Virus record (IMG/VR): IMGVR_UViG_3300012983_000044
Location: 8,249 to 72,248 of that record
Reading direction: 5' to 3' (one strand)
Length of the DNA: 64,000 nucleotides
Origin: a virus
Lineage: Duplodnaviria > Caudoviricetes
Shown: piece by piece, positions 1 through 64,000 of the stretch
Position numbering within the stretch: the first letter of the stretch is position 1
How the letters are laid out: each line of letters opens with the position of its first letter
The notes under the pieces: generated by a model
Seen by the model: only the letters and a program-made list of their open reading frames with translations
Databases searched by the model: none
What the model was told of the DNA's origin: nothing
Program-made: the position numbers and the translations under genes

Positions 1-2
1 GC

Positions 3-143
3 GGTGTAGAAAGCCAAATTCTGAGTATTGAGAATGGAATACACAGACATTTCAAGTACGCCGACATGATGGAATATATTCGCAATAATGTTATTCCAAT
101 TGCAGGTGTCATAAGGAGCGTGGTTGATAGTGGGCAAGGTTAA
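3..143 (+). CDS. 3' end of head-tail connector protein (partial, runs off window start)
   Basis: Open frame GVESQILSIENGIHRHFKYADMM...G*; the ENGIxRxF/Y motif is typical of siphophage connectors; upstream of head-closure gene. Confidence 0.6.
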   Translation, partial: GVESQILSIENGIHRHFKYADMMEYIRNNVIPIAGVIRSVVDSGQG

Positions 144-759
144 GGACCTTACCGGACAGCGCTTTGGTTTGCTTACCGCTATTGAGCTTTCTGGAAAGGC
201 AAAAAACGGTAACATGCTTTGGAAGTGTTACTGTGATTGTGGAAACACAACTGTAGTTTTTTCAACAAGTCTCGTACAAGGTACCACGAAAAGCTGTGGG
301 TGTTATAAAAAGCTACGCACTTCCGAAGTAAAACATCGGCATGGGGGAACTGGTACACGTCTTTACAGGATATGGACCGGAATGCTTTCAAGATGCAAAA
401 CGAATCGTCCAAAATTTGTTGCCACTTATGTGTCGCGCAACATTACTGTTTGCGATGAATGGAAAGATTACCAAGCTTTTCATGATTGGGCAATAAGCAA
501 TGGCTACCGCGATGATCTTACCATAGATCGTATAGATGTAAATGGCAACTATGAACCCAACAACTGCCGGTGGGTTACTCAGAAAGTCCAGCAAAACAAC
601 CGCTCCAACAATCACCTCATTACTTTTAATGGCAAAACACAGACTATGTCTCAGTGGGCGGATGAGCTTGGTATGCGTGCTATGGCCCTCCAACATAGGA
701 TTATGCGCGGTTGGACTGTTGAACAGGCTTTAACCATTCCGATTGGAGGCAGGCGATGA
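124..759 (+). CDS. free-standing HNH-type homing endonuclease
   Basis: DLTGQRFG..WKCYCDCG..TKSCGC N-terminal module and TIDRIDVNGNYEPNNCRW HNH-like core. Confidence 0.8.
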   Translation: MIVGKVKDLTGQRFGLLTAIELSGKAKNGNMLWKCYCDCGNTTVVFSTSLVQGTTKSCGCYKKLRTSEVKHRHGGTGTRLYRIWTGMLSRCKTNRPKFVATYVSRNITVCDEWKDYQAFHDWAISNGYRDDLTIDRIDVNGNYEPNNCRWVTQKVQQNNRSNNHLITFNGKTQTMSQWADELGMRAMALQHRIMRGWTVEQALTIPIGGRR

Positions 760-1166
760 GGACAGCGAACCGTAACAAGCAGCCTTTCTGGTATGCGCTG
801 TATGATGAAACGGCTGAGGGTTATGACGAATATGGCAATCAGAACAGCACTCATCCGACATATGGCAACCCCATAAAGGCTTATGCCAATATATCGCCTG
901 CCCGTGGTGACGTTGCTGCCCGCCAGTTTGGTGACGACGATCAGTATGATAAGGAAGTGCTTCTTGAGAACAGAGACACACCTATCAACGAGTATGCGGT
1001 GCTGTGGATTGATACAGTGCCGCAGCTTGATGAGAACGGCGCGTTAGTCAGGAATGATAACGGCCAGATCGTTACACCGTGGGACTACATCGTCAAAAAG
1101 GTTGGGCGCGGCCTTCCAATCTTTGGCAGTACTATTCTTGCAGTAAGCAAGGTGAGCGTCTCATGA
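756..1166 (+). CDS. head closure / head-tail adaptor protein
   Basis: Size, position and ANISPARG motif within the morphogenesis operon. Confidence 0.6.
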   Translation: MRTANRNKQPFWYALYDETAEGYDEYGNQNSTHPTYGNPIKAYANISPARGDVAARQFGDDDQYDKEVLLENRDTPINEYAVLWIDTVPQLDENGALVRNDNGQIVTPWDYIVKKVGRGLPIFGSTILAVSKVSVS

Positions 1167-1660
1167 GCAGGACAATCAAACTCGGCTTTGACAGCGCCAG
1201 CATAACGAGAGCATTGCAAGAACTGCAAGGGTATCAGCTTTGGCTTCGTGAGAAGGCAGATAAACTGGCAATCGAATTGACGCTCAGAGGGCTTGATTAT
1301 GTGGCAATGCACTTCGAAAGTGCGTACTACAAAGGCCCACGCGATGACATCAGCTATGATGTTGAGGACAGGGGCGATGGCGTCTATGCGATTGTTGTAA
1401 ACGGAGAGACTGCCGTCATAATTGAATTTGGCGCGGGTGTTACACGCGGTTACGGCCATCCGCAGGCAGAGGAGTTTGGGTTCGGACCTGGCACATATCC
1501 AGGCCAAACTCATGCCATGGATCCCAATGGCTGGTATCTCCCAAGGTCTGCTGGCGGCGGACATACGGATGGCAACCCTCCAAGTATGTCTATGTACAAT
1601 ACCGCAAAAACGCTGCGTGAAGAACTTGCGAACGTTGCGAGGGAGGTGTTCGGCAAGTGA
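1163..1660 (+). CDS. HK97 gp10-like tail completion protein
   Basis: AVIIEFGAG/TG motif; ATG at 1163 overlaps the previous stop. Confidence 0.6.
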   Translation: MSRTIKLGFDSASITRALQELQGYQLWLREKADKLAIELTLRGLDYVAMHFESAYYKGPRDDISYDVEDRGDGVYAIVVNGETAVIIEFGAGVTRGYGHPQAEEFGFGPGTYPGQTHAMDPNGWYLPRSAGGGHTDGNPPSMSMYNTAKTLREELANVAREVFGK

Positions 1661-2073
1661 TTTCGCCGGAGAATCCTTTATTTACTATGGTCGCAAAAGC
1701 AACACGCGATGCTTTCCCGGGCGTTTTTGTAACAGGAGAATATGTCAGTCAACCACCTGCCTTTCCTGCTGTACATATTGAGGAATTTGACAACTTCCCC
1801 GTTCGCTCCACACAAACCAATGTCAGTCTTGAAAACACTGTACAGGTTGTGTATGAGGTCAATGTGTACAGCAATTTAACTGGCAGAAAGAAGGCTCAGT
1901 GCAAAGCCATCGCTGCTTTTATTGACTCAAAGTTCATGGAGTTGGGGTTTACGCGGATTCTGTTAAAACCTGTACAAAACATGAACGACGCAACAATCTA
2001 CCGCATGTATGGGCGATACCGTGGTGAGGTCGCCAAGGATGCGGATGAGAACTACCTTGTATACAGGAGGTAA
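1657..2073 (+). CDS. tail terminator protein
   Basis: FPAVHIEE and YEVNVYSN motifs; immediately upstream of major tail protein. Confidence 0.65.
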   Translation: MISPENPLFTMVAKATRDAFPGVFVTGEYVSQPPAFPAVHIEEFDNFPVRSTQTNVSLENTVQVVYEVNVYSNLTGRKKAQCKAIAAFIDSKFMELGFTRILLKPVQNMNDATIYRMYGRYRGEVAKDADENYLVYRR

Positions 2074-2079
2074 TGAGAC

Positions 2080-2520
2080 ATGTCCCAAGCAATCTCTACG
2101 TTCCAGGCCAATCTCATGCAGGGCACGGGTTCTGGCACTGTCAACTGGACGCAGCTCGTCGAGATCAAGGACTTTCCTGATCTTTGGGGTGCTCCCGAAG
2201 CTCTGGACAAGACCACGACATCTGATCCGATGTTCACCTACATCGAGGGTATCAAGGCCAACGAGCAGAAGTCCTTCACCTGCAACTACAACGCTGCCGA
2301 CTTTGCCAAGATCAAGGCGCTGGAGGGTCAGGAAACCCCCATTGCAATTTGGTTTGGCGCGTCCAAGAGCGGCACTTCCTATACCCCGGATGGCAGCCTG
2401 GGCAAGTTCCAGGGCAAGGCGTTCTTGAACGTCTTTGTCAACGGCGGTGCTGTCAACGAAGTGGTCAATATGACCGTAACTGCGACCATGACCGAAGGCT
2501 TTGAACCTGTCAGCGATTAA
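2080..2520 (+). CDS. major tail (tube) protein
   Basis: IKDFPDLWGAPEALDKTT motif; position; followed by a hairpin. Confidence 0.75.
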   Translation: MSQAISTFQANLMQGTGSGTVNWTQLVEIKDFPDLWGAPEALDKTTTSDPMFTYIEGIKANEQKSFTCNYNAADFAKIKALEGQETPIAIWFGASKSGTSYTPDGSLGKFQGKAFLNVFVNGGAVNEVVNMTVTATMTEGFEPVSD

Positions 2521-2533
2521 TAACGCTGGAATT

Positions 2534-2573
2534 GTAGGCAGGAGGTTAATTTCCAGGTTAAACTCCTGCCTGC
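2534..2573 (+). terminator. stem-loop after major tail gene
   Basis: GTAGGCAGGAG...CTCCTGCCTGC inverted repeat. Confidence 0.5.
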
Positions 2574-2610
2574 TCTCAAATGAGATGAAAAACGAAAGGA
2601 AATATCAAGT

Positions 2611-2964
2611 ATGAGCAAGCAGATTAGCTTTGAATACAAGGGCAAGCCGTATTGCCTTGAATATACACGCGCTTCTGTCAAGTACATGGAGCAAAATATG
2701 GGGTTCAACCCCAATGACATTCAGGACAAGTTGATGACGCGCCTGCCGCAGATGTTCCGTGGCGCTTTCATCGCCCATCATCCCGACATCAAGAACAAGG
2801 TCGTCGAGGCTATCTATGACACCATGGACGACAAGACCAGCCTGTTCAAGTGCCTGTTTGAGATGTACAACGATCCCTACAATGAGATGCTGGAGTCTCC
2901 CAAGGGTGACAAGGGAAACGTAGTGACATGGACGGCGAACTGGAATATGGAGGACGAGGATTAA
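2611..2964 (+). CDS. tail assembly chaperone (gpG-like)
   Basis: Located between tail tube and tape measure genes; slippery heptamer near its 3' end. Confidence 0.75.
   Translation: MSKQISFEYKGKPYCLEYTRASVKYMEQNMGFNPNDIQDKLMTRLPQMFRGAFIAHHPDIKNKVVEAIYDTMDDKTSLFKCLFEMYNDPYNEMLESPKGDKGNVVTWTANWNMEDED
2913..2919 (+). other. -1 ribosomal frameshift slippery site G GGA AAC
   Basis: X XXY YYZ heptamer in the chaperone frame; the -1 frame is open from here to 3419. Confidence 0.75.
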
Positions 2965-3419
2965 TCGAGGATCAGCCGTCCGAAACTGAACAATCAAAAA
3001 CGTATAAGAGCTATTCGGAGGTCTTTGACGCCGCTTTCCCCGAGTATCTTGCGATGGGCATGACGTATGACCTTTACTGGCATGGAGATGCTTCGCTGGT
3101 CAAAGCCTTCCGTAAAGCGAAAAAAATCAGGCGAGAAGAAAAAAACTTTGAACTATGGCTTCAAGGGAAATACATTTACGAAGCCATTGGAGCGCTTGCA
3201 CCCATTCTGAGGACTTCTTTAAGCAAAACTCCGGCGAAGGCTGAAAAATACGTCAGTAAGCCATATCCGCTTGACGGGGATGCGGCGAAGAAGGCCATAG
3301 AGAACGCACAGAAAGCGCGTATGATGGGCGCTTTGGAGAGATTCAAACGCGAAGCCGAAACAAAGCGGCTTAAACGATTACAGCAGGAAAAGGAGGCGAG
3401 AGAAAAAAATGGCGAATGA
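2928..3419 (+). CDS. tail assembly chaperone extension (gpT-like), probably made by frameshift
   Basis: -1 frame overlap with upstream ORF; YLAMGMTYDLYWHGD motif. Confidence 0.7.
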   Translation: MDGELEYGGRGLIEDQPSETEQSKTYKSYSEVFDAAFPEYLAMGMTYDLYWHGDASLVKAFRKAKKIRREEKNFELWLQGKYIYEAIGALAPILRTSLSKTPAKAEKYVSKPYPLDGDAAKKAIENAQKARMMGALERFKREAETKRLKRLQQEKEAREKNGE

Positions 3420-6400
3420 AGGCACGAATGAAGTCAATATTGATCGGCTGTCAATAGAAGTCAGTGCAAACGCTGAGCCCGCCGCAAAAAGTATCGGTGA
3501 CCTCGCCTCCGCTGTAAGGAAATTCAATTCTGAAATTGCGAAAAGCAAGGGCTTTGGAGGACTTGTTACTCTTGCGAACGTCTCCAAGACTGCATCGGAC
3601 AATATGCAGGACGCTCCGAACAGGCTGCGCGATCTTGCAAATGCTCTGATCCAGATTTCCAACAGCACTAAGGGACTGAAAATACCATCCGACCTGACTA
3701 AGGGCCTTTCTGAAATCGGGACTGCCGTAAAGTCTATCAGCGCAAATATCGGTCAGCGTATGCAGTCTCTTGCGTCTGGTCTGTCTGCGCTTCGGGACGC
3801 GGGGGAAGTGCGGATTTCCAATTCCATTGGAACTGGCATTAACGCCATCAATGATGCGCTGGCGAAACTGAATGTCAATAATCTGTCACGCATTGACAGG
3901 TTTGTTGAGAGTGTTCGTCAACTGGAAGGCATCAACGGTCTTACTATATCCGCAAGTTTGGCTCGTGAGATCACGAACATTGCTGAGGCTGCGGAATTGA
4001 TCAGCGATGTGGATTTCACTCCGCTTCGAGATATGGGCAATGCCGTTGCTCATCTTGCGGTTGCGAACGATGTCCGCATCAGCAATCGTCTGGCCGAAAA
4101 CATCGTCAACCTCAGCGTTGCCGCTCAGGAAGTTCAGGGAACGGATTGGACTGAGTTTGAACGTATGGCAGAGGGCCTGCGCCATCTTGAAGGGCTTGGG
4201 CAGATTCGCATACCGAAAATACGTCCCACACAGCAGCACGTCAAACAGCGCAAGGACAGCGCCCAAAAGGTGCGTGACGCCAGCGCTACGCAAAATGGTG
4301 GAGGGATTGCTAACGCCACTGATGCTGCTGAGCGGGCTGCTGTTAATGTCGAACGTCTGCGTGGTACACTGAAAAACGCCAATGATGTGCGTGCGTTTGT
4401 GAACGCCAACAGAGATACTGACATTCTTGCTGTGAGGCTGGCTGCGGCGAGGGATCGCTTACAGGACCTCATTAATACAGGCGAAGGAGAACTAAATCTG
4501 AACGCCATTGCCAACGCAACTGAACAAGTAAAGAAGCTTGAACGGGAGCTTGAAAATGCCCGGCACAGCTCTGTGCGTTTTGCCGAACAATTTGGCGGTG
4601 GCTTTGCCAAGGGTGCTGGAATTAGGGGGCTGGTCAGCCAAATTCAGCAGGTATTCTCATCTCCCGGCAATGCCATTGGGTTTGGCCTTGGCGTAGCTGT
4701 GAGGTTTACGGTGACACAAATAGGTCATCTCACCTCCGCGCTGAAAAATGTCGGTATCAAGGCATTTACAACAGGCGTGAACGCGCTAAAGACTGCCCTG
4801 AACGGCATAGGCTCTGCGGCCATGGCTGCTGGCAAGGGCCTGGTTTCGCTTGGCAAAATGGGAGCGAGTGGCCTTGCCAGCATTGCAAATATCGAGTTCA
4901 AGAGCATTATGTCATTGCCTTCGCTGTTTGCCAACAACCTGAAAGATAGGATTGCCGGTGTTGCAAAAAGCATCAGCGGATTTGTACGTTCGCTGGGACG
5001 CATTGCTTTTTACAGGGCAATTCGTACTGCGATCAAGGAAGTTACCAAGGCGTTTACTGATGGTATTGGCAATCTGTATCAGTGGAGTTTGCTGGTAGAT
5101 CACACCTTTGCAAAGAGCATGGACAAGATTGCAACCTACATGCAGTATCTCAAAAACAGCCTGGGTGCAATGGTGGCTCCCATCATCAACACGCTTGCGC
5201 CAGCCATTGATTTTGTGGTGGATAAGTTTGTTGACGGTATCAACCTTGTGAACCAGTTCCTTGCGGCGATTACCGGCAGCGACACCTATACTGCCGCGAA
5301 AAAGGTTGCGACGGAATGGGCTGAGAATGAGACCGAGAAGGCCAACAAGAATCTGAAAGAGCTGAAAAAGACCATCCTTGGCTTCGATGAGCTGAATATT
5401 CTTAACAGGGACACTCGCACGGACGAGCAGAAAAATGGCAAGGAGGTTCCTGACTATCGTTCGATGTTTGAAACCCGGAAAGTCGAAAATGACATTTCCG
5501 ATTTCGCCAGGAAGATTCGTGAAGCGTTTGAGAACGGCGAATGGGCCAGTCTCGGCGGGATGTTTGCCGACAAGTTTAATGCCTTGGTGGATGGTATTGA
5601 CTGGCCGGGTCTTGGAAAAAAGCTCGGTGACGGCCTGAATGGTCTCGCTGGTATTTACAACGGATTCATGGATGGAGTGGATTGGGTTGGCCTTGGCGAT
5701 AGTTTTGCTGATGGTCTTAATAGTCTTATTGAGACTGTAAATTGGCGCGAGCTGGGACGTTCGCTCACACAGCACATTGATGCTCTGTTTGGCGTGATAG
5801 CCGGGTTTGTCGAGAAGTTTGACTGGGTAAAGGCAGGTAAAGCCCTTGCCGATGCTGTCTATGGCATGTTTGACGGCATTGACTGGGATCAGGTCGGGAC
5901 AGCGATAGGCAAAGCACTGACTGGCCTCGGAGGAGCGCTACTCAGTTTTGCGGTAAACTTTCCGTGGGTTGAGGTCGGAACCAGGCTTGGAAATGGAGCG
6001 AACAAACTGTTTGAAAATATCAACTGGGAGACTATTGCCAACGGTCTGCTTGGTGCTTTCAATGGTGCTTTGGATTCACTACTGACTTTCATAAGCACTT
6101 TTAAGTGGACAAAGCACGGACAAGAGTTTGCAAAAGGCATTTTAAGGATCGTTGAGTATTTCCCGACTGCAAAAATGGTTGAATCCATTACATCTGCGCT
6201 TACTGGTGTCATGGACTTTATCCTTCCTACAATTACGGACCCTGAGTTTTGGGATGGTATCGGTGCTCAGTTCAAATCCGCAGTAAGTAAACTGTTCTTG
6301 CAGAGCAATCAGTTCTGGAGCACTCTTGGCGATACCGTACTGTCGCTATTCAAGGGCGCTTTGCGGTCCATTACGAAGTTTGCCAGTGAATTTGAGTGGG

Positions 6401-8847
6401 GGGAAGCAGGAAAGAAATTTGGCAATGCCATCTTTAAGATCGTTGACAACTTCCCGCTTAATGAGCTGGGAACTGCCTTGGAAACGCTCATGGAAGGCGC
6501 GTTTGACTTTGTGAATAACATGCTTGGGGAAGAAAACTCACAGATGTTCACAAAGTTCGGGGATAGGCTTGCCACGTTCTTCAATAATGCCTTTAGCAAT
6601 AAGACGCTTTTTACCAAGGCTGGCGAAGCAGCCAACAAACTACTGCTTGGCATTTTGTCAATCGGAGATTCATTTGTCCGTGGTTTTAACGCCAAAGAGG
6701 CCGGTGACAGCATTGCGAGGGCATTGGACAAGATTAATTGGAATACGATTGCCAGCACTACGTGGGTGCTTATAAAAGAAGCATTTAAGAAAACCGGAGA
6801 CTTTCTTGATGCGCTGTTTGGAGATGGAACCCGGGTAGAATATGATTCAATGCTGCGCATGAATCGTATTATCAAAGATGATCGCAGTCTTGGTACGAAG
6901 ATTGGAGCAAGGATTTCTGCTGCTATTGGGAGTATTGACTGGAAACAGTTTGGCGCAGATATAGGTAAGGGCGCAAGGGCACTCTTTAGTGCAATAGCAG
7001 ATTTCTTTAACAAGCTCAGGGACGAAGGCGAGGTCCGAACTGCGATTACGAATTTCTTCGCAGGGCTAAAAGTTCGTGAAACGGTTGACGCTGCTATCAG
7101 TGCGCTCGGTTCATTCTTTTCGTTTTTTGCCGATGCCTTTAGAGATTCTTTATTGGAAGCACTTATTAATGCGTTGAATGGTGTAATAGGCAAAGCGTTG
7201 ATAGGCAAAGAGAACTACGACGCCCTCGTTTCGGGGAATGTGGATGAAGGCTTAACCGGAACTGTGTTAAGAGCTCTTATGGGACCTGTGTATGATATGA
7301 TCGGCAACATCGGTAAAGCAGGCGGTGTATTATTCGGCGGCCTGTTTGGTGGAGGTTCGGCTCTTGCCGAAGGTGAAGGCCAGGGGTTTACATTTGACAC
7401 AAACTCCATTACCAACATGTTCATTCAGCCTGGAGGTATTCATGATGCTTTTGAACAAGGCTGGTCGTCCATCAACGCAATGACAAAAACGTGGATGGAA
7501 ACCATACAGGGTACGATCTCTCAATCCATTCAGGGAATGGTTACACTGGTTCTGCAACCCTTGAACAACCTGACTGAAATCGGCATTCCTGGGATTCTAC
7601 TCAGAATCAACGCTACTGTCACGACGGGGCTTAATGCCATTCAGCAGGCAGTTTCAGGCGAAGGCGGTATGCAGGGGCTTGTCACGCTGGTGTTGCAGCC
7701 TTTGAACAACCTGGCTGACGTTGGTGTTCCCAATAAAATAAACAGCATTGTTGGTACATTTACAAGTGGCTGGGGAAACATCAACTCTGCGACTGCAACC
7801 GCTATGACGCTGCTGCAAACCACGATAATGACGGCCCTTAGCAATCTGTCGAATGTTGGAATCCCGACGAAGATGTCCAGTTTTAGCACAACCATTACAA
7901 GTGGTTGGAATGCAATAAACTCTGCGACTGCAACCGCTATGACGCTGTTCCAGAGTACCATACTGACTGCGCTGACTAACCTCGCAAGTGTCGGTTTTCC
8001 CACGAAAATGTCCAGTTTCCTTACTACGGTCAGCACGGGGTGGACATCTATAAACTCCAACACCGCTACATCCATGACGCAGTTCCAGAGTGTTATCATG
8101 CAGGCGATGAACAACCTGAGCAATGTTGGGATTCCGAACACGATGCGATCAATCTCATCGACGTTCTCAAATGGGTTTTACAGCATCAGCGCTGGTGTGG
8201 CTACAACCATGACACAAGTGCAAAGCAGCGTTTTGCAAGCGTTGACAAACATTGAGAACGTGCTGCCCGGGCGATTCAGGAACATGGTCAACAGCATCAT
8301 CAGCGTATCAAACGGCATGATTGGTGGCGTTGAAAGCGCAACAAACAGCGTTGTCAATGGACTGAATAATGCTCTCCAGGTCCACTTGCGGTTTGACAAA
8401 CCGTCATGGGCTGGCGGCGGGACTTACACTTGGGACTTTTATCCGAATCTGCCTCATGTGAATTTCGGGAGGATCAACGCGCTTGCCGAAGGCGGCATAT
8501 TGGACGGCCCTATAATGCTGACACCCGATGTGCTTGCTGGAGAAGCCGGACGTGAGGCTGTGCTGCCGCTTGAAAGCCATACCGAGTGGATGGATGAAGT
8601 GGCCGAAAGGGTGTTGGCACAATCCGCCGAAAATGGGATTTCGCTGGCAACGAGCTATGACATTGGCGACTACGAGTACGAGCAAAACAGCGAACAGGAG
8701 CTTGCACTTTTGCGTGAACAAAACCGTCTGCTGCAACAGTTGATCGACAAGGATTACAACTTTGAGATCACTACAGGGCAGTACGAAAAGGCGCAGCGCC
8801 GCACAAACCGCAGGGCCGGGAAAATGATCATTGCTACCGGCACCTAA
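3409..8847 (+). CDS. tape measure protein
   Basis: 1812 aa, Ala/Gly-rich helical sequence with periodic W/F residues; canonical position. Confidence 0.92.
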   Translation: MANEGTNEVNIDRLSIEVSANAEPAAKSIGDLASAVRKFNSEIAKSKGFGGLVTLANVSKTASDNMQDAPNRLRDLANALIQISNSTKGLKIPSDLTKGLSEIGTAVKSISANIGQRMQSLASGLSALRDAGEVRISNSIGTGINAINDALAKLNVNNLSRIDRFVESVRQLEGINGLTISASLAREITNIAEAAELISDVDFTPLRDMGNAVAHLAVANDVRISNRLAENIVNLSVAAQEVQGTDWTEFERMAEGLRHLEGLGQIRIPKIRPTQQHVKQRKDSAQKVRDASATQNGGGIANATDAAERAAVNVERLRGTLKNANDVRAFVNANRDTDILAVRLAAARDRLQDLINTGEGELNLNAIANATEQVKKLERELENARHSSVRFAEQFGGGFAKGAGIRGLVSQIQQVFSSPGNAIGFGLGVAVRFTVTQIGHLTSALKNVGIKAFTTGVNALKTALNGIGSAAMAAGKGLVSLGKMGASGLASIANIEFKSIMSLPSLFANNLKDRIAGVAKSISGFVRSLGRIAFYRAIRTAIKEVTKAFTDGIGNLYQWSLLVDHTFAKSMDKIATYMQYLKNSLGAMVAPIINTLAPAIDFVVDKFVDGINLVNQFLAAITGSDTYTAAKKVATEWAENETEKANKNLKELKKTILGFDELNILNRDTRTDEQKNGKEVPDYRSMFETRKVENDISDFARKIREAFENGEWASLGGMFADKFNALVDGIDWPGLGKKLGDGLNGLAGIYNGFMDGVDWVGLGDSFADGLNSLIETVNWRELGRSLTQHIDALFGVIAGFVEKFDWVKAGKALADAVYGMFDGIDWDQVGTAIGKALTGLGGALLSFAVNFPWVEVGTRLGNGANKLFENINWETIANGLLGAFNGALDSLLTFISTFKWTKHGQEFAKGILRIVEYFPTAKMVESITSALTGVMDFILPTITDPEFWDGIGAQFKSAVSKLFLQSNQFWSTLGDTVLSLFKGALRSITKFASEFEWGEAGKKFGNAIFKIVDNFPLNELGTALETLMEGAFDFVNNMLGEENSQMFTKFGDRLATFFNNAFSNKTLFTKAGEAANKLLLGILSIGDSFVRGFNAKEAGDSIARALDKINWNTIASTTWVLIKEAFKKTGDFLDALFGDGTRVEYDSMLRMNRIIKDDRSLGTKIGARISAAIGSIDWKQFGADIGKGARALFSAIADFFNKLRDEGEVRTAITNFFAGLKVRETVDAAISALGSFFSFFADAFRDSLLEALINALNGVIGKALIGKENYDALVSGNVDEGLTGTVLRALMGPVYDMIGNIGKAGGVLFGGLFGGGSALAEGEGQGFTFDTNSITNMFIQPGGIHDAFEQGWSSINAMTKTWMETIQGTISQSIQGMVTLVLQPLNNLTEIGIPGILLRINATVTTGLNAIQQAVSGEGGMQGLVTLVLQPLNNLADVGVPNKINSIVGTFTSGWGNINSATATAMTLLQTTIMTALSNLSNVGIPTKMSSFSTTITSGWNAINSATATAMTLFQSTILTALTNLASVGFPTKMSSFLTTVSTGWTSINSNTATSMTQFQSVIMQAMNNLSNVGIPNTMRSISSTFSNGFYSISAGVATTMTQVQSSVLQALTNIENVLPGRFRNMVNSIISVSNGMIGGVESATNSVVNGLNNALQVHLRFDKPSWAGGGTYTWDFYPNLPHVNFGRINALAEGGILDGPIMLTPDVLAGEAGREAVLPLESHTEWMDEVAERVLAQSAENGISLATSYDIGDYEYEQNSEQELALLREQNRLLQQLIDKDYNFEITTGQYEKAQRRTNRRAGKMIIATGT
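7600..8250 (+). repeat. 45-aa (135-nt) tandem repeats in tape measure C-terminal region
   Basis: TCTGCGACTGCAACCGCTATGACGCTG at 7786 and 7921; repeated GWxxINSxTAT..LSNVGIP units. Confidence 0.75.
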
Positions 8848-8872
8848 GATTTAACGAGGAGGGACAGGGCAA

Positions 8873-9238
8873 ATGCCAAACCAGGCCTACAATCCTATTC
8901 AGAGTGTGGACGGGGTGGCTGTGCCCTGTCCCTCCAAATATGACTGGAAACTGAGCGATGTTTCTGACGGCGATGCCGGGCGTACAGAGGACGCATTGAT
9001 GCACAAGATGGAAGTCGCTCAAAAGGTACACATTGAACTGGAATGGAAGAACATACTGGATGGTCCTGCAAGCGCGATTCTCCGGGCATTTAACCCTGAA
9101 TATATCATAGTCAACTACTACGACTATAAAGCAATGGGATTTCAGACAAAGACCTTCTATGTGGGTGACAGACAGGTTACCACATACAGCCGATTGCTTG
9201 GAATATCCACGGTTTCATTCAACATTATTGAGCGATAA
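8873..9238 (+). CDS. distal tail protein (Dit-like)
   Basis: Follows tape measure; DAGRTEDA and TFYVGDR motifs. Confidence 0.7.
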   Translation: MPNQAYNPIQSVDGVAVPCPSKYDWKLSDVSDGDAGRTEDALMHKMEVAQKVHIELEWKNILDGPASAILRAFNPEYIIVNYYDYKAMGFQTKTFYVGDRQVTTYSRLLGISTVSFNIIER

Positions 9239-9256
9239 AGGCGGCGAATCGCAGTC

Positions 9257-12200
9257 ATGTACCCGATCACAAATGCAGTAAAGGCGCTGTTTGACGCGGA
9301 GCAACGACAGGTGCTTCGCATTACCGGCGCGGACAGGAACGGCAACGCCATTTATCTTACCGAGGCGAACGTCATGGAGGGCGGCTTCAACATTGACCGC
9401 TACTCCTGCAATGGCTCCAAACTTGAAATCGGCACGGCGATTGCCGCCGAAATGACCATCAAACTTGACAACCGCCAGGGCCAGTTTGACAACGTTACCT
9501 TTGAAGGTGCTGAGCTGTTTGTAGAGGTTGGTATTGCCGACTGGACGAAAGCGAACCCGGTTGTGAACTATATCCCCTGCGGATATTTTACGCCGGATGA
9601 ACAGCCCAGGCGATTGAGCACCATATCGCTCAATGCGCTTGACCGTATGACGAGGTTTGACGATGTTCAGCCCTCCATGCTCCCCTGGACGGACAACCTT
9701 GGCAACAGGATCACCGATAACCGCAACAATGTCATCTATTTTGCCGCAGTGCTTGACTTCCCGGCTACGATAGAAAGCCTTGTGAAGCAGCTTTGCGACA
9801 TTTGCGCTGTACCCCTTGCCACTGACCTGACATCCATGCCGAACTATGATTATATCATTACCGGGCTGCCTGACGTTCAGGGCAATATTACGGCACGAAA
9901 TATGATCCAGTGGTGTGCTGGTATTATGGCCTCCAATGCGTGGATCGACTGGGACGGCAAACTGCGTTTTTCCTGGTACGACAATGAGACGGGCTATACC
10001 TTAACGACTGCAAACCGTTATGACAGCGATCTATACGAGAATGACATCGTTGTTACGGGCGTGCAGTGGGTCGATACGAACGACAACAACACAGTTTACC
10101 TGTCTGGAACAGGCGAGTATGTGCTGGATATGTCAGACAATGCGCTGATTGACAGCTCCATGGCTAATGATGTCCTGAACGATGTCTACAATGTCATACA
10201 CAGCTTTGCCTATCGTCCGTTTAATGCGACGGTGGTTCCCGCGCCCTATCTGTGGCCGATGGACAGGATTACGTTTACGGACAAAAACGGCGGCGGGCAT
10301 GTGAGCCTGTTGACGAATGTCAACTTTACCATCAATGGTACGACTGTCATCGCGGCCAACGGCGAGACGGCTCAGACGAGCGGCATGGCGATGCCCAGCG
10401 GCTTTACGTCAGAGCAACTGCAAATCCTGCGCAAAATCCGCCGCACGAATGCCGCCGATCTGAATACGGCCATCGACAATGCGACAAAGCTGATTACGGG
10501 TGCGGATGGCGGCTATGTCCGGTTCATCTATGATGAAAACGACATACTGACAGAGATCGTTATACTGGACACCAACGACCTTACAACCGCGACAAAGGTC
10601 TGGCGGTTTAACAGCGGTGGCCTTGGCTACAGCAGCAATGGCTATGCGGGTCCGTACAAGCTGGCTATGACGCAGGATGGGGCCATTGTTGCGGACTTTA
10701 TCACGACGGGCATAATGAGTGCGAACGTGGTCCGCGCCGGACTGCTGACGGATGCCACTGGCAAAAACCTATGGGACCTTGACCGGGGAATATTCAGGCT
10801 GGCCGGAAACTCAGAGTTGGACGGGCGTCCCCTTACCCAGCTTTTGAGTGACATTGACGCAACAATTACCAGTGTTGATGTCGAGTTTGCACAGAATCAG
10901 AGCCAAACGGTTGCGCCTACGGATGGATGGTCTACAGACGCCCCTTCCTGGGCGGCGAACTATTATATCTGGCAGAGAACCAAGACGGTCACGCCTTCTG
11001 GAGTAAACTACAGTGAACCCGTCTGCATCAGCGGCAGGGACGGCAGCGAGAGCACGCCTGGTTTGAATCAGGCTACGATCTATCTCTACCAGAGATCAGA
11101 CGTTCCCCCCGCAAAGCCAACTGTCAGGGCGCTCTACACCTTTGTCAACGGCACGTTGTCGCCTATACCGTCTGGATGGTCTCGCAGTATACAGACCGGT
11201 TCCGCTCCGTGCTGGGTGACAACTGCAATGGCGATCTCTACCGATACTGAGGATTATATCGAGCCGGGAGATTGGGCAGAGCCTGCCATTTTTGCCGAGA
11301 ATGGCGGTGACGGCAGCAGCATTGACAATATCGTGAACTACTATGCTGTCAGCGATACCACAAACCCGCCCGCTGATTCTGAGTTCTGGACGCCCGGTGT
11401 TCCCGCGCTTTGGACGGATAACTATGGCAATGTCATTACGGCTGGCGCAAGCGGCAACATCGAGTTCATGCCGCCTGCCGTGCCCCTACCTACTCAGACA
11501 GACAGGTATGTTTGGCAATATCAGTTGACGACCTACACGGACGGCACAAGCACGAAGTCCAACAAGTATATCAGCTCCATCCTTGGCGATGCCGGTGTCG
11601 GTATCAGTCAGATCGTAGAGGAATACTATCTTTCCGCAAGCAACACGGAACAGGTCTTTGGTGAGTGGTCCACGGAACAGCCTGAATGGGTGAGCGGATA
11701 TTACATCTGGACGCGGACGGTCATAACGTGGACGGATAACAAGGTCACTACCACTGATCCCGTGCTGGCCCAGGCCATCAACCTCGCCAACGAGAATGCT
11801 GACGGTGCTGTCAACCTTGCCAACAAGGCCATAGACAACACCAACAATCTTGACGCGAGTCTGAATCAGGCGGGCGTGTTTAACCGGCTGACCAACAACG
11901 GCGCTGTTCGCGGTATTTTCCTTGAAAATAATCAGATGTACGTCAACGCTGATTACATCAAGGGCGGCACGATTGACGCGGCGCTGATCGCGGCTGGCAG
12001 TATTATCATCAGTCAGTTAAGTGATAGCGCACAAAGCGCCCTTCTGATCGGCGCTACGGTCAAGATGCAGTATTACCTCAGCACAAGCCCCACAAAGGCT
12101 GAGGGAGGCAGTTGGTCAGATTCGGTTCCTGCATGGAGCACGAACAAGTATGTCTGGACAAAGACCGTAACGACCAAGAAGTATGCGGATAATACTGAAA

Positions 12201-15200
12201 TATCGACTGATTCCAGTGCGGTTTATGACCGGAACCTGACCGCTGCCCTGAGCACGGCTACGTCGGCCTCCAGCAAGGCTACTGCGGCTGAAACGGCGGC
12301 AGGGCAGGCTCAAAACACTGCCAACGCGAAGATCACGACCTTCTATCAGCCGGACGCTCCCACGGCCCAAACGATAGGCGATTTGTGGATTGAAACCGAT
12401 GCCGGAAACAAGCTGTGGCGATGGAATGGAAGTACGTGGGTTGACGTTCAGGATGACGCGATCCAAACAGCGTTGTCGAAGGCTGGCGATGCACAGTCTA
12501 CGGCAGACAAGAAGATTGTCACCTTCGCACAAACCTCACAGCCTGCTGCGACGGATGTTGGTGATCTATGGATAGATACTGCGCACGGAAATAAACTGTC
12601 TCGCTGGAATGGTACGAAATGGGAAGATGTTCAGGACACGGCTATTGCTGCTGCCGCAAGTCTTGCCGGGCAGGCGAAAACTGCGGCGAATAGCGCCATC
12701 GTTTCCACTGTTTCAGTGTATTATCGTTCTACAACAAATACTGCACCAACTATTGATGGCACTACAAGTATCAAAACTGCGGCAAATACATCGGATGTAT
12801 GGACGTATGTCATGCCAAGGCCCAAGAATGGATGCTACTTCTTTACTTGTGAACGCTATCAGTTTGTGGATAACAGCGTGGCGTTTTCGACGGTGAGAAG
12901 CCTTGCCAATGCGACTTATACTTCCGTGTGGTGCTCCGCAAATAACGCAAGTTACATCGACGGTGCCCACATCTACGCTGGTTCCGTCACTGCGGCCCAA
13001 ATTGCCGCTGGTACATTAACTGTTGCCAAGTTGGATGAAGATGCACAAAAGACGCTTATGTCCAGCGCGAAAAGCTGGACGGAGTATTACCTGAGTACAT
13101 CTCCTACTCAGGCTACTGGTGGCACATGGTCTGATGAAGTTCCTAAGATATGGACCAGTGGAAAGTACGTCTGGACAAGGGTTGCCACGCAGTTGACCAA
13201 AGCAGATGGGATAGCTGATACAAACATTATCTATTCTACTGCGGTCTACGACTGGAATGTGACGCAAGCCCTGAGTACAGCTTCCAGCGCGTCAAGCGCC
13301 GCGAATACGGCACAAAACACAGCTAACAGTGCGATCTTCCGCGAGCAGATCATATACAGGAGCAGGACAAACGCTACATCGCTGAATGTAAATACTACGT
13401 GGGTAACGAACGTAACTGGCAATCAAAACGTATGGACTACCACACGCCCGGTCTATGATTCCTCTTATCCTGTGCTTTTTGTCGCTGTCCAGCGGCAGAC
13501 CATGGCTCAGTGGAACAACGGACAGGGGACGACCTGCTCCTGCACTGCGCCGGTGGTTGATCAGACTACGACGGTGATTGATGGCGGACATATCATTACA
13601 GGAAGCATCGACGCCGGAAAGATAAACGCGCAAGACCTGAAGGTCAGCGCGGCAAACATTACTGGAACATTGACGATTGGCCAGTTGCCGAGTGATGTTG
13701 CGGTTGAATCTGATATTCCGGGAAAGGTCAGCGATCTCACTAATGATAGTGGTTATCAGACTGCTTCCCAGGTAACTACGATTGTTGACGGAAAGATTAG
13801 AGCTATTTCAATCAGCGCAGATCAAATCGGAGCTGGCACGATCAACGGCAGTTTGGTCAAAGCAAAGCTGTTGAATATCGTCGATGCGAGTAACAACGAC
13901 GTTATGGCTTTTACCTCGGATGCTATCGTCATTGGTAAAACAACTGACGTTCATATGCAGCTTGACTACAATTCGATGGAGCTGTTTGATAAAAGCGGAA
14001 CGTTGGCGTTGACTATTGGCGATATGCGTGATACCTCTGGCAGGGCAAATGTGTCAGAATTATTTATCGGAAATGGACGTGATGATTCTTTTACCGTAAG
14101 TGGTTCCGTTTCAAGTGTTAATAGTGTAATAAGAGATGGCTCTACGACGACTTCTTATACCAGAAGTGGCAAAACGTTTACCTTTTCTACGACACCGGCA
14201 GATGGTGTAGAAATCGTTATAAACTACAAGACTACGGACTCTATTTATCACTTTAATTATGGAACCATGCGATCCTCTGCTTCGATTGCTGGCAACTGGT
14301 CGTTTACGTCAGGCGAAGCATTGGAAGCATCAGGTTTTGCAAGCCTTGCACAAGGTGAAGCAAATATAGCGAAAGGCAGGAGTAGCCATGCGGAAGGGGC
14401 TTACACTACTGCCACTGGACATGCCTCTCATGCAGAAGGATTTAACACAAACGCGAGAGGCGATTACAGCCATGCGGAGGGTGGCTATACAGTTGCAGAC
14501 GCATATTGCCATGCGGATGGATATAACACGCGTGCGCAGGGCGATTACAGCCATGCGGAAGGGGTCAATGCGGTTGCGATTGGCGAAGGCACTCATGCAG
14601 AGGGACTTGATACAAATGCGGGCGGACATTATAGCCACGCAGAGGGGTATAAGACATCGGCTTCAGGCGACTACAGCCACGCCGAAGGTGATAATACTTT
14701 AGTAAACACGACTGGCGGACACGCCGAAGGATATAGCACATATACTTATGGCCGTTATGCACATGCCGAGGGGTATGAAACAAATGCAAGCGGTGACTAT
14801 AGCCACGCAGAGGGGTATCAAACAACCGCGAATGCCGGACATGCAGAAGGGGTTGGTACGACTTCCACTGTTAGAGCCCATCATGTATGTGGTCGATGGA
14901 ATATTATCGACGCAAGCGGAGAGTTTATTGAGATAGTTGGCGGTGGAACTGGCGATAATTCGAGGCGCAACCTTCGTACCCTCAAAACTACTGGCAACGA
15001 GTGGATCGGCGGTATCCTCACCCAAGCCTCCGATGCCCGCTTAAAAACCGAAGCCGGGGAAGTGCCTGACGTTTCCGATATTCCCGCCCGGTGCTTCAAA
15101 TGGAACGACAAAAAGGGCGCACACGACGATAAGCTGCACCTTGGCTACTTTGCACAGGATGTTGAAAAAGTTGCTCCGTATCTGGTTGAGGATGACGCCA

Positions 15201-15292
15201 TGGGGTACAAGTCCCTGGACTACATTGGCTTTCTGGTCGCTAAAATAGCGAGCCTTGAAAAGCGCGTTGCTGAACTTGAAGCACGCGAATAA
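9257..15292 (+). CDS. tail spike/fibre (Tal-RBP fusion) with SHAEG repeats and C-terminal peptidase S74 chaperone
   Basis: 2011 aa; AIVADFITTG motif, internal duplicated modules, about 12 xHAEG repeats, SDARLK...GYFAQDV S74 signature. Confidence 0.85.
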   Translation: MYPITNAVKALFDAEQRQVLRITGADRNGNAIYLTEANVMEGGFNIDRYSCNGSKLEIGTAIAAEMTIKLDNRQGQFDNVTFEGAELFVEVGIADWTKANPVVNYIPCGYFTPDEQPRRLSTISLNALDRMTRFDDVQPSMLPWTDNLGNRITDNRNNVIYFAAVLDFPATIESLVKQLCDICAVPLATDLTSMPNYDYIITGLPDVQGNITARNMIQWCAGIMASNAWIDWDGKLRFSWYDNETGYTLTTANRYDSDLYENDIVVTGVQWVDTNDNNTVYLSGTGEYVLDMSDNALIDSSMANDVLNDVYNVIHSFAYRPFNATVVPAPYLWPMDRITFTDKNGGGHVSLLTNVNFTINGTTVIAANGETAQTSGMAMPSGFTSEQLQILRKIRRTNAADLNTAIDNATKLITGADGGYVRFIYDENDILTEIVILDTNDLTTATKVWRFNSGGLGYSSNGYAGPYKLAMTQDGAIVADFITTGIMSANVVRAGLLTDATGKNLWDLDRGIFRLAGNSELDGRPLTQLLSDIDATITSVDVEFAQNQSQTVAPTDGWSTDAPSWAANYYIWQRTKTVTPSGVNYSEPVCISGRDGSESTPGLNQATIYLYQRSDVPPAKPTVRALYTFVNGTLSPIPSGWSRSIQTGSAPCWVTTAMAISTDTEDYIEPGDWAEPAIFAENGGDGSSIDNIVNYYAVSDTTNPPADSEFWTPGVPALWTDNYGNVITAGASGNIEFMPPAVPLPTQTDRYVWQYQLTTYTDGTSTKSNKYISSILGDAGVGISQIVEEYYLSASNTEQVFGEWSTEQPEWVSGYYIWTRTVITWTDNKVTTTDPVLAQAINLANENADGAVNLANKAIDNTNNLDASLNQAGVFNRLTNNGAVRGIFLENNQMYVNADYIKGGTIDAALIAAGSIIISQLSDSAQSALLIGATVKMQYYLSTSPTKAEGGSWSDSVPAWSTNKYVWTKTVTTKKYADNTEISTDSSAVYDRNLTAALSTATSASSKATAAETAAGQAQNTANAKITTFYQPDAPTAQTIGDLWIETDAGNKLWRWNGSTWVDVQDDAIQTALSKAGDAQSTADKKIVTFAQTSQPAATDVGDLWIDTAHGNKLSRWNGTKWEDVQDTAIAAAASLAGQAKTAANSAIVSTVSVYYRSTTNTAPTIDGTTSIKTAANTSDVWTYVMPRPKNGCYFFTCERYQFVDNSVAFSTVRSLANATYTSVWCSANNASYIDGAHIYAGSVTAAQIAAGTLTVAKLDEDAQKTLMSSAKSWTEYYLSTSPTQATGGTWSDEVPKIWTSGKYVWTRVATQLTKADGIADTNIIYSTAVYDWNVTQALSTASSASSAANTAQNTANSAIFREQIIYRSRTNATSLNVNTTWVTNVTGNQNVWTTTRPVYDSSYPVLFVAVQRQTMAQWNNGQGTTCSCTAPVVDQTTTVIDGGHIITGSIDAGKINAQDLKVSAANITGTLTIGQLPSDVAVESDIPGKVSDLTNDSGYQTASQVTTIVDGKIRAISISADQIGAGTINGSLVKAKLLNIVDASNNDVMAFTSDAIVIGKTTDVHMQLDYNSMELFDKSGTLALTIGDMRDTSGRANVSELFIGNGRDDSFTVSGSVSSVNSVIRDGSTTTSYTRSGKTFTFSTTPADGVEIVINYKTTDSIYHFNYGTMRSSASIAGNWSFTSGEALEASGFASLAQGEANIAKGRSSHAEGAYTTATGHASHAEGFNTNARGDYSHAEGGYTVADAYCHADGYNTRAQGDYSHAEGVNAVAIGEGTHAEGLDTNAGGHYSHAEGYKTSASGDYSHAEGDNTLVNTTGGHAEGYSTYTYGRYAHAEGYETNASGDYSHAEGYQTTANAGHAEGVGTTSTVRAHHVCGRWNIIDASGEFIEIVGGGTGDNSRRNLRTLKTTGNEWIGGILTQASDARLKTEAGEVPDVSDIPARCFKWNDKKGAHDDKLHLGYFAQDVEKVAPYLVEDDAMGYKSLDYIGFLVAKIASLEKRVAELEARE

Positions 15293-15320
15293 ACAATTTG
15301 TTTAAGGAGGAAAGAACACT

Positions 15321-16322
15321 ATGCAGATTACATCTCTGCCCGCAACGAGCACCCTTGGCGACAACGACGTACTGGCCGTTGAAGTCAATGGCGTTACCTA
15401 CAAGATCACTGGCGCTACTCTTGCGGCTGCGCTCCAGAGCATCGGTTCTCCGCTGGCTGCCGACAAGGGCGGCACTGGCCTGACGGCAAGCCCTTCTCTG
15501 CTGACGAACCTTTCCAGCTCCAGCGCCGCGAATATTCTTGCGGCTTCCCCGCGCCCCGGCGTGACCGGAGTTCTACCGCTGGGCAACGGCGGCCTTGGCA
15601 AGGACTTCTCCGCAGCAGCCTCAGTCGCAGGATTCCACAATTCCATCTTCCGGGGGAAAAACCTGGGCACGTCCCTCACCACGGCGCAGTCCGCGCAGAT
15701 CACGGCGGGAACCTTCGACGACATGTTCATCGGGGACTACTGGGTCATCAATGGCGTCACCTGGCGCATTGCAGACTTCGATCCCTACTACCGCTGCGGC
15801 GACAGCGCCAGCCTGGGCCATCACATCGCCGTCGTCCCGGACAACAACCTTTATTCCACCAAGTGGAATGAGACGAACGACACTTCTACCGGCTATGTCG
15901 GCTCCGCCATTCGCGCCAACATCAAGGCCACATCCGCGTCTGATGCCGGTGCGGAAGAAAAAGTCATCGCTGCGTTTGGCGATGCGCACGTTCTTGCATA
16001 CCGTGCCGAGTACCCCACGACCTATGCGGATGGCGCGGCTACCGGCTGGGCTTGGACGGATGCCCGCGTTGAACTGATGAACGAGGTTGAGGTTTACGGC
16101 TGCAACGTGTGGAGCAGCATGCCCGGCTACGAAACCGGCATTAACAAGCGTCAGCTTTCGCTTTTCCGTCTGGCACCGCAGTTCATCAACATCCGTGCCA
16201 ACTGGTGGCTTCGGAGCGTCAGGTCCGCTACCGACGCCTGCCATGTCAACAACACCGGCTACGCCTCCTCCAACAGTGCGTCCTACTCCCTTGGTGTCCG
16301 CCCGCTTTCCTTGATCCACTAA
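15321..16322 (+). CDS. DGR target protein 1 (probable receptor-binding/tail fibre tip, CLec-type C-terminus)
   Basis: Ends in WWLRS...GVRP variable region matching the TR; directly after the tail spike gene. Confidence 0.88.
   Translation: MQITSLPATSTLGDNDVLAVEVNGVTYKITGATLAAALQSIGSPLAADKGGTGLTASPSLLTNLSSSSAANILAASPRPGVTGVLPLGNGGLGKDFSAAASVAGFHNSIFRGKNLGTSLTTAQSAQITAGTFDDMFIGDYWVINGVTWRIADFDPYYRCGDSASLGHHIAVVPDNNLYSTKWNETNDTSTGYVGSAIRANIKATSASDAGAEEKVIAAFGDAHVLAYRAEYPTTYADGAATGWAWTDARVELMNEVEVYGCNVWSSMPGYETGINKRQLSLFRLAPQFINIRANWWLRSVRSATDACHVNNTGYASSNSASYSLGVRPLSLIH
16192..16310 (+). repeat. DGR variable repeat VR1
   Basis: 119-nt ungapped alignment with 17074-17192; all 13 mismatches fall at TR adenines. 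Confidence 0.95.
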
Positions 16323-16325
16323 TCC

Positions 16326-16342
16326 TGCCGCCTGTGGCGGCA
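16326..16342 (+). promoter_or_regulatory. DGR target-recognition hairpin 1
   Basis: TGCCGCC-TGT-GGCGGCA just downstream of VR1/IMH. Confidence 0.8.
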
Positions 16343-16372
16343 TAACCGAAGCCATGAAGGGAGGGTAGCTGA

Positions 16373-17053
16373 ATGAGCGGTGTACATAAAAGTGAACGTG
16401 GCGAAAGCAAATTTGAAGTTCTGGACCATGCCATTATTCTGAAAAACATGATCCGCGAGCTGAGCATATTGCGGAACTATGGCTATAAGGTACGCACGAG
16501 CAAGACGCCCAAGAACTTTGAGGCCTGGAGCGAAGCCAGCAAGGAACGCTGGAAGCAAAAGGAAGAAGAACGCCTCAAAAAGCTGGAATGGCTGGACAGG
16601 CACTTCCTTGTTGAGAAGCGCAGGCATGTTGAAGATGATCTCATGCGGATGATGCACGGGATCAGCGCCGCCAACGCCATTCAGCGCCCGTCCTCCATGA
16701 CCGAGGCTGATGAAAGACGAATCCAGCAGGACAGAGCGATTGCGGCTTGCGAGGATTTGAGGGTGGATTTGCAGGACATCATGGACACTGTTCCGATAGA
16801 CAAAAACTGGATGACGCATATTGAGCCTGAAATCGTGTCGCAGATCGCTTTGCTCAAAGCATGGCGCAAGAGTGACAACGATATGCGGAAGGCCGTGCGT
16901 GAAGCAGATATGAAACGGTGGATCAAATTCCTGCAAAGGTGTATGAAGGAAGGTTCAGATACGGAGTTTCTGAAAGGAATCTACCATGCGTTTCTAAATG
17001 GTATGGAACGGTGCGAACTGGATGATAAAGACAGAAAAGTGCCGAAACCATAA
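16373..17053 (+). CDS. avd: DGR accessory variability determinant (Avd-like)
   Basis: Helical basic protein between target and TR; MSGVHKSERGESKFEV start typical of Avd-like four-helix proteins. Confidence 0.75.
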   Translation: MSGVHKSERGESKFEVLDHAIILKNMIRELSILRNYGYKVRTSKTPKNFEAWSEASKERWKQKEEERLKKLEWLDRHFLVEKRRHVEDDLMRMMHGISAANAIQRPSSMTEADERRIQQDRAIAACEDLRVDLQDIMDTVPIDKNWMTHIEPEIVSQIALLKAWRKSDNDMRKAVREADMKRWIKFLQRCMKEGSDTEFLKGIYHAFLNGMERCELDDKDRKVPKP

Positions 17054-17073
17054 ACGTCTATGGGCAAACCTTG

Positions 17074-17192
17074 TACGTGCCAACTGGTGGCTTCGGAGCG
17101 TCAGGTCCGCTACCAACGCCTGCAATGTCAACAACAACGGCAACGCCAACAACAACAGTGCGTCCAACTCCAATGGTGTCCGCCCGATTTCC
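17074..17192 (+). ncRNA. DGR template repeat (TR)
   Basis: AAC/AAT-rich (12 AAY codons in target frame); matches VR1 and VR2 except at adenines. Confidence 0.95.
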
Positions 17193-17331
17193 GTCCGCTT
17201 GCTCTGTTTGCAGTAATTGAAACAGATAGCGAAGGAAAGGAAGGTTTGTCCAGCCTGGAGCAATCCAGCGAATAGAGCATGTAGCCCGAACATCCGGCTA
17301 TGGCCGATGATGAGATGGGTGAGGACTTTTT
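17193..17331 (+). ncRNA. structured spacer between TR and RT (DGR RNA 3' element)
   Basis: Stem-loops CTGTTT/AAACAG, CTGGA-GCAA-TCCAG, TAGCC/GGCTA. Confidence 0.55.
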
Positions 17332-18630
17332 ATGAGTGTATTTGAGATGGATAGCCTTTCATGGGACAGTCTGCCGGAAGCGCAGCAAACCGCCCATGAA
17401 TGGAATGACTTGGGGGAACCGAGAGAGTACAGCGTCATTTCCGACGCAAACACGCTGTGGGATGCTGCAAACAGCGCCAGGAAGGGAACTTCCTGGAAAG
17501 AGAGCGTCCAGAAGTTTTGGTGGTATCGTCTGACACGCATTGCTCAAATGCAGGATGGGTTGTACCGCTTGGAGCACGGCATGGATAATTCCTATTACCC
17601 CAAGCCTGGTTATGAGTTCATGTTGAATGAGCGTGGGCGCATGCGTCCGATCTGCGGTCAGATAGTGGATGACAGGGTTGTCAGTCACGCTTTGAATGAC
17701 GCGGTGCTCATCCCGGCAATCAGGCCGTATCTGATTTACGACAATGGCGCAAGCCTGAAAGACCGTGGCGTTGATTTCTCGCGCCGTAGATTGCTGGTCC
17801 ATCTTCACAGATATTTCCAGCGCAACGGAACGAACGTTGGATATATACGGATGAAGGATCAGAGTAAATATTATGACAACATTCGCCATGACAGACTGCG
17901 CGAGATCATAAGCCGTTTTACTGACGATCCCCTGGCGCTGAAACTTGTACATATTTTGCTGCTTGAAAGCCGGGTTGATGTATCGTATATGAGCGATGAG
18001 GAATACGCTGAAAGCATGGATGTCAAGTTTGACAGAGTGTCATACCGGGCGATGAACTACCCCAGGACCGGCAAACGGAAACTCTGCAAGGGCATGAACG
18101 TTGGCGATCAATTTAGTCAAACGGCTGGAATCGTCTATCCATACCAGGTAGATAGCTATGCCAAGACGGTTCTCGGCAGCAAATACTACGCGAGATATAT
18201 GGATGACAGCTACGACATTGACAGCGATCTTTCTGTACTGAGGCGACGGGCAACCCTGATCGACAAGAAGGCAGACACGCTTGGCATGTATACGAATGTT
18301 CGGAAAACGTGCATTGCAAGGCTTGACAAGGGGTTTGTGTATTTACAGCGCAAAATCCGCCTTCGCTGTGATGGCAGCATAGATGTCAAACTCAGGCCGA
18401 AGGCCGTAACGAGGATCAAGCGCAGAATCCGAAAACTGCGTGAAAAAGTCCAGAGCGGGAAAGTCCCTCTCCTGGACATGGCAAACATGGTGAAAAGCTG
18501 GATATGTGCAAGGCGCGACTGCCTTACCTATCCCCAGCTTCGCACAATAGAACTGACTGTTTTATCAATTTACGGGAGGGAAGCATATGAATACGTTTAC
18601 GATCACTCTGAGCAATGGTCGGCAGTTTAG
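17332..18630 (+). CDS. DGR reverse transcriptase
   Basis: GMNVGDQFSQ and YARYMDD motifs; adjacent to avd and TR. Confidence 0.95.
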   Translation: MSVFEMDSLSWDSLPEAQQTAHEWNDLGEPREYSVISDANTLWDAANSARKGTSWKESVQKFWWYRLTRIAQMQDGLYRLEHGMDNSYYPKPGYEFMLNERGRMRPICGQIVDDRVVSHALNDAVLIPAIRPYLIYDNGASLKDRGVDFSRRRLLVHLHRYFQRNGTNVGYIRMKDQSKYYDNIRHDRLREIISRFTDDPLALKLVHILLLESRVDVSYMSDEEYAESMDVKFDRVSYRAMNYPRTGKRKLCKGMNVGDQFSQTAGIVYPYQVDSYAKTVLGSKYYARYMDDSYDIDSDLSVLRRRATLIDKKADTLGMYTNVRKTCIARLDKGFVYLQRKIRLRCDGSIDVKLRPKAVTRIKRRIRKLREKVQSGKVPLLDMANMVKSWICARRDCLTYPQLRTIELTVLSIYGREAYEYVYDHSEQWSAV

Positions 18631-18928
18631 CGGCATTACGATGAACGGCAGTATGTTCGTCAGTAAGACTGAGATCACTGCCGATGACCTGAGCAGGGCG
18701 GCTCTGAAAACCGTCACCATCGCTGAGACTGACGGCGACAAGACCACAACCAGCACCCTTGCAAACGCTGTTTGCGACGCGATCCTGCACTGGCCGGAGG
18801 GCTGGCTGTTCAACATCCGGGAAATGTCTGAGGTCGAAAGCAATAAGGCCCGGATCGAGTCTCTGCTGGACGACCTGACCAACACGCAGATGGCCCTCTG
18901 CGATGTCTACGAAATGATTGGAGGTTAA
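18587..18928 (+). CDS. hypothetical protein
   Basis: 113-aa ORF with coiled-coil C-terminus; typical of the post-tail region. Confidence 0.6.
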   Translation: MNTFTITLSNGRQFSGITMNGSMFVSKTEITADDLSRAALKTVTIAETDGDKTTTSTLANAVCDAILHWPEGWLFNIREMSEVESNKARIESLLDDLTNTQMALCDVYEMIGG

Positions 18929-18934
18929 AAGAAT

Positions 18935-19042
18935 ATGGCACAGATTTACGCAAGCCTGATTCGGAAAGGGATGAAAACCCTCGATGATGTTCCCGAGGCG
19001 CTTCGTGAAGCAGTTCGGAAACTGCTTGAAGGAGATACTTAA
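18935..19042 (+). CDS. CD1375-like small protein (copy 1)
   Basis: MAQIYASLIRKGMKTLDDVPEALREAVRKLL; RBS GGAGG upstream. Confidence 0.7.
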   Translation: MAQIYASLIRKGMKTLDDVPEALREAVRKLLEGDT

Positions 19043-19082
19043 TCAAATCATCCTCTGGATGCTTGGAAAGGTGGTGGAAGAT

Positions 19083-19208
19083 GTGGCTATCGTTTACGCG
19101 ACACTGATTATCAAGGGCCGCAAGACTTTTGCGGATGTCCCCGATACTCTGAAGGAGCAGGTCCGTCAGATTCTCATTGATCTCGATGTGCCTGAGCTGG
19201 CCGAGTAA
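19083..19208 (+). CDS. CD1375-like small protein (copy 2)
   Basis: MAIVYATLIIKGRKTFADVPDTLKEQVRQIL; GTG start; paralogous to previous ORF. Confidence 0.7.
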   Translation: MAIVYATLIIKGRKTFADVPDTLKEQVRQILIDLDVPELAE

Positions 19209-19292
19209 TTACGTCTACTCTGTGGCTGTGGGAGCGCCTGGTTTATCAGGCTTTCCCATGGCCTGTAATCACGAAGCGAGGATTGATATAAA

Positions 19293-19748
19293 GTGATGTG
19301 TAAGTACGGGGATGCTGGCTTTTTGGCGTTGCCGTGGCAGGATTTCAGCGTCCCGCTATACAATGGCAGAGCCGTTAAGGACGCTCAGGCCATTGTTGAT
19401 AGAGAGAACAGCGCGGAGATAAAACCGCGGTTTGGCGGTGGACACTGTGATTATATTGCAGACCATAGCTCTCAGGGCTTCGACATCATCCGGGAGTGCA
19501 AATTCAACACGCCCGCCATTGTACAAACACCGACTTCATCCCGGATTTATCGCTGGGTGGCAACGATGAATGGGCGGAACACTGGCAAGAACCTGATTGC
19601 CTGTACAGGCCAAGCACTGACAAATGTCAAGTGGGCAGACCTTTGTCTGTACACTTGCAATGATGCCGGTGGGAAAAATATCACTATGGTGTTTTTTAAG
19701 TTCCAGGAGGAGCTTAAATACCCCATATACAAGGCAGGTGGAATATGA
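19293..19748 (+). CDS. hypothetical protein
   Basis: 151-aa ORF filling the gap before the endolysin. Confidence 0.45.
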   Translation: MMCKYGDAGFLALPWQDFSVPLYNGRAVKDAQAIVDRENSAEIKPRFGGGHCDYIADHSSQGFDIIRECKFNTPAIVQTPTSSRIYRWVATMNGRNTGKNLIACTGQALTNVKWADLCLYTCNDAGGKNITMVFFKFQEELKYPIYKAGGI

Positions 19749-20597
19749 GTGGCTATAGACTTTGATAAATACAAATACGCGGCAGACAAACACTGGATTG
19801 TCAACAGCGGCAAGGATGAAAACAACGGGACAATAGGCGGCAAAGCCGGAGATCAGACTGGACATGAAGCCGAGATACGCACATGGTACAATCGGCCTTG
19901 GACGGTGGTGCTTCGCTATCCCGATCAGGCGGTTGCTAACGAGATTGCCGACCTCGCAATCGCTATGGCACTCAACAACCTGATCGGCTATGACCAAAAT
20001 CAGCGCACATCCTACTGGACGCAGCTTAAAGCTGCGGGTTATGACCCATCCAAAATCACAGTGGCGTGCGAGGAAGATTGCACAGCCGGGGTGAGTGCAA
20101 ATGTACGCGCCGCCGGGTACATCTTCGGTATCAAAAAGCTCCAAGATGTGCCTATCTGTTCCAGCCGAAATATGAAGGCGGAGTTCACTAAGGCTGGCTT
20201 CATCGCCCTGACTGCATCCAAGTACCTGACGAGCGGCAGCTACCTTCTGCCAGGTGACATCCTGCTTTACGAGAGCCATCATGCGGCGACGAACGTCACG
20301 CTTGGCAAGAGCGTGAAGGAGCAGTGGAAGCCACGGCCACAACCCACACCTGATCCGGAACCGACGCCTGATCCTGAGCCGAAGCCAGAGGTCCAGCCTC
20401 CGTTTGTTGCCATCACTGGCAACAGCGTCTATGTCCGCAAGGGGCCTGACACTACCTTTGGCTCCATTGGCGCGGTTCACGGCGGAGACAGACTTCATTA
20501 CTTTGGCTATGATTATCCTGATAATGGTTGGCATTTGGTGGAATATCTCAACCAGACTGGTTGGGTGTCCGGGAAATACAGCCATGTGGAATCTTAG
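19749..20597 (+). CDS. endolysin with Pro-rich linker and C-terminal SH3 domain
   Basis: GGKAGDQTG..WYNRPW catalytic region, PTPDPEP linker, VYVRKGP...GWVSGKY SH3b-like end. Confidence 0.85.
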   Translation: MAIDFDKYKYAADKHWIVNSGKDENNGTIGGKAGDQTGHEAEIRTWYNRPWTVVLRYPDQAVANEIADLAIAMALNNLIGYDQNQRTSYWTQLKAAGYDPSKITVACEEDCTAGVSANVRAAGYIFGIKKLQDVPICSSRNMKAEFTKAGFIALTASKYLTSGSYLLPGDILLYESHHAATNVTLGKSVKEQWKPRPQPTPDPEPTPDPEPKPEVQPPFVAITGNSVYVRKGPDTTFGSIGAVHGGDRLHYFGYDYPDNGWHLVEYLNQTGWVSGKYSHVES

Positions 20598-20617
20598 CAG
20601 AAAGGCGATGAACCCCA

Positions 20618-20914
20618 ATGAACGAGGAAAAAATTAATCAAATCATCGAAACCCAGGCGCGGATGGAGGAACAGATCAAGACGCTGTTTAAGCAGCAGGC
20701 GGAGATCAAGGAATTGACCGAGACAGTGCAAAAGCTGGCGATTGCTCTTGAAAAGCAAGGCATGGCGCTCCAATCTACCGAGAAGAAGGTTGATGGCGTC
20801 AAGTCAGATGTGGATGAGATCAAGGCAAAGCCGTCTAAGCGATGGGACGCCATAATTGCCGCGCTTATTACGGGCGTCATCGGTTTTCTGCTCGCTAAGT
20901 TCGGAATGAAATAA
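20618..20914 (+). CDS. XhlA-like/holin-like membrane protein
   Basis: Coiled coil plus a single C-terminal TM helix in the lysis module. Confidence 0.65.
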   Translation: MNEEKINQIIETQARMEEQIKTLFKQQAEIKELTETVQKLAIALEKQGMALQSTEKKVDGVKSDVDEIKAKPSKRWDAIIAALITGVIGFLLAKFGMK

Positions 20915-20932
20915 CGGAGGGAAAACGCAATC

Positions 20933-21253
20933 ATGAAAGCTATGCTGTCCCAGCCTATGGCTGGCAAGACCGATGAGGAAATTATGGCAACCCGCGATAA
21001 TGCCATTGACGCGCTGAAAGAGATGGGCTATGAGGTCGTAAACACCCTGTTCACTGACGACTGGTACAGCTCTGAGGCTATGAAGGAACGTGGCGTTGAG
21101 AATATCCCGCTTTGTTTCCTTGCGAAGTCGCTGGAGAATATGTCTCTTTGCCATGCTGCGTATTTCTGCAAAGGCTGGGAAAATGCTCGTGGCTGCCGTA
21201 TCGAGCATGAGGCCGCGAAAGCATATGGCCTTACAATCATCTACGAGGAATGA
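20933..21253 (+). CDS. DUF4406-like protein
   Basis: SQPMAG and GWENARGCRIEHEAA motifs. Confidence 0.7.
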   Translation: MKAMLSQPMAGKTDEEIMATRDNAIDALKEMGYEVVNTLFTDDWYSSEAMKERGVENIPLCFLAKSLENMSLCHAAYFCKGWENARGCRIEHEAAKAYGLTIIYEE

Positions 21254-21272
21254 GAGAGGAGATAAAGAAACC

Positions 21273-21707
21273 ATGAAGAAGCTGTTTGCTATTCTGTTTG
21301 TCCTGGCAATGCTGGCGCTGGGTGTATACGGTTACGCGGCGGAAGCAATCGAAGTCGCCGCAGACGTGGCTCAGGGCGTCGAGGCTGTGACCGACATTGC
21401 TCAGTCTGCGCCCTCCGGCACACTGCCCACATCGCCCTTTACATGGGAGGCACTGGGCACGATTGCCGGTTGCACGGCTTTTGCTCTGCTTTTCGTCCAG
21501 CTCATTAAGGCCCCGTTGGATAAGGTCTGGAAGATTCCGACGCGAGCGCTGGTTTACGTCGTCTGCCTAATCCTGATGTTGGCAAGCGCAGCCTTTGGCG
21601 GAGGCTTGACTATGGAGAGTGCTGCCCTTGCCGTCGTGAACGCTGTCATCCCGACATTGGCCGCAATGGGCGCATACGAACTTGTGTTTGCAAAACTGGA
21701 TAAATGA
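21273..21707 (+). CDS. holin
   Basis: Signal-like N-terminus and about 3 TM segments; last gene of the lysis module. Confidence 0.65.
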   Translation: MKKLFAILFVLAMLALGVYGYAAEAIEVAADVAQGVEAVTDIAQSAPSGTLPTSPFTWEALGTIAGCTAFALLFVQLIKAPLDKVWKIPTRALVYVVCLILMLASAAFGGGLTMESAALAVVNAVIPTLAAMGAYELVFAKLDK

Positions 21708-21714
21708 CTTCATC

Positions 21715-21747
21715 TCACCCTACTCCCCAAATCAGGGAGTAGGGTGA
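21715..21747. terminator. 13-bp perfect hairpin after holin
   Basis: TCACCCTACTCCC-caaatca-GGGAGTAGGGTGA. Confidence 0.7.
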
Positions 21748-21900
21748 TTTACGCCAAATCTGTTACCAACCGTGTTACCAATAGAATTAGATAATCCGAT
21801 ACAAAACAAGATAATTTGCAAAGTGAGCGCAAAACGTCTGAACCATATTTAGGTTCATTAGTCCATCAAAACCACAATATATAGTGTATATCAACAAATA

Positions 21901-21930
21901 AAACCCTACATGTTGTGTCATGCAGGGTTT
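21901..21930 (-). terminator. terminator downstream of the tRNA fragment
   Basis: AAACCCT-ACATG...CATG-C-AGGGTTT hairpin following the CCA end on the minus strand. Confidence 0.6.
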
Positions 21931-21931
21931 T

Positions 21932-21994
21932 TGGCGGAGAAGGAGGGATTTGAACCCTCGCGGCAGTTATCCCACCCTACTCCCTTAGCAGGGG
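21932..21994 (-). other. attP core = 3' 63 nt of tRNA-Ser(GCT)
   Basis: Reverse complement CCCCTGCTAAGGGAGTAGGGTGGGATAACTGCCGCGAGGGTTCAAATCCCTCCTTCTCCGCCA: GCT anticodon loop, long variable arm, T-arm, CCA; 5' half absent; next to integrase. Confidence 0.85.
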
Positions 21995-22069
21995 TTACTA
22001 AAATCCAATAAAATCAATACTTTTTGCCTGCAAAGATACCAACTTGTTACCAACACGGTTTTTGGTCGT

Positions 22070-23218
22070 TTATTCAGTTTTGTCCTCGTTTTTGTCTGTT
22101 CTGGTGATAGTGTTGGCTGCATTTAGCACATCTGCCTCGTCAGGATGGGCATAGCGATCCAGCATTTTTGTAGTGGACCAACGCATCATGCGCTTGATGG
22201 TTTGCGGGGCTATGCCTTCCGTGATTGCAAGGCGCGTGGCCGTAGAATGACGGCAACAATACGGCTCCAGCTTGCGGCATTTTGCTGCTTTCAAGGCGTC
22301 GTAGTATGTGGCATACCATTTGTCCTCGTTCCTCGGCCATATATAGCCTGATGGCTGGGCATGGGCGATCAGGTCCTCAACCATCGGGATTACATCGTTT
22401 GGCAGAAATACCGGTGACTCCTTGCGGACCTTGGTTTTCATGCCTACGCCAGTGATCTTGTGGCCTGCGATGTCTATATACTCAACTTTGAGTTGTTGCA
22501 TCTCTCCAGGCATCATTCCTGTGTAGATCATCAGCAACGGTATGGAGGCTCGCATATCTCCGCTTTCATAGAGTTTCCATAGCGCTGTCTGTTCATCGTC
22601 CGTGAATACCTGGCGCTCTTTTTCTTCCAGCTTTGGCAAGATGATGTATGACGGTATGTCCTTTGAGCACCATCCATCTGCCCCAGCCAGTTCAAACAGC
22701 TTTGTCAAGACGGTCTTGCAATCCCGGACCGTATAGTAGGTCTTTGCGACTGCGTTCACGGCGTCCCTGAGTTCTGCTACGGTGATTTGGTCTATCGGGC
22801 GGTATTGGAGCGCGTCTTTGAGTTTTTTCCACGCGCCACTGTAGGCAGTTTGCTTGGACTTCGACAAGGCCAGCAGTTCGCCTTCCGAGTAGGTATTCCA
22901 GTAGTCAATGAGCTGTGGGGCCATAACCTTCGGCTTATCGTCGATTTCGCGTAAGGCTTGGCAGTATTCCAGCGCTTCGCGTTTGGTAGAGAATCCACCC
23001 TTTGTACGATAGACGGCTTTCTTGCGCGGCGGATTGCTGTCCGGCACGGGATCATATCTCACGACGATCCTTGCCGTCCACGTCTTGCCGCGCTTGATGG
23101 CTGTGCCTAAACCATTTCCGCGTTTGTGTTTTGCACGCAATGGCTCCTGCCTTGTGCCGCAATACGGGCAGAATACGGCGTCTGACGGCATGTCCTTTGA
23201 ACACTTGCGGCAATTCAT
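22070..23218 (-). CDS. int: tyrosine integrase with N-terminal zinc ribbon
   Basis: LLMIYTGM, CRHSTAT and YAH catalytic-region motifs; CxxC..CPYCG N-terminus. Confidence 0.92.
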   Translation of the reverse strand: MNCRKCSKDMPSDAVFCPYCGTRQEPLRAKHKRGNGLGTAIKRGKTWTARIVVRYDPVPDSNPPRKKAVYRTKGGFSTKREALEYCQALREIDDKPKVMAPQLIDYWNTYSEGELLALSKSKQTAYSGAWKKLKDALQYRPIDQITVAELRDAVNAVAKTYYTVRDCKTVLTKLFELAGADGWCSKDIPSYIILPKLEEKERQVFTDDEQTALWKLYESGDMRASIPLLMIYTGMMPGEMQQLKVEYIDIAGHKITGVGMKTKVRKESPVFLPNDVIPMVEDLIAHAQPSGYIWPRNEDKWYATYYDALKAAKCRKLEPYCCRHSTATRLAITEGIAPQTIKRMMRWSTTKMLDRYAHPDEADVLNAANTITRTDKNEDKTE

Positions 23219-23636
23219 GGTTGACAGTCCTTTCGTGGGCGTGATATAATCCAGACAATCCAGCTAACCAAATAATCAGGGCAGGACTGATCCTCCTGTT
23301 TCTTCCAAGCCCGCCTGGTGGCGTAGCTGGATGGGGAGCGCTTGCGCTCGGTGTTGCGTGACGGAATAGACGGCTTGCGCCGGTAAAACCGATTGGCGAA
23401 GGACAGTTTGGTGTGTGCATGCAACGTGACCCAAACAGCCATGAGGTAAACGTAGACGCTGATTGGTCAGCGGCGTGGGCGCATACGGTCAAGTTGCATT
23501 TGACAGGAGCGTTTGACAAAAGATTGGACACACCTCGCATGTATGGTGCAAATCCATACCGCAACATTTATCTGGCCGGGAAACCGGCCTTTTTTAATAA
23601 CCGTATTTCCGTGATCGGGAGGCGCTTGTGATGGAA

Positions 23637-24065
23637 TCATTTTACAATAAACCGTTTGAAGAAAGCGATAATGTCAGCGATATGAGCGAAAATAAAAGCC
23701 ACTGCGCTACTGATAACCGCCGTGATGAAAGCCATTTTGATGCCATCATTCCCGTTCTTTATGTTATTATTGGTGAGCTTGGCGTCATTATTGGCTTCCT
23801 GTTCACGCACTTTTTTCTTCATTCGTAAATAATCGCGTCCATCTTCTGACAAGCGATATTTGATTGTGTCTCGATCAACATCCGGTGTTCGACAGTAGGC
23901 CCATTTGATTTTTGTTTCAGCCAAATAACCCTTTTCGAGTAATTGGCCCACCAGAGACCTTGCTACATCAATTCTATAGATGGTTGCAAGGTCTTTTATG
24001 CTTATGCCATCATCGGCCTCGTCGTATCGCTCCAGCAAACCCAGCATTTCAAATTCGTTTTTCAT
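23637..24065 (-). CDS. hypothetical membrane-anchored protein (immunity region)
   Basis: Winged-helix-like N-terminus and C-terminal TM helix, co-oriented with cI. Confidence 0.55.
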   Translation of the reverse strand: MKNEFEMLGLLERYDEADDGISIKDLATIYRIDVARSLVGQLLEKGYLAETKIKWAYCRTPDVDRDTIKYRLSEDGRDYLRMKKKVREQEANNDAKLTNNNIKNGNDGIKMAFITAVISSAVAFIFAHIADIIAFFKRFIVK

Positions 24066-24085
24066 AGCCTTCGTCCATCACGTCA

Positions 24086-24451
24086 TCAGCTTGAAGCTTT
24101 CCCGTCTTGCTGGACGAGCCGGGCTTCGGCGGCGTCTAACTCATTCATGCACACTTGGATGATTCTGAAACGGCCTTTAGAATCTGCGGCACGGAACGCT
24201 TCGATCAATGTCCATTCATCTTCCGAAAGTGCATCATCCCTTTTACCGTAATCGGCATCTTTTTTGTTTTCTGAAAAATAATATCCTTCGACACCAAAGT
24301 AGTCAGCGAACTTTGATATAACACTCCCTCTTGGCTCGACGCCGTTCTTCCATTTGCTGATATTTCCGCTACTCATACCAAGTTCGTTGACTACGTTAGT
24401 GATTTTAAGACCACGTTCATTGCAAATTTGAATCAATTTATCATAAAACAT
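24086..24451 (-). CDS. CI-like XRE repressor
   Basis: MFYDKL..NELGMSSGNISKWKNG HTH; divergent from cro-like gene. Confidence 0.85.
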   Translation of the reverse strand: MFYDKLIQICNERGLKITNVVNELGMSSGNISKWKNGVEPRGSVISKFADYFGVEGYYFSENKKDADYGKRDDALSEDEWTLIEAFRAADSKGRFRIIQVCMNELDAAEARLVQQDGKASS

Positions 24452-24484
24452 AATACTGCACCTCTGGACTATTATATATTCTAA

Positions 24485-24529
24485 TGGTGCGTAAAAACCA
24501 TTGACAAACGCACCAAAGGAATGTATAAT
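24485..24529 (+). promoter_or_regulatory. lytic promoter with overlapping operator
   Basis: TTGACA(24501)-17 bp-TATAAT(24524); inverted repeat TGGTGCGT/ACGCACCA straddles the -35. Confidence 0.8.
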
Positions 24530-24690
24530 AGTCAATGTCAACGGAAGTTGTTAAACCAAAAATCAAACACACCCTACCGGGAAGCCTCCCGCCAAGGAAA
24601 GTGGTCGGTCTATTTGGAACTCGCAACTTCATTATAGGCTAAAAACGGTTTATGGTCAACAACTTTCGTTGGACAATGTATTGACGAAAA

Positions 24691-24957
24691 ATGCACTTAA
24701 AGCGCATTGCGAGGGAGGTGAATATCCAGGTGCATGATGAACGAAGGGCGATCCGCAATCGGCTGGGCGACAACAGGCTTACTTTCGTTTGGCTGATTGA
24801 CCAGCTCCATATGCGCGGAATCGTTACTGACAAGACTGAATTAAGCTCGGTATTCGCCGGTACGCGCAACGGGCCGAAGGCGAAAGAAATTTTGGCGACT
24901 TCTGAGCTGATACTGAACGAATATGAAACCAAGTTCGCGGCCAAGGCTGCGACATAG
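24691..24957 (+). CDS. Cro-like regulator
   Basis: First rightward gene after the switch; small helical protein. Confidence 0.55.
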   Translation: MHLKRIAREVNIQVHDERRAIRNRLGDNRLTFVWLIDQLHMRGIVTDKTELSSVFAGTRNGPKAKEILATSELILNEYETKFAAKAAT

Positions 24958-24960
24958 GCG

Positions 24961-25185
24961 GTGAAGCAAATGACCATCGACGAGATCAGGGCCAGTGACA
25001 AGGACATGTTGACGCCATCGGACGTTGCGCCGGTTTTGAATTGTCATCCGTACAGCCTGAACGTCACGGCCAAGACCAACATCAAGGCGCTTGGGTTCCC
25101 GGCCTGTCTGGTTGGCACACGGTTGAAAATTCCGAGGATTGGTTTCCTTCGGTGGTATGACGGCTTGCAGGAGGTTACAACGTAA
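24961..25185 (+). CDS. excisionase-like HTH protein
   Basis: LTPSDVAPVL...RLKIPRIGF pattern. Confidence 0.6.
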   Translation: MKQMTIDEIRASDKDMLTPSDVAPVLNCHPYSLNVTAKTNIKALGFPACLVGTRLKIPRIGFLRWYDGLQEVTT

Positions 25186-26006
25186 TGGCAGATCGTGACT
25201 TTAAGGGCGTATTCATCCCGAAGGCAATCTGGCTGAACAGGAACCTTAACCTTACGGATAAGGCTGTGCTGGTTGAGATTGACAGCCTGGATAACGGCGA
25301 GGATGGATGCTGGGCCAGCAACAAGCACTTTGCGCAAATGCTGGGCTGCACCGAACGTCAGGCGTCGGCGTCCATTTCAAAGCTCGTGAACATGGGCTAT
25401 GTCAAGGTTCTCAGCTTCGACGGACGTACCCGGTATCTGCGGAGCCTCATGAACGAGAAATGCGCCGAACAGGAGCACGAAAACCGCGAGGCAGCGTCAC
25501 GGGAACTTCCAGGCAGCCTGACGGAAACTTCTACCCTGCCTGACGAAAACTTCCAGGCAGCCTCACAAAAACTTCCACCAAGTAAACCAAAGAGAAATAC
25601 AAGGAGTAAAACACTGAGTATTTCTAAGAATCCTACGGATTCTTGCTCGGAGCCGGAAAAATCCGCCTCCGAGCCGACTGAACCGGCTGTGATTTCTCTG
25701 CCGCTCAATGACGGCACTGAGCATCCTGTCACCCAGGCGGACATCGACAAGTATGTGAGCCTTTACCCGGCTGTAGACGTGATGCAGGAGCTTCGGAAGA
25801 TGGTCGGGTGGATAGACGCAAGTCCCAAGAACAGGAAAACGCGCAAGGGAATCAAGCGGTTCATCAATAGCTGGCTTTCTCGGGAGCAGGACAGAGGCGG
25901 AGGCAGGAAAGCGCAGGCGGCAGATCGGCCACAATCCAACGCCTTCGGCCTTGACCGGCGCAACAACAATACGCCTAAACCGTTCGGGGGTGGGATCATT
26001 GTCTGA
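25185..26006 (+). CDS. replication initiator (HTH N-terminus)
   Basis: FKGVFIP..CWASNKHFAQMLG HTH; internal iterons; RFINSWL C-terminus. Confidence 0.8.
   Translation: MADRDFKGVFIPKAIWLNRNLNLTDKAVLVEIDSLDNGEDGCWASNKHFAQMLGCTERQASASISKLVNMGYVKVLSFDGRTRYLRSLMNEKCAEQEHENREAASRELPGSLTETSTLPDENFQAASQKLPPSKPKRNTRSKTLSISKNPTDSCSEPEKSASEPTEPAVISLPLNDGTEHPVTQADIDKYVSLYPAVDVMQELRKMVGWIDASPKNRKTRKGIKRFINSWLSREQDRGGGRKAQAADRPQSNAFGLDRRNNNTPKPFGGGIIV
25479..25582 (+). repeat. 22-bp iteron-like direct repeats (probable origin)
   Basis: Five units, consensus gaaaacttccaggcagcctgac, inside the initiator gene. Confidence 0.75.
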
Positions 26007-26907
26007 GCAGGATGGGCGGCTGTCCGAAGTCGTCAAGGCACTGGAAGGGCTTGGAGCATTGACGCGGGAACAGTTCAGAGAGCGGGAGTACAAGCGGCTG
26101 GTGACGATTATGAACGAGCGCAATGCCCGGCCGGGGAAACTGAACGTGGATCACATGGACGGTTTCGGCAGGCTGGTTCATGGGGATGGGATCGACTGTC
26201 AAAGGTGCCTGAACCGTGGCGCGGTAATGGTGATTCGGTATGATGGCACGAGCCTTCCGACGCTGGAATATCAGCCCTGCGATTGCGTAAAGCGCAGGGG
26301 CTACGCCAGACGGTTGAGCGATTCCGGGCTTGCAAGGGCTACGAGGAAATATCGGTTCGACAACTTTGAGACCGTGGAGCCGTGGCAGACCTACATGCTG
26401 GACAAGGCGCGAAAGTACGTCCGGGAAGGTGCTACGGAAGGCAAGTGGCTGTACATCGGCGGTCAGAGCGGAAGCGGCAAGACCCATCTCTGCACGGCGG
26501 TTGCGAACGAGCTGCTAAAGTGCGGCGATCTGAAATACGTCGTATGGCCGCAGACAGCAAGGTACATCAAAAGCCTTATCACCGATGATGAACGCTACGA
26601 AACTGAGGTCATGGCGCTCCAGAACGTGAAATTTCTGTACCTGGACGATTTCTTCAAGCCCGTGTTCAACGCCAACGGCATGGAGGCCATTTCGACGGCA
26701 GCGGATGTCCGGCTGGCCTACGATGTGCTGAACTACCGCTATCTGGCAGAGATGCCGACGATCCTCTCCAGCGAATGGTTCTCCGCTGAACTGGCGCAGA
26801 TCGACGAGGCGACGGCGGGGCGGATTGCGGAGGCGTGTGGAGAGTACAAAATCGACGTCGGGCGCGATGTAAAGCGGAATCACAGGCTGAAAAGCGAGGT
26901 GATCTAA
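25999..26907 (+). CDS. DnaC/IstB-like helicase loader ATPase
   Basis: GQSGSGKT Walker A, LYLDD Walker B, Zn-binding Cys motifs. Confidence 0.88.
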   Translation: MSEQDGRLSEVVKALEGLGALTREQFREREYKRLVTIMNERNARPGKLNVDHMDGFGRLVHGDGIDCQRCLNRGAVMVIRYDGTSLPTLEYQPCDCVKRRGYARRLSDSGLARATRKYRFDNFETVEPWQTYMLDKARKYVREGATEGKWLYIGGQSGSGKTHLCTAVANELLKCGDLKYVVWPQTARYIKSLITDDERYETEVMALQNVKFLYLDDFFKPVFNANGMEAISTAADVRLAYDVLNYRYLAEMPTILSSEWFSAELAQIDEATAGRIAEACGEYKIDVGRDVKRNHRLKSEVI

Positions 26908-26932
26908 CTGTGAACAGTTGTTGATTGCACGA

Positions 26933-27004
26933 GGTTAGGTAAGGCGTTGCGAGGCGTGGCGCTGTAGGTTGAGGCGCGGCAGACAAGGCAGGGTAAGACT
27001 GGCC
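26933..27004 (+). repeat. 5-nt-periodic GGY-NN tract (candidate guide ncRNA)
   Basis: GGTTA GGTAA GGCGT TGCGA GGCGT GGCGC TGTAG GTTGA GGCGC GGCAG, then after a register shift GACAA GGCAG GGTAA. Confidence 0.7.
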
Positions 27005-27063
27005 ACAAACAAGATGGATTAACAAATTCAAGACGATGAAAATTTGTGAGGAGGATTAACATT

Positions 27064-28140
27064 ATGGCTACTGCAAAGAAGGTTGAACTGGTTGAGATCA
27101 AGCCCATCGAAGAAACTGTCCTGAACGTGCGTGTGGTTGGCGATTCGCCGCTGATTACCCACTGCTGGGACGCCAAAGCCAAGCGCGAGATTCTGGAAAA
27201 GGAAATGAACCTGACCAAGGTCAAGAGGCGCGATCCCAAAAATCCTGTGGCTGACTTCTGCGCTTCCATGTACTGGCTGACGCCGATGCCGGAGGAGTTC
27301 ACCGATGAAGCGGTGGACGCAGCGATGGCGAACGCCCGGTTCGGCTTCCCGGTGACCGGCTTCAAGCAGGCAGCAATCAGCGCGGCCTACCGCAATGGCT
27401 GGGCGAAGGACAAGATGTCCCTGCGCGGCGCATTCTTCATCGCGCCAGACGCCAACGGCTACTATGCCGGTGATCTGATGTTGAACGATGCCAGGACCAA
27501 GATCGACATCATCCCGAATGTGTTCCTGCACAATCAGCTCATTGAGATCAAGGGCAGCAAACCGGTGATGCGGCAGGACATGGTAAAGGTCGGCATGGGC
27601 GCTGCGGACATCCGCTATCGCGCCGAGTTTACGGAATGGTATTGCGATATGCAGATTCGCTATTCATGGAAGTACGGTAGCCGATTCTCGGCACAGATGG
27701 TCGGCGAGCAGTTTGAGGCCATCGAGAAGCGCGACGGAACGCTGACCAAATCGGCCATCGTGGACGCGGCCCGGAGCGAGGACAGCCCCATGCACGGCAT
27801 GTTTGAGTGGGATGACGCTGTGGCCGGCGAACTGTACCGCGAGAATCAGGCGGGCTACTACATTCGCACGCTGGAGGTCAAGATCGTGCCGGTAGGCAAT
27901 CCGAACGGCAAGCCCGTCACGATGCGCGGATATGTCAATGTAGCGCCGGTTATCAAGAACGCGCCCGAGGGGAAAGGCACGTTCATGAACGTGAACAGGG
28001 CCATTGAACAGCCTGACACGTACATGATCGTGCTGGAACGCGCTAAGAACCAGTTGCGGATTTTCCGCGAGCAGTACAAGAACATCAAAGAACTGGAGCC
28101 TGTGTTTGCGGCGATCAACCAGGTTGTGATGGAGGTATGA
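27064..28140 (+). CDS. Cas7/RAMP-like phage protein fused in frame to its usual downstream partner
   Basis: VVGDSPLITH, FGFPVTGFKQAAISAAYR, MRQDMVKVGMGAADIRYRAEF motifs; after about 27661 it switches to a SPMHGMFEWDDAVAGELYRENQA-type domain. Confidence 0.65.
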   Translation: MATAKKVELVEIKPIEETVLNVRVVGDSPLITHCWDAKAKREILEKEMNLTKVKRRDPKNPVADFCASMYWLTPMPEEFTDEAVDAAMANARFGFPVTGFKQAAISAAYRNGWAKDKMSLRGAFFIAPDANGYYAGDLMLNDARTKIDIIPNVFLHNQLIEIKGSKPVMRQDMVKVGMGAADIRYRAEFTEWYCDMQIRYSWKYGSRFSAQMVGEQFEAIEKRDGTLTKSAIVDAARSEDSPMHGMFEWDDAVAGELYRENQAGYYIRTLEVKIVPVGNPNGKPVTMRGYVNVAPVIKNAPEGKGTFMNVNRAIEQPDTYMIVLERAKNQLRIFREQYKNIKELEPVFAAINQVVMEV

Positions 28141-28143
28141 AAT

Positions 28144-28512
28144 ATGGCAGAGACCAGGCGCGGCGCGGTAATGCTGCTGACAAGTGGCGATCCCGCGATA
28201 TACAACGCGATTGCTGATGGGATTTTGACTGCGAGGGCTTTGACGCCTTCGCAGCCCGAGACCCCGGAGGCGGCGATGATCCGCAAACGCGCGGCGGATG
28301 CCCTGCGCCGCATAGACATGCGGTGCAGGCCGAAGGAGGCCGACGATGACGACATCGAGACCCGGATTTTGAAGGCGCAGGCGACTTATGGCACGGTATC
28401 CAGGCCGTCCGTATTGCGGAGCATCGGTGGGAAACTGTTGGGACTGTACGGTTTTGCAGTGCTAAAGGTGCATGACTTCCTCGATTTCGATAACGCGCGG
28501 TGGAGAGGGTGA
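28144..28512 (+). CDS. hypothetical protein
   Basis: ORF with RBS, operonic spacing. Confidence 0.5.
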   Translation: MAETRRGAVMLLTSGDPAIYNAIADGILTARALTPSQPETPEAAMIRKRAADALRRIDMRCRPKEADDDDIETRILKAQATYGTVSRPSVLRSIGGKLLGLYGFAVLKVHDFLDFDNARWRG

Positions 28513-28522
28513 TGAACTGACT

Positions 28523-29140
28523 ATGTGGATCAGGGATTTCAGGGAGCGCATGGGCCTGGAACTGGACGAGCTTGCGAAGGCCGTCAACATGTACAGGCGC
28601 TTTACGAAGCAGAGAATCAATGGCGTTGTCAGCGATGTACTGATACACACCCTTGAAGTTGATGACAAGGCCATCACCCATCCGGTATTAGCGAATGCGA
28701 TTGCCGTAGTTTGCGGAGCAACGCGGGAGGAGCGCAACAGCATCGTTGCGGAACACAATCGGTGTGAGACATGGATTTGCCCGGCAGACAGCGAAACGGA
28801 AAAGCTCATCAGGAGGGCGATCTACACTGCGACAGGGCGGTTGCCGGAGGATGAACCTAAGCGCAATGAAGTCAGCCCTCAAAAGCTGGCAGCACAATTC
28901 AAGAAGCGCCCGGTAGTGAAACTGAACAGGATGGGCAATACACTGGAAAGCTACGATTCGGTGCTGGACGCCGCAAATCTCAATGGTTTGAGCAACAAGT
29001 ATGTGCGGAACAGGTGTCGCAGGACGATCAAGGATCAGCGGTTCATGTTCGCCGGTGATCGCGGGTACACCTTCCGCTATGCGGATGAATGGGACGCCAT
29101 GTCGCAGGCTGAGAGGCTTGCTGATATAAACGCCAGGTAG
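28523..29140 (+). CDS. HTH/NUMOD1-like DNA-binding protein
   Basis: XRE-like N-terminus; RPVVKLN..YDSVLDAA..VRNRCRR C-terminal motif. Confidence 0.55.
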   Translation: MWIRDFRERMGLELDELAKAVNMYRRFTKQRINGVVSDVLIHTLEVDDKAITHPVLANAIAVVCGATREERNSIVAEHNRCETWICPADSETEKLIRRAIYTATGRLPEDEPKRNEVSPQKLAAQFKKRPVVKLNRMGNTLESYDSVLDAANLNGLSNKYVRNRCRRTIKDQRFMFAGDRGYTFRYADEWDAMSQAERLADINAR

Positions 29141-29844
29141 AGCGCCTGGCGGATGTGGGAGGCCGACGATAGATCGCGGCGCAAGACCGTGGGGATTCCT
29201 GGATTGCGCTCGGCAAGGCAGACCCTTGCGCCTCCCGGATGATGATTAAAGATTGGAGAGGGGGATTGGTTCGCATGAAGAAATGGCTGAACGTGCTTGC
29301 AAAGTAAGATTTCATCATCGCCCAGCAGCCCCAGTTCCAGGGCCAAGAAATGGAGGCACCATCCAGCATGAGATATACTTCGGGATTTACTTAGCGGCCA
29401 TACAAAAGGCCGATATATAAACCTCTTGCGATTGTGACGGTTTGAAAGACAATGGTCTCAGTCAAAAAGCAAGTAGAAAACCTGTGTGGGCCTATCGGCG
29501 GAGGCTGGATGCCGTGGATGTGGATGGGCGGAAAGCCCAGGGAGCCGGGTTTACATACATGAGGTTTACCGGCAACAATACAGATTGCTCAAAACTGAAA
29601 GGAGGCATGGCTGATGGCCTGGATTTGCTGGTATGCGCAGAGAGGCATAGCGAATTGCGCGAAAGACGTTATCTCGCTGGTCTGGACAATGCCTGAGTGT
29701 CCGAAGCGGCTTGGCAAAAGGGAAACGTCCCTGCATATCTGCGTGGCGTCCAGGGTTCGCAGATGCACAGCGGCCACGGGCGAGTAAATGCGGAAGATGC
29801 TCAGGCATGACACCTTCCGGCAGGCGCGGTTGCCTGCCGGATGT

Positions 29845-29918
29845 GGGCGAATAGCTCAAACGGCAAGAGCAGCGGACTTTACATCCGTAGGATGATGGTT
29901 CAAATCCATCTTCGCCAG
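29845..29918 (+). tRNA. tRNA-like gene with UUA anticodon (ochre suppressor-like or degenerate)
   Basis: Cloverleaf: D GCTC/GAGC, anticodon stem GCGGA/TCCGT with loop CT-TTA-CA, T GATGG-TTCAAAT-CCATC; 1:72 mismatch and C37. Confidence 0.65.
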
Positions 29919-30062
29919 CGCGTCGTTTAATGGCATTCTTTGTGCGGGGCTATAAGCCCAGCCGCATGCGTAATACTCCTCGCATGGGCGTCCGCCTGTA
30001 AGGCTGTACCTTCTTTTTTAGGTGGGTTTTTCAAAGGACGGCACTTATCAAAGGCGGGCTAT

Positions 30063-30133
30063 GCCGCCATCTTCCAAAGGCAGGAAAGCTGATCCGTAAT
30101 CAGTGAATGTGGGTTCGATTCCTACTGGCGGCT
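30063..30133 (+). tRNA. tRNA-Thr(CGT)
   Basis: GCCGCCA/TGGCGGC acceptor, GCTGA-TC CGT AA-TCAGT anticodon arm, GGTTCGATTCC T-loop. Confidence 0.8.
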
Positions 30134-30136
30134 TTT

Positions 30137-30207
30137 GCCGATGTAGTTCAACGGTAAAACTGGTGCCTTGTAAGCACCTGTTCAGGGTTCGATTCCCTGC
30201 ATCGGCT
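30137..30207 (+). tRNA. tRNA-Thr(TGT)
   Basis: GCCGATG/CATCGGC acceptor, GGTGC-CT TGT AA-GCACC anticodon arm, GGTTCGATTCC T-loop. Confidence 0.88.
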
Positions 30208-30215
30208 TTGATTAT

Positions 30216-30544
30216 GGGGTAGTAAAGGTTTCGACGGATCACGGAGAGCATTGAGATCGCGGGTAGGCGGAGCACCTTACGCAGCGCCCAAAAGAAACGA
30301 TAATTACGATTATTTCCCTGCGGTAGCCTAAACCGCGCCCTAAACAGCGGACCTGCTGACTGGTAACCGCTTGCGGGTCGAAGAAAAGCCAGCGCCACGA
30401 GTTTCCTGCTTCTCGCTTAAAAAGCAGGTGGTGGAAATCAAATCGGTCCCAGTGCGCCGGGCACTTAAAAACCGGCTATCGCGTAAGTAATTCTCAGTGT
30501 GTTTTGTGGTTCGGACAGGGGTTCGATTCCCCTCTACTCCACCA
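30216..30544 (+). ncRNA. ssrA: tmRNA
   Basis: 5' GGGGTAGTAAAGGTTTCGAC; 3' GGTTCGATTCCCCTCTACTCCACCA; G3-U70 pair; internal tag frame ...NDNYDYFPAVA* ending 30331. Confidence 0.9.
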
Positions 30545-30634
30545 GCCCACGGCAACAGGCGCGTGGGGATGCTTGACAGGCTGCGAGAAATTTCCCCCGT
30601 TTCCCTCGCGTAAAGCTCAATAGAAACGGGATTG

Positions 30635-30710
30635 GGTCGCGGTGGCGGAATATGTAGACGCTAATGCAGCCGTTGAGGTAGAGGTTCCTGTTCGAATCAG
30701 GGCGGCGATC
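30635..30710 (+). pseudogene. degenerate tRNA-Leu-like element
   Basis: GGCGGAAT..GTAGACGC D-arm and CCTG-TTCGAAT-CAGG T-arm present; no recognisable anticodon arm. Confidence 0.5.
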
Positions 30711-30952
30711 TTGAGGGGAAGTCCCGTATCGCTGACGCTGTGTGGGTAAATGCCTTTACCATGTGTGGTGTAAATCCACACCCGCGATCCACAACACGAA
30801 AGGTGATGGTTGTATGAGTGTATGCAAATGGTTGTCGGATGACTTCAACGAGGTTTGCGTCAACGGTGATTGCCCGGCCTGCGCTGATTTTTGCCCGACG
30901 ACCAATTATCCGGGGCTGTGCCGTTACTTTGAGGATGATGGGAAGGATGCGG

Positions 30953-31180
30953 ATGACGGTTTATGAGAAGTGGGAACGCGCAGATGACGAGGTATTCCAC
31001 CTGGGCGAAGCGATTGACCAGTTGAGTCAGGTGCGCGACTGTGACGACATGATCCAGCGTTTGAAGGATCGAATGACGGTCATTGGCTTTGAGCGTGACC
31101 AATATCATGCGATGCTGGAGGAACAGAACCGGCGCGAGGATGCAGAACTGAGCAGGGAGTACATGTTAGCGACGATATGA
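30953..31180 (+). CDS. hypothetical coiled-coil protein
   Basis: MTVYEKWERADDEV... ORF upstream of the exonuclease. Confidence 0.5.
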   Translation: MTVYEKWERADDEVFHLGEAIDQLSQVRDCDDMIQRLKDRMTVIGFERDQYHAMLEEQNRREDAELSREYMLATI

Positions 31181-31193
31181 GAGAGGTGAGAGG

Positions 31194-32162
31194 TTGAACA
31201 TTAAGAACATGAAGGTCTTTGCCGACACCCGCAAGATGTCCCATGAGGAATGGCTGGTGTCGCGCAGGAACGGCATTGGCGGCTCGGATGCAAGCTCCAT
31301 ACTGGGAGTGAATCCGTACAGTTCGCCGTTGAAGGTCTACCTGGACAAGATTGGCAAGGGCGAGGACAAGGAAACCAACGAGGCCATGCGCCAGGGCACG
31401 GACCTGGAGCAGTATGTGGCGGACAGATTCGTGGAGGCCACTGGAAAGAAGGTTCGCCGGTGCAACAAGATACTCCAGCACCCGGCATATCCGTGGATGC
31501 TTGCCAACATTGACCGGGACATCGTGGGGGAAAATGCCGGATTGGAGTGCAAGACCACTTCCCCGTATTCCAAGTTTGAGTTTGAGGAAGGCGAGATCAA
31601 CCCGCACTACTACTGGCAGTGTGTTCACTACATGGCTGTGACCTGGGCGGAGAGATGGTATGTCAGCATCGTGGTCTTGGGCAAGGCCCATCACATCTTC
31701 TGCATTGAACGCGACGATGATTCCATTGCGACGCTCATCGAAGCTGAAAAGGACTTCTGGCAAAACAATGTCGAGCGAAAGGTGCCGCCGCTTCCCACGG
31801 GGAGCGAGACAGACGATGACGCGATCCGCATGCTCTATCCCAAGGGCGAACAGGGTGATGCTTACATCGCCCTGGACTATGTGGACAATGTGCTGAACCT
31901 CCGAGCATTGAAGGTCAAGCAGCGCGACGAGCTACAGGCGGAGATCAACGAGATAGATCAGCAGCTCAAAATGACCATGGGGACGTTTGAGCTTGGCATA
32001 AGCCCTAACTGGACGGTGCGTTGGACGAACACATGCAGCAACCGCATTGATACCAAGGCGCTGAAAGCCAAATATCCGAAGATCGCGGCGGAAGTGACGA
32101 AACCCACGCCTGGACGGAGATTCAGCGTGGCGGCAGTGAAAAAGAATGAAACCGATATATGA
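31194..32162 (+). CDS. YqaJ-like viral recombination exonuclease
   Basis: GIGGSDAS, ANIDR, GLECKT, QCVHYM motifs. Confidence 0.9.
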   Translation: MNIKNMKVFADTRKMSHEEWLVSRRNGIGGSDASSILGVNPYSSPLKVYLDKIGKGEDKETNEAMRQGTDLEQYVADRFVEATGKKVRRCNKILQHPAYPWMLANIDRDIVGENAGLECKTTSPYSKFEFEEGEINPHYYWQCVHYMAVTWAERWYVSIVVLGKAHHIFCIERDDDSIATLIEAEKDFWQNNVERKVPPLPTGSETDDDAIRMLYPKGEQGDAYIALDYVDNVLNLRALKVKQRDELQAEINEIDQQLKMTMGTFELGISPNWTVRWTNTCSNRIDTKALKAKYPKIAAEVTKPTPGRRFSVAAVKKNETDI

Positions 32163-32835
32163 ACCGAAGGGCAAGGCCAAAGAATACGGAGATTTGGCCC
32201 TGAACATCTACACGGGTTGCCCACACAGATGTTTTTACTGTTTTGCACCCTCTGTACTGCGCCGCGACCGGGAGAAATTTCACAGCGATGTAAGGCCGCG
32301 TGAAAACATCGTCGAAGAAACCCGCAAGCAGTTGGAGCGCGAGAAGATCACTGACAGGTTGATTCACTTGTGCTTTACCTGTGATCCCTACCCTACCGGG
32401 TACAACACTTTGGTGACTCGGAGAATCATCGAAGTGCTGAAAGAATATGGGAATCATGTTCAGATACTTACAAAGGGTGATGGTACGCGGGATTTCGACC
32501 TTCTGGATGACGAGGATTGGTACGGGATTACCATTGACGGCAATAAGGTGATTTCTGCCGGATGTCCGCCTGTTTTTCAGATAAGGCGAGCAAAAGAACG
32601 CGGGATAAAAACGTGGGTGAGCTTTGAACCCGTTCTTGATACTGAGCGTGTGCTGTTTCTGATAGAAGCCATGGCCCCAACGATGGACAAGGTGAAAATC
32701 GGAAAACTGAACTATCATCCGTCCGACATCGACTGGAAGAAGTTCGGCAACGATGCGGAAGCGCTTTGCAAAAGGCTTGGATTGGACTACTACATAAAGG
32801 ATAGTCTGCGAGCAGAGATGGAAAAAGAAAAATGA
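32146..32835 (+). CDS. radical SAM protein
   Basis: CPHRCFYC (CxxxCxxC) motif; WVSFEP. Confidence 0.85.
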   Translation: MKPIYEPKGKAKEYGDLALNIYTGCPHRCFYCFAPSVLRRDREKFHSDVRPRENIVEETRKQLEREKITDRLIHLCFTCDPYPTGYNTLVTRRIIEVLKEYGNHVQILTKGDGTRDFDLLDDEDWYGITIDGNKVISAGCPPVFQIRRAKERGIKTWVSFEPVLDTERVLFLIEAMAPTMDKVKIGKLNYHPSDIDWKKFGNDAEALCKRLGLDYYIKDSLRAEMEKEK

Positions 32836-33784
32836 TGATGACTCATTTATCACTGTTTAGCGGTATCGGTGGCCTGGATTTGGCAGCAGAGGCAGCAGGG
32901 TTTATCACTGTAGGGCAGTGTGAATGGGCTGACTATCAGACAAAAGTGCTTGAAAGGCACTGGCCTGATGTGCCGCGCTGGCGTGACATTCGGACGCTTA
33001 CGGGAGATAGTTTCTATGAACGGACAGGATTACGAACAGTTGACGTTATTTCCGGAGGATTCCCTTGCCAGCCGTTTAGCCAAGCCGGGAAGCGAAAAGG
33101 CGAGGATGATGACCGTTACCTCTGGCCTGAAATGCTTAGAGTCATACAGGAGCTTCGGCCAACTTGGGTGCTTGGTGAAAACGTTGCTGGGATCATCAAT
33201 CTGGCACTCGACTCGGTGCTTTCTGACTTGGAAAATATCGGCTACTCCACGCAAGCGTTTAATATTCCGGCTTGTGGCGTCGATGCCCCGCATAAGAGAG
33301 AACGAATCGCTATTCTGGCCTACTCCATCGACGGGAGCAGCGCTTTGCGGCGGAACAGGGAACTTCAAGACATTGAAGAAAATGGCCGAAAAAGGGCTGA
33401 TAACAGAGAGCGAACGTCGGCAGTTATCGCAAGGGAACGGAGGCAAGACAAACCCGGCGCTATTGGAATGGTTGATGGGTTACGAGCAGCAGTTTACAAG
33501 GCTGATATTAACCCCTACAGCGACGGATTACAAAGGCGGATCAATGACGCGCTGCTGGACGACCAGAAAATTGCGGGGGGGGGTGGGTTCGAGTGTTCGA
33601 GCCTGCGCCACTTCCTGGAGATCACTCCGCTTGGGAAAATTGGCCAGATGAACCCGGAGTGGATAGAGTGGTTGATGGGATACCCAATCGGGTGGACCGA
33701 ATTAGATGTCTCGGAAACGCGGTAGTGCCACAACAGTTTTATCCGTTTTTCAAGGTTATATACGATATTGAGAAGGAGGAATAA
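32832..33784 (+). CDS. dcm: C5-cytosine DNA methyltransferase alpha chain, frameshifted at G9 (33575-33583)
   Basis: LFSGIGG, GGFPCQPFS, ENV, HKRER motifs; motif X LGNAVVP lies in another frame (33593-33784). Confidence 0.85.
33016..33725 (+). CDS. overlapping-frame beta chain of the methyltransferase (motif IX), also broken at G9
   Basis: ATG with GGGAG RBS; FWPTP and NPxxxEWLMG motifs; continues to MNPEWIEWLMGYPIGWT if the tract is G10. Confidence 0.7.
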
Positions 33785-33786
33785 GA

Positions 33787-34032
33787 TTGGACGACAAGGC
33801 ATTGAAGATCGTTCGGGATTACATCACCGAGCATCTGGACAAGAGCGACCAGACGCCGACCTTTGAGGTGTACATGGTCTGGAAGGCCAAAGTGCTTCAG
33901 AACTGGAAGTACCTGATCTCCAGCACGCTGTTTGACGGCATGTACTACGAGCTGACCTACAACGGCGATAAGAAGGAATGGTATCTGGACGCCTACAAGA
34001 AGTTTGAGAATCGTGTGATTAAGGAGGATTAA
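33787..34032 (+). CDS. DUF6275-like protein
   Basis: VWKAKVLQNWK..DGMYYELTYNGDK..YLDAYKK. Confidence 0.65.
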   Translation: MDDKALKIVRDYITEHLDKSDQTPTFEVYMVWKAKVLQNWKYLISSTLFDGMYYELTYNGDKKEWYLDAYKKFENRVIKED

Positions 34033-34034
34033 AG

Positions 34035-35719
34035 ATGGAACAGACGACGATCAAGACCCCGAAAAAGACGGCGGCGCTGGCTCCCAAGACGACCCAGGCA
34101 GTGGCGAAGAAGCAGGGTACGGCGCTGGACTACCTGAACAACGGGAAGTTCAAGGAACAGCTTGCGGCGGCTCTGCCGAAGTTCCTGGACACCGACCACT
34201 TCATTCGCTCGGCAATCACTGAGTTCCGGCTGAATCCCGAGCTGGCTGAGTGCTCTGTCCCCTCTGTGCTGGGCTACTTCATGCAGGCGGCGGCTTGCGG
34301 TCTGGAGCCCGCGTCGATGCTGGGACAGTGCTACCCCGTGCCGTTCAACAACAAAAAGACGGGGCAGAGGGAAGCACAGTTCATTTGTGGCTGAAACTTT
34401 GCGGTCACATTAAACCGTGTGAACCCTATTACTCAGGGGTGTGCCGAAAGGTGCTAACGGGGGAACCCGCCGACAAAGGGCAATCCCGTGCTTTAAGGAG
34501 ATAGCGATGATAGCCATTTACAAGATCACCAACACCACAAACGGTCAATTCTACATCGGTTCTTCCGGGAATTACAGGAAGCGATTGCAGAAGTGGCGAG
34601 ACTGGCGTAACAGCGCCAGTAATCCGAAACTGATCCATGATTTTCAGACCATCGGATTTGACAAGTTCGTGTTTGAGGTCATTCAGGAGTTGCCGCCCGG
34701 AACATCGAGGCGTGAACGGGAACAGATGGAATATGATTTGATCCATCAGTTACAGCCGTTCTACAACACGATAGGGAAGGAACGACCGCCTGATACGCGA
34801 GAAAAGCTACGCAATGCGAGCCTTGGAAGGAAGCATACTGCCGAGGAATTGCAAAAACAATCCGCTTCCCTGAAAGCGAGATTTGCAGAACATTCGAGAG
34901 ACGGTTCATGTACATTCAAACCTGTCTTTGTGGTGGAGACGGGGGAGACGTTTGAAAACGTAAAGGCGGCGACTGCTGCCCTGGGATGCGGAGATGGATG
35001 CGTGAGCAGAGCATTAAAGCGCCCGAATTATACGGTGAGAGGCTATCACGTTCGATACTTGGAGTGTAGAGACTAACCGCGATGAATGTAGCGGTGTAGG
35101 GCCGAGGATGAGTTACGGCCCGAAGTGCATGGCATCCGAAAGGATGAAGATATAGTCCACTCCCGCAGGATGGTAAACTGCGGGGATGAGTGACAGAGGA
35201 ATGTTGAGTATCGCGCGGCGCAGCGGCGAAATTGCCAGTGTTGACGCGCAGATCGTCCACGCGAATGATACGTTCGACATTGAGTATGGCCTGGAGCCGA
35301 AGCTGGTCCATAAGCCCTGCCTGACCGGTGATCCCGGTCAGATGATCGGCGCGTATGTCGTGGTCCGCTTCAAGGGTGATGGCGTGGAACCGCTGATGAA
35401 GTACATGCCGAAATCCGAGATCGACAATCACCGCAAGCGCAGCAAGGCCAGTTCCTACGGCCCGTGGGTCACCGACTATGACGAGATGGCGAAAAAGACC
35501 GTGTTCCGCAGCGTGTTCAAGTGGCTGCCTATCTCCATTGAGCAGATTCAGGCGACGACAACGGACGGCGCGGTTTCCCGCTACAACGCCAATGCCAAGA
35601 CGGATGACATCGAGGACCTGGTGGAGGTCGAGTTTGTGGCCGCCGAGGATGACAGCCGCGTGACGGCGGAGGAGGCAGTTGAGCAGTTCGCAGGCGGAGA
35701 TGACAAGCAGGAGGGTTGA
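34035..35719 (+). CDS. recT: RecT recombinase, two exons (34035-34392 and 35193-35719)
   Basis: Splicing restores QFICG-Y-RGM and gives a 294-aa RecT with MAKKTV motif; downstream of YqaJ. Confidence 0.88.
34393..35192 (+). mobile_element. group I intron (800 nt)
   Basis: Exon ends in U, intron ends in G; conserved elements GGCAATCCCGTG, GAGACTAA and AAGATATAGTCC. Confidence 0.88.
34507..35076 (+). CDS. intron-encoded GIY-YIG homing endonuclease
   Basis: AIYKITN..FYIGSS; NUMOD3-like GRKHT repeat; RBS AAGGAG. Confidence 0.88.
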   Translation: MIAIYKITNTTNGQFYIGSSGNYRKRLQKWRDWRNSASNPKLIHDFQTIGFDKFVFEVIQELPPGTSRREREQMEYDLIHQLQPFYNTIGKERPPDTREKLRNASLGRKHTAEELQKQSASLKARFAEHSRDGSCTFKPVFVVETGETFENVKAATAALGCGDGCVSRALKRPNYTVRGYHVRYLECRD

Positions 35720-35743
35720 TCCCTCCTGCACAACAAATGGAGG

Positions 35744-36418
35744 ATGGATAACATGTGCGAAAGCAAAAATGACACCGTGAACATTCACGCCTCGTGCGGT
35801 TCGTTCTTTGTGGATGTGACCATTCAGGGGGCGGCATGGCCGCATGTGGCAGATGAAGATCGCGTGCCCGTTGAAGTTGCTGGCAGGCCCCGCGTTGGTG
35901 AGGTCATGCGCTTCGAGTTAACGGATGGTGAACCTGTTGAGGTGATGGTGCTGGAGGATGACGGCGATGCGGCGACGCTCATTTTCGTTGATTGCCTGAA
36001 AGACGAATACCCTCTGAAAGAAGATGGGGATTACAGCGGCGGGTACGAAAGCTCCGATCTGAGGAAGAAGCTCAACGATGAAATCCTGAAACGCTTCCCG
36101 CAGGAAATGCTCAAACGCATGGTGCCTTTCGCCAACGGGGATATGCTCAGAATCCCTACTGAGCGTGAAATTTTTGGCGAGAACAAGTATGGCAAAGAAG
36201 AACCCGATACCGTGCGGCAGTTTGAAGCCATGAAAAAGCGCAGGAACCGCATTGCGTTCCAGGGTTTGAACGGCGATTGGGAATGGTATTGGCTACAGAA
36301 CAAAGTTCGGAGCGTCAGGTCCGCTACCCACGCCTGCAATGTCTACGCCCACGGCTACGCCGGCTACACCAGTGCGTCCACCTCCTATGGTGTCCGCCCG
36401 CTTTTCAAATATCGGTAA
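35744..36418 (+). CDS. DGR target protein 2 (remote; DUF6273-like)
   Basis: YSGGYESSDLRKKLN..IPTEREIFG..WYWL..GVRP; 3' end matches the TR. Confidence 0.85.
   Translation: MDNMCESKNDTVNIHASCGSFFVDVTIQGAAWPHVADEDRVPVEVAGRPRVGEVMRFELTDGEPVEVMVLEDDGDAATLIFVDCLKDEYPLKEDGDYSGGYESSDLRKKLNDEILKRFPQEMLKRMVPFANGDMLRIPTEREIFGENKYGKEEPDTVRQFEAMKKRRNRIAFQGLNGDWEWYWLQNKVRSVRSATHACNVYAHGYAGYTSASTSYGVRPLFKYR
36306..36404 (+). repeat. DGR variable repeat VR2
   Basis: 99-nt ungapped alignment with TR 17092-17190; all 13 mismatches fall at TR adenines. Confidence 0.93.
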
Positions 36419-36421
36419 TCC

Positions 36422-36438
36422 CGCCGCCTGTGGCGGCG
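36422..36438 (+). promoter_or_regulatory. DGR target-recognition hairpin 2
   Basis: CGCCGCC-TGT-GGCGGCG, same as hairpin 1 with a compensatory outer pair. Confidence 0.8.
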
Positions 36439-36457
36439 AAAAGAAAGGATAAGTGAT

Positions 36458-36829
36458 ATGGCACAGCAGAGACAGATCAAGAAGCTGGATGAGCTGATGG
36501 ATGGAGCGTTGACCGAACGCTTCAACTATGAGATGGACCGCGTGCTCCAGAACGTGTTTGACCTGAACGCGGATCCCAAGAAGAAGCGGCAGATTCAGAT
36601 CATCATTGAGATCACGCCGAACGAGCGCCGTGACGCTGCGGAGTTCAAGGTTGATGTAAAGTCGCGGCTTGCACAGCCGATGCCCGTTGCACAGACGGTG
36701 ATGCTCTATCAGGATGATGACGGCAACGTGACGGCGACGGAGATCACCAATCAGATTCCGGGCCAGATGAATATGGACGGCGGTGTAACCATTCCCAAGG
36801 TCGTCCAGTTTGACACGGCGACGAACTAA
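36458..36829 (+). CDS. conserved phage hypothetical protein
   Basis: Strong RBS; QIPGQMNM C-terminal motif; paired with the next gene. Confidence 0.6.
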   Translation: MAQQRQIKKLDELMDGALTERFNYEMDRVLQNVFDLNADPKKKRQIQIIIEITPNERRDAAEFKVDVKSRLAQPMPVAQTVMLYQDDDGNVTATEITNQIPGQMNMDGGVTIPKVVQFDTATN

Positions 36830-36843
36830 GGAGGAAAAAGAGC

Positions 36844-37635
36844 ATGAAGGCAAATGAGTACATGCAGATCGCTACGCCGGAGGCGGCGCGGGCTGAGATG
36901 GAATACCTGGTCAATACCGGCAGGAGGGCACGGGAGGCGGAGGAAACCCCGCAGGTGGTGAATATCCTGGGCGAAACCTATACCGCCTATAAGGGCCGCC
37001 TGGAGCGCGTGAAGCCATTCCGCGAGGAAAAGCCGGATGTGTTCGAGGCGTTCTCCCTGTCCGGCCTGGTGGACTTCATCAAGGCAGATGTGGACGGCAT
37101 GTTCAACGAGAAGGATTACCGTCACACCGTCAGAGTGGTCAATACCCGCAAGGTCGAAGTGCTCACTCCTATGTACGGCTATTACAAGGAGCGCGATGTT
37201 GTGGCGAAGTGCGACGCTCTGGTGCCCGACATTCCGTTCGGCAGATTCATGGATGTTGACGAGTTCCAGATCATGCTCCAGAGCCGCTTTGAGGACAGCA
37301 CCAACCGGGCGCTGGTGCTACAGCTTTCCGGCAGCCTGAGAAGCGAGCAGAGCAATCAGATTGCCGACGATGGCGTGAGCCAGAAGGTCACGATCAAGCG
37401 CGGTGTTGCGACAGCGGATGACGTGACCGTCAAGAATCCCGTTACGCTGCGCCCCCTGCGCACGTTCTACGAGGTTGAACAGCCTGAAAGCCCGTTCATT
37501 CTCCGCTTCAATGAAAACGCCAATGCGGCCCTGTTTGAGGGCGACGGCGGCGCGTGGAAACTGCGTGCCGTTGAAAACATTCGTAACTGGCTGGTGGCAA
37601 AGCTGGCAGGATGCAATGTGGAAGTCATTGCGTAA
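36844..37635 (+). CDS. conserved phage hypothetical protein
   Basis: LRPLRTFYEVEQPESPFILR..ALFEGDGGAWK motif. Confidence 0.65.
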   Translation: MKANEYMQIATPEAARAEMEYLVNTGRRAREAEETPQVVNILGETYTAYKGRLERVKPFREEKPDVFEAFSLSGLVDFIKADVDGMFNEKDYRHTVRVVNTRKVEVLTPMYGYYKERDVVAKCDALVPDIPFGRFMDVDEFQIMLQSRFEDSTNRALVLQLSGSLRSEQSNQIADDGVSQKVTIKRGVATADDVTVKNPVTLRPLRTFYEVEQPESPFILRFNENANAALFEGDGGAWKLRAVENIRNWLVAKLAGCNVEVIA

Positions 37636-37638
37636 ACG

Positions 37639-37923
37639 ATGGCAGCGGATGGCAACTGGAGGAAGCTCCCTCACCCTAAGACCCCGGTTCCTCCCGGCAA
37701 TCGCTTTGCGGACCGGCTGTGGTGGGTGATGGAGACGCACGGACATTCCGCACTGAGGGTCAGCAGGATCGTTGGCGTAAGCTGCAAGACGATATTCACC
37801 TATCTGTCCGGATATGAAAACCCGAAGGTGAAAGTGGTCGTTGCTCTGGCAAAGCATTACGGTGTCACAACCGACTTCCTGCTGGGCCTGTCGGATGATC
37901 AGAACGGGGCGCATGTGAACTGA
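37639..37923 (+). CDS. XRE-family HTH protein
   Basis: YLSGYENPK..LAKHYGVTTDFLLGLSD. Confidence 0.75.
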   Translation: MAADGNWRKLPHPKTPVPPGNRFADRLWWVMETHGHSALRVSRIVGVSCKTIFTYLSGYENPKVKVVVALAKHYGVTTDFLLGLSDDQNGAHVN

Positions 37924-38061
37924 GCCGCTGACGGCGGCGGGCGGGTGGCGGGTTGATAGATAGATTTGAAACGGATTTAATGCTGCGAGACGGATTGAGA
38001 TTTCAGGGATGGATTTATAAGGAGGACGATAAAAGACAGACATGCGTGGAGGATAGATATT

Positions 38062-38469
38062 GTGAATAAAGTCATTGAGATCGGACGAATCGCAACTGAC
38101 ATCGAAAGCAAGGTAACGCAGAGCGGCATTTCATGGGCGACGTTCAAGATTGCCGTAAACCGCAGATTCAGGAACGCTGATGGAAAGCGCGACGCGGATT
38201 TTATTCCGGTGGTGGCGTGGCGGCAGTCGGCAGACTATGTGAAGCAATACGGACATAAGGGTGACCGTGTTGCCGTGTGTGGCTCTGTGCAGGTGCGGAG
38301 CTACGATGCCCAGGACGGCAGCAAGAGGTATGTGACAGAGATCAATGCCGATGAGATCGAACTGCTTGGAGGGCGAAGCGAGAACACGCAGACCTCTACG
38401 CAAGCCCAAAGCATGGAGCAGCAGGGGTTTACGGAAGTGGATGACGATGACGATCAGTTGCTGTTCTGA
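38062..38469 (+). CDS. ssb: single-stranded DNA-binding protein
   Basis: OB-fold motifs IAVNR, ADFI, VRSY; acidic tail DDDDQLLF. Confidence 0.92.
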   Translation: MNKVIEIGRIATDIESKVTQSGISWATFKIAVNRRFRNADGKRDADFIPVVAWRQSADYVKQYGHKGDRVAVCGSVQVRSYDAQDGSKRYVTEINADEIELLGGRSENTQTSTQAQSMEQQGFTEVDDDDDQLLF

Positions 38470-38486
38470 TCCGAAGGAGAAAGCAG

Positions 38487-39047
38487 ATGAGTTTATTGGG
38501 GAGCCGGATCGCAGGAGGCAACACGGCCTACAATCGCGTGAAGTCAGATTTTTACCCTACCCCCCCCGAAGCGACACAAGCACTTCTGAATTTCCTTAGA
38601 CTGCCGATTGGCACAAAGGTGTGGGAACCTGCGTATGGCAGCGGATGTATGGCGGAGGTTATGAGAAAGAATGGGCTGACTGTAATCGGAACCGATATTG
38701 AAACCGGAACCGATTATCTGACGGCAAGCCTTCCTGAAAGTGACGTGTCGTGGATCATAACCAACCCTCCGTTTTCTATTGCGGATGGATTCATTGAGCG
38801 CAGTTATGAGCATTGCCTGCCATTTGCATTGCTCTTAAAGACACAGTTCTGGCACGCACGAAAGAGGTACGATATGTTCGCAAAGAATCGTCCTGCCTAT
38901 ATTCTGCCGCTTACATGGCGTCCGGACTTTATGTTCAAGCAACGTGGGAAAGGCTCTCCGCTTATGGATGTTACGTGGACTGTGTGGATTCCCGGAAACC
39001 ACAAGAGTGCCTACATACCACTTAAAAAGCCAGTGACAAGCCCGTAG
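38487..39047 (+). CDS. N6-adenine DNA methyltransferase-like protein (in frame across C8 tract 38560-38567)
   Basis: DFYPTP, WEPAYGSG, ITNPPF motifs. Confidence 0.8.
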   Translation: MSLLGSRIAGGNTAYNRVKSDFYPTPPEATQALLNFLRLPIGTKVWEPAYGSGCMAEVMRKNGLTVIGTDIETGTDYLTASLPESDVSWIITNPPFSIADGFIERSYEHCLPFALLLKTQFWHARKRYDMFAKNRPAYILPLTWRPDFMFKQRGKGSPLMDVTWTVWIPGNHKSAYIPLKKPVTSP

Positions 39048-39063
39048 AAGGAAGTGAACCAAC

Positions 39064-40467
39064 GTGTCCTCAGATTTTGTCCAGGAGCAGATCAAAAAGT
39101 CAGGCGATGACAAGTTCCGCAATAAGGATGCGGAAAGCGCCGTCATAGGCTATATTCTAACCGGCAAAGCGGACGCTGAGGACATCGTTGGGAGCCTGAG
39201 TCCGGAGGATTTTGGATATGTCGTTTCAGCACAGATATACAAGGCAATTCAACATGTTGCTTCGCAGGGGCAACATGTTGACCTGGTGACTGTTGGTCAG
39301 GCGCTACAGGAGCTATATCCGGCTGAGACGGAAAAGAAGCTGTCAGAGGCCATAACGCGGTGCTTTAGTGATAATCTGAGATACCGGCACAGAAACCCCG
39401 CTGAATGGATTCAGATTATTAAAAAGCTCGCTGTACGGCGTCGGGCTATCACCAGCATAGATAAGCTGGTGGGTAACCTTCGGGACCCGACGAAGGACAT
39501 CAACGAGGCGCTTGCTGAAATCGAAGCAACGGCTTCGGGCGTTGAAAGCTCAGAGGTTAAATGGACGAGTGTGGCAGATGTGGCGATGCGCACGTTTGAA
39601 TACCTGGAGCAGAGACAGCAGGGAAAAATACCGGCCATCACAAGCGGCATTAGCGGAATTGACAGGATGATCGGGGGCTTTTTCGGTGGCGAGCTGACGA
39701 TCATTGCCGCAAGACCGGCAGTCGGGAAGAGCGCTTTTGGCTTGAATATCGCAATGAGCGCCACTGACAAGGGCTTCAAGGTCTGCTTTGTGTCCTGCGA
39801 GATGAATGACACGGGCTATGGGCAAAGGATGCTCTCACGCGAGGCATGGGTGAACGGAGAAACGCTGCGCAAGGCGGAGATCGACGCGGATGAATGGGAC
39901 AGGTTGGTGACGGCTCTGAGCATTATCGGTGCTATGCCGATTGAGTTCATGTTCGCCAAGGACAATCCAAACGGCATGACGCTGGAAAACGTCACGCGGT
40001 CCATTCGCCAAAAAGCCCGGCGCGGCGAGGTCGATATGCTGATCGTGGACTACATCGGCATACTGCAAACAGAGCGACGGTTCCGGGAGGACCGAGATCG
40101 CGTGAAGTTCATCACATCGGAGCTTAAAAAGCTGTCTCAGGTGGCGAATATCCCTGTCATCGCCCTGTGTCAGGTCAACCGTGACGCCCACGGCCAGATG
40201 CCAACGATGGCCCAGCTCCGTGACAGTGGCTCTGTGGAGCAGGATTCGGATGGAATTATGTTCCTGCATCGGCCCGAAAGCAACCGCGATCCAACCATCC
40301 ACCCAAACGACGTTGCCGGGTTTGAGCAGATGAACAGTGGAACAGCATACATCTCGTTGAATGTCGCCAAACAGCGCAATGGCAAAACGGGCATGATAAA
40401 TCTGATATTTGACCCAGGCGTGATGAGATACGCAGAGATTGCGAGAATGGAGGAACAGAAGGCGTGA
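39064..40467 (+). CDS. dnaB: replicative DnaB-like helicase
   Basis: ARPAVGKS, VDYIG, QVNR, LRDSGSVEQDSD, KQRNG motifs. Confidence 0.92.
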   Translation: MSSDFVQEQIKKSGDDKFRNKDAESAVIGYILTGKADAEDIVGSLSPEDFGYVVSAQIYKAIQHVASQGQHVDLVTVGQALQELYPAETEKKLSEAITRCFSDNLRYRHRNPAEWIQIIKKLAVRRRAITSIDKLVGNLRDPTKDINEALAEIEATASGVESSEVKWTSVADVAMRTFEYLEQRQQGKIPAITSGISGIDRMIGGFFGGELTIIAARPAVGKSAFGLNIAMSATDKGFKVCFVSCEMNDTGYGQRMLSREAWVNGETLRKAEIDADEWDRLVTALSIIGAMPIEFMFAKDNPNGMTLENVTRSIRQKARRGEVDMLIVDYIGILQTERRFREDRDRVKFITSELKKLSQVANIPVIALCQVNRDAHGQMPTMAQLRDSGSVEQDSDGIMFLHRPESNRDPTIHPNDVAGFEQMNSGTAYISLNVAKQRNGKTGMINLIFDPGVMRYAEIARMEEQKA

Positions 40468-40930
40468 CGTATGAGGAGTTTTTGCAGGGAAAGATTGACA
40501 TTGCGGAAGAGACGGGGATTGTCGTTGAATCGGAAGCTGTCAATCCAGCGCTGAAACCGCATCAGAGAGACGCAGTTTTGTGGGCTTTAAGGGGGGGGAA
40601 GAAGGGCGCTGTTTGAAAGCTTTGGGCTTGGCAAAACCGTTCAACAGCTGGAATGGTCGAGACTGATTCACGAGCGTACAGGCGTCAGGGTTCTGATCGT
40701 GTGTCCGCTTGGTGTCAAGCAGGAATTTCAGTTGGATGCGATTCGACTGCTGAAATGGCTGGCAGCACCGCCGTATGTGCGGACGGATGCGGAGGCGGCG
40801 GCGACGGACGCGCCGATTGTGCTGACCAACTACGAGCGCGTGCGGGACGGGGACATCGACCCGAAGCGGTTCGGCGCGGTGTCGCTGGATGAGGCGAGCT
40901 GTCTGAGAAGCTATGGCAGTAAGACCTATG
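40464..40930 (+). pseudogene. SNF2-like helicase N-terminal remnant, frameshifted at G8 (40591-40598) and truncated
   Basis: LKPHQRDAV..W, then (with G7) RRALFESFGLGKT..LTNYE..LDEAS; then abruptly continues into an unrelated zinc-ribbon sequence. Confidence 0.7.
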
Positions 40931-41159
40931 CTCTTGTATTACTGAAATCTCAGGAGCAGGAGTTGCGTTACCGCACACCCCAAAAGGTAGAACACGAAGC
41001 CACGCTCAAAAGGTGTTGCACCTGTCCGTCGTGCGGAAACGTGCTGGATCAGTTTGAACAGTTTGGAGTGGGAAAAGTCAGGATCATGAACGATTATTGC
41101 CACTTCTGCGGCCAGGCGTTGGATTGGAGCGACGAGGAAAAGAGTTTAGTGAGGTTCAA

Positions 41160-41483
41160 ATGACCGAGAGGGAGCGGCAGGAGTCAGCCAAGAAGGTCAT
41201 TGACGTTTTGAACCGTTATCCAAACTACCTGTTTGGTGACAGGCCAAGTGTCAGCACTTCTGAGATCATTGAGCTGCTGCAAATCTATATTCCCCGCAAA
41301 CTGGAGGGCGACGGCACTGGCTGGGCGATGTGTCCGAACTGCGGAACCTACGTCGAGGATTATCACCCGGCATATAGCAACAGACTGGACGGCACTCATC
41401 GAAAGCACTGTAACAACTGCGGTCAGGCACTTATATGGGAAGTTGAGATGTGGAATGAACGCACAAACGAAAGAAATGATTGA
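41160..41483 (+). CDS. zinc-ribbon small protein
   Basis: CPNCG..HCNNCGQAL. Confidence 0.6.
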   Translation: MTERERQESAKKVIDVLNRYPNYLFGDRPSVSTSEIIELLQIYIPRKLEGDGTGWAMCPNCGTYVEDYHPAYSNRLDGTHRKHCNNCGQALIWEVEMWNERTNERND

Positions 41484-41811
41484 TCTGCCGTCAGAATGGG
41501 ACATTTCTACCAAGATCAGTTTCCTTCAAAGGCGCGTGATTGTGTACTCCATCCAATACTACGAGTTCAACGCGACGGTTATCAGCGACGCACAGTATGA
41601 CGCCATCGCCCGGCAACTGGAAAGCCTGATGAGGTCGGCAACGCCCGAGGAACTTGAAAGAAGCACCTATTGGTATTGCATGTACAATTTCACTGCTGCG
41701 ACGGGGTTTGACATCTATTCAAGGCTTGACCCAAAAGATAAAGAATATCTGGAGCATATTGCTGACATTGTTCTGGATGATTACAGACACATGATGGGAT
41801 TGAAAGGGTGA
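41476..41811 (+). CDS. NAD-dependent ligase N-terminal-domain-like protein
   Basis: YYEFNATVISDAQYD resembles LigA subdomain Ia (YY...ISDxEYD). Confidence 0.5.
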   Translation: MIDLPSEWDISTKISFLQRRVIVYSIQYYEFNATVISDAQYDAIARQLESLMRSATPEELERSTYWYCMYNFTAATGFDIYSRLDPKDKEYLEHIADIVLDDYRHMMGLKG

Positions 41812-41817
41812 TGAACA

Positions 41818-42288
41818 TTGATCTACATAGGGGTCGATCCCGGAAAGAAAGGCGGTTTCTGCCTGCTTGAACAGGGTGCAAGCGGTCAACGGACTGTCGA
41901 GGTCTATCCGTGGGACGACGACGAATTTGTACACAAGATGCGGATGCTCGCAGAGGATGATGACATCCGTAAGGCCGGGATCGTTGCGGCAGTGGAGAGG
42001 GTTGGAGCCATGCATGGCCAGGGTGTAACGAGCATGTTTTCTTTCGGACGTTCCCTGGGGTTCATTGAGGGTGTGCTTTCCGGGTGCTGGATCAGCTATC
42101 AGCTTGTACCTCCGAACGTCTGGAAGAAGTCGTTCTCGCTGATTGGCAAGGACAAACAGGCGTCTATTGAGACCTGCAAGAGGCTGTTTCCAGGGATAAA
42201 CCTGCTGCCCAGTGACAGGTGCAGGAAAGAATCGGATGGTGAAGCCGAAAGTGTCCTTTTGGCGGAGTACGCGAGGAGAAACCTATGA
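41818..42288 (+). CDS. RuvC-like Holliday junction resolvase
   Basis: IGVDPG, VERV, FSFG, DGEAES motifs. Confidence 0.8.
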   Translation: MIYIGVDPGKKGGFCLLEQGASGQRTVEVYPWDDDEFVHKMRMLAEDDDIRKAGIVAAVERVGAMHGQGVTSMFSFGRSLGFIEGVLSGCWISYQLVPPNVWKKSFSLIGKDKQASIETCKRLFPGINLLPSDRCRKESDGEAESVLLAEYARRNL

Positions 42289-43456
42289 ACGACCAAATGA
42301 AAATAACTTCTGATGGACGAATCAAGGGTGAACATGAGTGGAAGGTTGAGGCCGCAATAAAGCGGCTGCAATCCTTTGAACCGAAAAACGGGGAGGGCTA
42401 CTACCTTGCGTTTTCAGGTGGCAAGGACAGCCAGTGCGTATACCATCTGTGTAAGATGGCCGGGGTGAAGTTTGACGCACACTATGCCATTACAAGCGTT
42501 GATCCGCCAGAGCTGATCTATTTCATCCGCGAACATTACCCGGATGTCGAATTTACCCGCCAGCACTATGACGACGGGAAACCCGAACACTACTATCCGG
42601 ACGGACGCCCGAAACCTATTACCATGTGGAGTTTGATCGCGGATCACACACTGCCCCCGACACGCAAGGTACGTTACTGCTGTGCCTCGCTAAAGGAGCC
42701 GGGGGGGGATCGCGCGTAGTGGTCACGGGCGTTCGATGGGCCGAGAGCAATAACCGGAAGCAGACCCATGGTGTGGCGAACATCCAGGGCAAGCCGAAGC
42801 ATACGCAGCGGATTGCGGATGAATATGGGGCTGAGTACAAACTGAATAAGCACGGCGAAGTCATCATGAATGACGATAACGATGCGAACAGACGGATGCT
42901 GGAGCATTGCTATCGTACACAGAAAACGATGGTAAACCCAATCGTGGATTGGGCTGACGAGGATGTATGGGATTTTCTGAACGAAAACAACATACCGCAT
43001 TGCTGTCTGTATGACGAGGGTTATACGAGGCTGGGCTGCATTGGCTGTCCGCTGGCCGGGACAAAGCAAATGCTCCGAGACTTTGAACGCTATCCGAAGT
43101 ACAAAGAAGCCTATATCCGGGCATTTCAGAGGATGATCGACAACCATCCCGGGCAGATCAAAATATTGGACCCGAACAGCGATACCAAGTTCAAGCTGGA
43201 TGTGCCTGACGAAATCGGGGGGGTGGGGGATTCACAGGTGTTACTTCCGAACCGCCAAAGCGGCATATCAATGGTATCTCAGCGGAAGCTACGAGATACG
43301 GAGCTGAAACCGTGTTCAGGTTCTTCACCACAAACTGTAACAGATAATTCTGCGGGGGGGTGCGGATTCTTGCAGAAGCGATGTTCAGACGATGGATCAG
43401 GTTCTCGATGTGCTGAATACGTGTTCACGCATTGGGTGGAAATGGGCGCTATTTGA
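42285..43456 (+). CDS. PAPS-reductase-family protein split at G8 (42701-42708)
   Basis: AFSGGKDS, YCCASLKE, then in another frame TGVRWAES..NPIVDW..RLGCIGCP; G9 would join them. Confidence 0.8.
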
Positions 43457-44209
43457 AAACGCGAGGACTTATCATGAACGACAAATCTCCCTGCTACGGC
43501 GATGGCGATGGATGTCCGGATCGCACTGCAACCTGTCACGCAAGCTGTGAGCGCTATGCTGCATGGTCAGCCGAACAGAGATCAAAACCCAAAGCACATC
43601 CCCAGGGCGAGATCGACGCGGATGTGGTGCTGAAAACAAGGAAAAAACGGCTGATACGCTACAGCCATGAGAAATACGACGAGAAACGGAGGAAGAGATG
43701 ATGGAAATGCTTCAAAGGATGGGACAGATGTTCATTGTCGGTGTGAACGGCGCGTGTGCAGTGGTGGGATTCGTGCTTGGCTGCGCGGCGATGCTTGCGG
43801 TGATCGGATTCATTGCCAACATCTTCAGGAGGCTGATGAACCGTGGCGAAATTGACGAGGATTGAAGCGGCAGTGCTGGCGATTCTGACGCTGCTGAATA
43901 TCGGCGTACAGGTTTACCGCTTTGCCCGCAAAGTGCCTGATGAACCTCCGAGGATGATTCAGGGATGCTTTGACAGCACGAACCGATATTTTGTAAAGGA
44001 CTGCTACAGATGATGAGCATGGGAAAGCGATCCAGAAACTGCGTGGGAACCACGAGGATTTTGTGGAACCGGGATTATGAAGCGTATATCTGCGAGAAGT
44101 GCGGCAAGGTGATCTAATACAACTTTGACTACAGGCATTGTCCGTACTGCGGACGAAGGGTCATTCACACGGACGCGCGAGGGTATGAGGTGCCATCGGT
44201 GGTGATGAA

Positions 44210-44905
44210 GTGGCGGTGACGGATAACACGTCGCGGGACAAGTGGCGCAAACGGATGCGCCAGGAGAAGCGATGTGTAAACTGCGGGAAGCAGGACGAGA
44301 GGACCCTGGCTGGAAAGACGCGCTGTCAAACGTGTGCAGAACGGGATTCTCTCAGGTGGAAAGAGCGCATGGATGCAGCGCCACAAAAGAGAGTCGTCAA
44401 AAACATCGCACAACAGGAATGGCGCAAGATGCTGCGCGAAAGTCATTTGTGCGTCGATTGCAAAAAGCAGGATGCCTATACGCTGAATGGCCACGTAAGG
44501 TGTTTCGAGTGCTCGCAAAAAAACAGCAAACGGGCTTGCAAAGTGGCGATGGTGAACCGGGAAAAGCGCAAGCTCGACGCAAAGACAAGGCGGGATCAGC
44601 GTCGGGAAAGCGGAAAGTGTACACGCTGCGGAGGGGAAAAGCCGACATATGATCTGCACATGGTCTGCGCAACGTGTCGCGCAAAAATGAATGCCAGACG
44701 AAAGGATAGGATGGCGGAGCAGGAGGGTTACTATCCGCGTGGGACGCCGGGGCTGTGCTACTTCTGCCTCCATCCTGTCATGGAAGGCAAAAAGGTCTGC
44801 CAGCGATGCTATGATGCGCGTCTGCCGGGGATGAAGAAGGCACGGGAGACGGCCTGGAAGAAGAACGGACAACACATCTGGAGGCGACAACAATGGGGAA
44901 AGTGA
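44210..44905 (+). CDS. Cys-rich multi-zinc-finger protein
   Basis: Repeated CxxC...CxxC units; paralogous to 47736-48086. Confidence 0.55.
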   Translation: MAVTDNTSRDKWRKRMRQEKRCVNCGKQDERTLAGKTRCQTCAERDSLRWKERMDAAPQKRVVKNIAQQEWRKMLRESHLCVDCKKQDAYTLNGHVRCFECSQKNSKRACKVAMVNREKRKLDAKTRRDQRRESGKCTRCGGEKPTYDLHMVCATCRAKMNARRKDRMAEQEGYYPRGTPGLCYFCLHPVMEGKKVCQRCYDARLPGMKKARETAWKKNGQHIWRRQQWGK

Positions 44906-45576
44906 TAATACTGCCCGAAACCACTGAGCGCCCTATTACCATGATCGGTCAGATGGCCGGGGTGTGCCGGGGTGTAGACACGTCGGACGATGAAAGAAAC
45001 TACAAGCGCGGATGGGACTGCATCACATCCGGACACGGAAGGACCATGGAATACCCGGACGTGTACATGGTGCTGGATGGGTACAGCGCGAGGGTGATCC
45101 GAGAATGGTACACCCACATTGGAGGGATGCCGACACGATTGCAGGCGAGCACGCGGTACATCGACTATGGCGCGTTTGAATATGTGACACCCAAAAGCAT
45201 CGAGGCAGATGAAGATGCGCTGGAGCGCTATCAGGATTGCATGCAAATGATAGCGCAGGACATAAACGGGCTTATAGCTCAGGGCGTTCCCCGTGAGGAT
45301 GCTGCTCTGCTGCTGCCGTTGGGCATGACAACCCGCGTCGTGGACAAGCGCAATCTACGCAATCTGATCGACATGAGCCGCCAGAGGATGTGTTCAAAGG
45401 CATATTGGGAGTTTCGAGAGATGTTCGGAGACATCAGCGGGGCGTTGAGCCGGTACAGTGACGAGTGGGAAATGATTACTGACCACCTGTTCATGCCGAA
45501 ATGCAAGGCGGTTGGGTTTTGTACTGAAAAACATGGATGCGGCATGATGCCAACGAGGGGTGAAGCTGAAAAATGA
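44893..45576 (+). CDS. thyX: flavin-dependent thymidylate synthase
   Basis: REWYTHIG..RLQASTRY, PREDA..LP, NLRNL, R.CSKAYWEFR. Confidence 0.85.
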   Translation: MGKVIILPETTERPITMIGQMAGVCRGVDTSDDERNYKRGWDCITSGHGRTMEYPDVYMVLDGYSARVIREWYTHIGGMPTRLQASTRYIDYGAFEYVTPKSIEADEDALERYQDCMQMIAQDINGLIAQGVPREDAALLLPLGMTTRVVDKRNLRNLIDMSRQRMCSKAYWEFREMFGDISGALSRYSDEWEMITDHLFMPKCKAVGFCTEKHGCGMMPTRGEAEK

Positions 45577-46307
45577 GAGAGGACTTGACCGGCAGAAGAT
45601 TCGGGCATTGGATTGTGCTTGGCGTAGGTGAGCGCAGCCAAAGCGGTAGGTTCAGATGGAGATGCAAATGTGATTGCGGAACTGAAAAGGATGTGTTCGC
45701 ACATGTGATGATTTCCGGGCAGTCTAAATCGTGCGGCTGCGGTATAGACGGTCATCCATGCTCTTTTAAGGATATTACCGGGCAACGGTTCGGAAAACTT
45801 GTGGCGATAAAACCAGTCTCCAAAAGAACGAAAGACGAGAGTGTTCATTGGGAGTGCAAATGCGATTGCGGACATATCACTGTTGTAAACGGCAATGATT
45901 TGCGCCGCGGTACAACAAAGTCATGTGGATGTTCTCACGCAGAACAGCTTGCGGCAATAGATCGAACAAAGATAAGCCACAAGAAACATGGAGCGTTTGA
46001 CAGATATGGGAATGGAGAACGATTATACGGTGTCTGGAAGGGGATGAAACAGAGATGTCATAATCCAAATTTCCCAAAGTACAAATATTACGGAGGACGC
46101 GGAATAAAGGTTTGCGACGAATGGTTGCACGACTATGCGGCGTTTCGTACATGGGCTTTGGAAAATGGATATGACGCTAAAGCAAAAAAATGGGATTGCA
46201 CAATAGACAGAATAGACAACGATAAGGGGTACAGTCCAAGTAATTGCAGATGGGTTGATGTGAAAACCCAAGCAATGAATAAAAGGCCAAGGGGGACTGC
46301 TATATGA
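45573..46307 (+). CDS. free-standing HNH-type homing endonuclease (paralog of 124-759)
   Basis: Two DxTGxRFG..WxCKCDCG..KSCGC modules plus TIDRIDNDKGYSPSNCRW. Confidence 0.8.
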   Translation: MREDLTGRRFGHWIVLGVGERSQSGRFRWRCKCDCGTEKDVFAHVMISGQSKSCGCGIDGHPCSFKDITGQRFGKLVAIKPVSKRTKDESVHWECKCDCGHITVVNGNDLRRGTTKSCGCSHAEQLAAIDRTKISHKKHGAFDRYGNGERLYGVWKGMKQRCHNPNFPKYKYYGGRGIKVCDEWLHDYAAFRTWALENGYDAKAKKWDCTIDRIDNDKGYSPSNCRWVDVKTQAMNKRPRGTAI

Positions 46308-46576
46308 GATTAGTTCTAAGTTACTGCCCTGAAAAGCGCGGCTGTGGAAGGTGGGAGCGTCGAGATGGCGGCGAAGAAACCTAACCAAACGGAATTGCTA
46401 TCCGCAATCCGCAAGAAGTGCCTGGACTGTTCAGGCGGCATGCGCAACGAGGTCAGGGATTGCAGGATAAAGGATTGTCCGCTGTATAGGTATCGGAGAA
46501 ACGCTATGGAAGATGATGAGCAGGAGGCGAAATGATGGCGAGGTACGTTGACATATGACGTGAAGGGGGTGAGATA

Positions 46577-46903
46577 ATGGCAGAATACATAGACGTGATG
46601 CGCCAATGGCAAAGAATGTGTAAGTCGATGCAGATGAAAAATATGGGTTGCAAGGAAGGGTGTCCGTTAGGACGCAATCAGGCATGTGGTGAACTTGAAT
46701 ATGCTTCGCTGGATGAAATAAAGGATGCAGAAGCCGTGATACTGAAATGGGCGAAGGAAAACCCGGAGCCCGTCTATCCATCATGGCTTGAAGCAATGGG
46801 CTGGGGCGAACTCCAATGGTGTGAAGTAAAGGCCATTCTTGCAAGGCCTATGGATTCGGAAAATGCAAAGAAGCTGGGAATTGAACCGAAGGAAGCGAAA
46901 TGA
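46577..46903 (+). CDS. hypothetical protein (paralog of 54946-55353)
   Basis: Shared RxCxS..CP and PExVYPxW..KLG motifs. Confidence 0.55.
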   Translation: MAEYIDVMRQWQRMCKSMQMKNMGCKEGCPLGRNQACGELEYASLDEIKDAEAVILKWAKENPEPVYPSWLEAMGWGELQWCEVKAILARPMDSENAKKLGIEPKEAK

Positions 46904-47108
46904 TGGCAAATACGAATGAAAGCTGCAAAAACTGCAAGCGTCGATACCGTCTCCGCAAGAACGACTATTCCCAGGGTGGATGCGAGCACAGCGACATGGA
47001 GGGGTATGTTTGCATGTGCTTATCCAGAGAAGGTATAGCAGAGTGGATGGTCGGGCTGAATGATGAGGATGAAATCTGTGAGTGTTATTCACCAAAGGAG
47101 GACAAACT

Positions 47109-47519
47109 GTGAGGGTAAAACTTGACCCAGGCGCTTTTGAATTGACACGCGCCCACGATACCGATGCTGGTTTGGATATTCGGGCCATTTCCGATGGGAT
47201 TGTGCGTGCTCACCAGTCGGCCACGTTTCATACCGGGATTCATGTGGAACTACCTCATGAGATCATGGGCGATATTCGCCCGAAATCCGGCCTGATGTTT
47301 CACCATGATTTGCTGACGTTTGGCACAGTGGATCAGGGCTTCTCGGGCGAGGTTATGGTGCATTTGTTCAACCTTGGCAGCGAGGATTATTGCGTGCATC
47401 GCGGCGACAAGATTGCACAACTGGTGACGACGAAGGTCGTCTATGAACCTGTCGAGATCGTTGATGAAATCAGCGGTGGTGACAGGGGAACGAGCGGTTT
47501 TGGCAGCAGCGGGAGATGA
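47109..47519 (+). CDS. dut: dUTPase
   Basis: DAGLD, RPKSG, GTVDQGFSGE, KIAQL, RGTSGFGSSG motifs. Confidence 0.92.
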   Translation: MRVKLDPGAFELTRAHDTDAGLDIRAISDGIVRAHQSATFHTGIHVELPHEIMGDIRPKSGLMFHHDLLTFGTVDQGFSGEVMVHLFNLGSEDYCVHRGDKIAQLVTTKVVYEPVEIVDEISGGDRGTSGFGSSGR

Positions 47520-47735
47520 AATACGATGAGTTTGATTGACAAGCTGAGCTGCATGGTCGGCAATCACAAGTATTCTGCGATGACAACAGCGGTGACAGCC
47601 GTTGATGGAGATATTTGCAGGGTAGAATGCACTTGCGTCCATTGTGGAAAATACAACTGCTTCCTGACGACCTTCACGGCCTTGGAGAAAACCGCCGAAA
47701 AGTGCCATGAGCAGATGGAACGATGGTAATGGACT

Positions 47736-48086
47736 ATGTACGCTGATCCTGAACAGGGCAAAGCCTGGGCACGCAATCAATACCGGCAGCGTCGAGATGA
47801 CGGCATATGCGTGAAGTGTGGAAAGAGATTTGCCGATGCTGGGCGCTGTATGTGTCGGATGTGTGGAAAGGCGGCAAAGGCAATCAAGGCAAAGAACGAT
47901 CCTGATGGCGCAAGGCACCTGGCATGGTTCAAAAATCGAATCAGTGAACGGAAGGAATTGGGGCTTTGCGTCGATTGCGGGAAAAGAATTGCGGAAACTC
48001 AGTTCATCCGATGCAAGTCATGTCGCAGGCGCAGGGCTGAGTATCAGCAGGTCAGGAGAATACGCGAGAGGATTCACGGAGCGTAA
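47736..48086 (+). CDS. Cys-rich zinc-finger protein
   Basis: CVKCG..CRMC..CVDCG..CKSC. Confidence 0.55.
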   Translation: MYADPEQGKAWARNQYRQRRDDGICVKCGKRFADAGRCMCRMCGKAAKAIKAKNDPDGARHLAWFKNRISERKELGLCVDCGKRIAETQFIRCKSCRRRRAEYQQVRRIRERIHGA

Positions 48087-49096
48087 AGGTGGTGATACAA
48101 ATGCGGAAGTCAACCGTGTCTTATATACGCCGGTTTAAGTGTAGCGTGTGCGGGGCCGATGCCACGGCCCCGAAGCTATCCAGAACCGGCAATGGACACG
48201 TCAAGACGATGTACTGCCCTGTATGCAGGAGAGAGCGGGACTTCGTACAGGTTGGCATAGACAAAATGAGGTAGGTGAGACGATGGGGTGGAATGAGGAC
48301 GCCAACCGGCGCAGGGTATTGAGGCGGTTTTTGCAACTCTGGAATATGGTTCCGGACAATACGTTTGCGGAGGTTGTCGCTGATGTATTTGGGCTGCAAG
48401 CCGACGATATGAAATGCAGGACCGACGAGGCGGTGTTCAGTAGGATCAATGATCTGATCTACGGCAAGGCGGATATGATCTACAAGACGAAACTGCACAG
48501 AAACGCGCCGACGCAGGCCGACAATATTTCAGCGTGGCAGGATTATACATCCGATGACTACGTTAGGGCACGTTCGTTTCTCGACGAAATCAAGGTCCAC
48601 ACAGATGTGCTCACGCGCCAGGAGTACGCAACGATCAAGGGAATGGCCCTGCAAGGGGATATTATGGCTGCCAGAGAAGGGCTGACGGCGATCCTTGAAA
48701 GAAAGCAGAAAAGGGTTGGGTGAAGGGACTATGAATACGAAGCCGATGTTTTCAAGTGCTACCGATGAATATGAAACGCCGCAGAAGTTTTTCGATACTC
48801 TGTAAAGGGGATGGGCCAAATGCTTAACTACACTCTGAATACCAACAACCAGAATGAGGCGCTTTTCATCATGCGGGCTGGCAAGGACTACGTTTATGGT
48901 ACGATGCCTTACGCCAGGGCCGCGAAGATGTGTGAGGACGGAAAAGTCACCAGGGGCGACAATGCGGACTATCCCGTGGCCGTGGATGACAAGTATTTCT
49001 TTAGCGGCCAGGTGGTGGAAGAAGTGGCCGCTGAGGCTGTTGAACCCGCCAGGAAACCCAAGAGAAGGTCAAAGAAGTGACGGGGAGGACAGAAAG

Positions 49097-49339
49097 ATGG
49101 CAAAGAAAATGTACCGCTACTACTGCATTCTGCGCCCGCCGATGATCGGCACAGTGCCACGCGGCATGGTGAATATCGTCTGCTTCGACAATCGGCGCTA
49201 TGTGGACGAGATCGAGCGAGAAGCCTGGGGCTATGTGGAGTACAGTAAGAAGCTGACACCCCAGCAGGTCATACAGTTCGAGATGGCAGTTCCCGTGAAG
49301 AAGCATGGTGGATGCAACGGGGATTACTGCGAGATATAG
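49097..49339 (+). CDS. DarA C-terminal-like small protein
   Basis: YY..RP..GTVP...AWGYVEY...LT.Q...FE pattern recalled from DarA_C domains. Confidence 0.45.
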   Translation: MAKKMYRYYCILRPPMIGTVPRGMVNIVCFDNRRYVDEIEREAWGYVEYSKKLTPQQVIQFEMAVPVKKHGGCNGDYCEI

Positions 49340-49348
49340 GAGGACAGC

Positions 49349-49639
49349 ATGGGATATTCGAGGATAGAGCGCGAAACGACCATCATCTTCAACGAGGAAG
49401 AATCCACTGCCAGCGTGTGGACGTGTTCGCCAATGACGATGCGAAAACTGGACAAGCTGTGCGACGAGCTGCCGGACACCTACAGGTGCGTGCTTGTGGA
49501 TGATAAGGCCCAGGCGAAGCGGTACGAGATGCCGAAGAAGCTGGTGTCTTTCAGAAAGCCGAAGGTGATGTCGGAAGAACAGCGGGAGGCAACGGCAGAG
49601 CGCATGCGTGCGGTATGGCAGGCTAAAAAAGAGGAATAG
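49349..49639 (+). CDS. conserved phage hypothetical protein
   Basis: ERETTIIFNEEE..ASVWT..MSEEQREATAERM. Confidence 0.55.
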   Translation: MGYSRIERETTIIFNEEESTASVWTCSPMTMRKLDKLCDELPDTYRCVLVDDKAQAKRYEMPKKLVSFRKPKVMSEEQREATAERMRAVWQAKKEE

Positions 49640-49789
49640 CTAATATTGCCGTTTTGCGCTGGTAAATAAAAGGGTTGCGGAGCGTTCACTGTACGGACGA
49701 TAATTCCCCCATTGAAAGCGGTGGACGCTTCGCAACAAAGCAAAATACCGGGCGAAAATGGGAAAGATATACATTTGGAGGATTGCACA

Positions 49790-50188
49790 ATGGCTGATAT
49801 GGTTGAACATCCGTCCCATTACTGCATGGGCGGCATTGAGTGCATAGACGCGATTAAGGCGGCGCTGGGTGATAAATACATAGGGTTTCTGGTAGGGAAC
49901 GTCATCAAATACTGCTGGCGCTACGAGCACAAGAACGGCGCGGAGGATTTGCGCAAGGCGAAGTTCTATCTTGAACAGGCGATAGGAGAGATGGAAATAC
50001 AGAATGTGGTGTACACCAGTAACCGCAGGGATGTGGTGCTGTGCCAGGATTGCAAGCATCGCGGTACAAAGTATTGTATATTTAGCCATGTGGACGAATG
50101 GTTTTTAGAAGGCTATGGGAGTAAAGATTTTGGCGATGATTGGTTTTGTAAGGACGGGGAACGGAGGGATGATAAATGCGCCCGATAG
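49790..50188 (+). CDS. DUF3310-like protein
   Basis: VEHPSHY..IECIDAI..GNVIKYCWR..KNGAEDLRKA. Confidence 0.75.
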   Translation: MADMVEHPSHYCMGGIECIDAIKAALGDKYIGFLVGNVIKYCWRYEHKNGAEDLRKAKFYLEQAIGEMEIQNVVYTSNRRDVVLCQDCKHRGTKYCIFSHVDEWFLEGYGSKDFGDDWFCKDGERRDDKCAR

Positions 50189-50759
50189 ATGCGGATGCCT
50201 TGAATAAGACGTTGCAGGAGCGCGTCGGTAGCCCAAAGAGTGATGAACTCTATGAGGTCAATCTTGTGTATCATTGAAGCGCCCACGCTTGCATTTCGAG
50301 AAGAGAGGCTCGGAAAATGGATACGCAGGGGATGCACAGGAAGGCCGCAGTATGACCCAACAACAGACTACTATGGGTATGCACATAGATCTACTAATTG
50401 CGGAGGCGCATCTTATTTTCCGTGCGATTACCCGGACAGCTTTTACAGAAGATGCGGAGTAAAGATGGATGGAAGGTGAAAGTATGATTGACATATCTGC
50501 ACCGGATGACCTGGTTTGCAACGACTGTGCAAACTACGACACGTCTGAATGCGTCTGCATGTTGGATTGGACAATACAAGCATGAGTAAAGCAATGCGCA
50601 AGCCTCGTCCTTCAATGCCGCGTTGGTGGTGGCTTGGACAGGATGGCTGCTGGTTCTGCAAGGGCCGCAACAACTGTAACCAGTGCAAGGCGGCGCGAAG
50701 CTCTGCCAAGGCCGTGGAATCCGGGAGAAAACGGGACAAGCAACAAAAGCTGAGGATGA

Positions 50760-51425
50760 ATGACTATGAGTAGATCATCGGCATACCGCGCCACTCGCGG
50801 CTATGAGAACTGCCAGAAGCGCATTTATGATGGCGTGGGCGAGTACAACATCCCGGCGCTGGAGCCGGTGACCTATCTGCCAAACGTGGAGAGTTGGATC
50901 AGTTTCAACAAGACGCGCACGGTCCGGAGGATGTACGACAAGGGCGTTCACTTCTTCATCGACGACTACCAGTTTCAGCGCGTTTGGGATCAGCCCGATT
51001 CCTATGTTGACATGCTCGCTCATTATGCCGCTGTTTGTACGCCTGATTTCTCGCCCTACAGTGATTTTCCAAAGGTGATCCAGCTCTATAACCACTACCG
51101 CAAGCACTGGCTGGGAGCCTACTGGCAGGAACACGGCATTACCGTGATCCCGACCATCACCTGGTCAAGCCCTGACACGCTGGAATGGGCCTTCGATGGG
51201 GAGCCGGTGGGCGGGATCGTGGCGCTTTCCAGCGTGGGAATGTTCGATAGCACAGAACACAGGGCGTGGCTGATAGATGGCTACGAGATGATGCTGGACG
51301 TGCTGATGCCGACAAAGGTGCTGTGGAAGGGCAAGGTTCCGGATGAACTCAAAGATGATGAGCGGATCATAGTAATGAAAAGCATATTGGACGATCTGCA
51401 TAAGCTGCCGAGAAAGAAGGGGTGA
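50760..51425 (+). CDS. DUF4417-like protein
   Basis: HFFIDDYQFQRVW, TPDFSPYSD, YNHYR..W..GITVIPTI. Confidence 0.75.
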   Translation: MTMSRSSAYRATRGYENCQKRIYDGVGEYNIPALEPVTYLPNVESWISFNKTRTVRRMYDKGVHFFIDDYQFQRVWDQPDSYVDMLAHYAAVCTPDFSPYSDFPKVIQLYNHYRKHWLGAYWQEHGITVIPTITWSSPDTLEWAFDGEPVGGIVALSSVGMFDSTEHRAWLIDGYEMMLDVLMPTKVLWKGKVPDELKDDERIIVMKSILDDLHKLPRKKG

Positions 51426-52078
51426 TGGTGATGCCGAAAGGTGGAAGCGGATTCAGAAATGCGGCATGGAATGGTGCTGTTAAGGCTGGTAAAGGTGCTT
51501 CACGAGATTGGCGACTGTCTGATCCTACAAAATATGCCAAGGATATACAAAAGGCATTCCAGAGCATGTATCGCTCAGGCATTGTCATACAGCGCGACGA
51601 ACGTGGCAGGGTGATAGGCTGGAAAGGGACAGATGAGGCAATTATGAAGGCTGGGGAGAGACTGCTAAATCTTGCACAGCGTATGTCAAATGACCTGGAG
51701 CTATACAATCCTGAGCAAGCAAGAGAGTATTCGATTTTACGTCAGAAGTATGGCAATGCGATTAGCGTCAGCTCCAAGGACTGGAAAGAATTTCTCAATA
51801 CCAAACGAGCCAGAGATACTGTACTTATAAATCCTCGCGGACGGCGCGGGATCGCCTCTGGAGCAGACGCAAGAGCTGAGGAAGTCGGAGGCGAAGGTGG
51901 AAACGTTGTGAATACGCTACATTCCATGAACGAGGCATTGAATGATCAGAGACGTATGATATGGCGAAAGCCTATGGACGGCGGAGAGCGAAATGAATAC
52001 GTTGGGAATATCAATGAAACGTTGATAAAGCAATACGAGAGAGCGGAGAAAGCAGCTTGGAAAAGGAGAAAAACATGA
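51422..52078 (+). CDS. hypothetical protein
   Basis: 218-aa basic ORF overlapping the DUF4417 stop. Confidence 0.55.
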   Translation: MMVMPKGGSGFRNAAWNGAVKAGKGASRDWRLSDPTKYAKDIQKAFQSMYRSGIVIQRDERGRVIGWKGTDEAIMKAGERLLNLAQRMSNDLELYNPEQAREYSILRQKYGNAISVSSKDWKEFLNTKRARDTVLINPRGRRGIASGADARAEEVGGEGGNVVNTLHSMNEALNDQRRMIWRKPMDGGERNEYVGNINETLIKQYERAEKAAWKRRKT

Positions 52079-52623
52079 CGGAAAACATAAAGGAAACCGT
52101 TCAGGATATAGTGAGACTGCTGGCTCCTATTGATGGTGATGAAAATGATGAATACGACAATGATCACTTTACCACGTCATTCAAGTTGGCGGTAGATGCT
52201 GCACGAAAATGGCGGGATGGGCATGGTGGAAATGTTCGCGCCAGCATTAGTGTACAATGGGATGAGAACGGAAAACCTATGGTAACTATTACACCCATTG
52301 GAGAATCAGAGGATGAGCAAAATCATTGACTTTATTTCAAGATTCAAGGGCAGCGAGCACGTTTTTCTATATGGGTGTTGCTACTGGTTTGCGTTTATCC
52401 TGAGCAATCGGTTTTATGCCGAATACCCGGAGATCATGTATGAGCCGGTTGAAGGACACTTTGTCACAAAGATAAAAATGGCCGCTACTACGATGTTCGC
52501 GGAGACGTGACGGATGAATATTGCATCAAATCCATGTATCGTCTGGAGGATATGGCGCAGGGAGATAGTAGCTGGTACAGGCATTTGATGCGGGATTGCA
52601 GGGACTTTGAAAGGGTGGAGTGA

Positions 52624-55600
52624 GTGGAAAACAGGGACAGTGTGGTGGCGAACCTCGAAAGATTGCGCGATGAAATGAAAAGCGGTTCGGTACGAACAAC
52701 GGTGGGAGCCAGTGGTGTAGTACGGCGCATGGACTGGCTTGATGATGCCATAGCCATGTTGCAAGCCCAAAAACCTCATCTCATAACAGCGATGGATTTT
52801 GAGAATAACCCTAATGTTGATGACCTTGGTCGCCTTGCCGGATGGCTTGAAACACGTCCTGGAGCCGGAGAGGAATTTGAGCGAGAGGGCTGGGTAACTA
52901 TCAATAAACTTTTCATGGAGAACAACAAGTATAGAGTTTGGACAGGGAAGCCATCTGAGCAGCAAAAGAGGGAGGAGAAATGGGAATGACGATTGATCGG
53001 ATAATAGATTTGCTCAAAATTGAGCAAAAGTGTATACTTCGCAACACTAATAATGAGTGTAACAGACAGTGCGGCGAGTGTGATTTGGTGCAGGACGATG
53101 GCGAACTCTATGAGATGTACAATTATGCGATTACTGCATTAAATGCGCAGAAACCAAGATTGATGGCATTGGAAGAAATATCGGCTATACCAACGGACAC
53201 CGAAGGCAACGCGCCCGTATGGATGGAAACAAGGATCATGAACAACAAGGGCGAGCTGACTTATTTTGAGGCCAGCATTCTATGGTTTGTCGAAGACGGC
53301 TGGTGGCGTCGATTTGATCCTGTTCGCACTGGATGGGAGGACAGAAAGGCGGACACTTACGGCATTACATGGCGCTGCTGGACATCGCCTCCCGACGAGA
53401 AAACGAGGAATGAAACGTCATGGGACGTTTGAAACGATGGCCGATGCCAAAGAACGCGCATTTCTCGCACTACTGCTGCCATTGCAAATACTGGGCGTTT
53501 ATCAAAGATGTTGGATGTGCGCATATTGGAATATGCAAAACACCATACGGTGAACCTGTCGAAAGAGATGCGTATGACAAACCCTGCGGATTATGGAAGG
53601 AGATGAAATTAATAGATGACAGATACCGATAAGCTGAACAGGGCGATAGGCAGCCTGGAGCTTTGTCTTAAAGGTCTAAGTGATCTGTGTCCATATAAGA
53701 ACAGCGACGCGCCGGGAGGATGCAGGGATGAGCTGATGTATGACGCCATGACGCTGCTGTGTGCGCAGGTGCCGCGAGTATTGACGTTGGCTGAGGTTCT
53801 TGAATCGGAGGTTTTATATGCGGAGGATATAGACAAAAAAGATGTTATTCCTGTTTTGTTCAATGCCCGCTGGGGTGACCAAATTGTTTTGATAAAGCCC
53901 CATTTATACGGCGGGAGGTCGCATAAGTTTTCGGTTTTGATATGTGATTACGGGAAACGTTGGCGCTGCTGGAGTAAAAAGCCAACGGATAAACAGCGGC
54001 TGGAGGTGGAATGGGATGATTGATCGGCTGAAGGTCATCAATGGGCTGGAATGCCACGTAAATGGGCACCCGCATACGCGATGCCATAAATGCCCTTATT
54101 GGGGAACCGGGCCGCACGGAAGTTCAGAATGCAGCGTACTGGCTGCTGATGCCCTTGTCCTGCTGAAAGCACAGGAACCGTGCTTGATGACGTTGGATGA
54201 TGCAATTAATTCTGAAATGGTTTGGGTCGAATGTTCTAATGGTGATGGTGGCTATGGAACATGCAGATTTGTTGAGATTTACGGAATGATTGCAGCGGAA
54301 GTATTTATGTTGAAAAACAAATATCCAGAACGTAACCGTTTGAATCCAGAAAAGTATTTGAGGGAGTGGCGCTGCTGGACATCCTGTCCGACCGACAAAC
54401 AGAGGGAGGCGACACCGTGGGCGTAAGCGTTATGAAGATTTATGAGTATACCGTTGAATGTGATAATTGTAAAGCGCTTGAAGTATATCACTCTTTGGAT
54501 TGGGATAACGGCATACAGATTCACGACAAACGAACAGCACTCAAGGCCAGCGGATATAAAGTGCGAAATGGACAGGTGCTATGCCCTGAATGTTTGAAGG
54601 AAGATGACATTATCAGGAGGAACAATCCATGGAGATAAGGGATGACATGATTTCGAGGGCGGCGGCGATTGATTATCTGATGACCAATATGGGATGGCAT
54701 GACGAGGACGGATATGAAGTTGACGATGCTGACGAGAAACGTGCCATCATAACAGATTTGGTCAACGGGATTCCTGCCGTGGACGCTATGCCGGTGGTAC
54801 ATGGACGGTGGAAGGAAAGTAAATGCCTTGATGAATGTTTCTGGATATGTTCAAATTGTGGTTTTCCAAGTGAAGCACTTGCCGCGCCAAAGCTATACAA
54901 GTTTTGCCCGAATTGCGGCGCAAAAATGGACAAGGAGGCGAGATAATGGCTGAATTTGTTACGGTCATGTCGGAGTTTATGCGGCTATGTGACAGCTTCG
55001 ACCTGTGCGAAAAATGCCCTGTAAATCAAGAGGGTTTTAGCTGTGATTGCGACCATCAGGGCTACTCAAAGACAGGCGCGGCAGAGCTTGAACACATCAT
55101 CATGACATGGGCCGCAGACCACCCGGAGCTGGTTTATCCGACATGGGGCGAATGGCTGGAACAGCAAGGGATTTGCTTTAGCTCTCTAACACATCGCAAC
55201 CATGTTGGTGGCGTAATAATTCCTGAAGTATTCAATTATCAAATCGAAGGCAAAACAGCTTTTATGTGCGGCAATAAGGTGAATGAACCCATCCCCGACG
55301 ACATTGCGCAGAAGCTGGGGATGAGCCGAAGGTGGGCGCATGAAATGCTGTGAGAATTGCGCGTGGTTTGAATCTGAATGGAGATGATAAAATGGAGATG
55401 ATAAATCGTAGCGAGCTGATACGGGCAATCAAATGCAACCAACGAAATCGCCGTGGTGAGTATTTCGACTGCAAGATGGAATATTGCCCTTACTGGCGGG
55501 AGGACAAGGAAACCGGGTATTCTATTTGTGATACCTACAAGATAGAATCTGATGCGGTTGAGCTTCTGACGATGGACACAGTATTGGAGGATGACCTTAA

Positions 55601-56094
55601 ATGACAGACCAAAAGCGAAAGGCGGTGAAGTGGGAATGATTGGTAAGGACAAGGTGCTGATTGGTCTTGGACAGCATATCAGTGGCAGAACGCCACAAAG
55701 GTGTGGAAACTGCCCGTACTTCAACGGCGATTCTGGATATGGAGTTTCCTGCCGGGATGAACTTCTGGATGACCTTTACGAACTGCTGGAAGCGCAGGAA
55801 GAAGCGCAGGAGCCGAAGTTGCTGACATGGCGGGATGTTATCGGTTTTGTGTTGGGATGTAAGCCAGTCTATATTGAAGTAAAGGAAAGCGAAGATAAAG
55901 AATCGGGCGATGATAGATGGGCCATGATGCAGCAGTACAAGGATAGCTTGTCAAACGGTATGCTTATGGCAAAGTCGTCATACGTCATAAGCGAAGTGAT
56001 GTTTGAGCGGAACTATGGCGTGACGTGGCGGTGCTGGGATAAAGAACCGTCAGATGAACAGCGAAAAGAGGTGGAATGGCATGGCGACGATTAG
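52624..56094 (+). other. cluster containing five paralogous small genes with WRCWxxxPxxxQR C-termini
   Basis: ORFs 52624-52989, 52980-53432, 53616-54023, 54016-54426, 55636-56094. Confidence 0.7.
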
Positions 56095-56595
56095 CGGCCT
56101 GACGGTTGCGCTGCTGGCAGAAAAGTGCATCGGTCCTATTGATGTAAATGGCGATGCAAAATACGATATGGAAGCGGCTATGAATCTGCATGAGATGTGT
56201 GTTGCGATCAATGCGCTGCTGATGGATGTGCAGCGGATCACACATAACATCACAAGTGACTATCCGGGCGCTCAGGTTCTCGGCGGACGCTCCGTAAGTT
56301 ATCTGGCCGAGTTGCGGGATCGCATTGATGGATGGTTGAAAGAGGTCCAGGATCAGCAGATGCAGAAACGGAGCGAAGGCGATGACGGAGTTTGAGCCAA
56401 AGATTGTGGCGTACACGGATGACAAACCCATGCGAAAACGCGCCTGCATCAACTGCGGATTGCGTGAATCGTATAAGGCCGGAAGCACATGTGGTTATGA
56501 TGGACATTATATTCAGTATGCTGATACCTGGGATGACTGGTGCAGACATTGGCATAAGGACAGGCAAGAAAAGCCATACGAAGGACGTGAGATAA

Positions 56596-56967
56596 ATGGC
56601 TGAAAGAATCATAGCTGTGGACTTTGACGGCACGCTATGCGAGAACGCATGGCCCGAAATCGGGGAACCCATTGAGCCTATTCTGAAATATGTCAAGTAT
56701 CAGCAGTTTACAGGCGCGAAGGTCATCCTGTGGACCTGCCGCGTTGGTGACAAACTGGATGCGGCTGTGGCATGGTGCCGGGAACACGGGATCATATTTG
56801 ATGCCGTCAACGAAAACCTTCCTGAGATCGTCATGGCGTTCGGCGGAGACTGCCGGAAGATATACGCAGATGAATACATCGACGACAAAAACGTGCTACC
56901 GGATGCGCTGATGAACCAGAAGAAGCGGATCAGCGGCAGGGCGATGAGGAACAGGAGTGGAGTATGA
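56596..56967 (+). CDS. HAD-superfamily hydrolase-like protein
   Basis: IAVDFDGT, ILWTCR, YIDDK. Confidence 0.8.
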   Translation: MAERIIAVDFDGTLCENAWPEIGEPIEPILKYVKYQQFTGAKVILWTCRVGDKLDAAVAWCREHGIIFDAVNENLPEIVMAFGGDCRKIYADEYIDDKNVLPDALMNQKKRISGRAMRNRSGV

Positions 56968-57597
56968 AAGTTATTAAACATGGAAACTGTCTGCGGTTTG
57001 AATGCCGGGAATGCGGGTGTGTTTTTCAGGCAACGGAAAAAGAGAACGGCACAGAATATAGGGCATACCATAATGGCGATGATTCTGGATTCTATCAAAC
57101 GTGTCCGGACTGTGGATGCGAGGACGTTAAGGGTGAAGCGGTGTGGAAAAACGCAAATGCCGATGACGGCAATGCGCAGAAACATGTTGAGCCTATTGAG
57201 CATGATGACAAATATTGGGGCTGGGTGAAATCTGATAAGTCGTGCCCGATGTGTCATGATACATTGATATATAATCCGATGTCTATACTTACATCATACC
57301 CAGCACAGCAAGAGCTTGTTTGCCCGAACTGTGGGCATACAGAGTATAAAGTGATTGGCAATGTTTCGCCGCACATCGTGAATCTGACCAACGAAGCTAA
57401 AACGGACGTAAACAGATAGAAATTATGAGATGTAGAAACAGTGAGAAATGGTTCAATGGTATTGCATCGGTGTAGAGGGCGCAGTATAATAACTATCACA
57501 AATATACATTAGACGGTTATTTTAGATTACAAGACGAGCAACGCATGTTGGATGGAAAATGTGTTGCTCGTCTTTTGAATGAAATGGAGGTAAGACA

Positions 57598-57843
57598 ATG
57601 CCGTACCAAAACAACTATGAGCTGTCGCCTGAAAGCCTTGCCCGTGTTCGGGCCTTCAAGGATAGGCACGCTACGCTGTACACCATCCACGAGGTCGCCG
57701 CTATAAGCGGCAAGGCTATTCCCAGTCTGCGCAGATACATCAGGTCTGGCGAACTGGAGTGCAACAAAATACGCGGGCGACTGTGCTTCACGGAGGAGCA
57801 GATCGAGGCGTTTCTGAGGCCGGACAGAAAGGAGGGAAAGTAA
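57598..57843 (+). CDS. HTH_17/excisionase-like DNA-binding protein
   Basis: YTIHEVAAISG..LRRYIRSGEL. Confidence 0.65.
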   Translation: MPYQNNYELSPESLARVRAFKDRHATLYTIHEVAAISGKAIPSLRRYIRSGELECNKIRGRLCFTEEQIEAFLRPDRKEGK

Positions 57844-58146
57844 ATGAGTGCATGGCTGGATAAGGTCAGCAGCAATATCTTTGAAGGCGTGAAGATCAAC
57901 AGGCTCCGCAGACTTCCGAGTGGAGATGCTTATGTTATCATTTTTGCAAAGATGTTGTTCCACTGCAAGCCAGACGGATTTGTATGTGAGGGCGAAGGCT
58001 ATCACTTCTTTGCAAATGAGATCGGCGAGGAATATGAAATGCTTATCATGGCAATCGCAATTCTGCGCGAACTGTGTCTGATAACTCTCAATGAGAAAGA
58101 AGATGTGTATATCCATCAGAGAATCTTGAATGGGGATAAGACCTGA
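57844..58146 (+). CDS. replisome-organizer N-terminal-like protein
   Basis: W....NIF..KINRLRRLPSGD pattern. Confidence 0.5.
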   Translation: MSAWLDKVSSNIFEGVKINRLRRLPSGDAYVIIFAKMLFHCKPDGFVCEGEGYHFFANEIGEEYEMLIMAIAILRELCLITLNEKEDVYIHQRILNGDKT

Positions 58147-58160
58147 AAGGATGATAGCGC

Positions 58161-58551
58161 GTGCCGAAATCATACCTGATGGTGTTTCATGACTGGCCGG
58201 AGAAAACAGCGCATTTGTCGTATGAATCAAAGGGACGGCTCTTGGAGGCACTTGTAAGATATTCCCGTGGTGACGAGGATGCTGAGGATTATCTTCAAGC
58301 ACCTGAAAGCTTTGTATATCCTGTGTTTGCCGCAGAAGTCAACCGGGCAAACGAGAAATACGAGGAATTATCTGCTAAGCGACGTGCTGCTGGAAAGGCT
58401 GGCGGAGAAAAGACCCACAAAAAGGATTTGCCAGAGAATGAAGCAAATTAAGCATTTGGTAGCATTTGCTTACATTTGCTCTGAATGCCAGCAAAACGAG
58501 CAAAGCATAGTAATATAAATATAAATGTAAATGTGAATGTGAGGGTAAATA
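58161..58551 (+). pseudogene. DUF6291-like initiator, truncated/degenerate
   Basis: LLEALVRY..KYEE..KRRAAGKAGG, then stop; AGCA/TTTGC repeats and NINVNVNV-coding tract downstream. Confidence 0.5.
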
Positions 58552-59069
58552 ATTGAGTTACGGAGTTACGTATTATTGCGCGGAGCTATTTGCAAAACGC
58601 TATTTTGACAGCATTTTTTGCAATGCAGAATTTCAAGAAGCCAATAAAATCAAGGGTTTTGAGATTTTATGTGGCTTGAAACTGTGAGGCAGCATAGAAG
58701 TTTTCGTGAGGCAGAGTGGAAATTTTTGTGATGCAGCCTTGCTAAATGGCTGAAAACCATTGATTTTGCTCCATTTTACCATTTTGGACAAATGTAAGGA
58801 TGACGGTTGGGAGGGTTGATAATTAATATGGCAGAACAGAGAACAGTAGACCAGGGCGTAGCTGACAGCATACGGTGTCTTGCTGAATATATAGCCAGAA
58901 ATGCCGATGACTATGCTGTCGGCATGGAGGACGCAACGGGAATGTCTATAAGCATGAACTTTGAAATTGGCACTGTTCCTGAAATCGTGGTGACAAAGAA
59001 CATCAGCCCTTATGCTGCACATGAGGTTGTCACAGATAAAAGGTGCTATATTTGGACGAGGTTCAATGA

Positions 59070-59534
59070 ATGATAAACGCAAATAGACTGATTTTCCTGG
59101 ATGTGGACGGCGTTCTCAACAGCACAAAGTTTGCAGAAAAGATGCTGGAGGAGGATAATGTCAGAATCTACGCAGAGGATTTGCTGGACCCACATGCCCT
59201 TCGATTGTTGAAACGGCTGGTCGATGAAACCGGCGCATTGCTGATACTCTCATCGTCGTGGCGGAAAATCCCGGAGTCTCGCAGAAACCTTGAACGTCAG
59301 CTCGAACAGCATGGCATGCGGATCGCCGATTCAACACCTTGTAAGGGTGGCGAACGTGGAGATGAAATCACGGCATGGTTCAGTATGATCCCTGCGGCAC
59401 AGAAATGCAGATATGTTATCCTTGATGACGATTCAGACATGACAGTCCACATGAAACATCTTGTACAGACAAGTTTCGATACTGGCCTTACAAGAGAACA
59501 TGTTGATAAGGCAATAGAAATATTGATTGGGTGA
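59070..59534 (+). CDS. HAD-domain (RNA-repair-associated type) protein
   Basis: IFLDVDGVLN, LSSSWR, RGDEI..W, YVILDDD. Confidence 0.8.
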   Translation: MINANRLIFLDVDGVLNSTKFAEKMLEEDNVRIYAEDLLDPHALRLLKRLVDETGALLILSSSWRKIPESRRNLERQLEQHGMRIADSTPCKGGERGDEITAWFSMIPAAQKCRYVILDDDSDMTVHMKHLVQTSFDTGLTREHVDKAIEILIG

Positions 59535-59746
59535 GAACAATGGTAGACTTGAAGCGTTGCCCGTTCTGCGGTGGAAAACCAAAAGTTTCAAACTCTGGAC
59601 CTTTTGTAAGCAAGACATCTCATATCGAATGTGAAAAATGTGGTGCATGTACTAAATACTTCTTCATCTCAACAGAATACGCGGCAGATGTGGTGGCCGC
59701 AGAAGCATGGAACAGGAGGGTAGATGATGGGAATGTCGATAGCTGA
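59531..59746 (+). CDS. Lar-like restriction alleviation protein
   Basis: LKRCPFCGG..CEKCGA..EAWNRR. Confidence 0.7.
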   Translation: MRTMVDLKRCPFCGGKPKVSNSGPFVSKTSHIECEKCGACTKYFFISTEYAADVVAAEAWNRRVDDGNVDS

Positions 59747-60525
59747 CGGCGCATTCTTCATGCAGTCCCAAGACGGGGAATGGGTAAAGGTGGGGGAGCC
59801 GCTGGAGTTCGTGGAGCCGGAGCCGGAACAGAACAGAGTGGCCTTCACCATCAAGCCCAGGGTGGTCACGGGATCATTTACGCTTAGAAGCAATACGAGG
59901 GCAAGGCTGCGCAGAAAGCTACTGGGCTTCAAGGGACATCCGAGGATCAGAAGCATGATGAAAGCGGCAAAGATTGCGGGGATAGCCAAAGTTGCTTCAA
60001 ACGCATGATAAAACACAGAAGAAAAACAGGTGACGCGGTTCAGACGATAAAGTGTAAGGGTGAAAAGTGAGGTCGTTTTCTTCTGGTAATTCATTTGCGA
60101 AAACAGGAAAGATGAGGGGGTGAGAAAAATGAGCAGAAAGTTTGAGGTCGTGCAGGGCGGCGCAGAACGTGAGGGACCTGAAAACAATGTCGTCGAGTTG
60201 ACGGATTATCAGCCTCATTTCGTGTCTGAGGTCGTCTGCCTGAGATGCCTCCGACGCTGGATTTCCGTCAGGCCCGAGGACGTAATGCTGAAAGACATCG
60301 CGTGCCCATCCTGCGGACCTGGCTTCGTGATCGAAACCGGAGAATACTTCGGGGAAGTTGAGGACGAGGATTAATCAGACTCTCCCCACATATACTATAG
60401 TTTTGTACAGTCTATATTTTGATGTATGTATGTAGTGTGTATATATTATATATTATAATATAATAGACTTTATAGAACTATGAGTATTGTACATAACTAC
60501 GCAGAAAGGTTGGTTGTAAGCTCTT

Positions 60526-61119
60526 ATGGATAATAAGCAGAAGGATGAAGAACAGAAAAATAATGTCGTGCCTATTGATGCACAAGTGAAACCGAAAAGA
60601 AAACGCGGCTCCAAATCTGCATCTATCGTGGATAACTTGACAGCCAGACCAGAGGAAATCGCAAAAGCTGTGCAAAGCGCCTATCAGTATTTTAACCGCG
60701 AAATCGTTAAGTCTGATGAGGAGTGCGCAGAACGTTTGAATGGTTACTTCCAAGATTGCCACGAACAGCAAATGATCCCGACTGTGGAACATATGTGCCT
60801 CGCGTTGGGAACTGTCAGAAGGACCGTGTGGGATTGGGAAAATGGGATTGGATGTAGTGCTGCGCGCACAAACATGATAAAAAAAGCGAAGCAAATCCTG
60901 GGCGCAATAGATGCGGATTTAGTTGCATCTGGCAAGATTCCCCAGGTTGTCTACATCTTCCGCGCCAAAAATTTCTATGGCATGAGCGATCAACAGGAAA
61001 TCGTCGTAAATACAGGGGCAAATGCAGAACAGGATATGTCCGCCGACGACATTGCAAAGCGCTATCTGGAGGATGGCAGAAAGGTCGAAACGACATTCGC
61101 AGACGACGCAGAAAGGTGA
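60526..61119 (+). CDS. terminase small subunit / DNA-packaging protein
   Basis: PTVEHMCLALG..WDWE..KKAK..IFRAKNFYGMSDQQE. Confidence 0.7.
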   Translation: MDNKQKDEEQKNNVVPIDAQVKPKRKRGSKSASIVDNLTARPEEIAKAVQSAYQYFNREIVKSDEECAERLNGYFQDCHEQQMIPTVEHMCLALGTVRRTVWDWENGIGCSAARTNMIKKAKQILGAIDADLVASGKIPQVVYIFRAKNFYGMSDQQEIVVNTGANAEQDMSADDIAKRYLEDGRKVETTFADDAER

Positions 61120-61417
61120 ATATACTACCATTTTTGCAGAAAGTCCAAAATCGCAGAAGGGCGCAGAAAGGGTAATTTTTCACCCTCAAAAGCGGCCTTG
61201 CGAAGCGCCTGATCCGGCTCGGAGCCAGCCGCGAAAAAAATTTTCGTGTTACATGGATATACACATAAGTGACATATTTGTGTAACAATTCTCCTAAGCG
61301 GTGTGGTGGATGGGTGTGGTTTGGTGGGATGGCAAAAACCTATCAAAACGATAGGTATATGCCCAGGTATCAACCTATCGTGACGGTATGATATAACGAT
61401 TACTTATAATTTTACAT

Positions 61418-61833
61418 TGGGTGCCGGGGCTGCTGGTGGCCTCCGGGCGTGGCTCCTCCTGCGGTGGTGGGGCTGGTCCTCTCCGGCTGTCTGGCGGCGC
61501 TTGGCGTGGCGCTGGGGCTGCTGATCCTCGGCGGCGTGGTGCCGTCCTCCGGCAGGGTGTTGGCGGTGGATCGTGTCGGCGGCTGGGCGTCTCTCGGGGC
61601 GTCCTGTGGGCGCTGCGACGGCCTCCGGGGCTGTGCCTTGGCTGCTGGGGCTGTCCAGCTTCGCGGGGGCTGTGCGGGGCTTGTGCGGCGTCTCCTGCGG
61701 TGGGTGGGTCCATGTGTCGCGGGGCGTCTCCTGGCGGCGCTGGGGGCCTTCTCGCGGGCGCTGGGGCTGGGCGTGGGTCTGTGGGCGTGGTGACGTTGCG
61801 GGCCTCTGCGGGGCTTCTCGGGCGTCTGAGGGC
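61418..61833. repeat. strand-asymmetric GC-rich low-complexity tract
   Basis: About 8 adenines in about 415 nt on the + strand. Confidence 0.8.
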
Positions 61834-61851
61834 AATAAAAAAGCCGGGGCG

Positions 61852-62619
61852 TTATGCTCCGGTTTCTGATCTAATTGGAAATCCTGAAAAATGCTTGTGT
61901 GCCGTCCTCCAATACTCAATTAATCTTTGCTGCTCCTCGTCGGGGATCGCTGGCAGGTTCTCGCATAGCTCCGTTATAGCTCCATGGCGATAATAACAGT
62001 TTGCTTTGTGCTCGGTCTGCGGGTCTGGCAATAGCTCCGCGCCTCCCTGGTCTATTATGTTACGGCTGTCTTGGCGGGTGGCGGTTTTGAGGGCTACGCG
62101 GGCGGGGAAATTGCATTTAATCGGGGTTGGGATGATCTCGCGGAGGGGGCTTTGTGTGCATGCTATCATGTGGATTTTGACAAAACGCGCCAAAATTCCT
62201 ATTTCTTGGAGTGGGGGCGCGGCGGTCTTTCGCTGGGTGGTCATTAGGTCCGCTAATTCATCAATACAAATATAAATATCTGATCCGTTATACGTCTTTG
62301 TGTGCTGGTGCTTTATTTCGCTTTTCCGCTGCTCTAAAAGGTTTAACACAATCCTTAGCGCCTGGATCATGTCGGTGGGGGTCTCTGCGTATAACAGGCA
62401 ATGCGGAGCGGCTTTGAAGGCTTCAAGCTCTACGCCTTTACGATCCAAAAATATAAACTGCTTTTCCGTGGGGGCGTAGTGTAAAGCGGTGCATATGATC
62501 CCATTTAACAACGTGCTTTTGCCTGCTCCGGTGGCTCCGGCTATTAATAAATGGGTCTGGTTTAGCATTTCATTGTAAAGGGTGTAAATGGGGCCTTTGG
62601 GGCGTCTGTAATAGTACAT
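61852..62619 (-). CDS. stand-alone FtsK/SpoIIIE-domain ATPase
   Basis: HLLIAGATGAGKS, IDELADLM, CTQSP, NFPARVAL. Confidence 0.85.
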   Translation of the reverse strand: MYYYRRPKGPIYTLYNEMLNQTHLLIAGATGAGKSTLLNGIICTALHYAPTEKQFIFLDRKGVELEAFKAAPHCLLYAETPTDMIQALRIVLNLLEQRKSEIKHQHTKTYNGSDIYICIDELADLMTTQRKTAAPPLQEIGILARFVKIHMIACTQSPLREIIPTPIKCNFPARVALKTATRQDSRNIIDQGGAELLPDPQTEHKANCYYRHGAITELCENLPAIPDEEQQRLIEYWRTAHKHFSGFPIRSETGA

Positions 62620-62672
62620 TGTCGGCGGTCCTCCTCTCTGAAATTACAGCCCCTTGCGGGGCTGTGGTGGGT

Positions 62673-62903
62673 TTATATTCCGTTCTTGAAATAGTCTTTC
62701 ATAATTCGCGCAACATCGTCAAGGGTATATGTTTTATTGCTCCATACGCTGACGGGGTCGGGGTTACCGTCTCGGATAATATAATATGTGTGTCCGTTGT
62801 GCTCCCTGCGTTGGATCGTGATAGCGTTAACGGGCTGGCGGCGGGGCGCTGGCGGGTCTATTCCAAAACCGGGCGCGGTGTAGCTGTAGCTGTTGCAATC
62901 CAT
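62673..62903 (-). CDS. hypothetical protein
   Basis: RBS AAGGAGG upstream; co-oriented island. Confidence 0.5.
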   Translation of the reverse strand: MDCNSYSYTAPGFGIDPPAPRRQPVNAITIQRREHNGHTYYIIRDGNPDPVSVWSNKTYTLDDVARIMKDYFKNGI

Positions 62904-62916
62904 GGGGGTTCCTCCT

Positions 62917-63283
62917 TTATGCGGTTACGATGTTGATATATTTACCATGTATCAGGGCTTTGGCTATGTCTCGGGCGCTGTGGGCGTCCTGGTGGCTGGT
63001 CGGGGTCCATTCTCCGTTAATCCTGCATAGGTGGGTGATCTGGATATGGTCTCCTCGGCTGCTCTGGTGGATCACTTGCCGGGTATATCCGGCGTTATAA
63101 AGCTGGTGGGCGTATAGCGTGCGGCCTTCGGTGATGTCGTTGTATATGCGCTCCGCTATGGCGTTGTTGTGGGCGTCTATGGCGTCCGCGCGGGCCTCGG
63201 CGGCTTCTGCGGTCTCCGGGCGGCTGTATTTGTGCCATAGGGCCATAGCGGCGCGGTAGGTGGCTTTTACCCATATGCGCATT
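62917..63283 (-). CDS. hypothetical protein
   Basis: MRIWVKATY... with RBS GGGAGG. Confidence 0.55.
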
Positions 63284-63522
63284 ATCTCGCCTCCCTTTGA
63301 CGCTGTTCGCAATAACAGCAGTTATGGGGGGCGTTCTGCTTCCAACATTCAAGCCCCGCTCCGCTGTAGATGTCGCAATAATCGCAGCCATTCCAATTCG
63401 GGCGGGCTTTGCAGATGTTTACAACGGTTTTCCGCTGGGGGTGGCTTAGATACTCCTGGCGGAGTCTCTCGGCGTTCTGGTGGTCTGTCATGTGTTCGGT
63501 GCTCCTTTCGTGGTTGTTGGGC

Positions 63523-63711
63523 TTATTCGTGCATCCCGTCAAGCTTCAAGAGACATGTTAGAATTGCGTTGTAACTGGCTACGCTGCTGCGGTGGAAAAC
63601 GTGATTAAGTTCGTTGTATTCCCTGCTGTCCTCCATGATCTCTCCGGCCTTCTCAAGTGCTGCTATCGCTTCTTTTATGGGGGCGCTGATCTTCTTCATA
63701 TATTCGGGCAT
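63523..63711 (-). CDS. hypothetical protein
   Basis: MPEYMKKIS... with RBS GAAAGGA. Confidence 0.5.
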   Translation of the reverse strand: MPEYMKKISAPIKEAIAALEKAGEIMEDSREYNELNHVFHRSSVASYNAILTCLLKLDGMHE

Positions 63712-63820
63712 TGTCTCGGTTCCTTTCCTGGTTGCGGTGCTGCTGGTGGTCTGCCTGTCGGCATTGGTACGGGCTGGCGCTTTGTCCAGCCCTAGCCAAC
63801 GTCGGCGGGGTTACTCCTCC

Positions 63821-63955
63821 TTAGATGCTCAAATCGTACTTTTTACGCTGGCGGGCGCTCATGCACTCCCATTTGGTGAGGGGGATTATATCCCATTGTT
63901 CCGTTTTAGTATTCCACACTTGGACACATACGCGGCCATCCTGAACGCAATACAT
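63821..63955 (-). CDS. small hypothetical protein (44 aa)
   Basis: MYCVQDGRVCVQVWNTKTEQWDII...; RBS GGGAGG; below the ORF-track length cut-off. Confidence 0.45.
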   Translation of the reverse strand: MYCVQDGRVCVQVWNTKTEQWDIIPLTKWECMSARQRKKYDLSI

Positions 63956-64000
63956 TTTTGCGGCCTCCCTTCATAAGTCGCGGCGTCTTGTAACGCTCAC

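Follow-up and report, generated by a model that had tools for sequence, protein, structure and literature searches.

The pentamer tract and the Cas7-like gene that lie behind the DnaC-like gene of this phage appear to be the remains of a VIPR locus of the staggered-array kind, in which a recent deletion of ~1.1 kb produced a chimeric protein, left the phage VIPR-null, and spared a solo guide that would be directed against the DnaC-like helicase loader of a rival phage; we give this reading a probability of roughly 80%. Judged from its sequence, the locus belongs to VIPR by descent and anatomy and is not an intact member, so that it is probably best described as a disarmed one. The class of system is already in print and the locus does not represent a new class. 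What is new here is the 358-aa ORF, which on alignment with its relatives reads as an in-frame deletion fusion of vipr and its partner gene. The locus would be part of the early/replication operon of an uncultivated phage with a genome of 72 kb, and "the window" refers to the whole 64-kb stretch of this genome that was analyzed, on which all unprefixed coordinates are given (Table 1).

In a VIPR system a single RAMP protein, Vipr, works with vrRNAs built from GGY/NN pentamers (10.64898/2026.04.26.720920, 10.64898/2026.04.26.720927, 10.64898/2026.10.15.759431). Each vrRNA contains 9 to 16 pentamers. Vipr binds the GGY of each unit and leaves the NN pairs to read duplex DNA, with a one-base skip between pairs, and the outcome is the transcriptional silencing of competing mobile elements (same VIPR preprints, bioRxiv 2026). 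In the Vipr of phage SUSP1, residues D177, W178, and R179 hold G1, G2, and Y3, respectively, and the D177A change abolishes silencing (10.64898/2026.04.26.720927). Phages that became VIPR-null by deletion retain solo vrRNAs, and SUSP1-like phages carry vipr-targeting guides with low self scores (10.64898/2026.10.15.759431). Staggered vrRNA arrays, in which one nucleotide is common to successive guides, are described in the legend of fig. S18 of one preprint (10.64898/2026.04.26.720920). As criteria for membership in VIPR we took at least 4 (typically 9 to 16) GGY-NN/YNNGG units, a target match of at least 80% of the NN positions, and a self match of <80%.

Table 1. Features of the disarmed VIPR locus and its surroundings, in window coordinates
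Feature	Position	Strand	Basis
DnaC-like helicase-loader gene, 302 aa as called; ORF opens at 25951	25999..26907	+	phrog_50, E 3e-37
Small hairpin AACTG-TGAA-CAGTT, 5-bp stem, 4-nt loop	26906..26919	+	Over stop codon of DnaC-like gene; direct reading
Putative vrRNA guide	26933..26982	+	Ten GGY-NN units, terminal GGCAG constant in clade; shuffles and match to related guides
Short remnant after one-base staggered junction (GACAA GGCAG GGTAA GACTG GCCAC)	26982..27006	+	Direct reading and comparison with L008
Conserved vipr leader, RBS GAGGAGG at 27048-27054	27007..27063	+	Conserved between window and L008
Predicted vipr remnant, codons 1-203	27064..27672	+	Homologue alignment, model of relative, profile alignment to SUSP1 Vipr
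Predicted deletion junction, TAT common to vipr codon 203 and partner-gene codon 7	27670..27672	+	Base-level comparison; homology to L006 ends at 27663
Partner (vap-like) gene from codon 8 to stop, in-frame fusion	27673..28140	+	phrog_15946; synteny

Pentamer tract and surviving guide

On direct reading of the plus strand, the ten in-phase GGY-NN pentamers are exactly as an earlier note, made from the letters alone, had listed them, with strict GGY in 7/10 units and KGY in 9/10; the three degenerate units are TGC, TGT, and GTT. The further units that the same note had placed behind a 1-nt slip are also present, as the GGCAG unit is followed by a phase slip of one base (a 4-nt unit) and the pattern runs on to about 27006, and so is the hairpin that it had seen before the tract, which lies across the stop codon of the gene preceding it. 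The NN series of the guide is TA AA GT GA GT GC AG GA GC (AG), and the start codon of the vipr ORF lies 81 nt downstream of its 10 units. When every 50-nt frame of the 64-kb window was scored on both strands, 7/10 in-phase GGY was the highest score found, while in dinucleotide-preserving shuffles of the whole window (n = 100) the maximum was 4 in 67 cases, 5 in 32, 6 in a single one, and 7 in none. Across the whole 72-kb genome the tract is the sole guide of the GGCAG-ending form. The remnant behind it ends in GGTAAGRCTGG, which also forms the conserved 3' border of the L008 upstream array, and the GGCAG/ACAA junction is found in both L008 and L009.

The scan for terminators did not score the hairpin as one and detected no terminator near the tract. 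No sigma-70-like promoter was detected near the tract either, so we assume that the guide would be transcribed by read-through of the early operon. The predicted RNA fold of 26900-27063 was no better than that of shuffled sequences (z = -0.95), and an Rfam search of 26700-28300 gave no match. From the periodicity of the tract and its match to guides at related loci, we interpret it as the guide RNA (vrRNA) gene of a VIPR system.

Related loci and their guides

The related loci inspected comprise three GenBank actinophages, 33 IMG/VR contigs, six MAG prophages, and further metagenome contigs. At about 40 of them GGY-NN arrays adjoin a vipr homologue, and wherever both vipr and the partner gene are held by an inspected locus the arrays are long and stand beside the homologue. 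The check for a lag of 5 around homologous genes that the earlier note had proposed gave a clear answer, as the gap between vipr and the partner gene is strongly 5-periodic in 30/31 viral loci with both genes; the fraction of GG followed by GG five bases later is 0.2 to 0.76 in the gap versus 0.04 to 0.19 in coding sequence. The normal order in the relatives is the dnaC-like gene, the upstream guide or guides, vipr, a small ORF, the guide array, and the partner gene, and L004 and L008 accordingly show vipr, a periodic gap, and then the partner gene.

We parsed 152 distinct guides at these loci, with a median of 11 units, and 103/152 end in GGCAG, the last G of which is the first base of the next guide (the staggered form). 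The two NN positions have entropies of 1.88 and 1.96 bits over the 152 guides and all 16 dinucleotides are used, while the low entropy at guide positions 1 to 3 is partly imposed by the parser. The nearest relative with an array is L008, whose Vipr is 92% identical. Both flanks are conserved between it and the window while the array differs, as the upstream array contains one guide in the window versus about four in L008 and the NN content also differs. From the MAG titles, the hosts of the clade are probably gut or rumen Clostridia.

Some arrays of actinophages coincide with annotated genes. Gene 43 of Gordonia phage Pipp (L001:3614-3883) and gene 53 of Mycobacterium phage Gorge (L003:2638-2802), both labeled "hypothetical protein" in GenBank, lie wholly inside GGY-NN arrays that adjoin the Vipr homologue, and from their position they are probably miscalled vrRNA arrays. 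In Gordonia phage Ecliptus (L002:3610-3870), the GGY-NN array is found in an unannotated gap. Such loci occur in about 27 Mycobacterium and 5 Gordonia phage records.

Vipr family and its fold

The motifs that the earlier note had quoted for the Cas7-like gene are all present in the 358-aa product of 27064-28140. A word-indexed search with this protein retrieved 3,652 homologues, and at 50% clustering there were 2,422 representatives. AF2 modeled P0005, the closest full-length relative at 90% identity, with a pLDDT of 94.6, and the top 38 Foldseek matches of this model are all Csm3/Cas7/Cmr proteins with a probability of 1.0. VIA, an independent all-against-all aligner, gave Z scores of 10.8 and 10.5 to Csm3 and of 10.5 to a Cmr subunit. 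The structure prediction suggested in the earlier note thus returned a RAMP fold for the full-length relative (Z 10.8), and its proposal of a Cas7-like RAMP gene holds for the Csm3/Cas7 type to which that relative belongs; it does not hold for the copy in the window as an intact gene, which is a deletion fusion without the G-loop.

The resemblance to VIPR-type loci, which the earlier note had proposed, was confirmed at the profile level in addition to the periodic arrays at the homologous loci. With hhalign, a family profile of 82 members matched SUSP1 Vipr with a probability of 98.3% and an E value of 1.5e-14. In this alignment R138 of SUSP1 (thumb) falls on an invariant arginine of the family and the G-loop D177-W178-R179 on the family E-W-R; the SUSP1 residue numbers were checked on the translated gene. 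We can conclude from the models that the family, P0005 included, is a minimal RAMP with an RRM core, a thumb, and a G-loop.

No Pfam family was found for the window protein, the full-length relative, the C-domain of the fusion, or the 104-aa ORF of L006, and a sequence search of the PDB with the window protein as the query gave a best E value of 0.19.

Deletion and chimeric ORF

The fused ORF (27064-28140) codes for 358 aa. Its vipr part retains the RRM strands, the histidine of GDSPLITH (H17 in SUSP1), and the thumb arginine (R138), with helix 2, the G-loop, and the final RRM strand missing. In the AF2 model of the full-length relative, the segment lost after residue 203 corresponds to helix H209-223, the loop, and strand E239-242, and 4/5 of the invariant columns of the family, as well as the GxGEWR region, are inside it. 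The best 120 of the 3,652 homologues are 225 to 281 aa long (mostly 241 to 248 aa) and align to residues 1 to 203 of the window protein only; no other fused form was found among these 120 or in the 40 loci.

The deletion was mapped against L006, L008, and L004. L006 is a 1.4-kb contig from another sample that is 99.9% identical to window positions 26751-27663, the same guide included, with 1 mismatch in 913 nt between this intact allele and the window. Past 27663, L006 continues into a normal Vipr C terminus of 41 residues and the window into partner-gene sequence. Compared with L008 or L050, about 1.1 to 1.2 kb was lost, namely, vipr codons 204 to the end, the 104- to 112-aa ORF, the entire downstream array, and codons 1 to 7 of the partner gene. 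The exact 358-aa fused protein is found on two further contigs, an ENA k141 contig (77 kb) and a Logan contig, to which the window is 100% identical over 5.1 and 3.7 kb, respectively, so that the fused allele is present with an identical junction in three assemblies made with different pipelines (IMG/VR, ENA, and Logan). The event would have been an in-frame deletion, about 1.1 kb in length and with a TAT triplet at either end, giving one chimeric ORF behind a single upstream guide. As there is only 1 mismatch in 913 nt against the intact allele, the deletion must be very recent by this comparison, and for the same reason the kept guide and the open frame need not reflect selection. Together, the intact and deleted alleles in sister samples show that VIPR is lost in nature through small internal deletions.

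From the alignment, the Vipr of this locus is devoid of the GGY-reading G-loop, i.e., of the equivalents of SUSP1 D177/W178/R179. Since the G-loop is lost and D177A abolishes silencing in SUSP1, we infer from residues and fold that GGY reading is most likely lost in the chimera, which would make the phage functionally VIPR-null. As its Cas7-like gene is a deletion fusion without this loop, the locus as it stands is probably no working system on its own.

Partner gene and neighboring genes

The partner gene is a separate gene in 30/31 related viral loci, L004 and L008 among them, and is fused in the window only. In the relatives it is located 190 to 1,200 nt beyond vipr, past the guide array, and this constant synteny is what leads us to call it a putative vap-like accessory gene. 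The profile of the partner gene was unrelated to that of SUSP1 Vap1. The C-domain that it contributes to the fusion, modeled alone with AF2, reached a pLDDT of 87.7, and fold searches with it gave nothing better than E 1.0 in Foldseek and Z 4.4 in VIA, the latter for a helical hairpin only and neither of them a significant match. The partner family, phrog_15946, is also found in Cyanophage Cy-LDV1 (BK059895.1, 30813-31163), where the same search gave no Vipr match. In the nearest relatives, an ORF of 104 to 112 aa (L006:1045-1359 and L050:4828-5166) stands between vipr and the array and overlaps the stop codon of the former; the window has lost this ORF, which may represent a second accessory gene.

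On the other side of the locus, the DnaC-like protein has weak Pfam matches to DnaA/IstB ATPase. L054 comes from a phage that shares the replication module (Phage_rep_org_N and a DnaC-like gene) and has a 354-aa gene (L054:3850-4914) in the place of the VIPR locus. We considered this gene as kin of the fusion in the window and rejected it, as the two are unrelated. Because an unrelated gene occupies that position in L054, the VIPR cassette looks like an exchangeable insert behind the replication module.

Probable target of the surviving guide

To convert the guide into a target we used the published rule, by which each GGY becomes one wildcard base (the 1-nt skip). In the 72-kb genome the best self match scores 15/20, or 17/22 if one more unit is added on the 5' side, and falls on the 3' end of the resident DnaC-like gene (26845-26873, peptide YKIDVGRDV), in codon register, with each mismatch amounting to a conservative or synonymous codon change. 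A self match of this type suggested the same motif in the gene of a rival as the target. In the DnaC-like helicase-loader gene of L048/L049 (L048:3910), the guide matches at 18/20 positions, or 17/18 without the constant AG, and the site is in codon register with the skip base on the wobble position, over the codons for YKLDVARDA; it has an AGA arginine codon where the window's DnaC-like gene has CGC. In the L048/L049 phage, too, the replication module is followed by a VIPR locus. The rival site is above the published criterion of 80% and the self site, at 75%, is below it.

In a permutation test on the 760-kb set, a score of 18 was reached by 0/400 permutations of the unit order and by 3/400 resampled guides, although the resulting p (under about 0.01) is somewhat optimistic, as homologous dnaC sites are nonindependent and start from a baseline of 15/20. 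The dnaC homologues were added to the search set after the self-match lead and were chosen by motif; they came from a protein database, while an IMG/VR search with the DnaC-like protein gave one relative. Other searches gave no target for the guide in the 64-kb window (up to 3 mismatches), in IMG/VR (exact scan), or in 31 related viral records and 6 MAG genomes (up to 3 mismatches), and against 401 Oscillospirales genomes (up to 2 mismatches) there was 1 match versus 2 control matches, i.e., chance. The earlier note's idea of a guide with a gapped target is thus upheld by the codon-registered 18/20 site in a rival phage, with a gap of 1 nt and not the 3 nt that it had supposed. The likely candidate target, as judged by these matches, is the motif at the C terminus of a rival phage's DnaC-like helicase loader and not the phage's own copy.

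According to the 2026 papers, in working relatives the Vipr protomers would polymerize on the guide RNA, one per pentamer, holding GGY and presenting the NN pairs, by which duplex DNA would be read as NN-x-NN-x and transcription silenced. The solo guide of the window could act in this manner only with Vipr supplied in trans by a coinfecting or resident relative.

Guides of relatives with predicted targets in vipr

Guides of related phages, scored against the same search set with permutation nulls, lend support to the code in this clade. One guide of L009 (2582-2646) matches the G-loop codons (EWRPEKDGQNGM) of rival vipr genes at 23/24 positions and several other vipr genes at 22/24 or 21/24, with 16/24 on its own vipr. 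One guide of L021 (3149-3218) matches helix 2 of rival vipr genes at 23/26 and its own vipr at 17/26. Both score lowest or near lowest on their own vipr, which is caused by synonymous codon choice together with residue differences. A further guide of L009 (3028-3077) matches L004:4905, inside the downstream guide array of another phage, at 18/20 (null maximum, 16), and from this match it may be aimed at another vrRNA, a case also reported from SUSP1-like phages.

The L009 and L021 sites are both inside the vipr segment that was lost in the window. We considered whether the deletion is more than mere decay and represents a "disarm and hijack" state in VIPR-against-VIPR warfare. In such a state the deletion would remove exactly the vipr residues 204 to 240 that are read by rival guides, the kept guide against the rival's helicase-loader gene would be loaded onto the rival's own Vipr, and the G-loop-less chimera may be added as a poison subunit. 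This joint reading is unlikely, and since the L009 and L021 guides reach no more than 0.79 and 0.73 on the intact allele L006, there is no direct evidence that escape drove the deletion.

Alternative readings

It is scarcely credible that the tract is no guide at all and either arose by chance as a periodic G-rich sequence or serves as an ordinary leader. Such an origin would account for three degenerate units out of ten and for a tract without a promoter or an Rfam match, but it leaves unexplained a score that was unmatched in the shuffles, the unit length, GGCAG end, and staggered junction that recur in 103/152 guides beside homologous genes, and the conservation of the flanks against L008 while the content of the tract varies; periodic tracts were sought beside the homologues and were present, not absent. 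The fusion could also be an error of assembly, the true phage having an intact locus, as the source is a metagenomic contig and an intact allele exists in a sister sample. With an identical junction from three assemblies by different pipelines, and with a microhomology of only 3 nt and no repeat able to mislead an assembler, we consider this very improbable.

If the junction is real, the 358-aa protein might be a natural working fusion of Vipr and its accessory protein and the locus a one-guide VIPR system with nothing missing. The open ORF runs through the junction in frame behind a good RBS, three assemblies contain it, and single-vrRNA VIPR systems are noted in the VIPR paper. Against this, the G-loop E-W-R (aligned to SUSP1 D177-W178-R179), helix 2, and the last RRM strand are gone, there is no second fused form in the best 120 of 3,652 homologues or in the 40 loci, and the nearest allele is unfused and 99.9% identical, all of which make a working fusion improbable. 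We attach a similarly small probability to a chimera that acts as a poison subunit or decoy, keeping the protomer contacts with GGY unheld and so disturbing rival VIPR filaments. In the Vipr filament each GGY is shared between two adjacent protomers (10.64898/2026.04.26.720927), the N-terminal 203 residues are unchanged, and the guides of rivals in the clade aim at vipr genes, so anti-VIPR pressure exists. However, the allele is very young, identical in all copies, and without any sign of selection; 1/3 of random deletions would be in frame anyway, and the truncated RRM core may simply misfold. We therefore prefer the reading of a disarmed VIPR locus with a recent deletion.

Comparison with known systems

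The best-matching known system is the type II VIPR of Escherichia phage SUSP1, with which the family shares a phage-borne lone minimal RAMP, GGY-NN guides of 9 to 16 units, one upstream guide and a downstream array in intact relatives, a 1-nt-skip code set on codon wobble positions with a self match of <80%, and aligned G-loop and thumb residues. The differences are a sequence identity to SUSP1 Vipr that is detectable by profile only, clade guides that end in GGCAG with a one-base overlap and have no long pseudoknot tail, a partner gene unrelated to vap1, probable clostridial instead of Escherichia hosts, and, in the window itself, a Vipr that is truncated and fused. The last G of GGCAG opening the next unit in this clade is the feature shared with the staggered arrays of the fig. 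S18 legend.

With the VIPR-null phages that retain solo vrRNAs, the window has in common a deletion that removed VIPR protein function (as we infer here) and left one guide, and, as in the SUSP1-like phages of that type, guides of the clade hit the vipr of rivals near its 3' end with lower self scores. In those Enterobacteriaceae phages the whole vipr-vap1 pair was lost, in contrast to the window, where the deletion spans from inside vipr to inside the partner gene and gave a chimeric ORF, the array being lost as well. The predicted target of the window guide is a helicase-loader gene, a class absent from the main text of the preprint on those phages.

CRISPR Cas7/Csm3 proteins share the RRM core, the thumb, and the glycine-rich loop, and Csm3 and Cmr4 are the best structural matches (Z 10.8 to 10.5); they differ in a periodicity of 6 nt, against 5 nt here, and in the second RRM, which is absent here. 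Beside the Cas7-like gene we detected neither CRISPR repeats nor further cas genes, the neighbors being the DnaC-like gene and small unknown ORFs, and the only repeat at the locus is the 5-nt tract. We rejected a CRISPR-Cas identity on the absence of a repeat-spacer array and cas neighbors, in agreement with the earlier note, which had seen no CRISPR array.

Significance for the VIPR family

VIPR was described in 2026 and has been studied in two clades of Proteobacteria phages. The present locus and its roughly 40 relatives extend the code, with its skip on the wobble position and its lower self scores, to a distant clade of uncultivated phages with staggered arrays, in which the predicted targets include rival vipr genes and a replication gene. 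Last, the near-identical pair of intact and deleted alleles would provide a natural control for the roles of the G-loop and of the downstream array.

Follow-up and report, generated by a model that had tools for sequence, protein, structure and literature searches.

To our knowledge, phage DGRs are understood almost entirely as tropism-switching devices. The DGR described here resembles that of Bordetella phage BPP-1 in several respects: information passes from template repeat (TR) to variable repeat (VR) in an adenine-specific manner, the VR lies at the 3′ end of a gene, a GC-rich IMH is followed by a downstream hairpin, and the variable domain has the C-type lectin fold. Its second target differs from the BPP-1 variable protein Mtd, a 381-residue trimeric tail-fibre tip protein whose gene sits beside the cassette. 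Unlike Mtd, target 2 is a single-domain protein, is remotely encoded and belongs to a replication operon, and the structural match between the two is weak (1yu0, Z 2.5).

Among the closest described systems is Roseburia phage Shimadzu. Its VR2 lies in orf43, a gene 'of unknown function'; sequencing reads show both VRs to be modified, and both were changed in all five virulent isolates (Cornuault et al., 10.1101/575076). Target 2 is homologous to orf43 (31.7% identity over 79% of the query), and both genes carry a remote VR in an early region. Target 2 differs from orf43 by an extra, poorly predicted N-terminus of 46 residues, and its phage (72 kb, with an 1812-residue tape measure) differs from Shimadzu, a 45-kb myovirus with a recognisable Avd.

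For FP_Toutatis, the accessible text of Egorov et al. (10.1101/2024.10.15.618418) describes a core DUF6273 protein as second target, encoded 17,480 nt away from the TR and read as a receptor-binding protein, and reports that some Toutatis-like phages retain targets without a DGR. Faecalibacterium phages Lelie and CP11 have large and small DUF6273 targets to which the authors, in the available part of that report, assign no function (PMC11792537). Compared by description, the small proteins of Toutatis, Lelie and CP11 resemble target 2 in consisting of DUF6273 alone with the VR at the C-terminus. The authors give them a receptor-binding or unspecified role, and in the accessible portions of both reports the replication-module context goes unmentioned (10.1101/2024.10.15.618418; PMC11792537). 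Baykov and colleagues modelled DUF6273-only targets as lectin-fold domains, the gene in that case lying inside the cassette (PMC10743442).

Distal second VRs near DNA methyltransferase genes have also been described, in the accessible text of a 2025 Nature paper, for four human-gut prophage species and linked to a phage-host arms race (PMC12629997). By description our locus is similar, since C5 and amino methyltransferase genes flank the target 2 region. Taken over all DGR-bearing prophages of that paper, the hosts are mostly Bacteroidota, unlike those of the Clostridia relatives of the phage studied here; the portion consulted gives neither the hosts of the four double-VR species nor a protein family. 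The large metagenome survey of Roux et al. notes that remote targets were beyond the reach of its method.

Given the Shimadzu, Toutatis and human-gut prophage reports, both the observation made here and the gist of an arms-race reading have precedents. The arrangement is real and probably active, and it has already been published for related phages. Relative to the accessible text of the literature cited, the additions are the family-wide location in the replication module, the stand-alone architecture and the co-occurrence of hairpin and reverse transcriptase (RT), none of which we found there.

One template repeat and two variable repeats

The window, that is the whole 64,000-nt stretch of DNA analysed, comprises bases 8249-72248 of a 72,248-base IMG/VR record rated complete by CheckV. 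The phage is temperate and derives from gut or rumen. Its genes follow the order tape measure, tail protein, target 1, TR, RT, endolysin, integrase, repressor and an early operon with target 2 (Table 1); the integrase and the CI-like repressor are encoded on the minus strand.

Table 1. Positions of the features discussed, numbered from the first base of the window
Feature	Position	Strand	Remarks
Tape measure	3409-8847		1812 aa
Target 1 gene	15321..16322	+	333 aa; directly 3′ of a 2011-aa tail protein
VR1	16194..16308	+	12 mismatches to the 99-nt TR core (over 16210-16308), every one at a TR adenine
Hairpin 3′ of VR1	16326..16342	+	identical to the VR2 hairpin
Accessory ORF	16373..17053	+	226 aa, charged, Lys/Arg/Glu-rich; between VR1 and TR
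TR	17076..17190	+	99-nt core 17092-17190; homology to VR1 from ~17076, to VR2 from 17092
DGR reverse transcriptase	17332..18630	+	phrog_1423, E 3e-42; VGDQFSQ and YMDD motifs
recT, N-terminal part	34035-34394
GIY-YIG homing endonuclease ORF	34441-35076		between the recT halves
recT, C-terminal part	35186-35719		3′ exon
Target 2 gene	35753..36418	+	221 aa; stand-alone DUF6273 / C-type-lectin-fold protein; VR2 at 3′ end
VR2	36306..36404	+	identical to TR 17092-17190 at 86/99 bases
GC-rich end segment of VR2, GGTGTCCGCCCG	36389..36400	+	IMH-like; next base C, A in TR; read from the sequence
Hairpin 3′ of VR2	36422..36438	+	7-bp GC stem, TGT loop; DNA fold centroid

It is firmly supported that VR2 is a genuine remote second target of the single DGR of this phage. 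Searched on both strands without allowing gaps, the window contains two copies of the TR core besides the TR itself, VR1 and VR2. All 13 mismatches between VR2 and the TR fall at TR adenines, of which the 99 nt contain 27. The hypergeometric chance of adenine-only mismatches is 3.2e-9 for VR2 and 1.9e-8 for VR1, and on the former value a chance similarity of VR2 was rejected. A third DGR target was likewise rejected, as the whole 72-kb record holds no further copy of the TR. Since 27 of 27 core adenines occupy codon positions 1 or 2, the TR amounts to a run of Asn codons; such a run of AAY codons is the classic DGR template design.

VR1 is changed too at seven of the 13 positions where VR2 departs from the TR, and at merely three of these seven do the two carry the identical base, from which we infer that the VRs were diversified independently. 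A reading of this DNA from the sequence alone (hereafter the sequence-only reading) had proposed that one TR serves both targets, that VR2 differs from it by 13 mismatches confined to adenines, and that these mostly differ from those in VR1. Our scan and recount agree with the first two statements. The last one holds for the substituted bases and fails for the positions, seven of which are common to both repeats.

Directly after the GC-rich segment the TR reads GATT (17186-17190) where both VRs read GCTT (16305-16308 and 36401-36404), which accounts for one of the three positions with a common base. The same difference is seen in Acutalibacter phage Fontainebleau, in Shimadzu and in the IMG/VR relative (L045) for which the TR end was displayed. 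Its recurrence across relatives suggests that it is probably a fixed TR/VR boundary difference rather than a product of mutagenesis. For this lineage of DGRs, GATT versus GCTT is a candidate universal boundary marker between TR and VR.

VR1 also carries GGTGTCCGCCCG followed by C, a position at which the TR has A, and the hairpins of VR1 and VR2 both begin 22 nt past this segment. A comparison of DNA folds with those of VR1 and VR2 gave no such hairpin after the TR. Sequence and fold together thus bear out the earlier statement that VR2 has the initiation segment and hairpin of VR1.

The motifs of the RT match the [ILV]GxxxSQ and YxDD patterns of DGR-clade RTs, and its match to Pfam RVT_1 (E 8e-6) is under the curated cut-off. 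It begins 141 nt after the end of the TR and is 34-45% identical to the TR-adjoining RTs of 10 related records. The accessory variability determinant, Avd, is a four-helix bundle whose gene normally lies between VR1 and TR, and the usual Avd is about half the size of the accessory ORF found here. This ORF is termed accessory on the basis of its canonical Avd position; searches of Pfam, PHROGs, NCBIfam and PDB sequences gave no match to it. The spacing of VR1 and TR is similar in relatives, at ~700 nt. Based on the conserved spacing, the length of 226 residues and the lack of a family match, the ORF may represent a distinct type of accessory protein.

Upstream of target 1 lie the tape measure and tail protein ORFs, and its C-terminus gives a weak match to DUF6273. 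Targets 1 and 2 are 31% identical over 156 gapped columns (BLASTP E 1e-6), a weak similarity restricted to the lectin-fold domain; the N-terminus of target 2 is unrelated to target 1, as had been noted from the sequence.

Target 2 and its place in the early operon

The likelier start of target 2 is the ATG at 35753, which has GGAGG 9 nt before it, and the copy of the protein in the protein collection is also 221 residues long. The alternative ATG at 35744 would give 224 residues; this longer ORF (35744-36418), which the sequence-only reading took as the gene, does exist, but its start is the less likely of the two. The protein matches PF19789 (DUF6273) with an E-value of 1.8e-9, exceeding the curated cut-off, and phrog_21980 with an E-value of 1.5e-23. 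A megablast search of the target 2 region against GenBank phages returned no match.

Target 2 was modelled with AlphaFold2 from an alignment of 61 homologues. The model forms a single folded domain (residues 50-224), confidently predicted for residues 50-170 and poorly for both the first 46 residues, which are lineage-specific, and the hypervariable VR stretch. Foldseek found no match to this model in the PDB at E <= 0.001. A wide structural search gave as its matches the DUF6273 N-terminal domain of the Thomasclavelia ramosa IgA peptidase (9qa6, Z 10.3, 146 aligned residues), the Treponema denticola DGR variable protein TvpA (2y3c, Z 5.9, 126 aligned residues), the C-terminal domain of Legionella Lcl (8q4e, Z 5.1), a Bacteroides fimbrial protein (4eps, Z 4.9) and, further down, Mtd, together with FGE-like proteins and many C-type lectins. 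These matches indicate that target 2 has the C-type-lectin / FGE-like fold of DGR variable proteins; structure prediction had been suggested beforehand as a check for this fold, and it yields it with low confidence in the VR stretch. TvpA and the IgA peptidase domain have this fold in common with target 2. In contrast to target 2, a phage protein with no export signal, they are bacterial proteins that are secreted or sit at the cell surface.

No signal peptide, membrane segment or virion-anchoring domain was found in target 2, and in the AlphaFold2 model no beta-prism or beta-sandwich precedes the lectin-fold domain as it does in Mtd. Tentaclins, a family defined by an N-terminal lectin-fold domain and Ig-like domains (PMC10743442), were considered and rejected as an identity for target 2, which has no Ig domain by either Pfam or the model and carries its VR at the 3′ end.

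The gene lies 19.2 kb from the TR within a recE / recT / ssb / dnaB operon, and not in the tail module. This rightward early operon starts with a replication initiator, a loader, a RecE-like exonuclease, a radical-SAM protein and a C5 methyltransferase, and continues with a recT split by GIY-YIG, target 2, phrog_997, phrog_1029, ssb, a second methyltransferase and dnaB; thyX is found farther on. Target 2 is separated from its neighbours by gaps of 33 and 39 nt, and a promoter and terminator scan around it gave nothing exceeding shuffled expectation. Pfam and PHROG annotation therefore agrees with the placement first read from the open reading frames, between recT and the ssb/dnaB genes and away from virion genes. 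Just upstream, the division of recT into two parts by the homing endonuclease ORF looks like an intron or mobile insertion.

Relatives of target 2

Natural variation in VR2 was assessed with 16 close relatives of target 2 from metagenomes (75-100% identity). Amino-acid entropy among these is 2.69 bits at the 11 positions that are Asn in the TR, against 0.28 bits for the remaining VR positions and 0.33 bits for target 2 outside the VR. Variation is thus almost confined to the TR-Asn codons, consistent at the population level with diversification of VR2 in nature, and it speaks against an invariant VR2, the outcome that the sequence-only reading had named as contrary to its proposal. These population data suggest that VR2 is active. 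A decaying duplicate was rejected, given the conserved scaffold of the family (33 invariant columns across 61 sequences) and the substitutions at Asn codons in the 16 relatives.

Among GenBank phages, tblastn returned two homologues. The first, CDS 9330-9899 of Acutalibacter phage Fontainebleau, is flanked by genes for DNA polymerase I and a helicase; the second, Shimadzu orf43, has a methyltransferase on one side and Erf on the other. Each phage has an RT, and the homologue of each aligns at its 3′ end with the RT-adjoining TR and with VR1 in a tail-module gene. As judged by eye, the TR/VR mismatches in Fontainebleau and Shimadzu are mainly at TR adenines. The repeats of the Fontainebleau DGR with its two VRs (L003, ON453893.1) lie at about 9800-9885, 34390-34475 and 35105-35190; the GenBank record annotates the RT only, and the paper naming the phage is silent on a DGR.

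In the protein collection, 1,905 clusters belong to the family at E <= 1e-5, nearly all of them stand-alone proteins of ~190 residues. For a survey of their surroundings we kept 80 IMG/VR loci with homologues from 184 IMG/VR hits. Prophage copies come from Lachnospiraceae, Oscillospiraceae, Christensenella and other Clostridia, in gut and rumen samples, and no hydrophobic segment fit for a signal peptide or membrane anchor was found in the 80 homologues. A TR-like match within 10 kb of the homologue is present in 2/80 loci only. An RT is present in 12 of the 25 long records searched, and in 10 of the 16 records that are at least 90% complete. In ten of the 12 RT-bearing records an A-rich TR adjoins the RT, with VR1 ~700 nt upstream of it. 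The 3′ end of the homologue differs from the TR in these ten records at 3-18 bases, and with the exception of a single base in one record these are all TR adenines. In 10/10 RT-bearing records tested, the homologue is accordingly a remote VR on the same strand, 9-38 kb from TR and RT; this count leaves out two records (G005 and G007) with divergent RT hits only and no TR match to the homologue.

The cis elements recur as well. GGNGTNCGNCC, the matching GC-rich segment, is present in 79 of the 80 loci, and a hairpin of the kind described above in 62. The hairpin in relatives is GC-rich, with a stem of 7-10 bp and a CTTGT or CCTGT loop, and starts 19-28 nt past GGNGTNCGNCC; its stems vary among lineages but remain complementary, that is, they covary. 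All ten RT-bearing records have it, compared with one of six near-complete records without an RT (Fisher p 0.0014). The family accordingly includes DGR targets as well as undiversified proteins. In the six records that are near-complete and contain the homologue with no detectable RT (L067, L070, L079, L084, L086 and L088), the GC segment coding for GVRP is kept, and five of them lack the downstream hairpin. The family thus persists without DGR targeting, and its survival in phages with no RT indicates that its basic function needs no continuous diversification. The RT-less members agree with the DGR-less Toutatis-like phages that keep their targets, as the accessible text of that report describes them (10.1101/2024.10.15.618418).

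For the neighbour survey, five ORFs on either side of the homologue were clustered across the 80 loci and representatives annotated. A replication, recombination or methylase gene is found within five ORFs in at least 53 of the 80 loci. Recurrent neighbours are a C5 DNA methyltransferase (27 loci), a membrane-anchored 3D-domain hydrolase-like protein (20), DNA polymerase (15), helicase (13), repressor (12), primase (11), Holliday-junction resolvase and a transcription regulator (10 each), D5 primase-helicase (7), and MT-A70 methyltransferase, serine integrase, a MazF-like protein and an HD hydrolase (6 each). There is no structural annotation among the recurrent neighbour clusters (13 of the 21 representatives scanned were annotated). 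Neighbours in 23/80 loci, mostly large records with tandem paralogues, gave no annotation, and minus-strand clusters with no family match are possibly antisense shadow ORFs. The non-structural placement originally claimed for target 2 therefore extends to at least 53 of 80 contigs and to Fontainebleau and Shimadzu.

The 3D-domain (MltA/Rpf-like) protein belongs to phrog_25245 and has an N-terminal membrane anchor; it is encoded at 9365-9943 of L056 and in 19 other loci, in each case preceding the DUF6273 gene by one to four ORFs and, in nine of the 20, directly adjoining it. In Shimadzu, the third gene before orf43 is a 'cell wall hydrolase'.

Readings of target 2 function

On the mechanism we propose, TR RNA would be copied by the DGR RT with misincorporation at adenines, and the cDNA would then take the place of VR1, which precedes the TR by ~0.9 kb, or of VR2, which follows it by 19.2 kb on the same strand. 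What is recognised in each VR is probably its GC-rich end segment together with the hairpin beyond it. Up to 11 Asn (AAC/AAT) codons would thereby be rewritten on the ligand-binding face of the C-type-lectin-fold domain. The short gaps to its neighbours and the lack of a promoter or terminator signal suggest co-transcription of target 2 with the early genes for recombination and replication, and the protein may bind a variable macromolecule of the host or of a rival element, for example a defence component.

As it has no signal peptide, membrane segment or anchoring domain, target 2 is most likely a soluble product of the infected or induced cell rather than a component of the virion. Together with the gene position and the DNA-modification neighbours, these features give what we consider about an even chance that it is a soluble, early-made, non-virion protein acting in the cell. 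Gene position is a mere proxy for timing and location, and the possible link to anti-defence is guilt by association with methyltransferase genes only. We know of no phage DGR variable protein characterised so far that is not an extracellular binder on the virion, which counts against an intracellular role. So do the published readings of the family, which favour receptor binding (PMC10743442; and, in its accessible text, 10.1101/2024.10.15.618418), and the common TR with its library of Asn codons, which would suit two proteins recognising related surface ligands.

It is on these grounds possible, though we think it less probable than a role in the cell, that target 2 is an accessory receptor-binding protein or adhesin of the virion encoded outside the structural module, docking non-covalently on tail or head as Mtd does and lending the particle a second variable specificity. 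The fold class that target 2 has in common with Mtd, TvpA and other DGR variable proteins points this way, as does the TR that it uses together with the tail-module target. Two groups have read the family as receptor-binding, and it is a core gene in Toutatis-like phages (PMC10743442; accessible text of 10.1101/2024.10.15.618418); in Shimadzu, both VRs are altered in five of five virulent isolates (10.1101/575076). Set against this, the family has replication, recombination and methylase neighbours in three characterised phages as well as in 53 or more of the 80 contigs, and an annotated structural gene never adjoins it. The N-terminal prism and sandwich domains of Mtd are thought to attach it to the tail fibre. 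The typical ~190 residues of the family amount to the lectin-fold domain alone, with no such domains, and among ~1,900 clusters there is one fused form.

Two further readings appear weaker. Target 2 could be a soluble lectin released at lysis or from spontaneously induced lysogens and acting extracellularly, where it might for instance mask the receptors of debris or of competitors, or attach to mucus or further glycans of the gut. A protein with no signal peptide whose fold otherwise serves extracellular ligands would fit this, as would the membrane-anchored hydrolase-like gene just upstream in 20/80 loci, and a 2026 preprint reports phage DGR targets in bacterial secretomes without particles, albeit for a different, tentaclin-type target. 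Expression from an early operon seems poorly suited to a product needed after lysis, however, and we regard release as unlikely. VR2 might also be a by-product, a duplicated lectin-fold module that arrived in the early region with its cis elements and has no selected function, since retrohoming needs cis elements only and any copy carrying them would be diversified. This we consider highly improbable: the scaffold is strongly conserved (33 invariant columns in 61 sequences), the family counts ~1,900 clusters, its placement recurs in unrelated phage morphotypes, and the substitutions are limited to designed Asn codons with the frame left open.

Extending the role in the cell from this phage to the family, we tentatively suggest, as a possibility we would ourselves still doubt, that the ~1,900 clusters of stand-alone DUF6273 proteins, encoded in replication and DNA-modification modules of Clostridia phages, are cytoplasmic binders made hypervariable by DGRs and directed at variable proteins of defence systems or rival phages. 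If so, they would constitute an anticipatory repertoire and correspond, on the viral side, to the STAND antigen sensors that bacteria diversify by DGRs; targeted hypermutation would then serve phages in conflicts inside the cell and not in adsorption alone. A conserved and naturally diversified target among replication and DNA-modification genes suggests a further use of targeted hypermutation. The family has cultivable members in Shimadzu (Roseburia intestinalis) and Fontainebleau (Acutalibacter muris), so the question of function is directly testable.

Less usual forms of the family were also seen. Three large records hold two to three tandem DUF6273 paralogues within ~5 kb (L072 8665-13979, L075 8664-14206 and L093 6610-10522), interleaved with proteins of 235-245 residues for which no annotation was obtained. 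The sole longer form found is a singleton of 415 residues (P0121) that combines DUF6273 with D5-type primase-helicase domains (PF19263, PF03288), and it may either have arisen from faulty gene calling or be a rare case of fusion to a replication protein.
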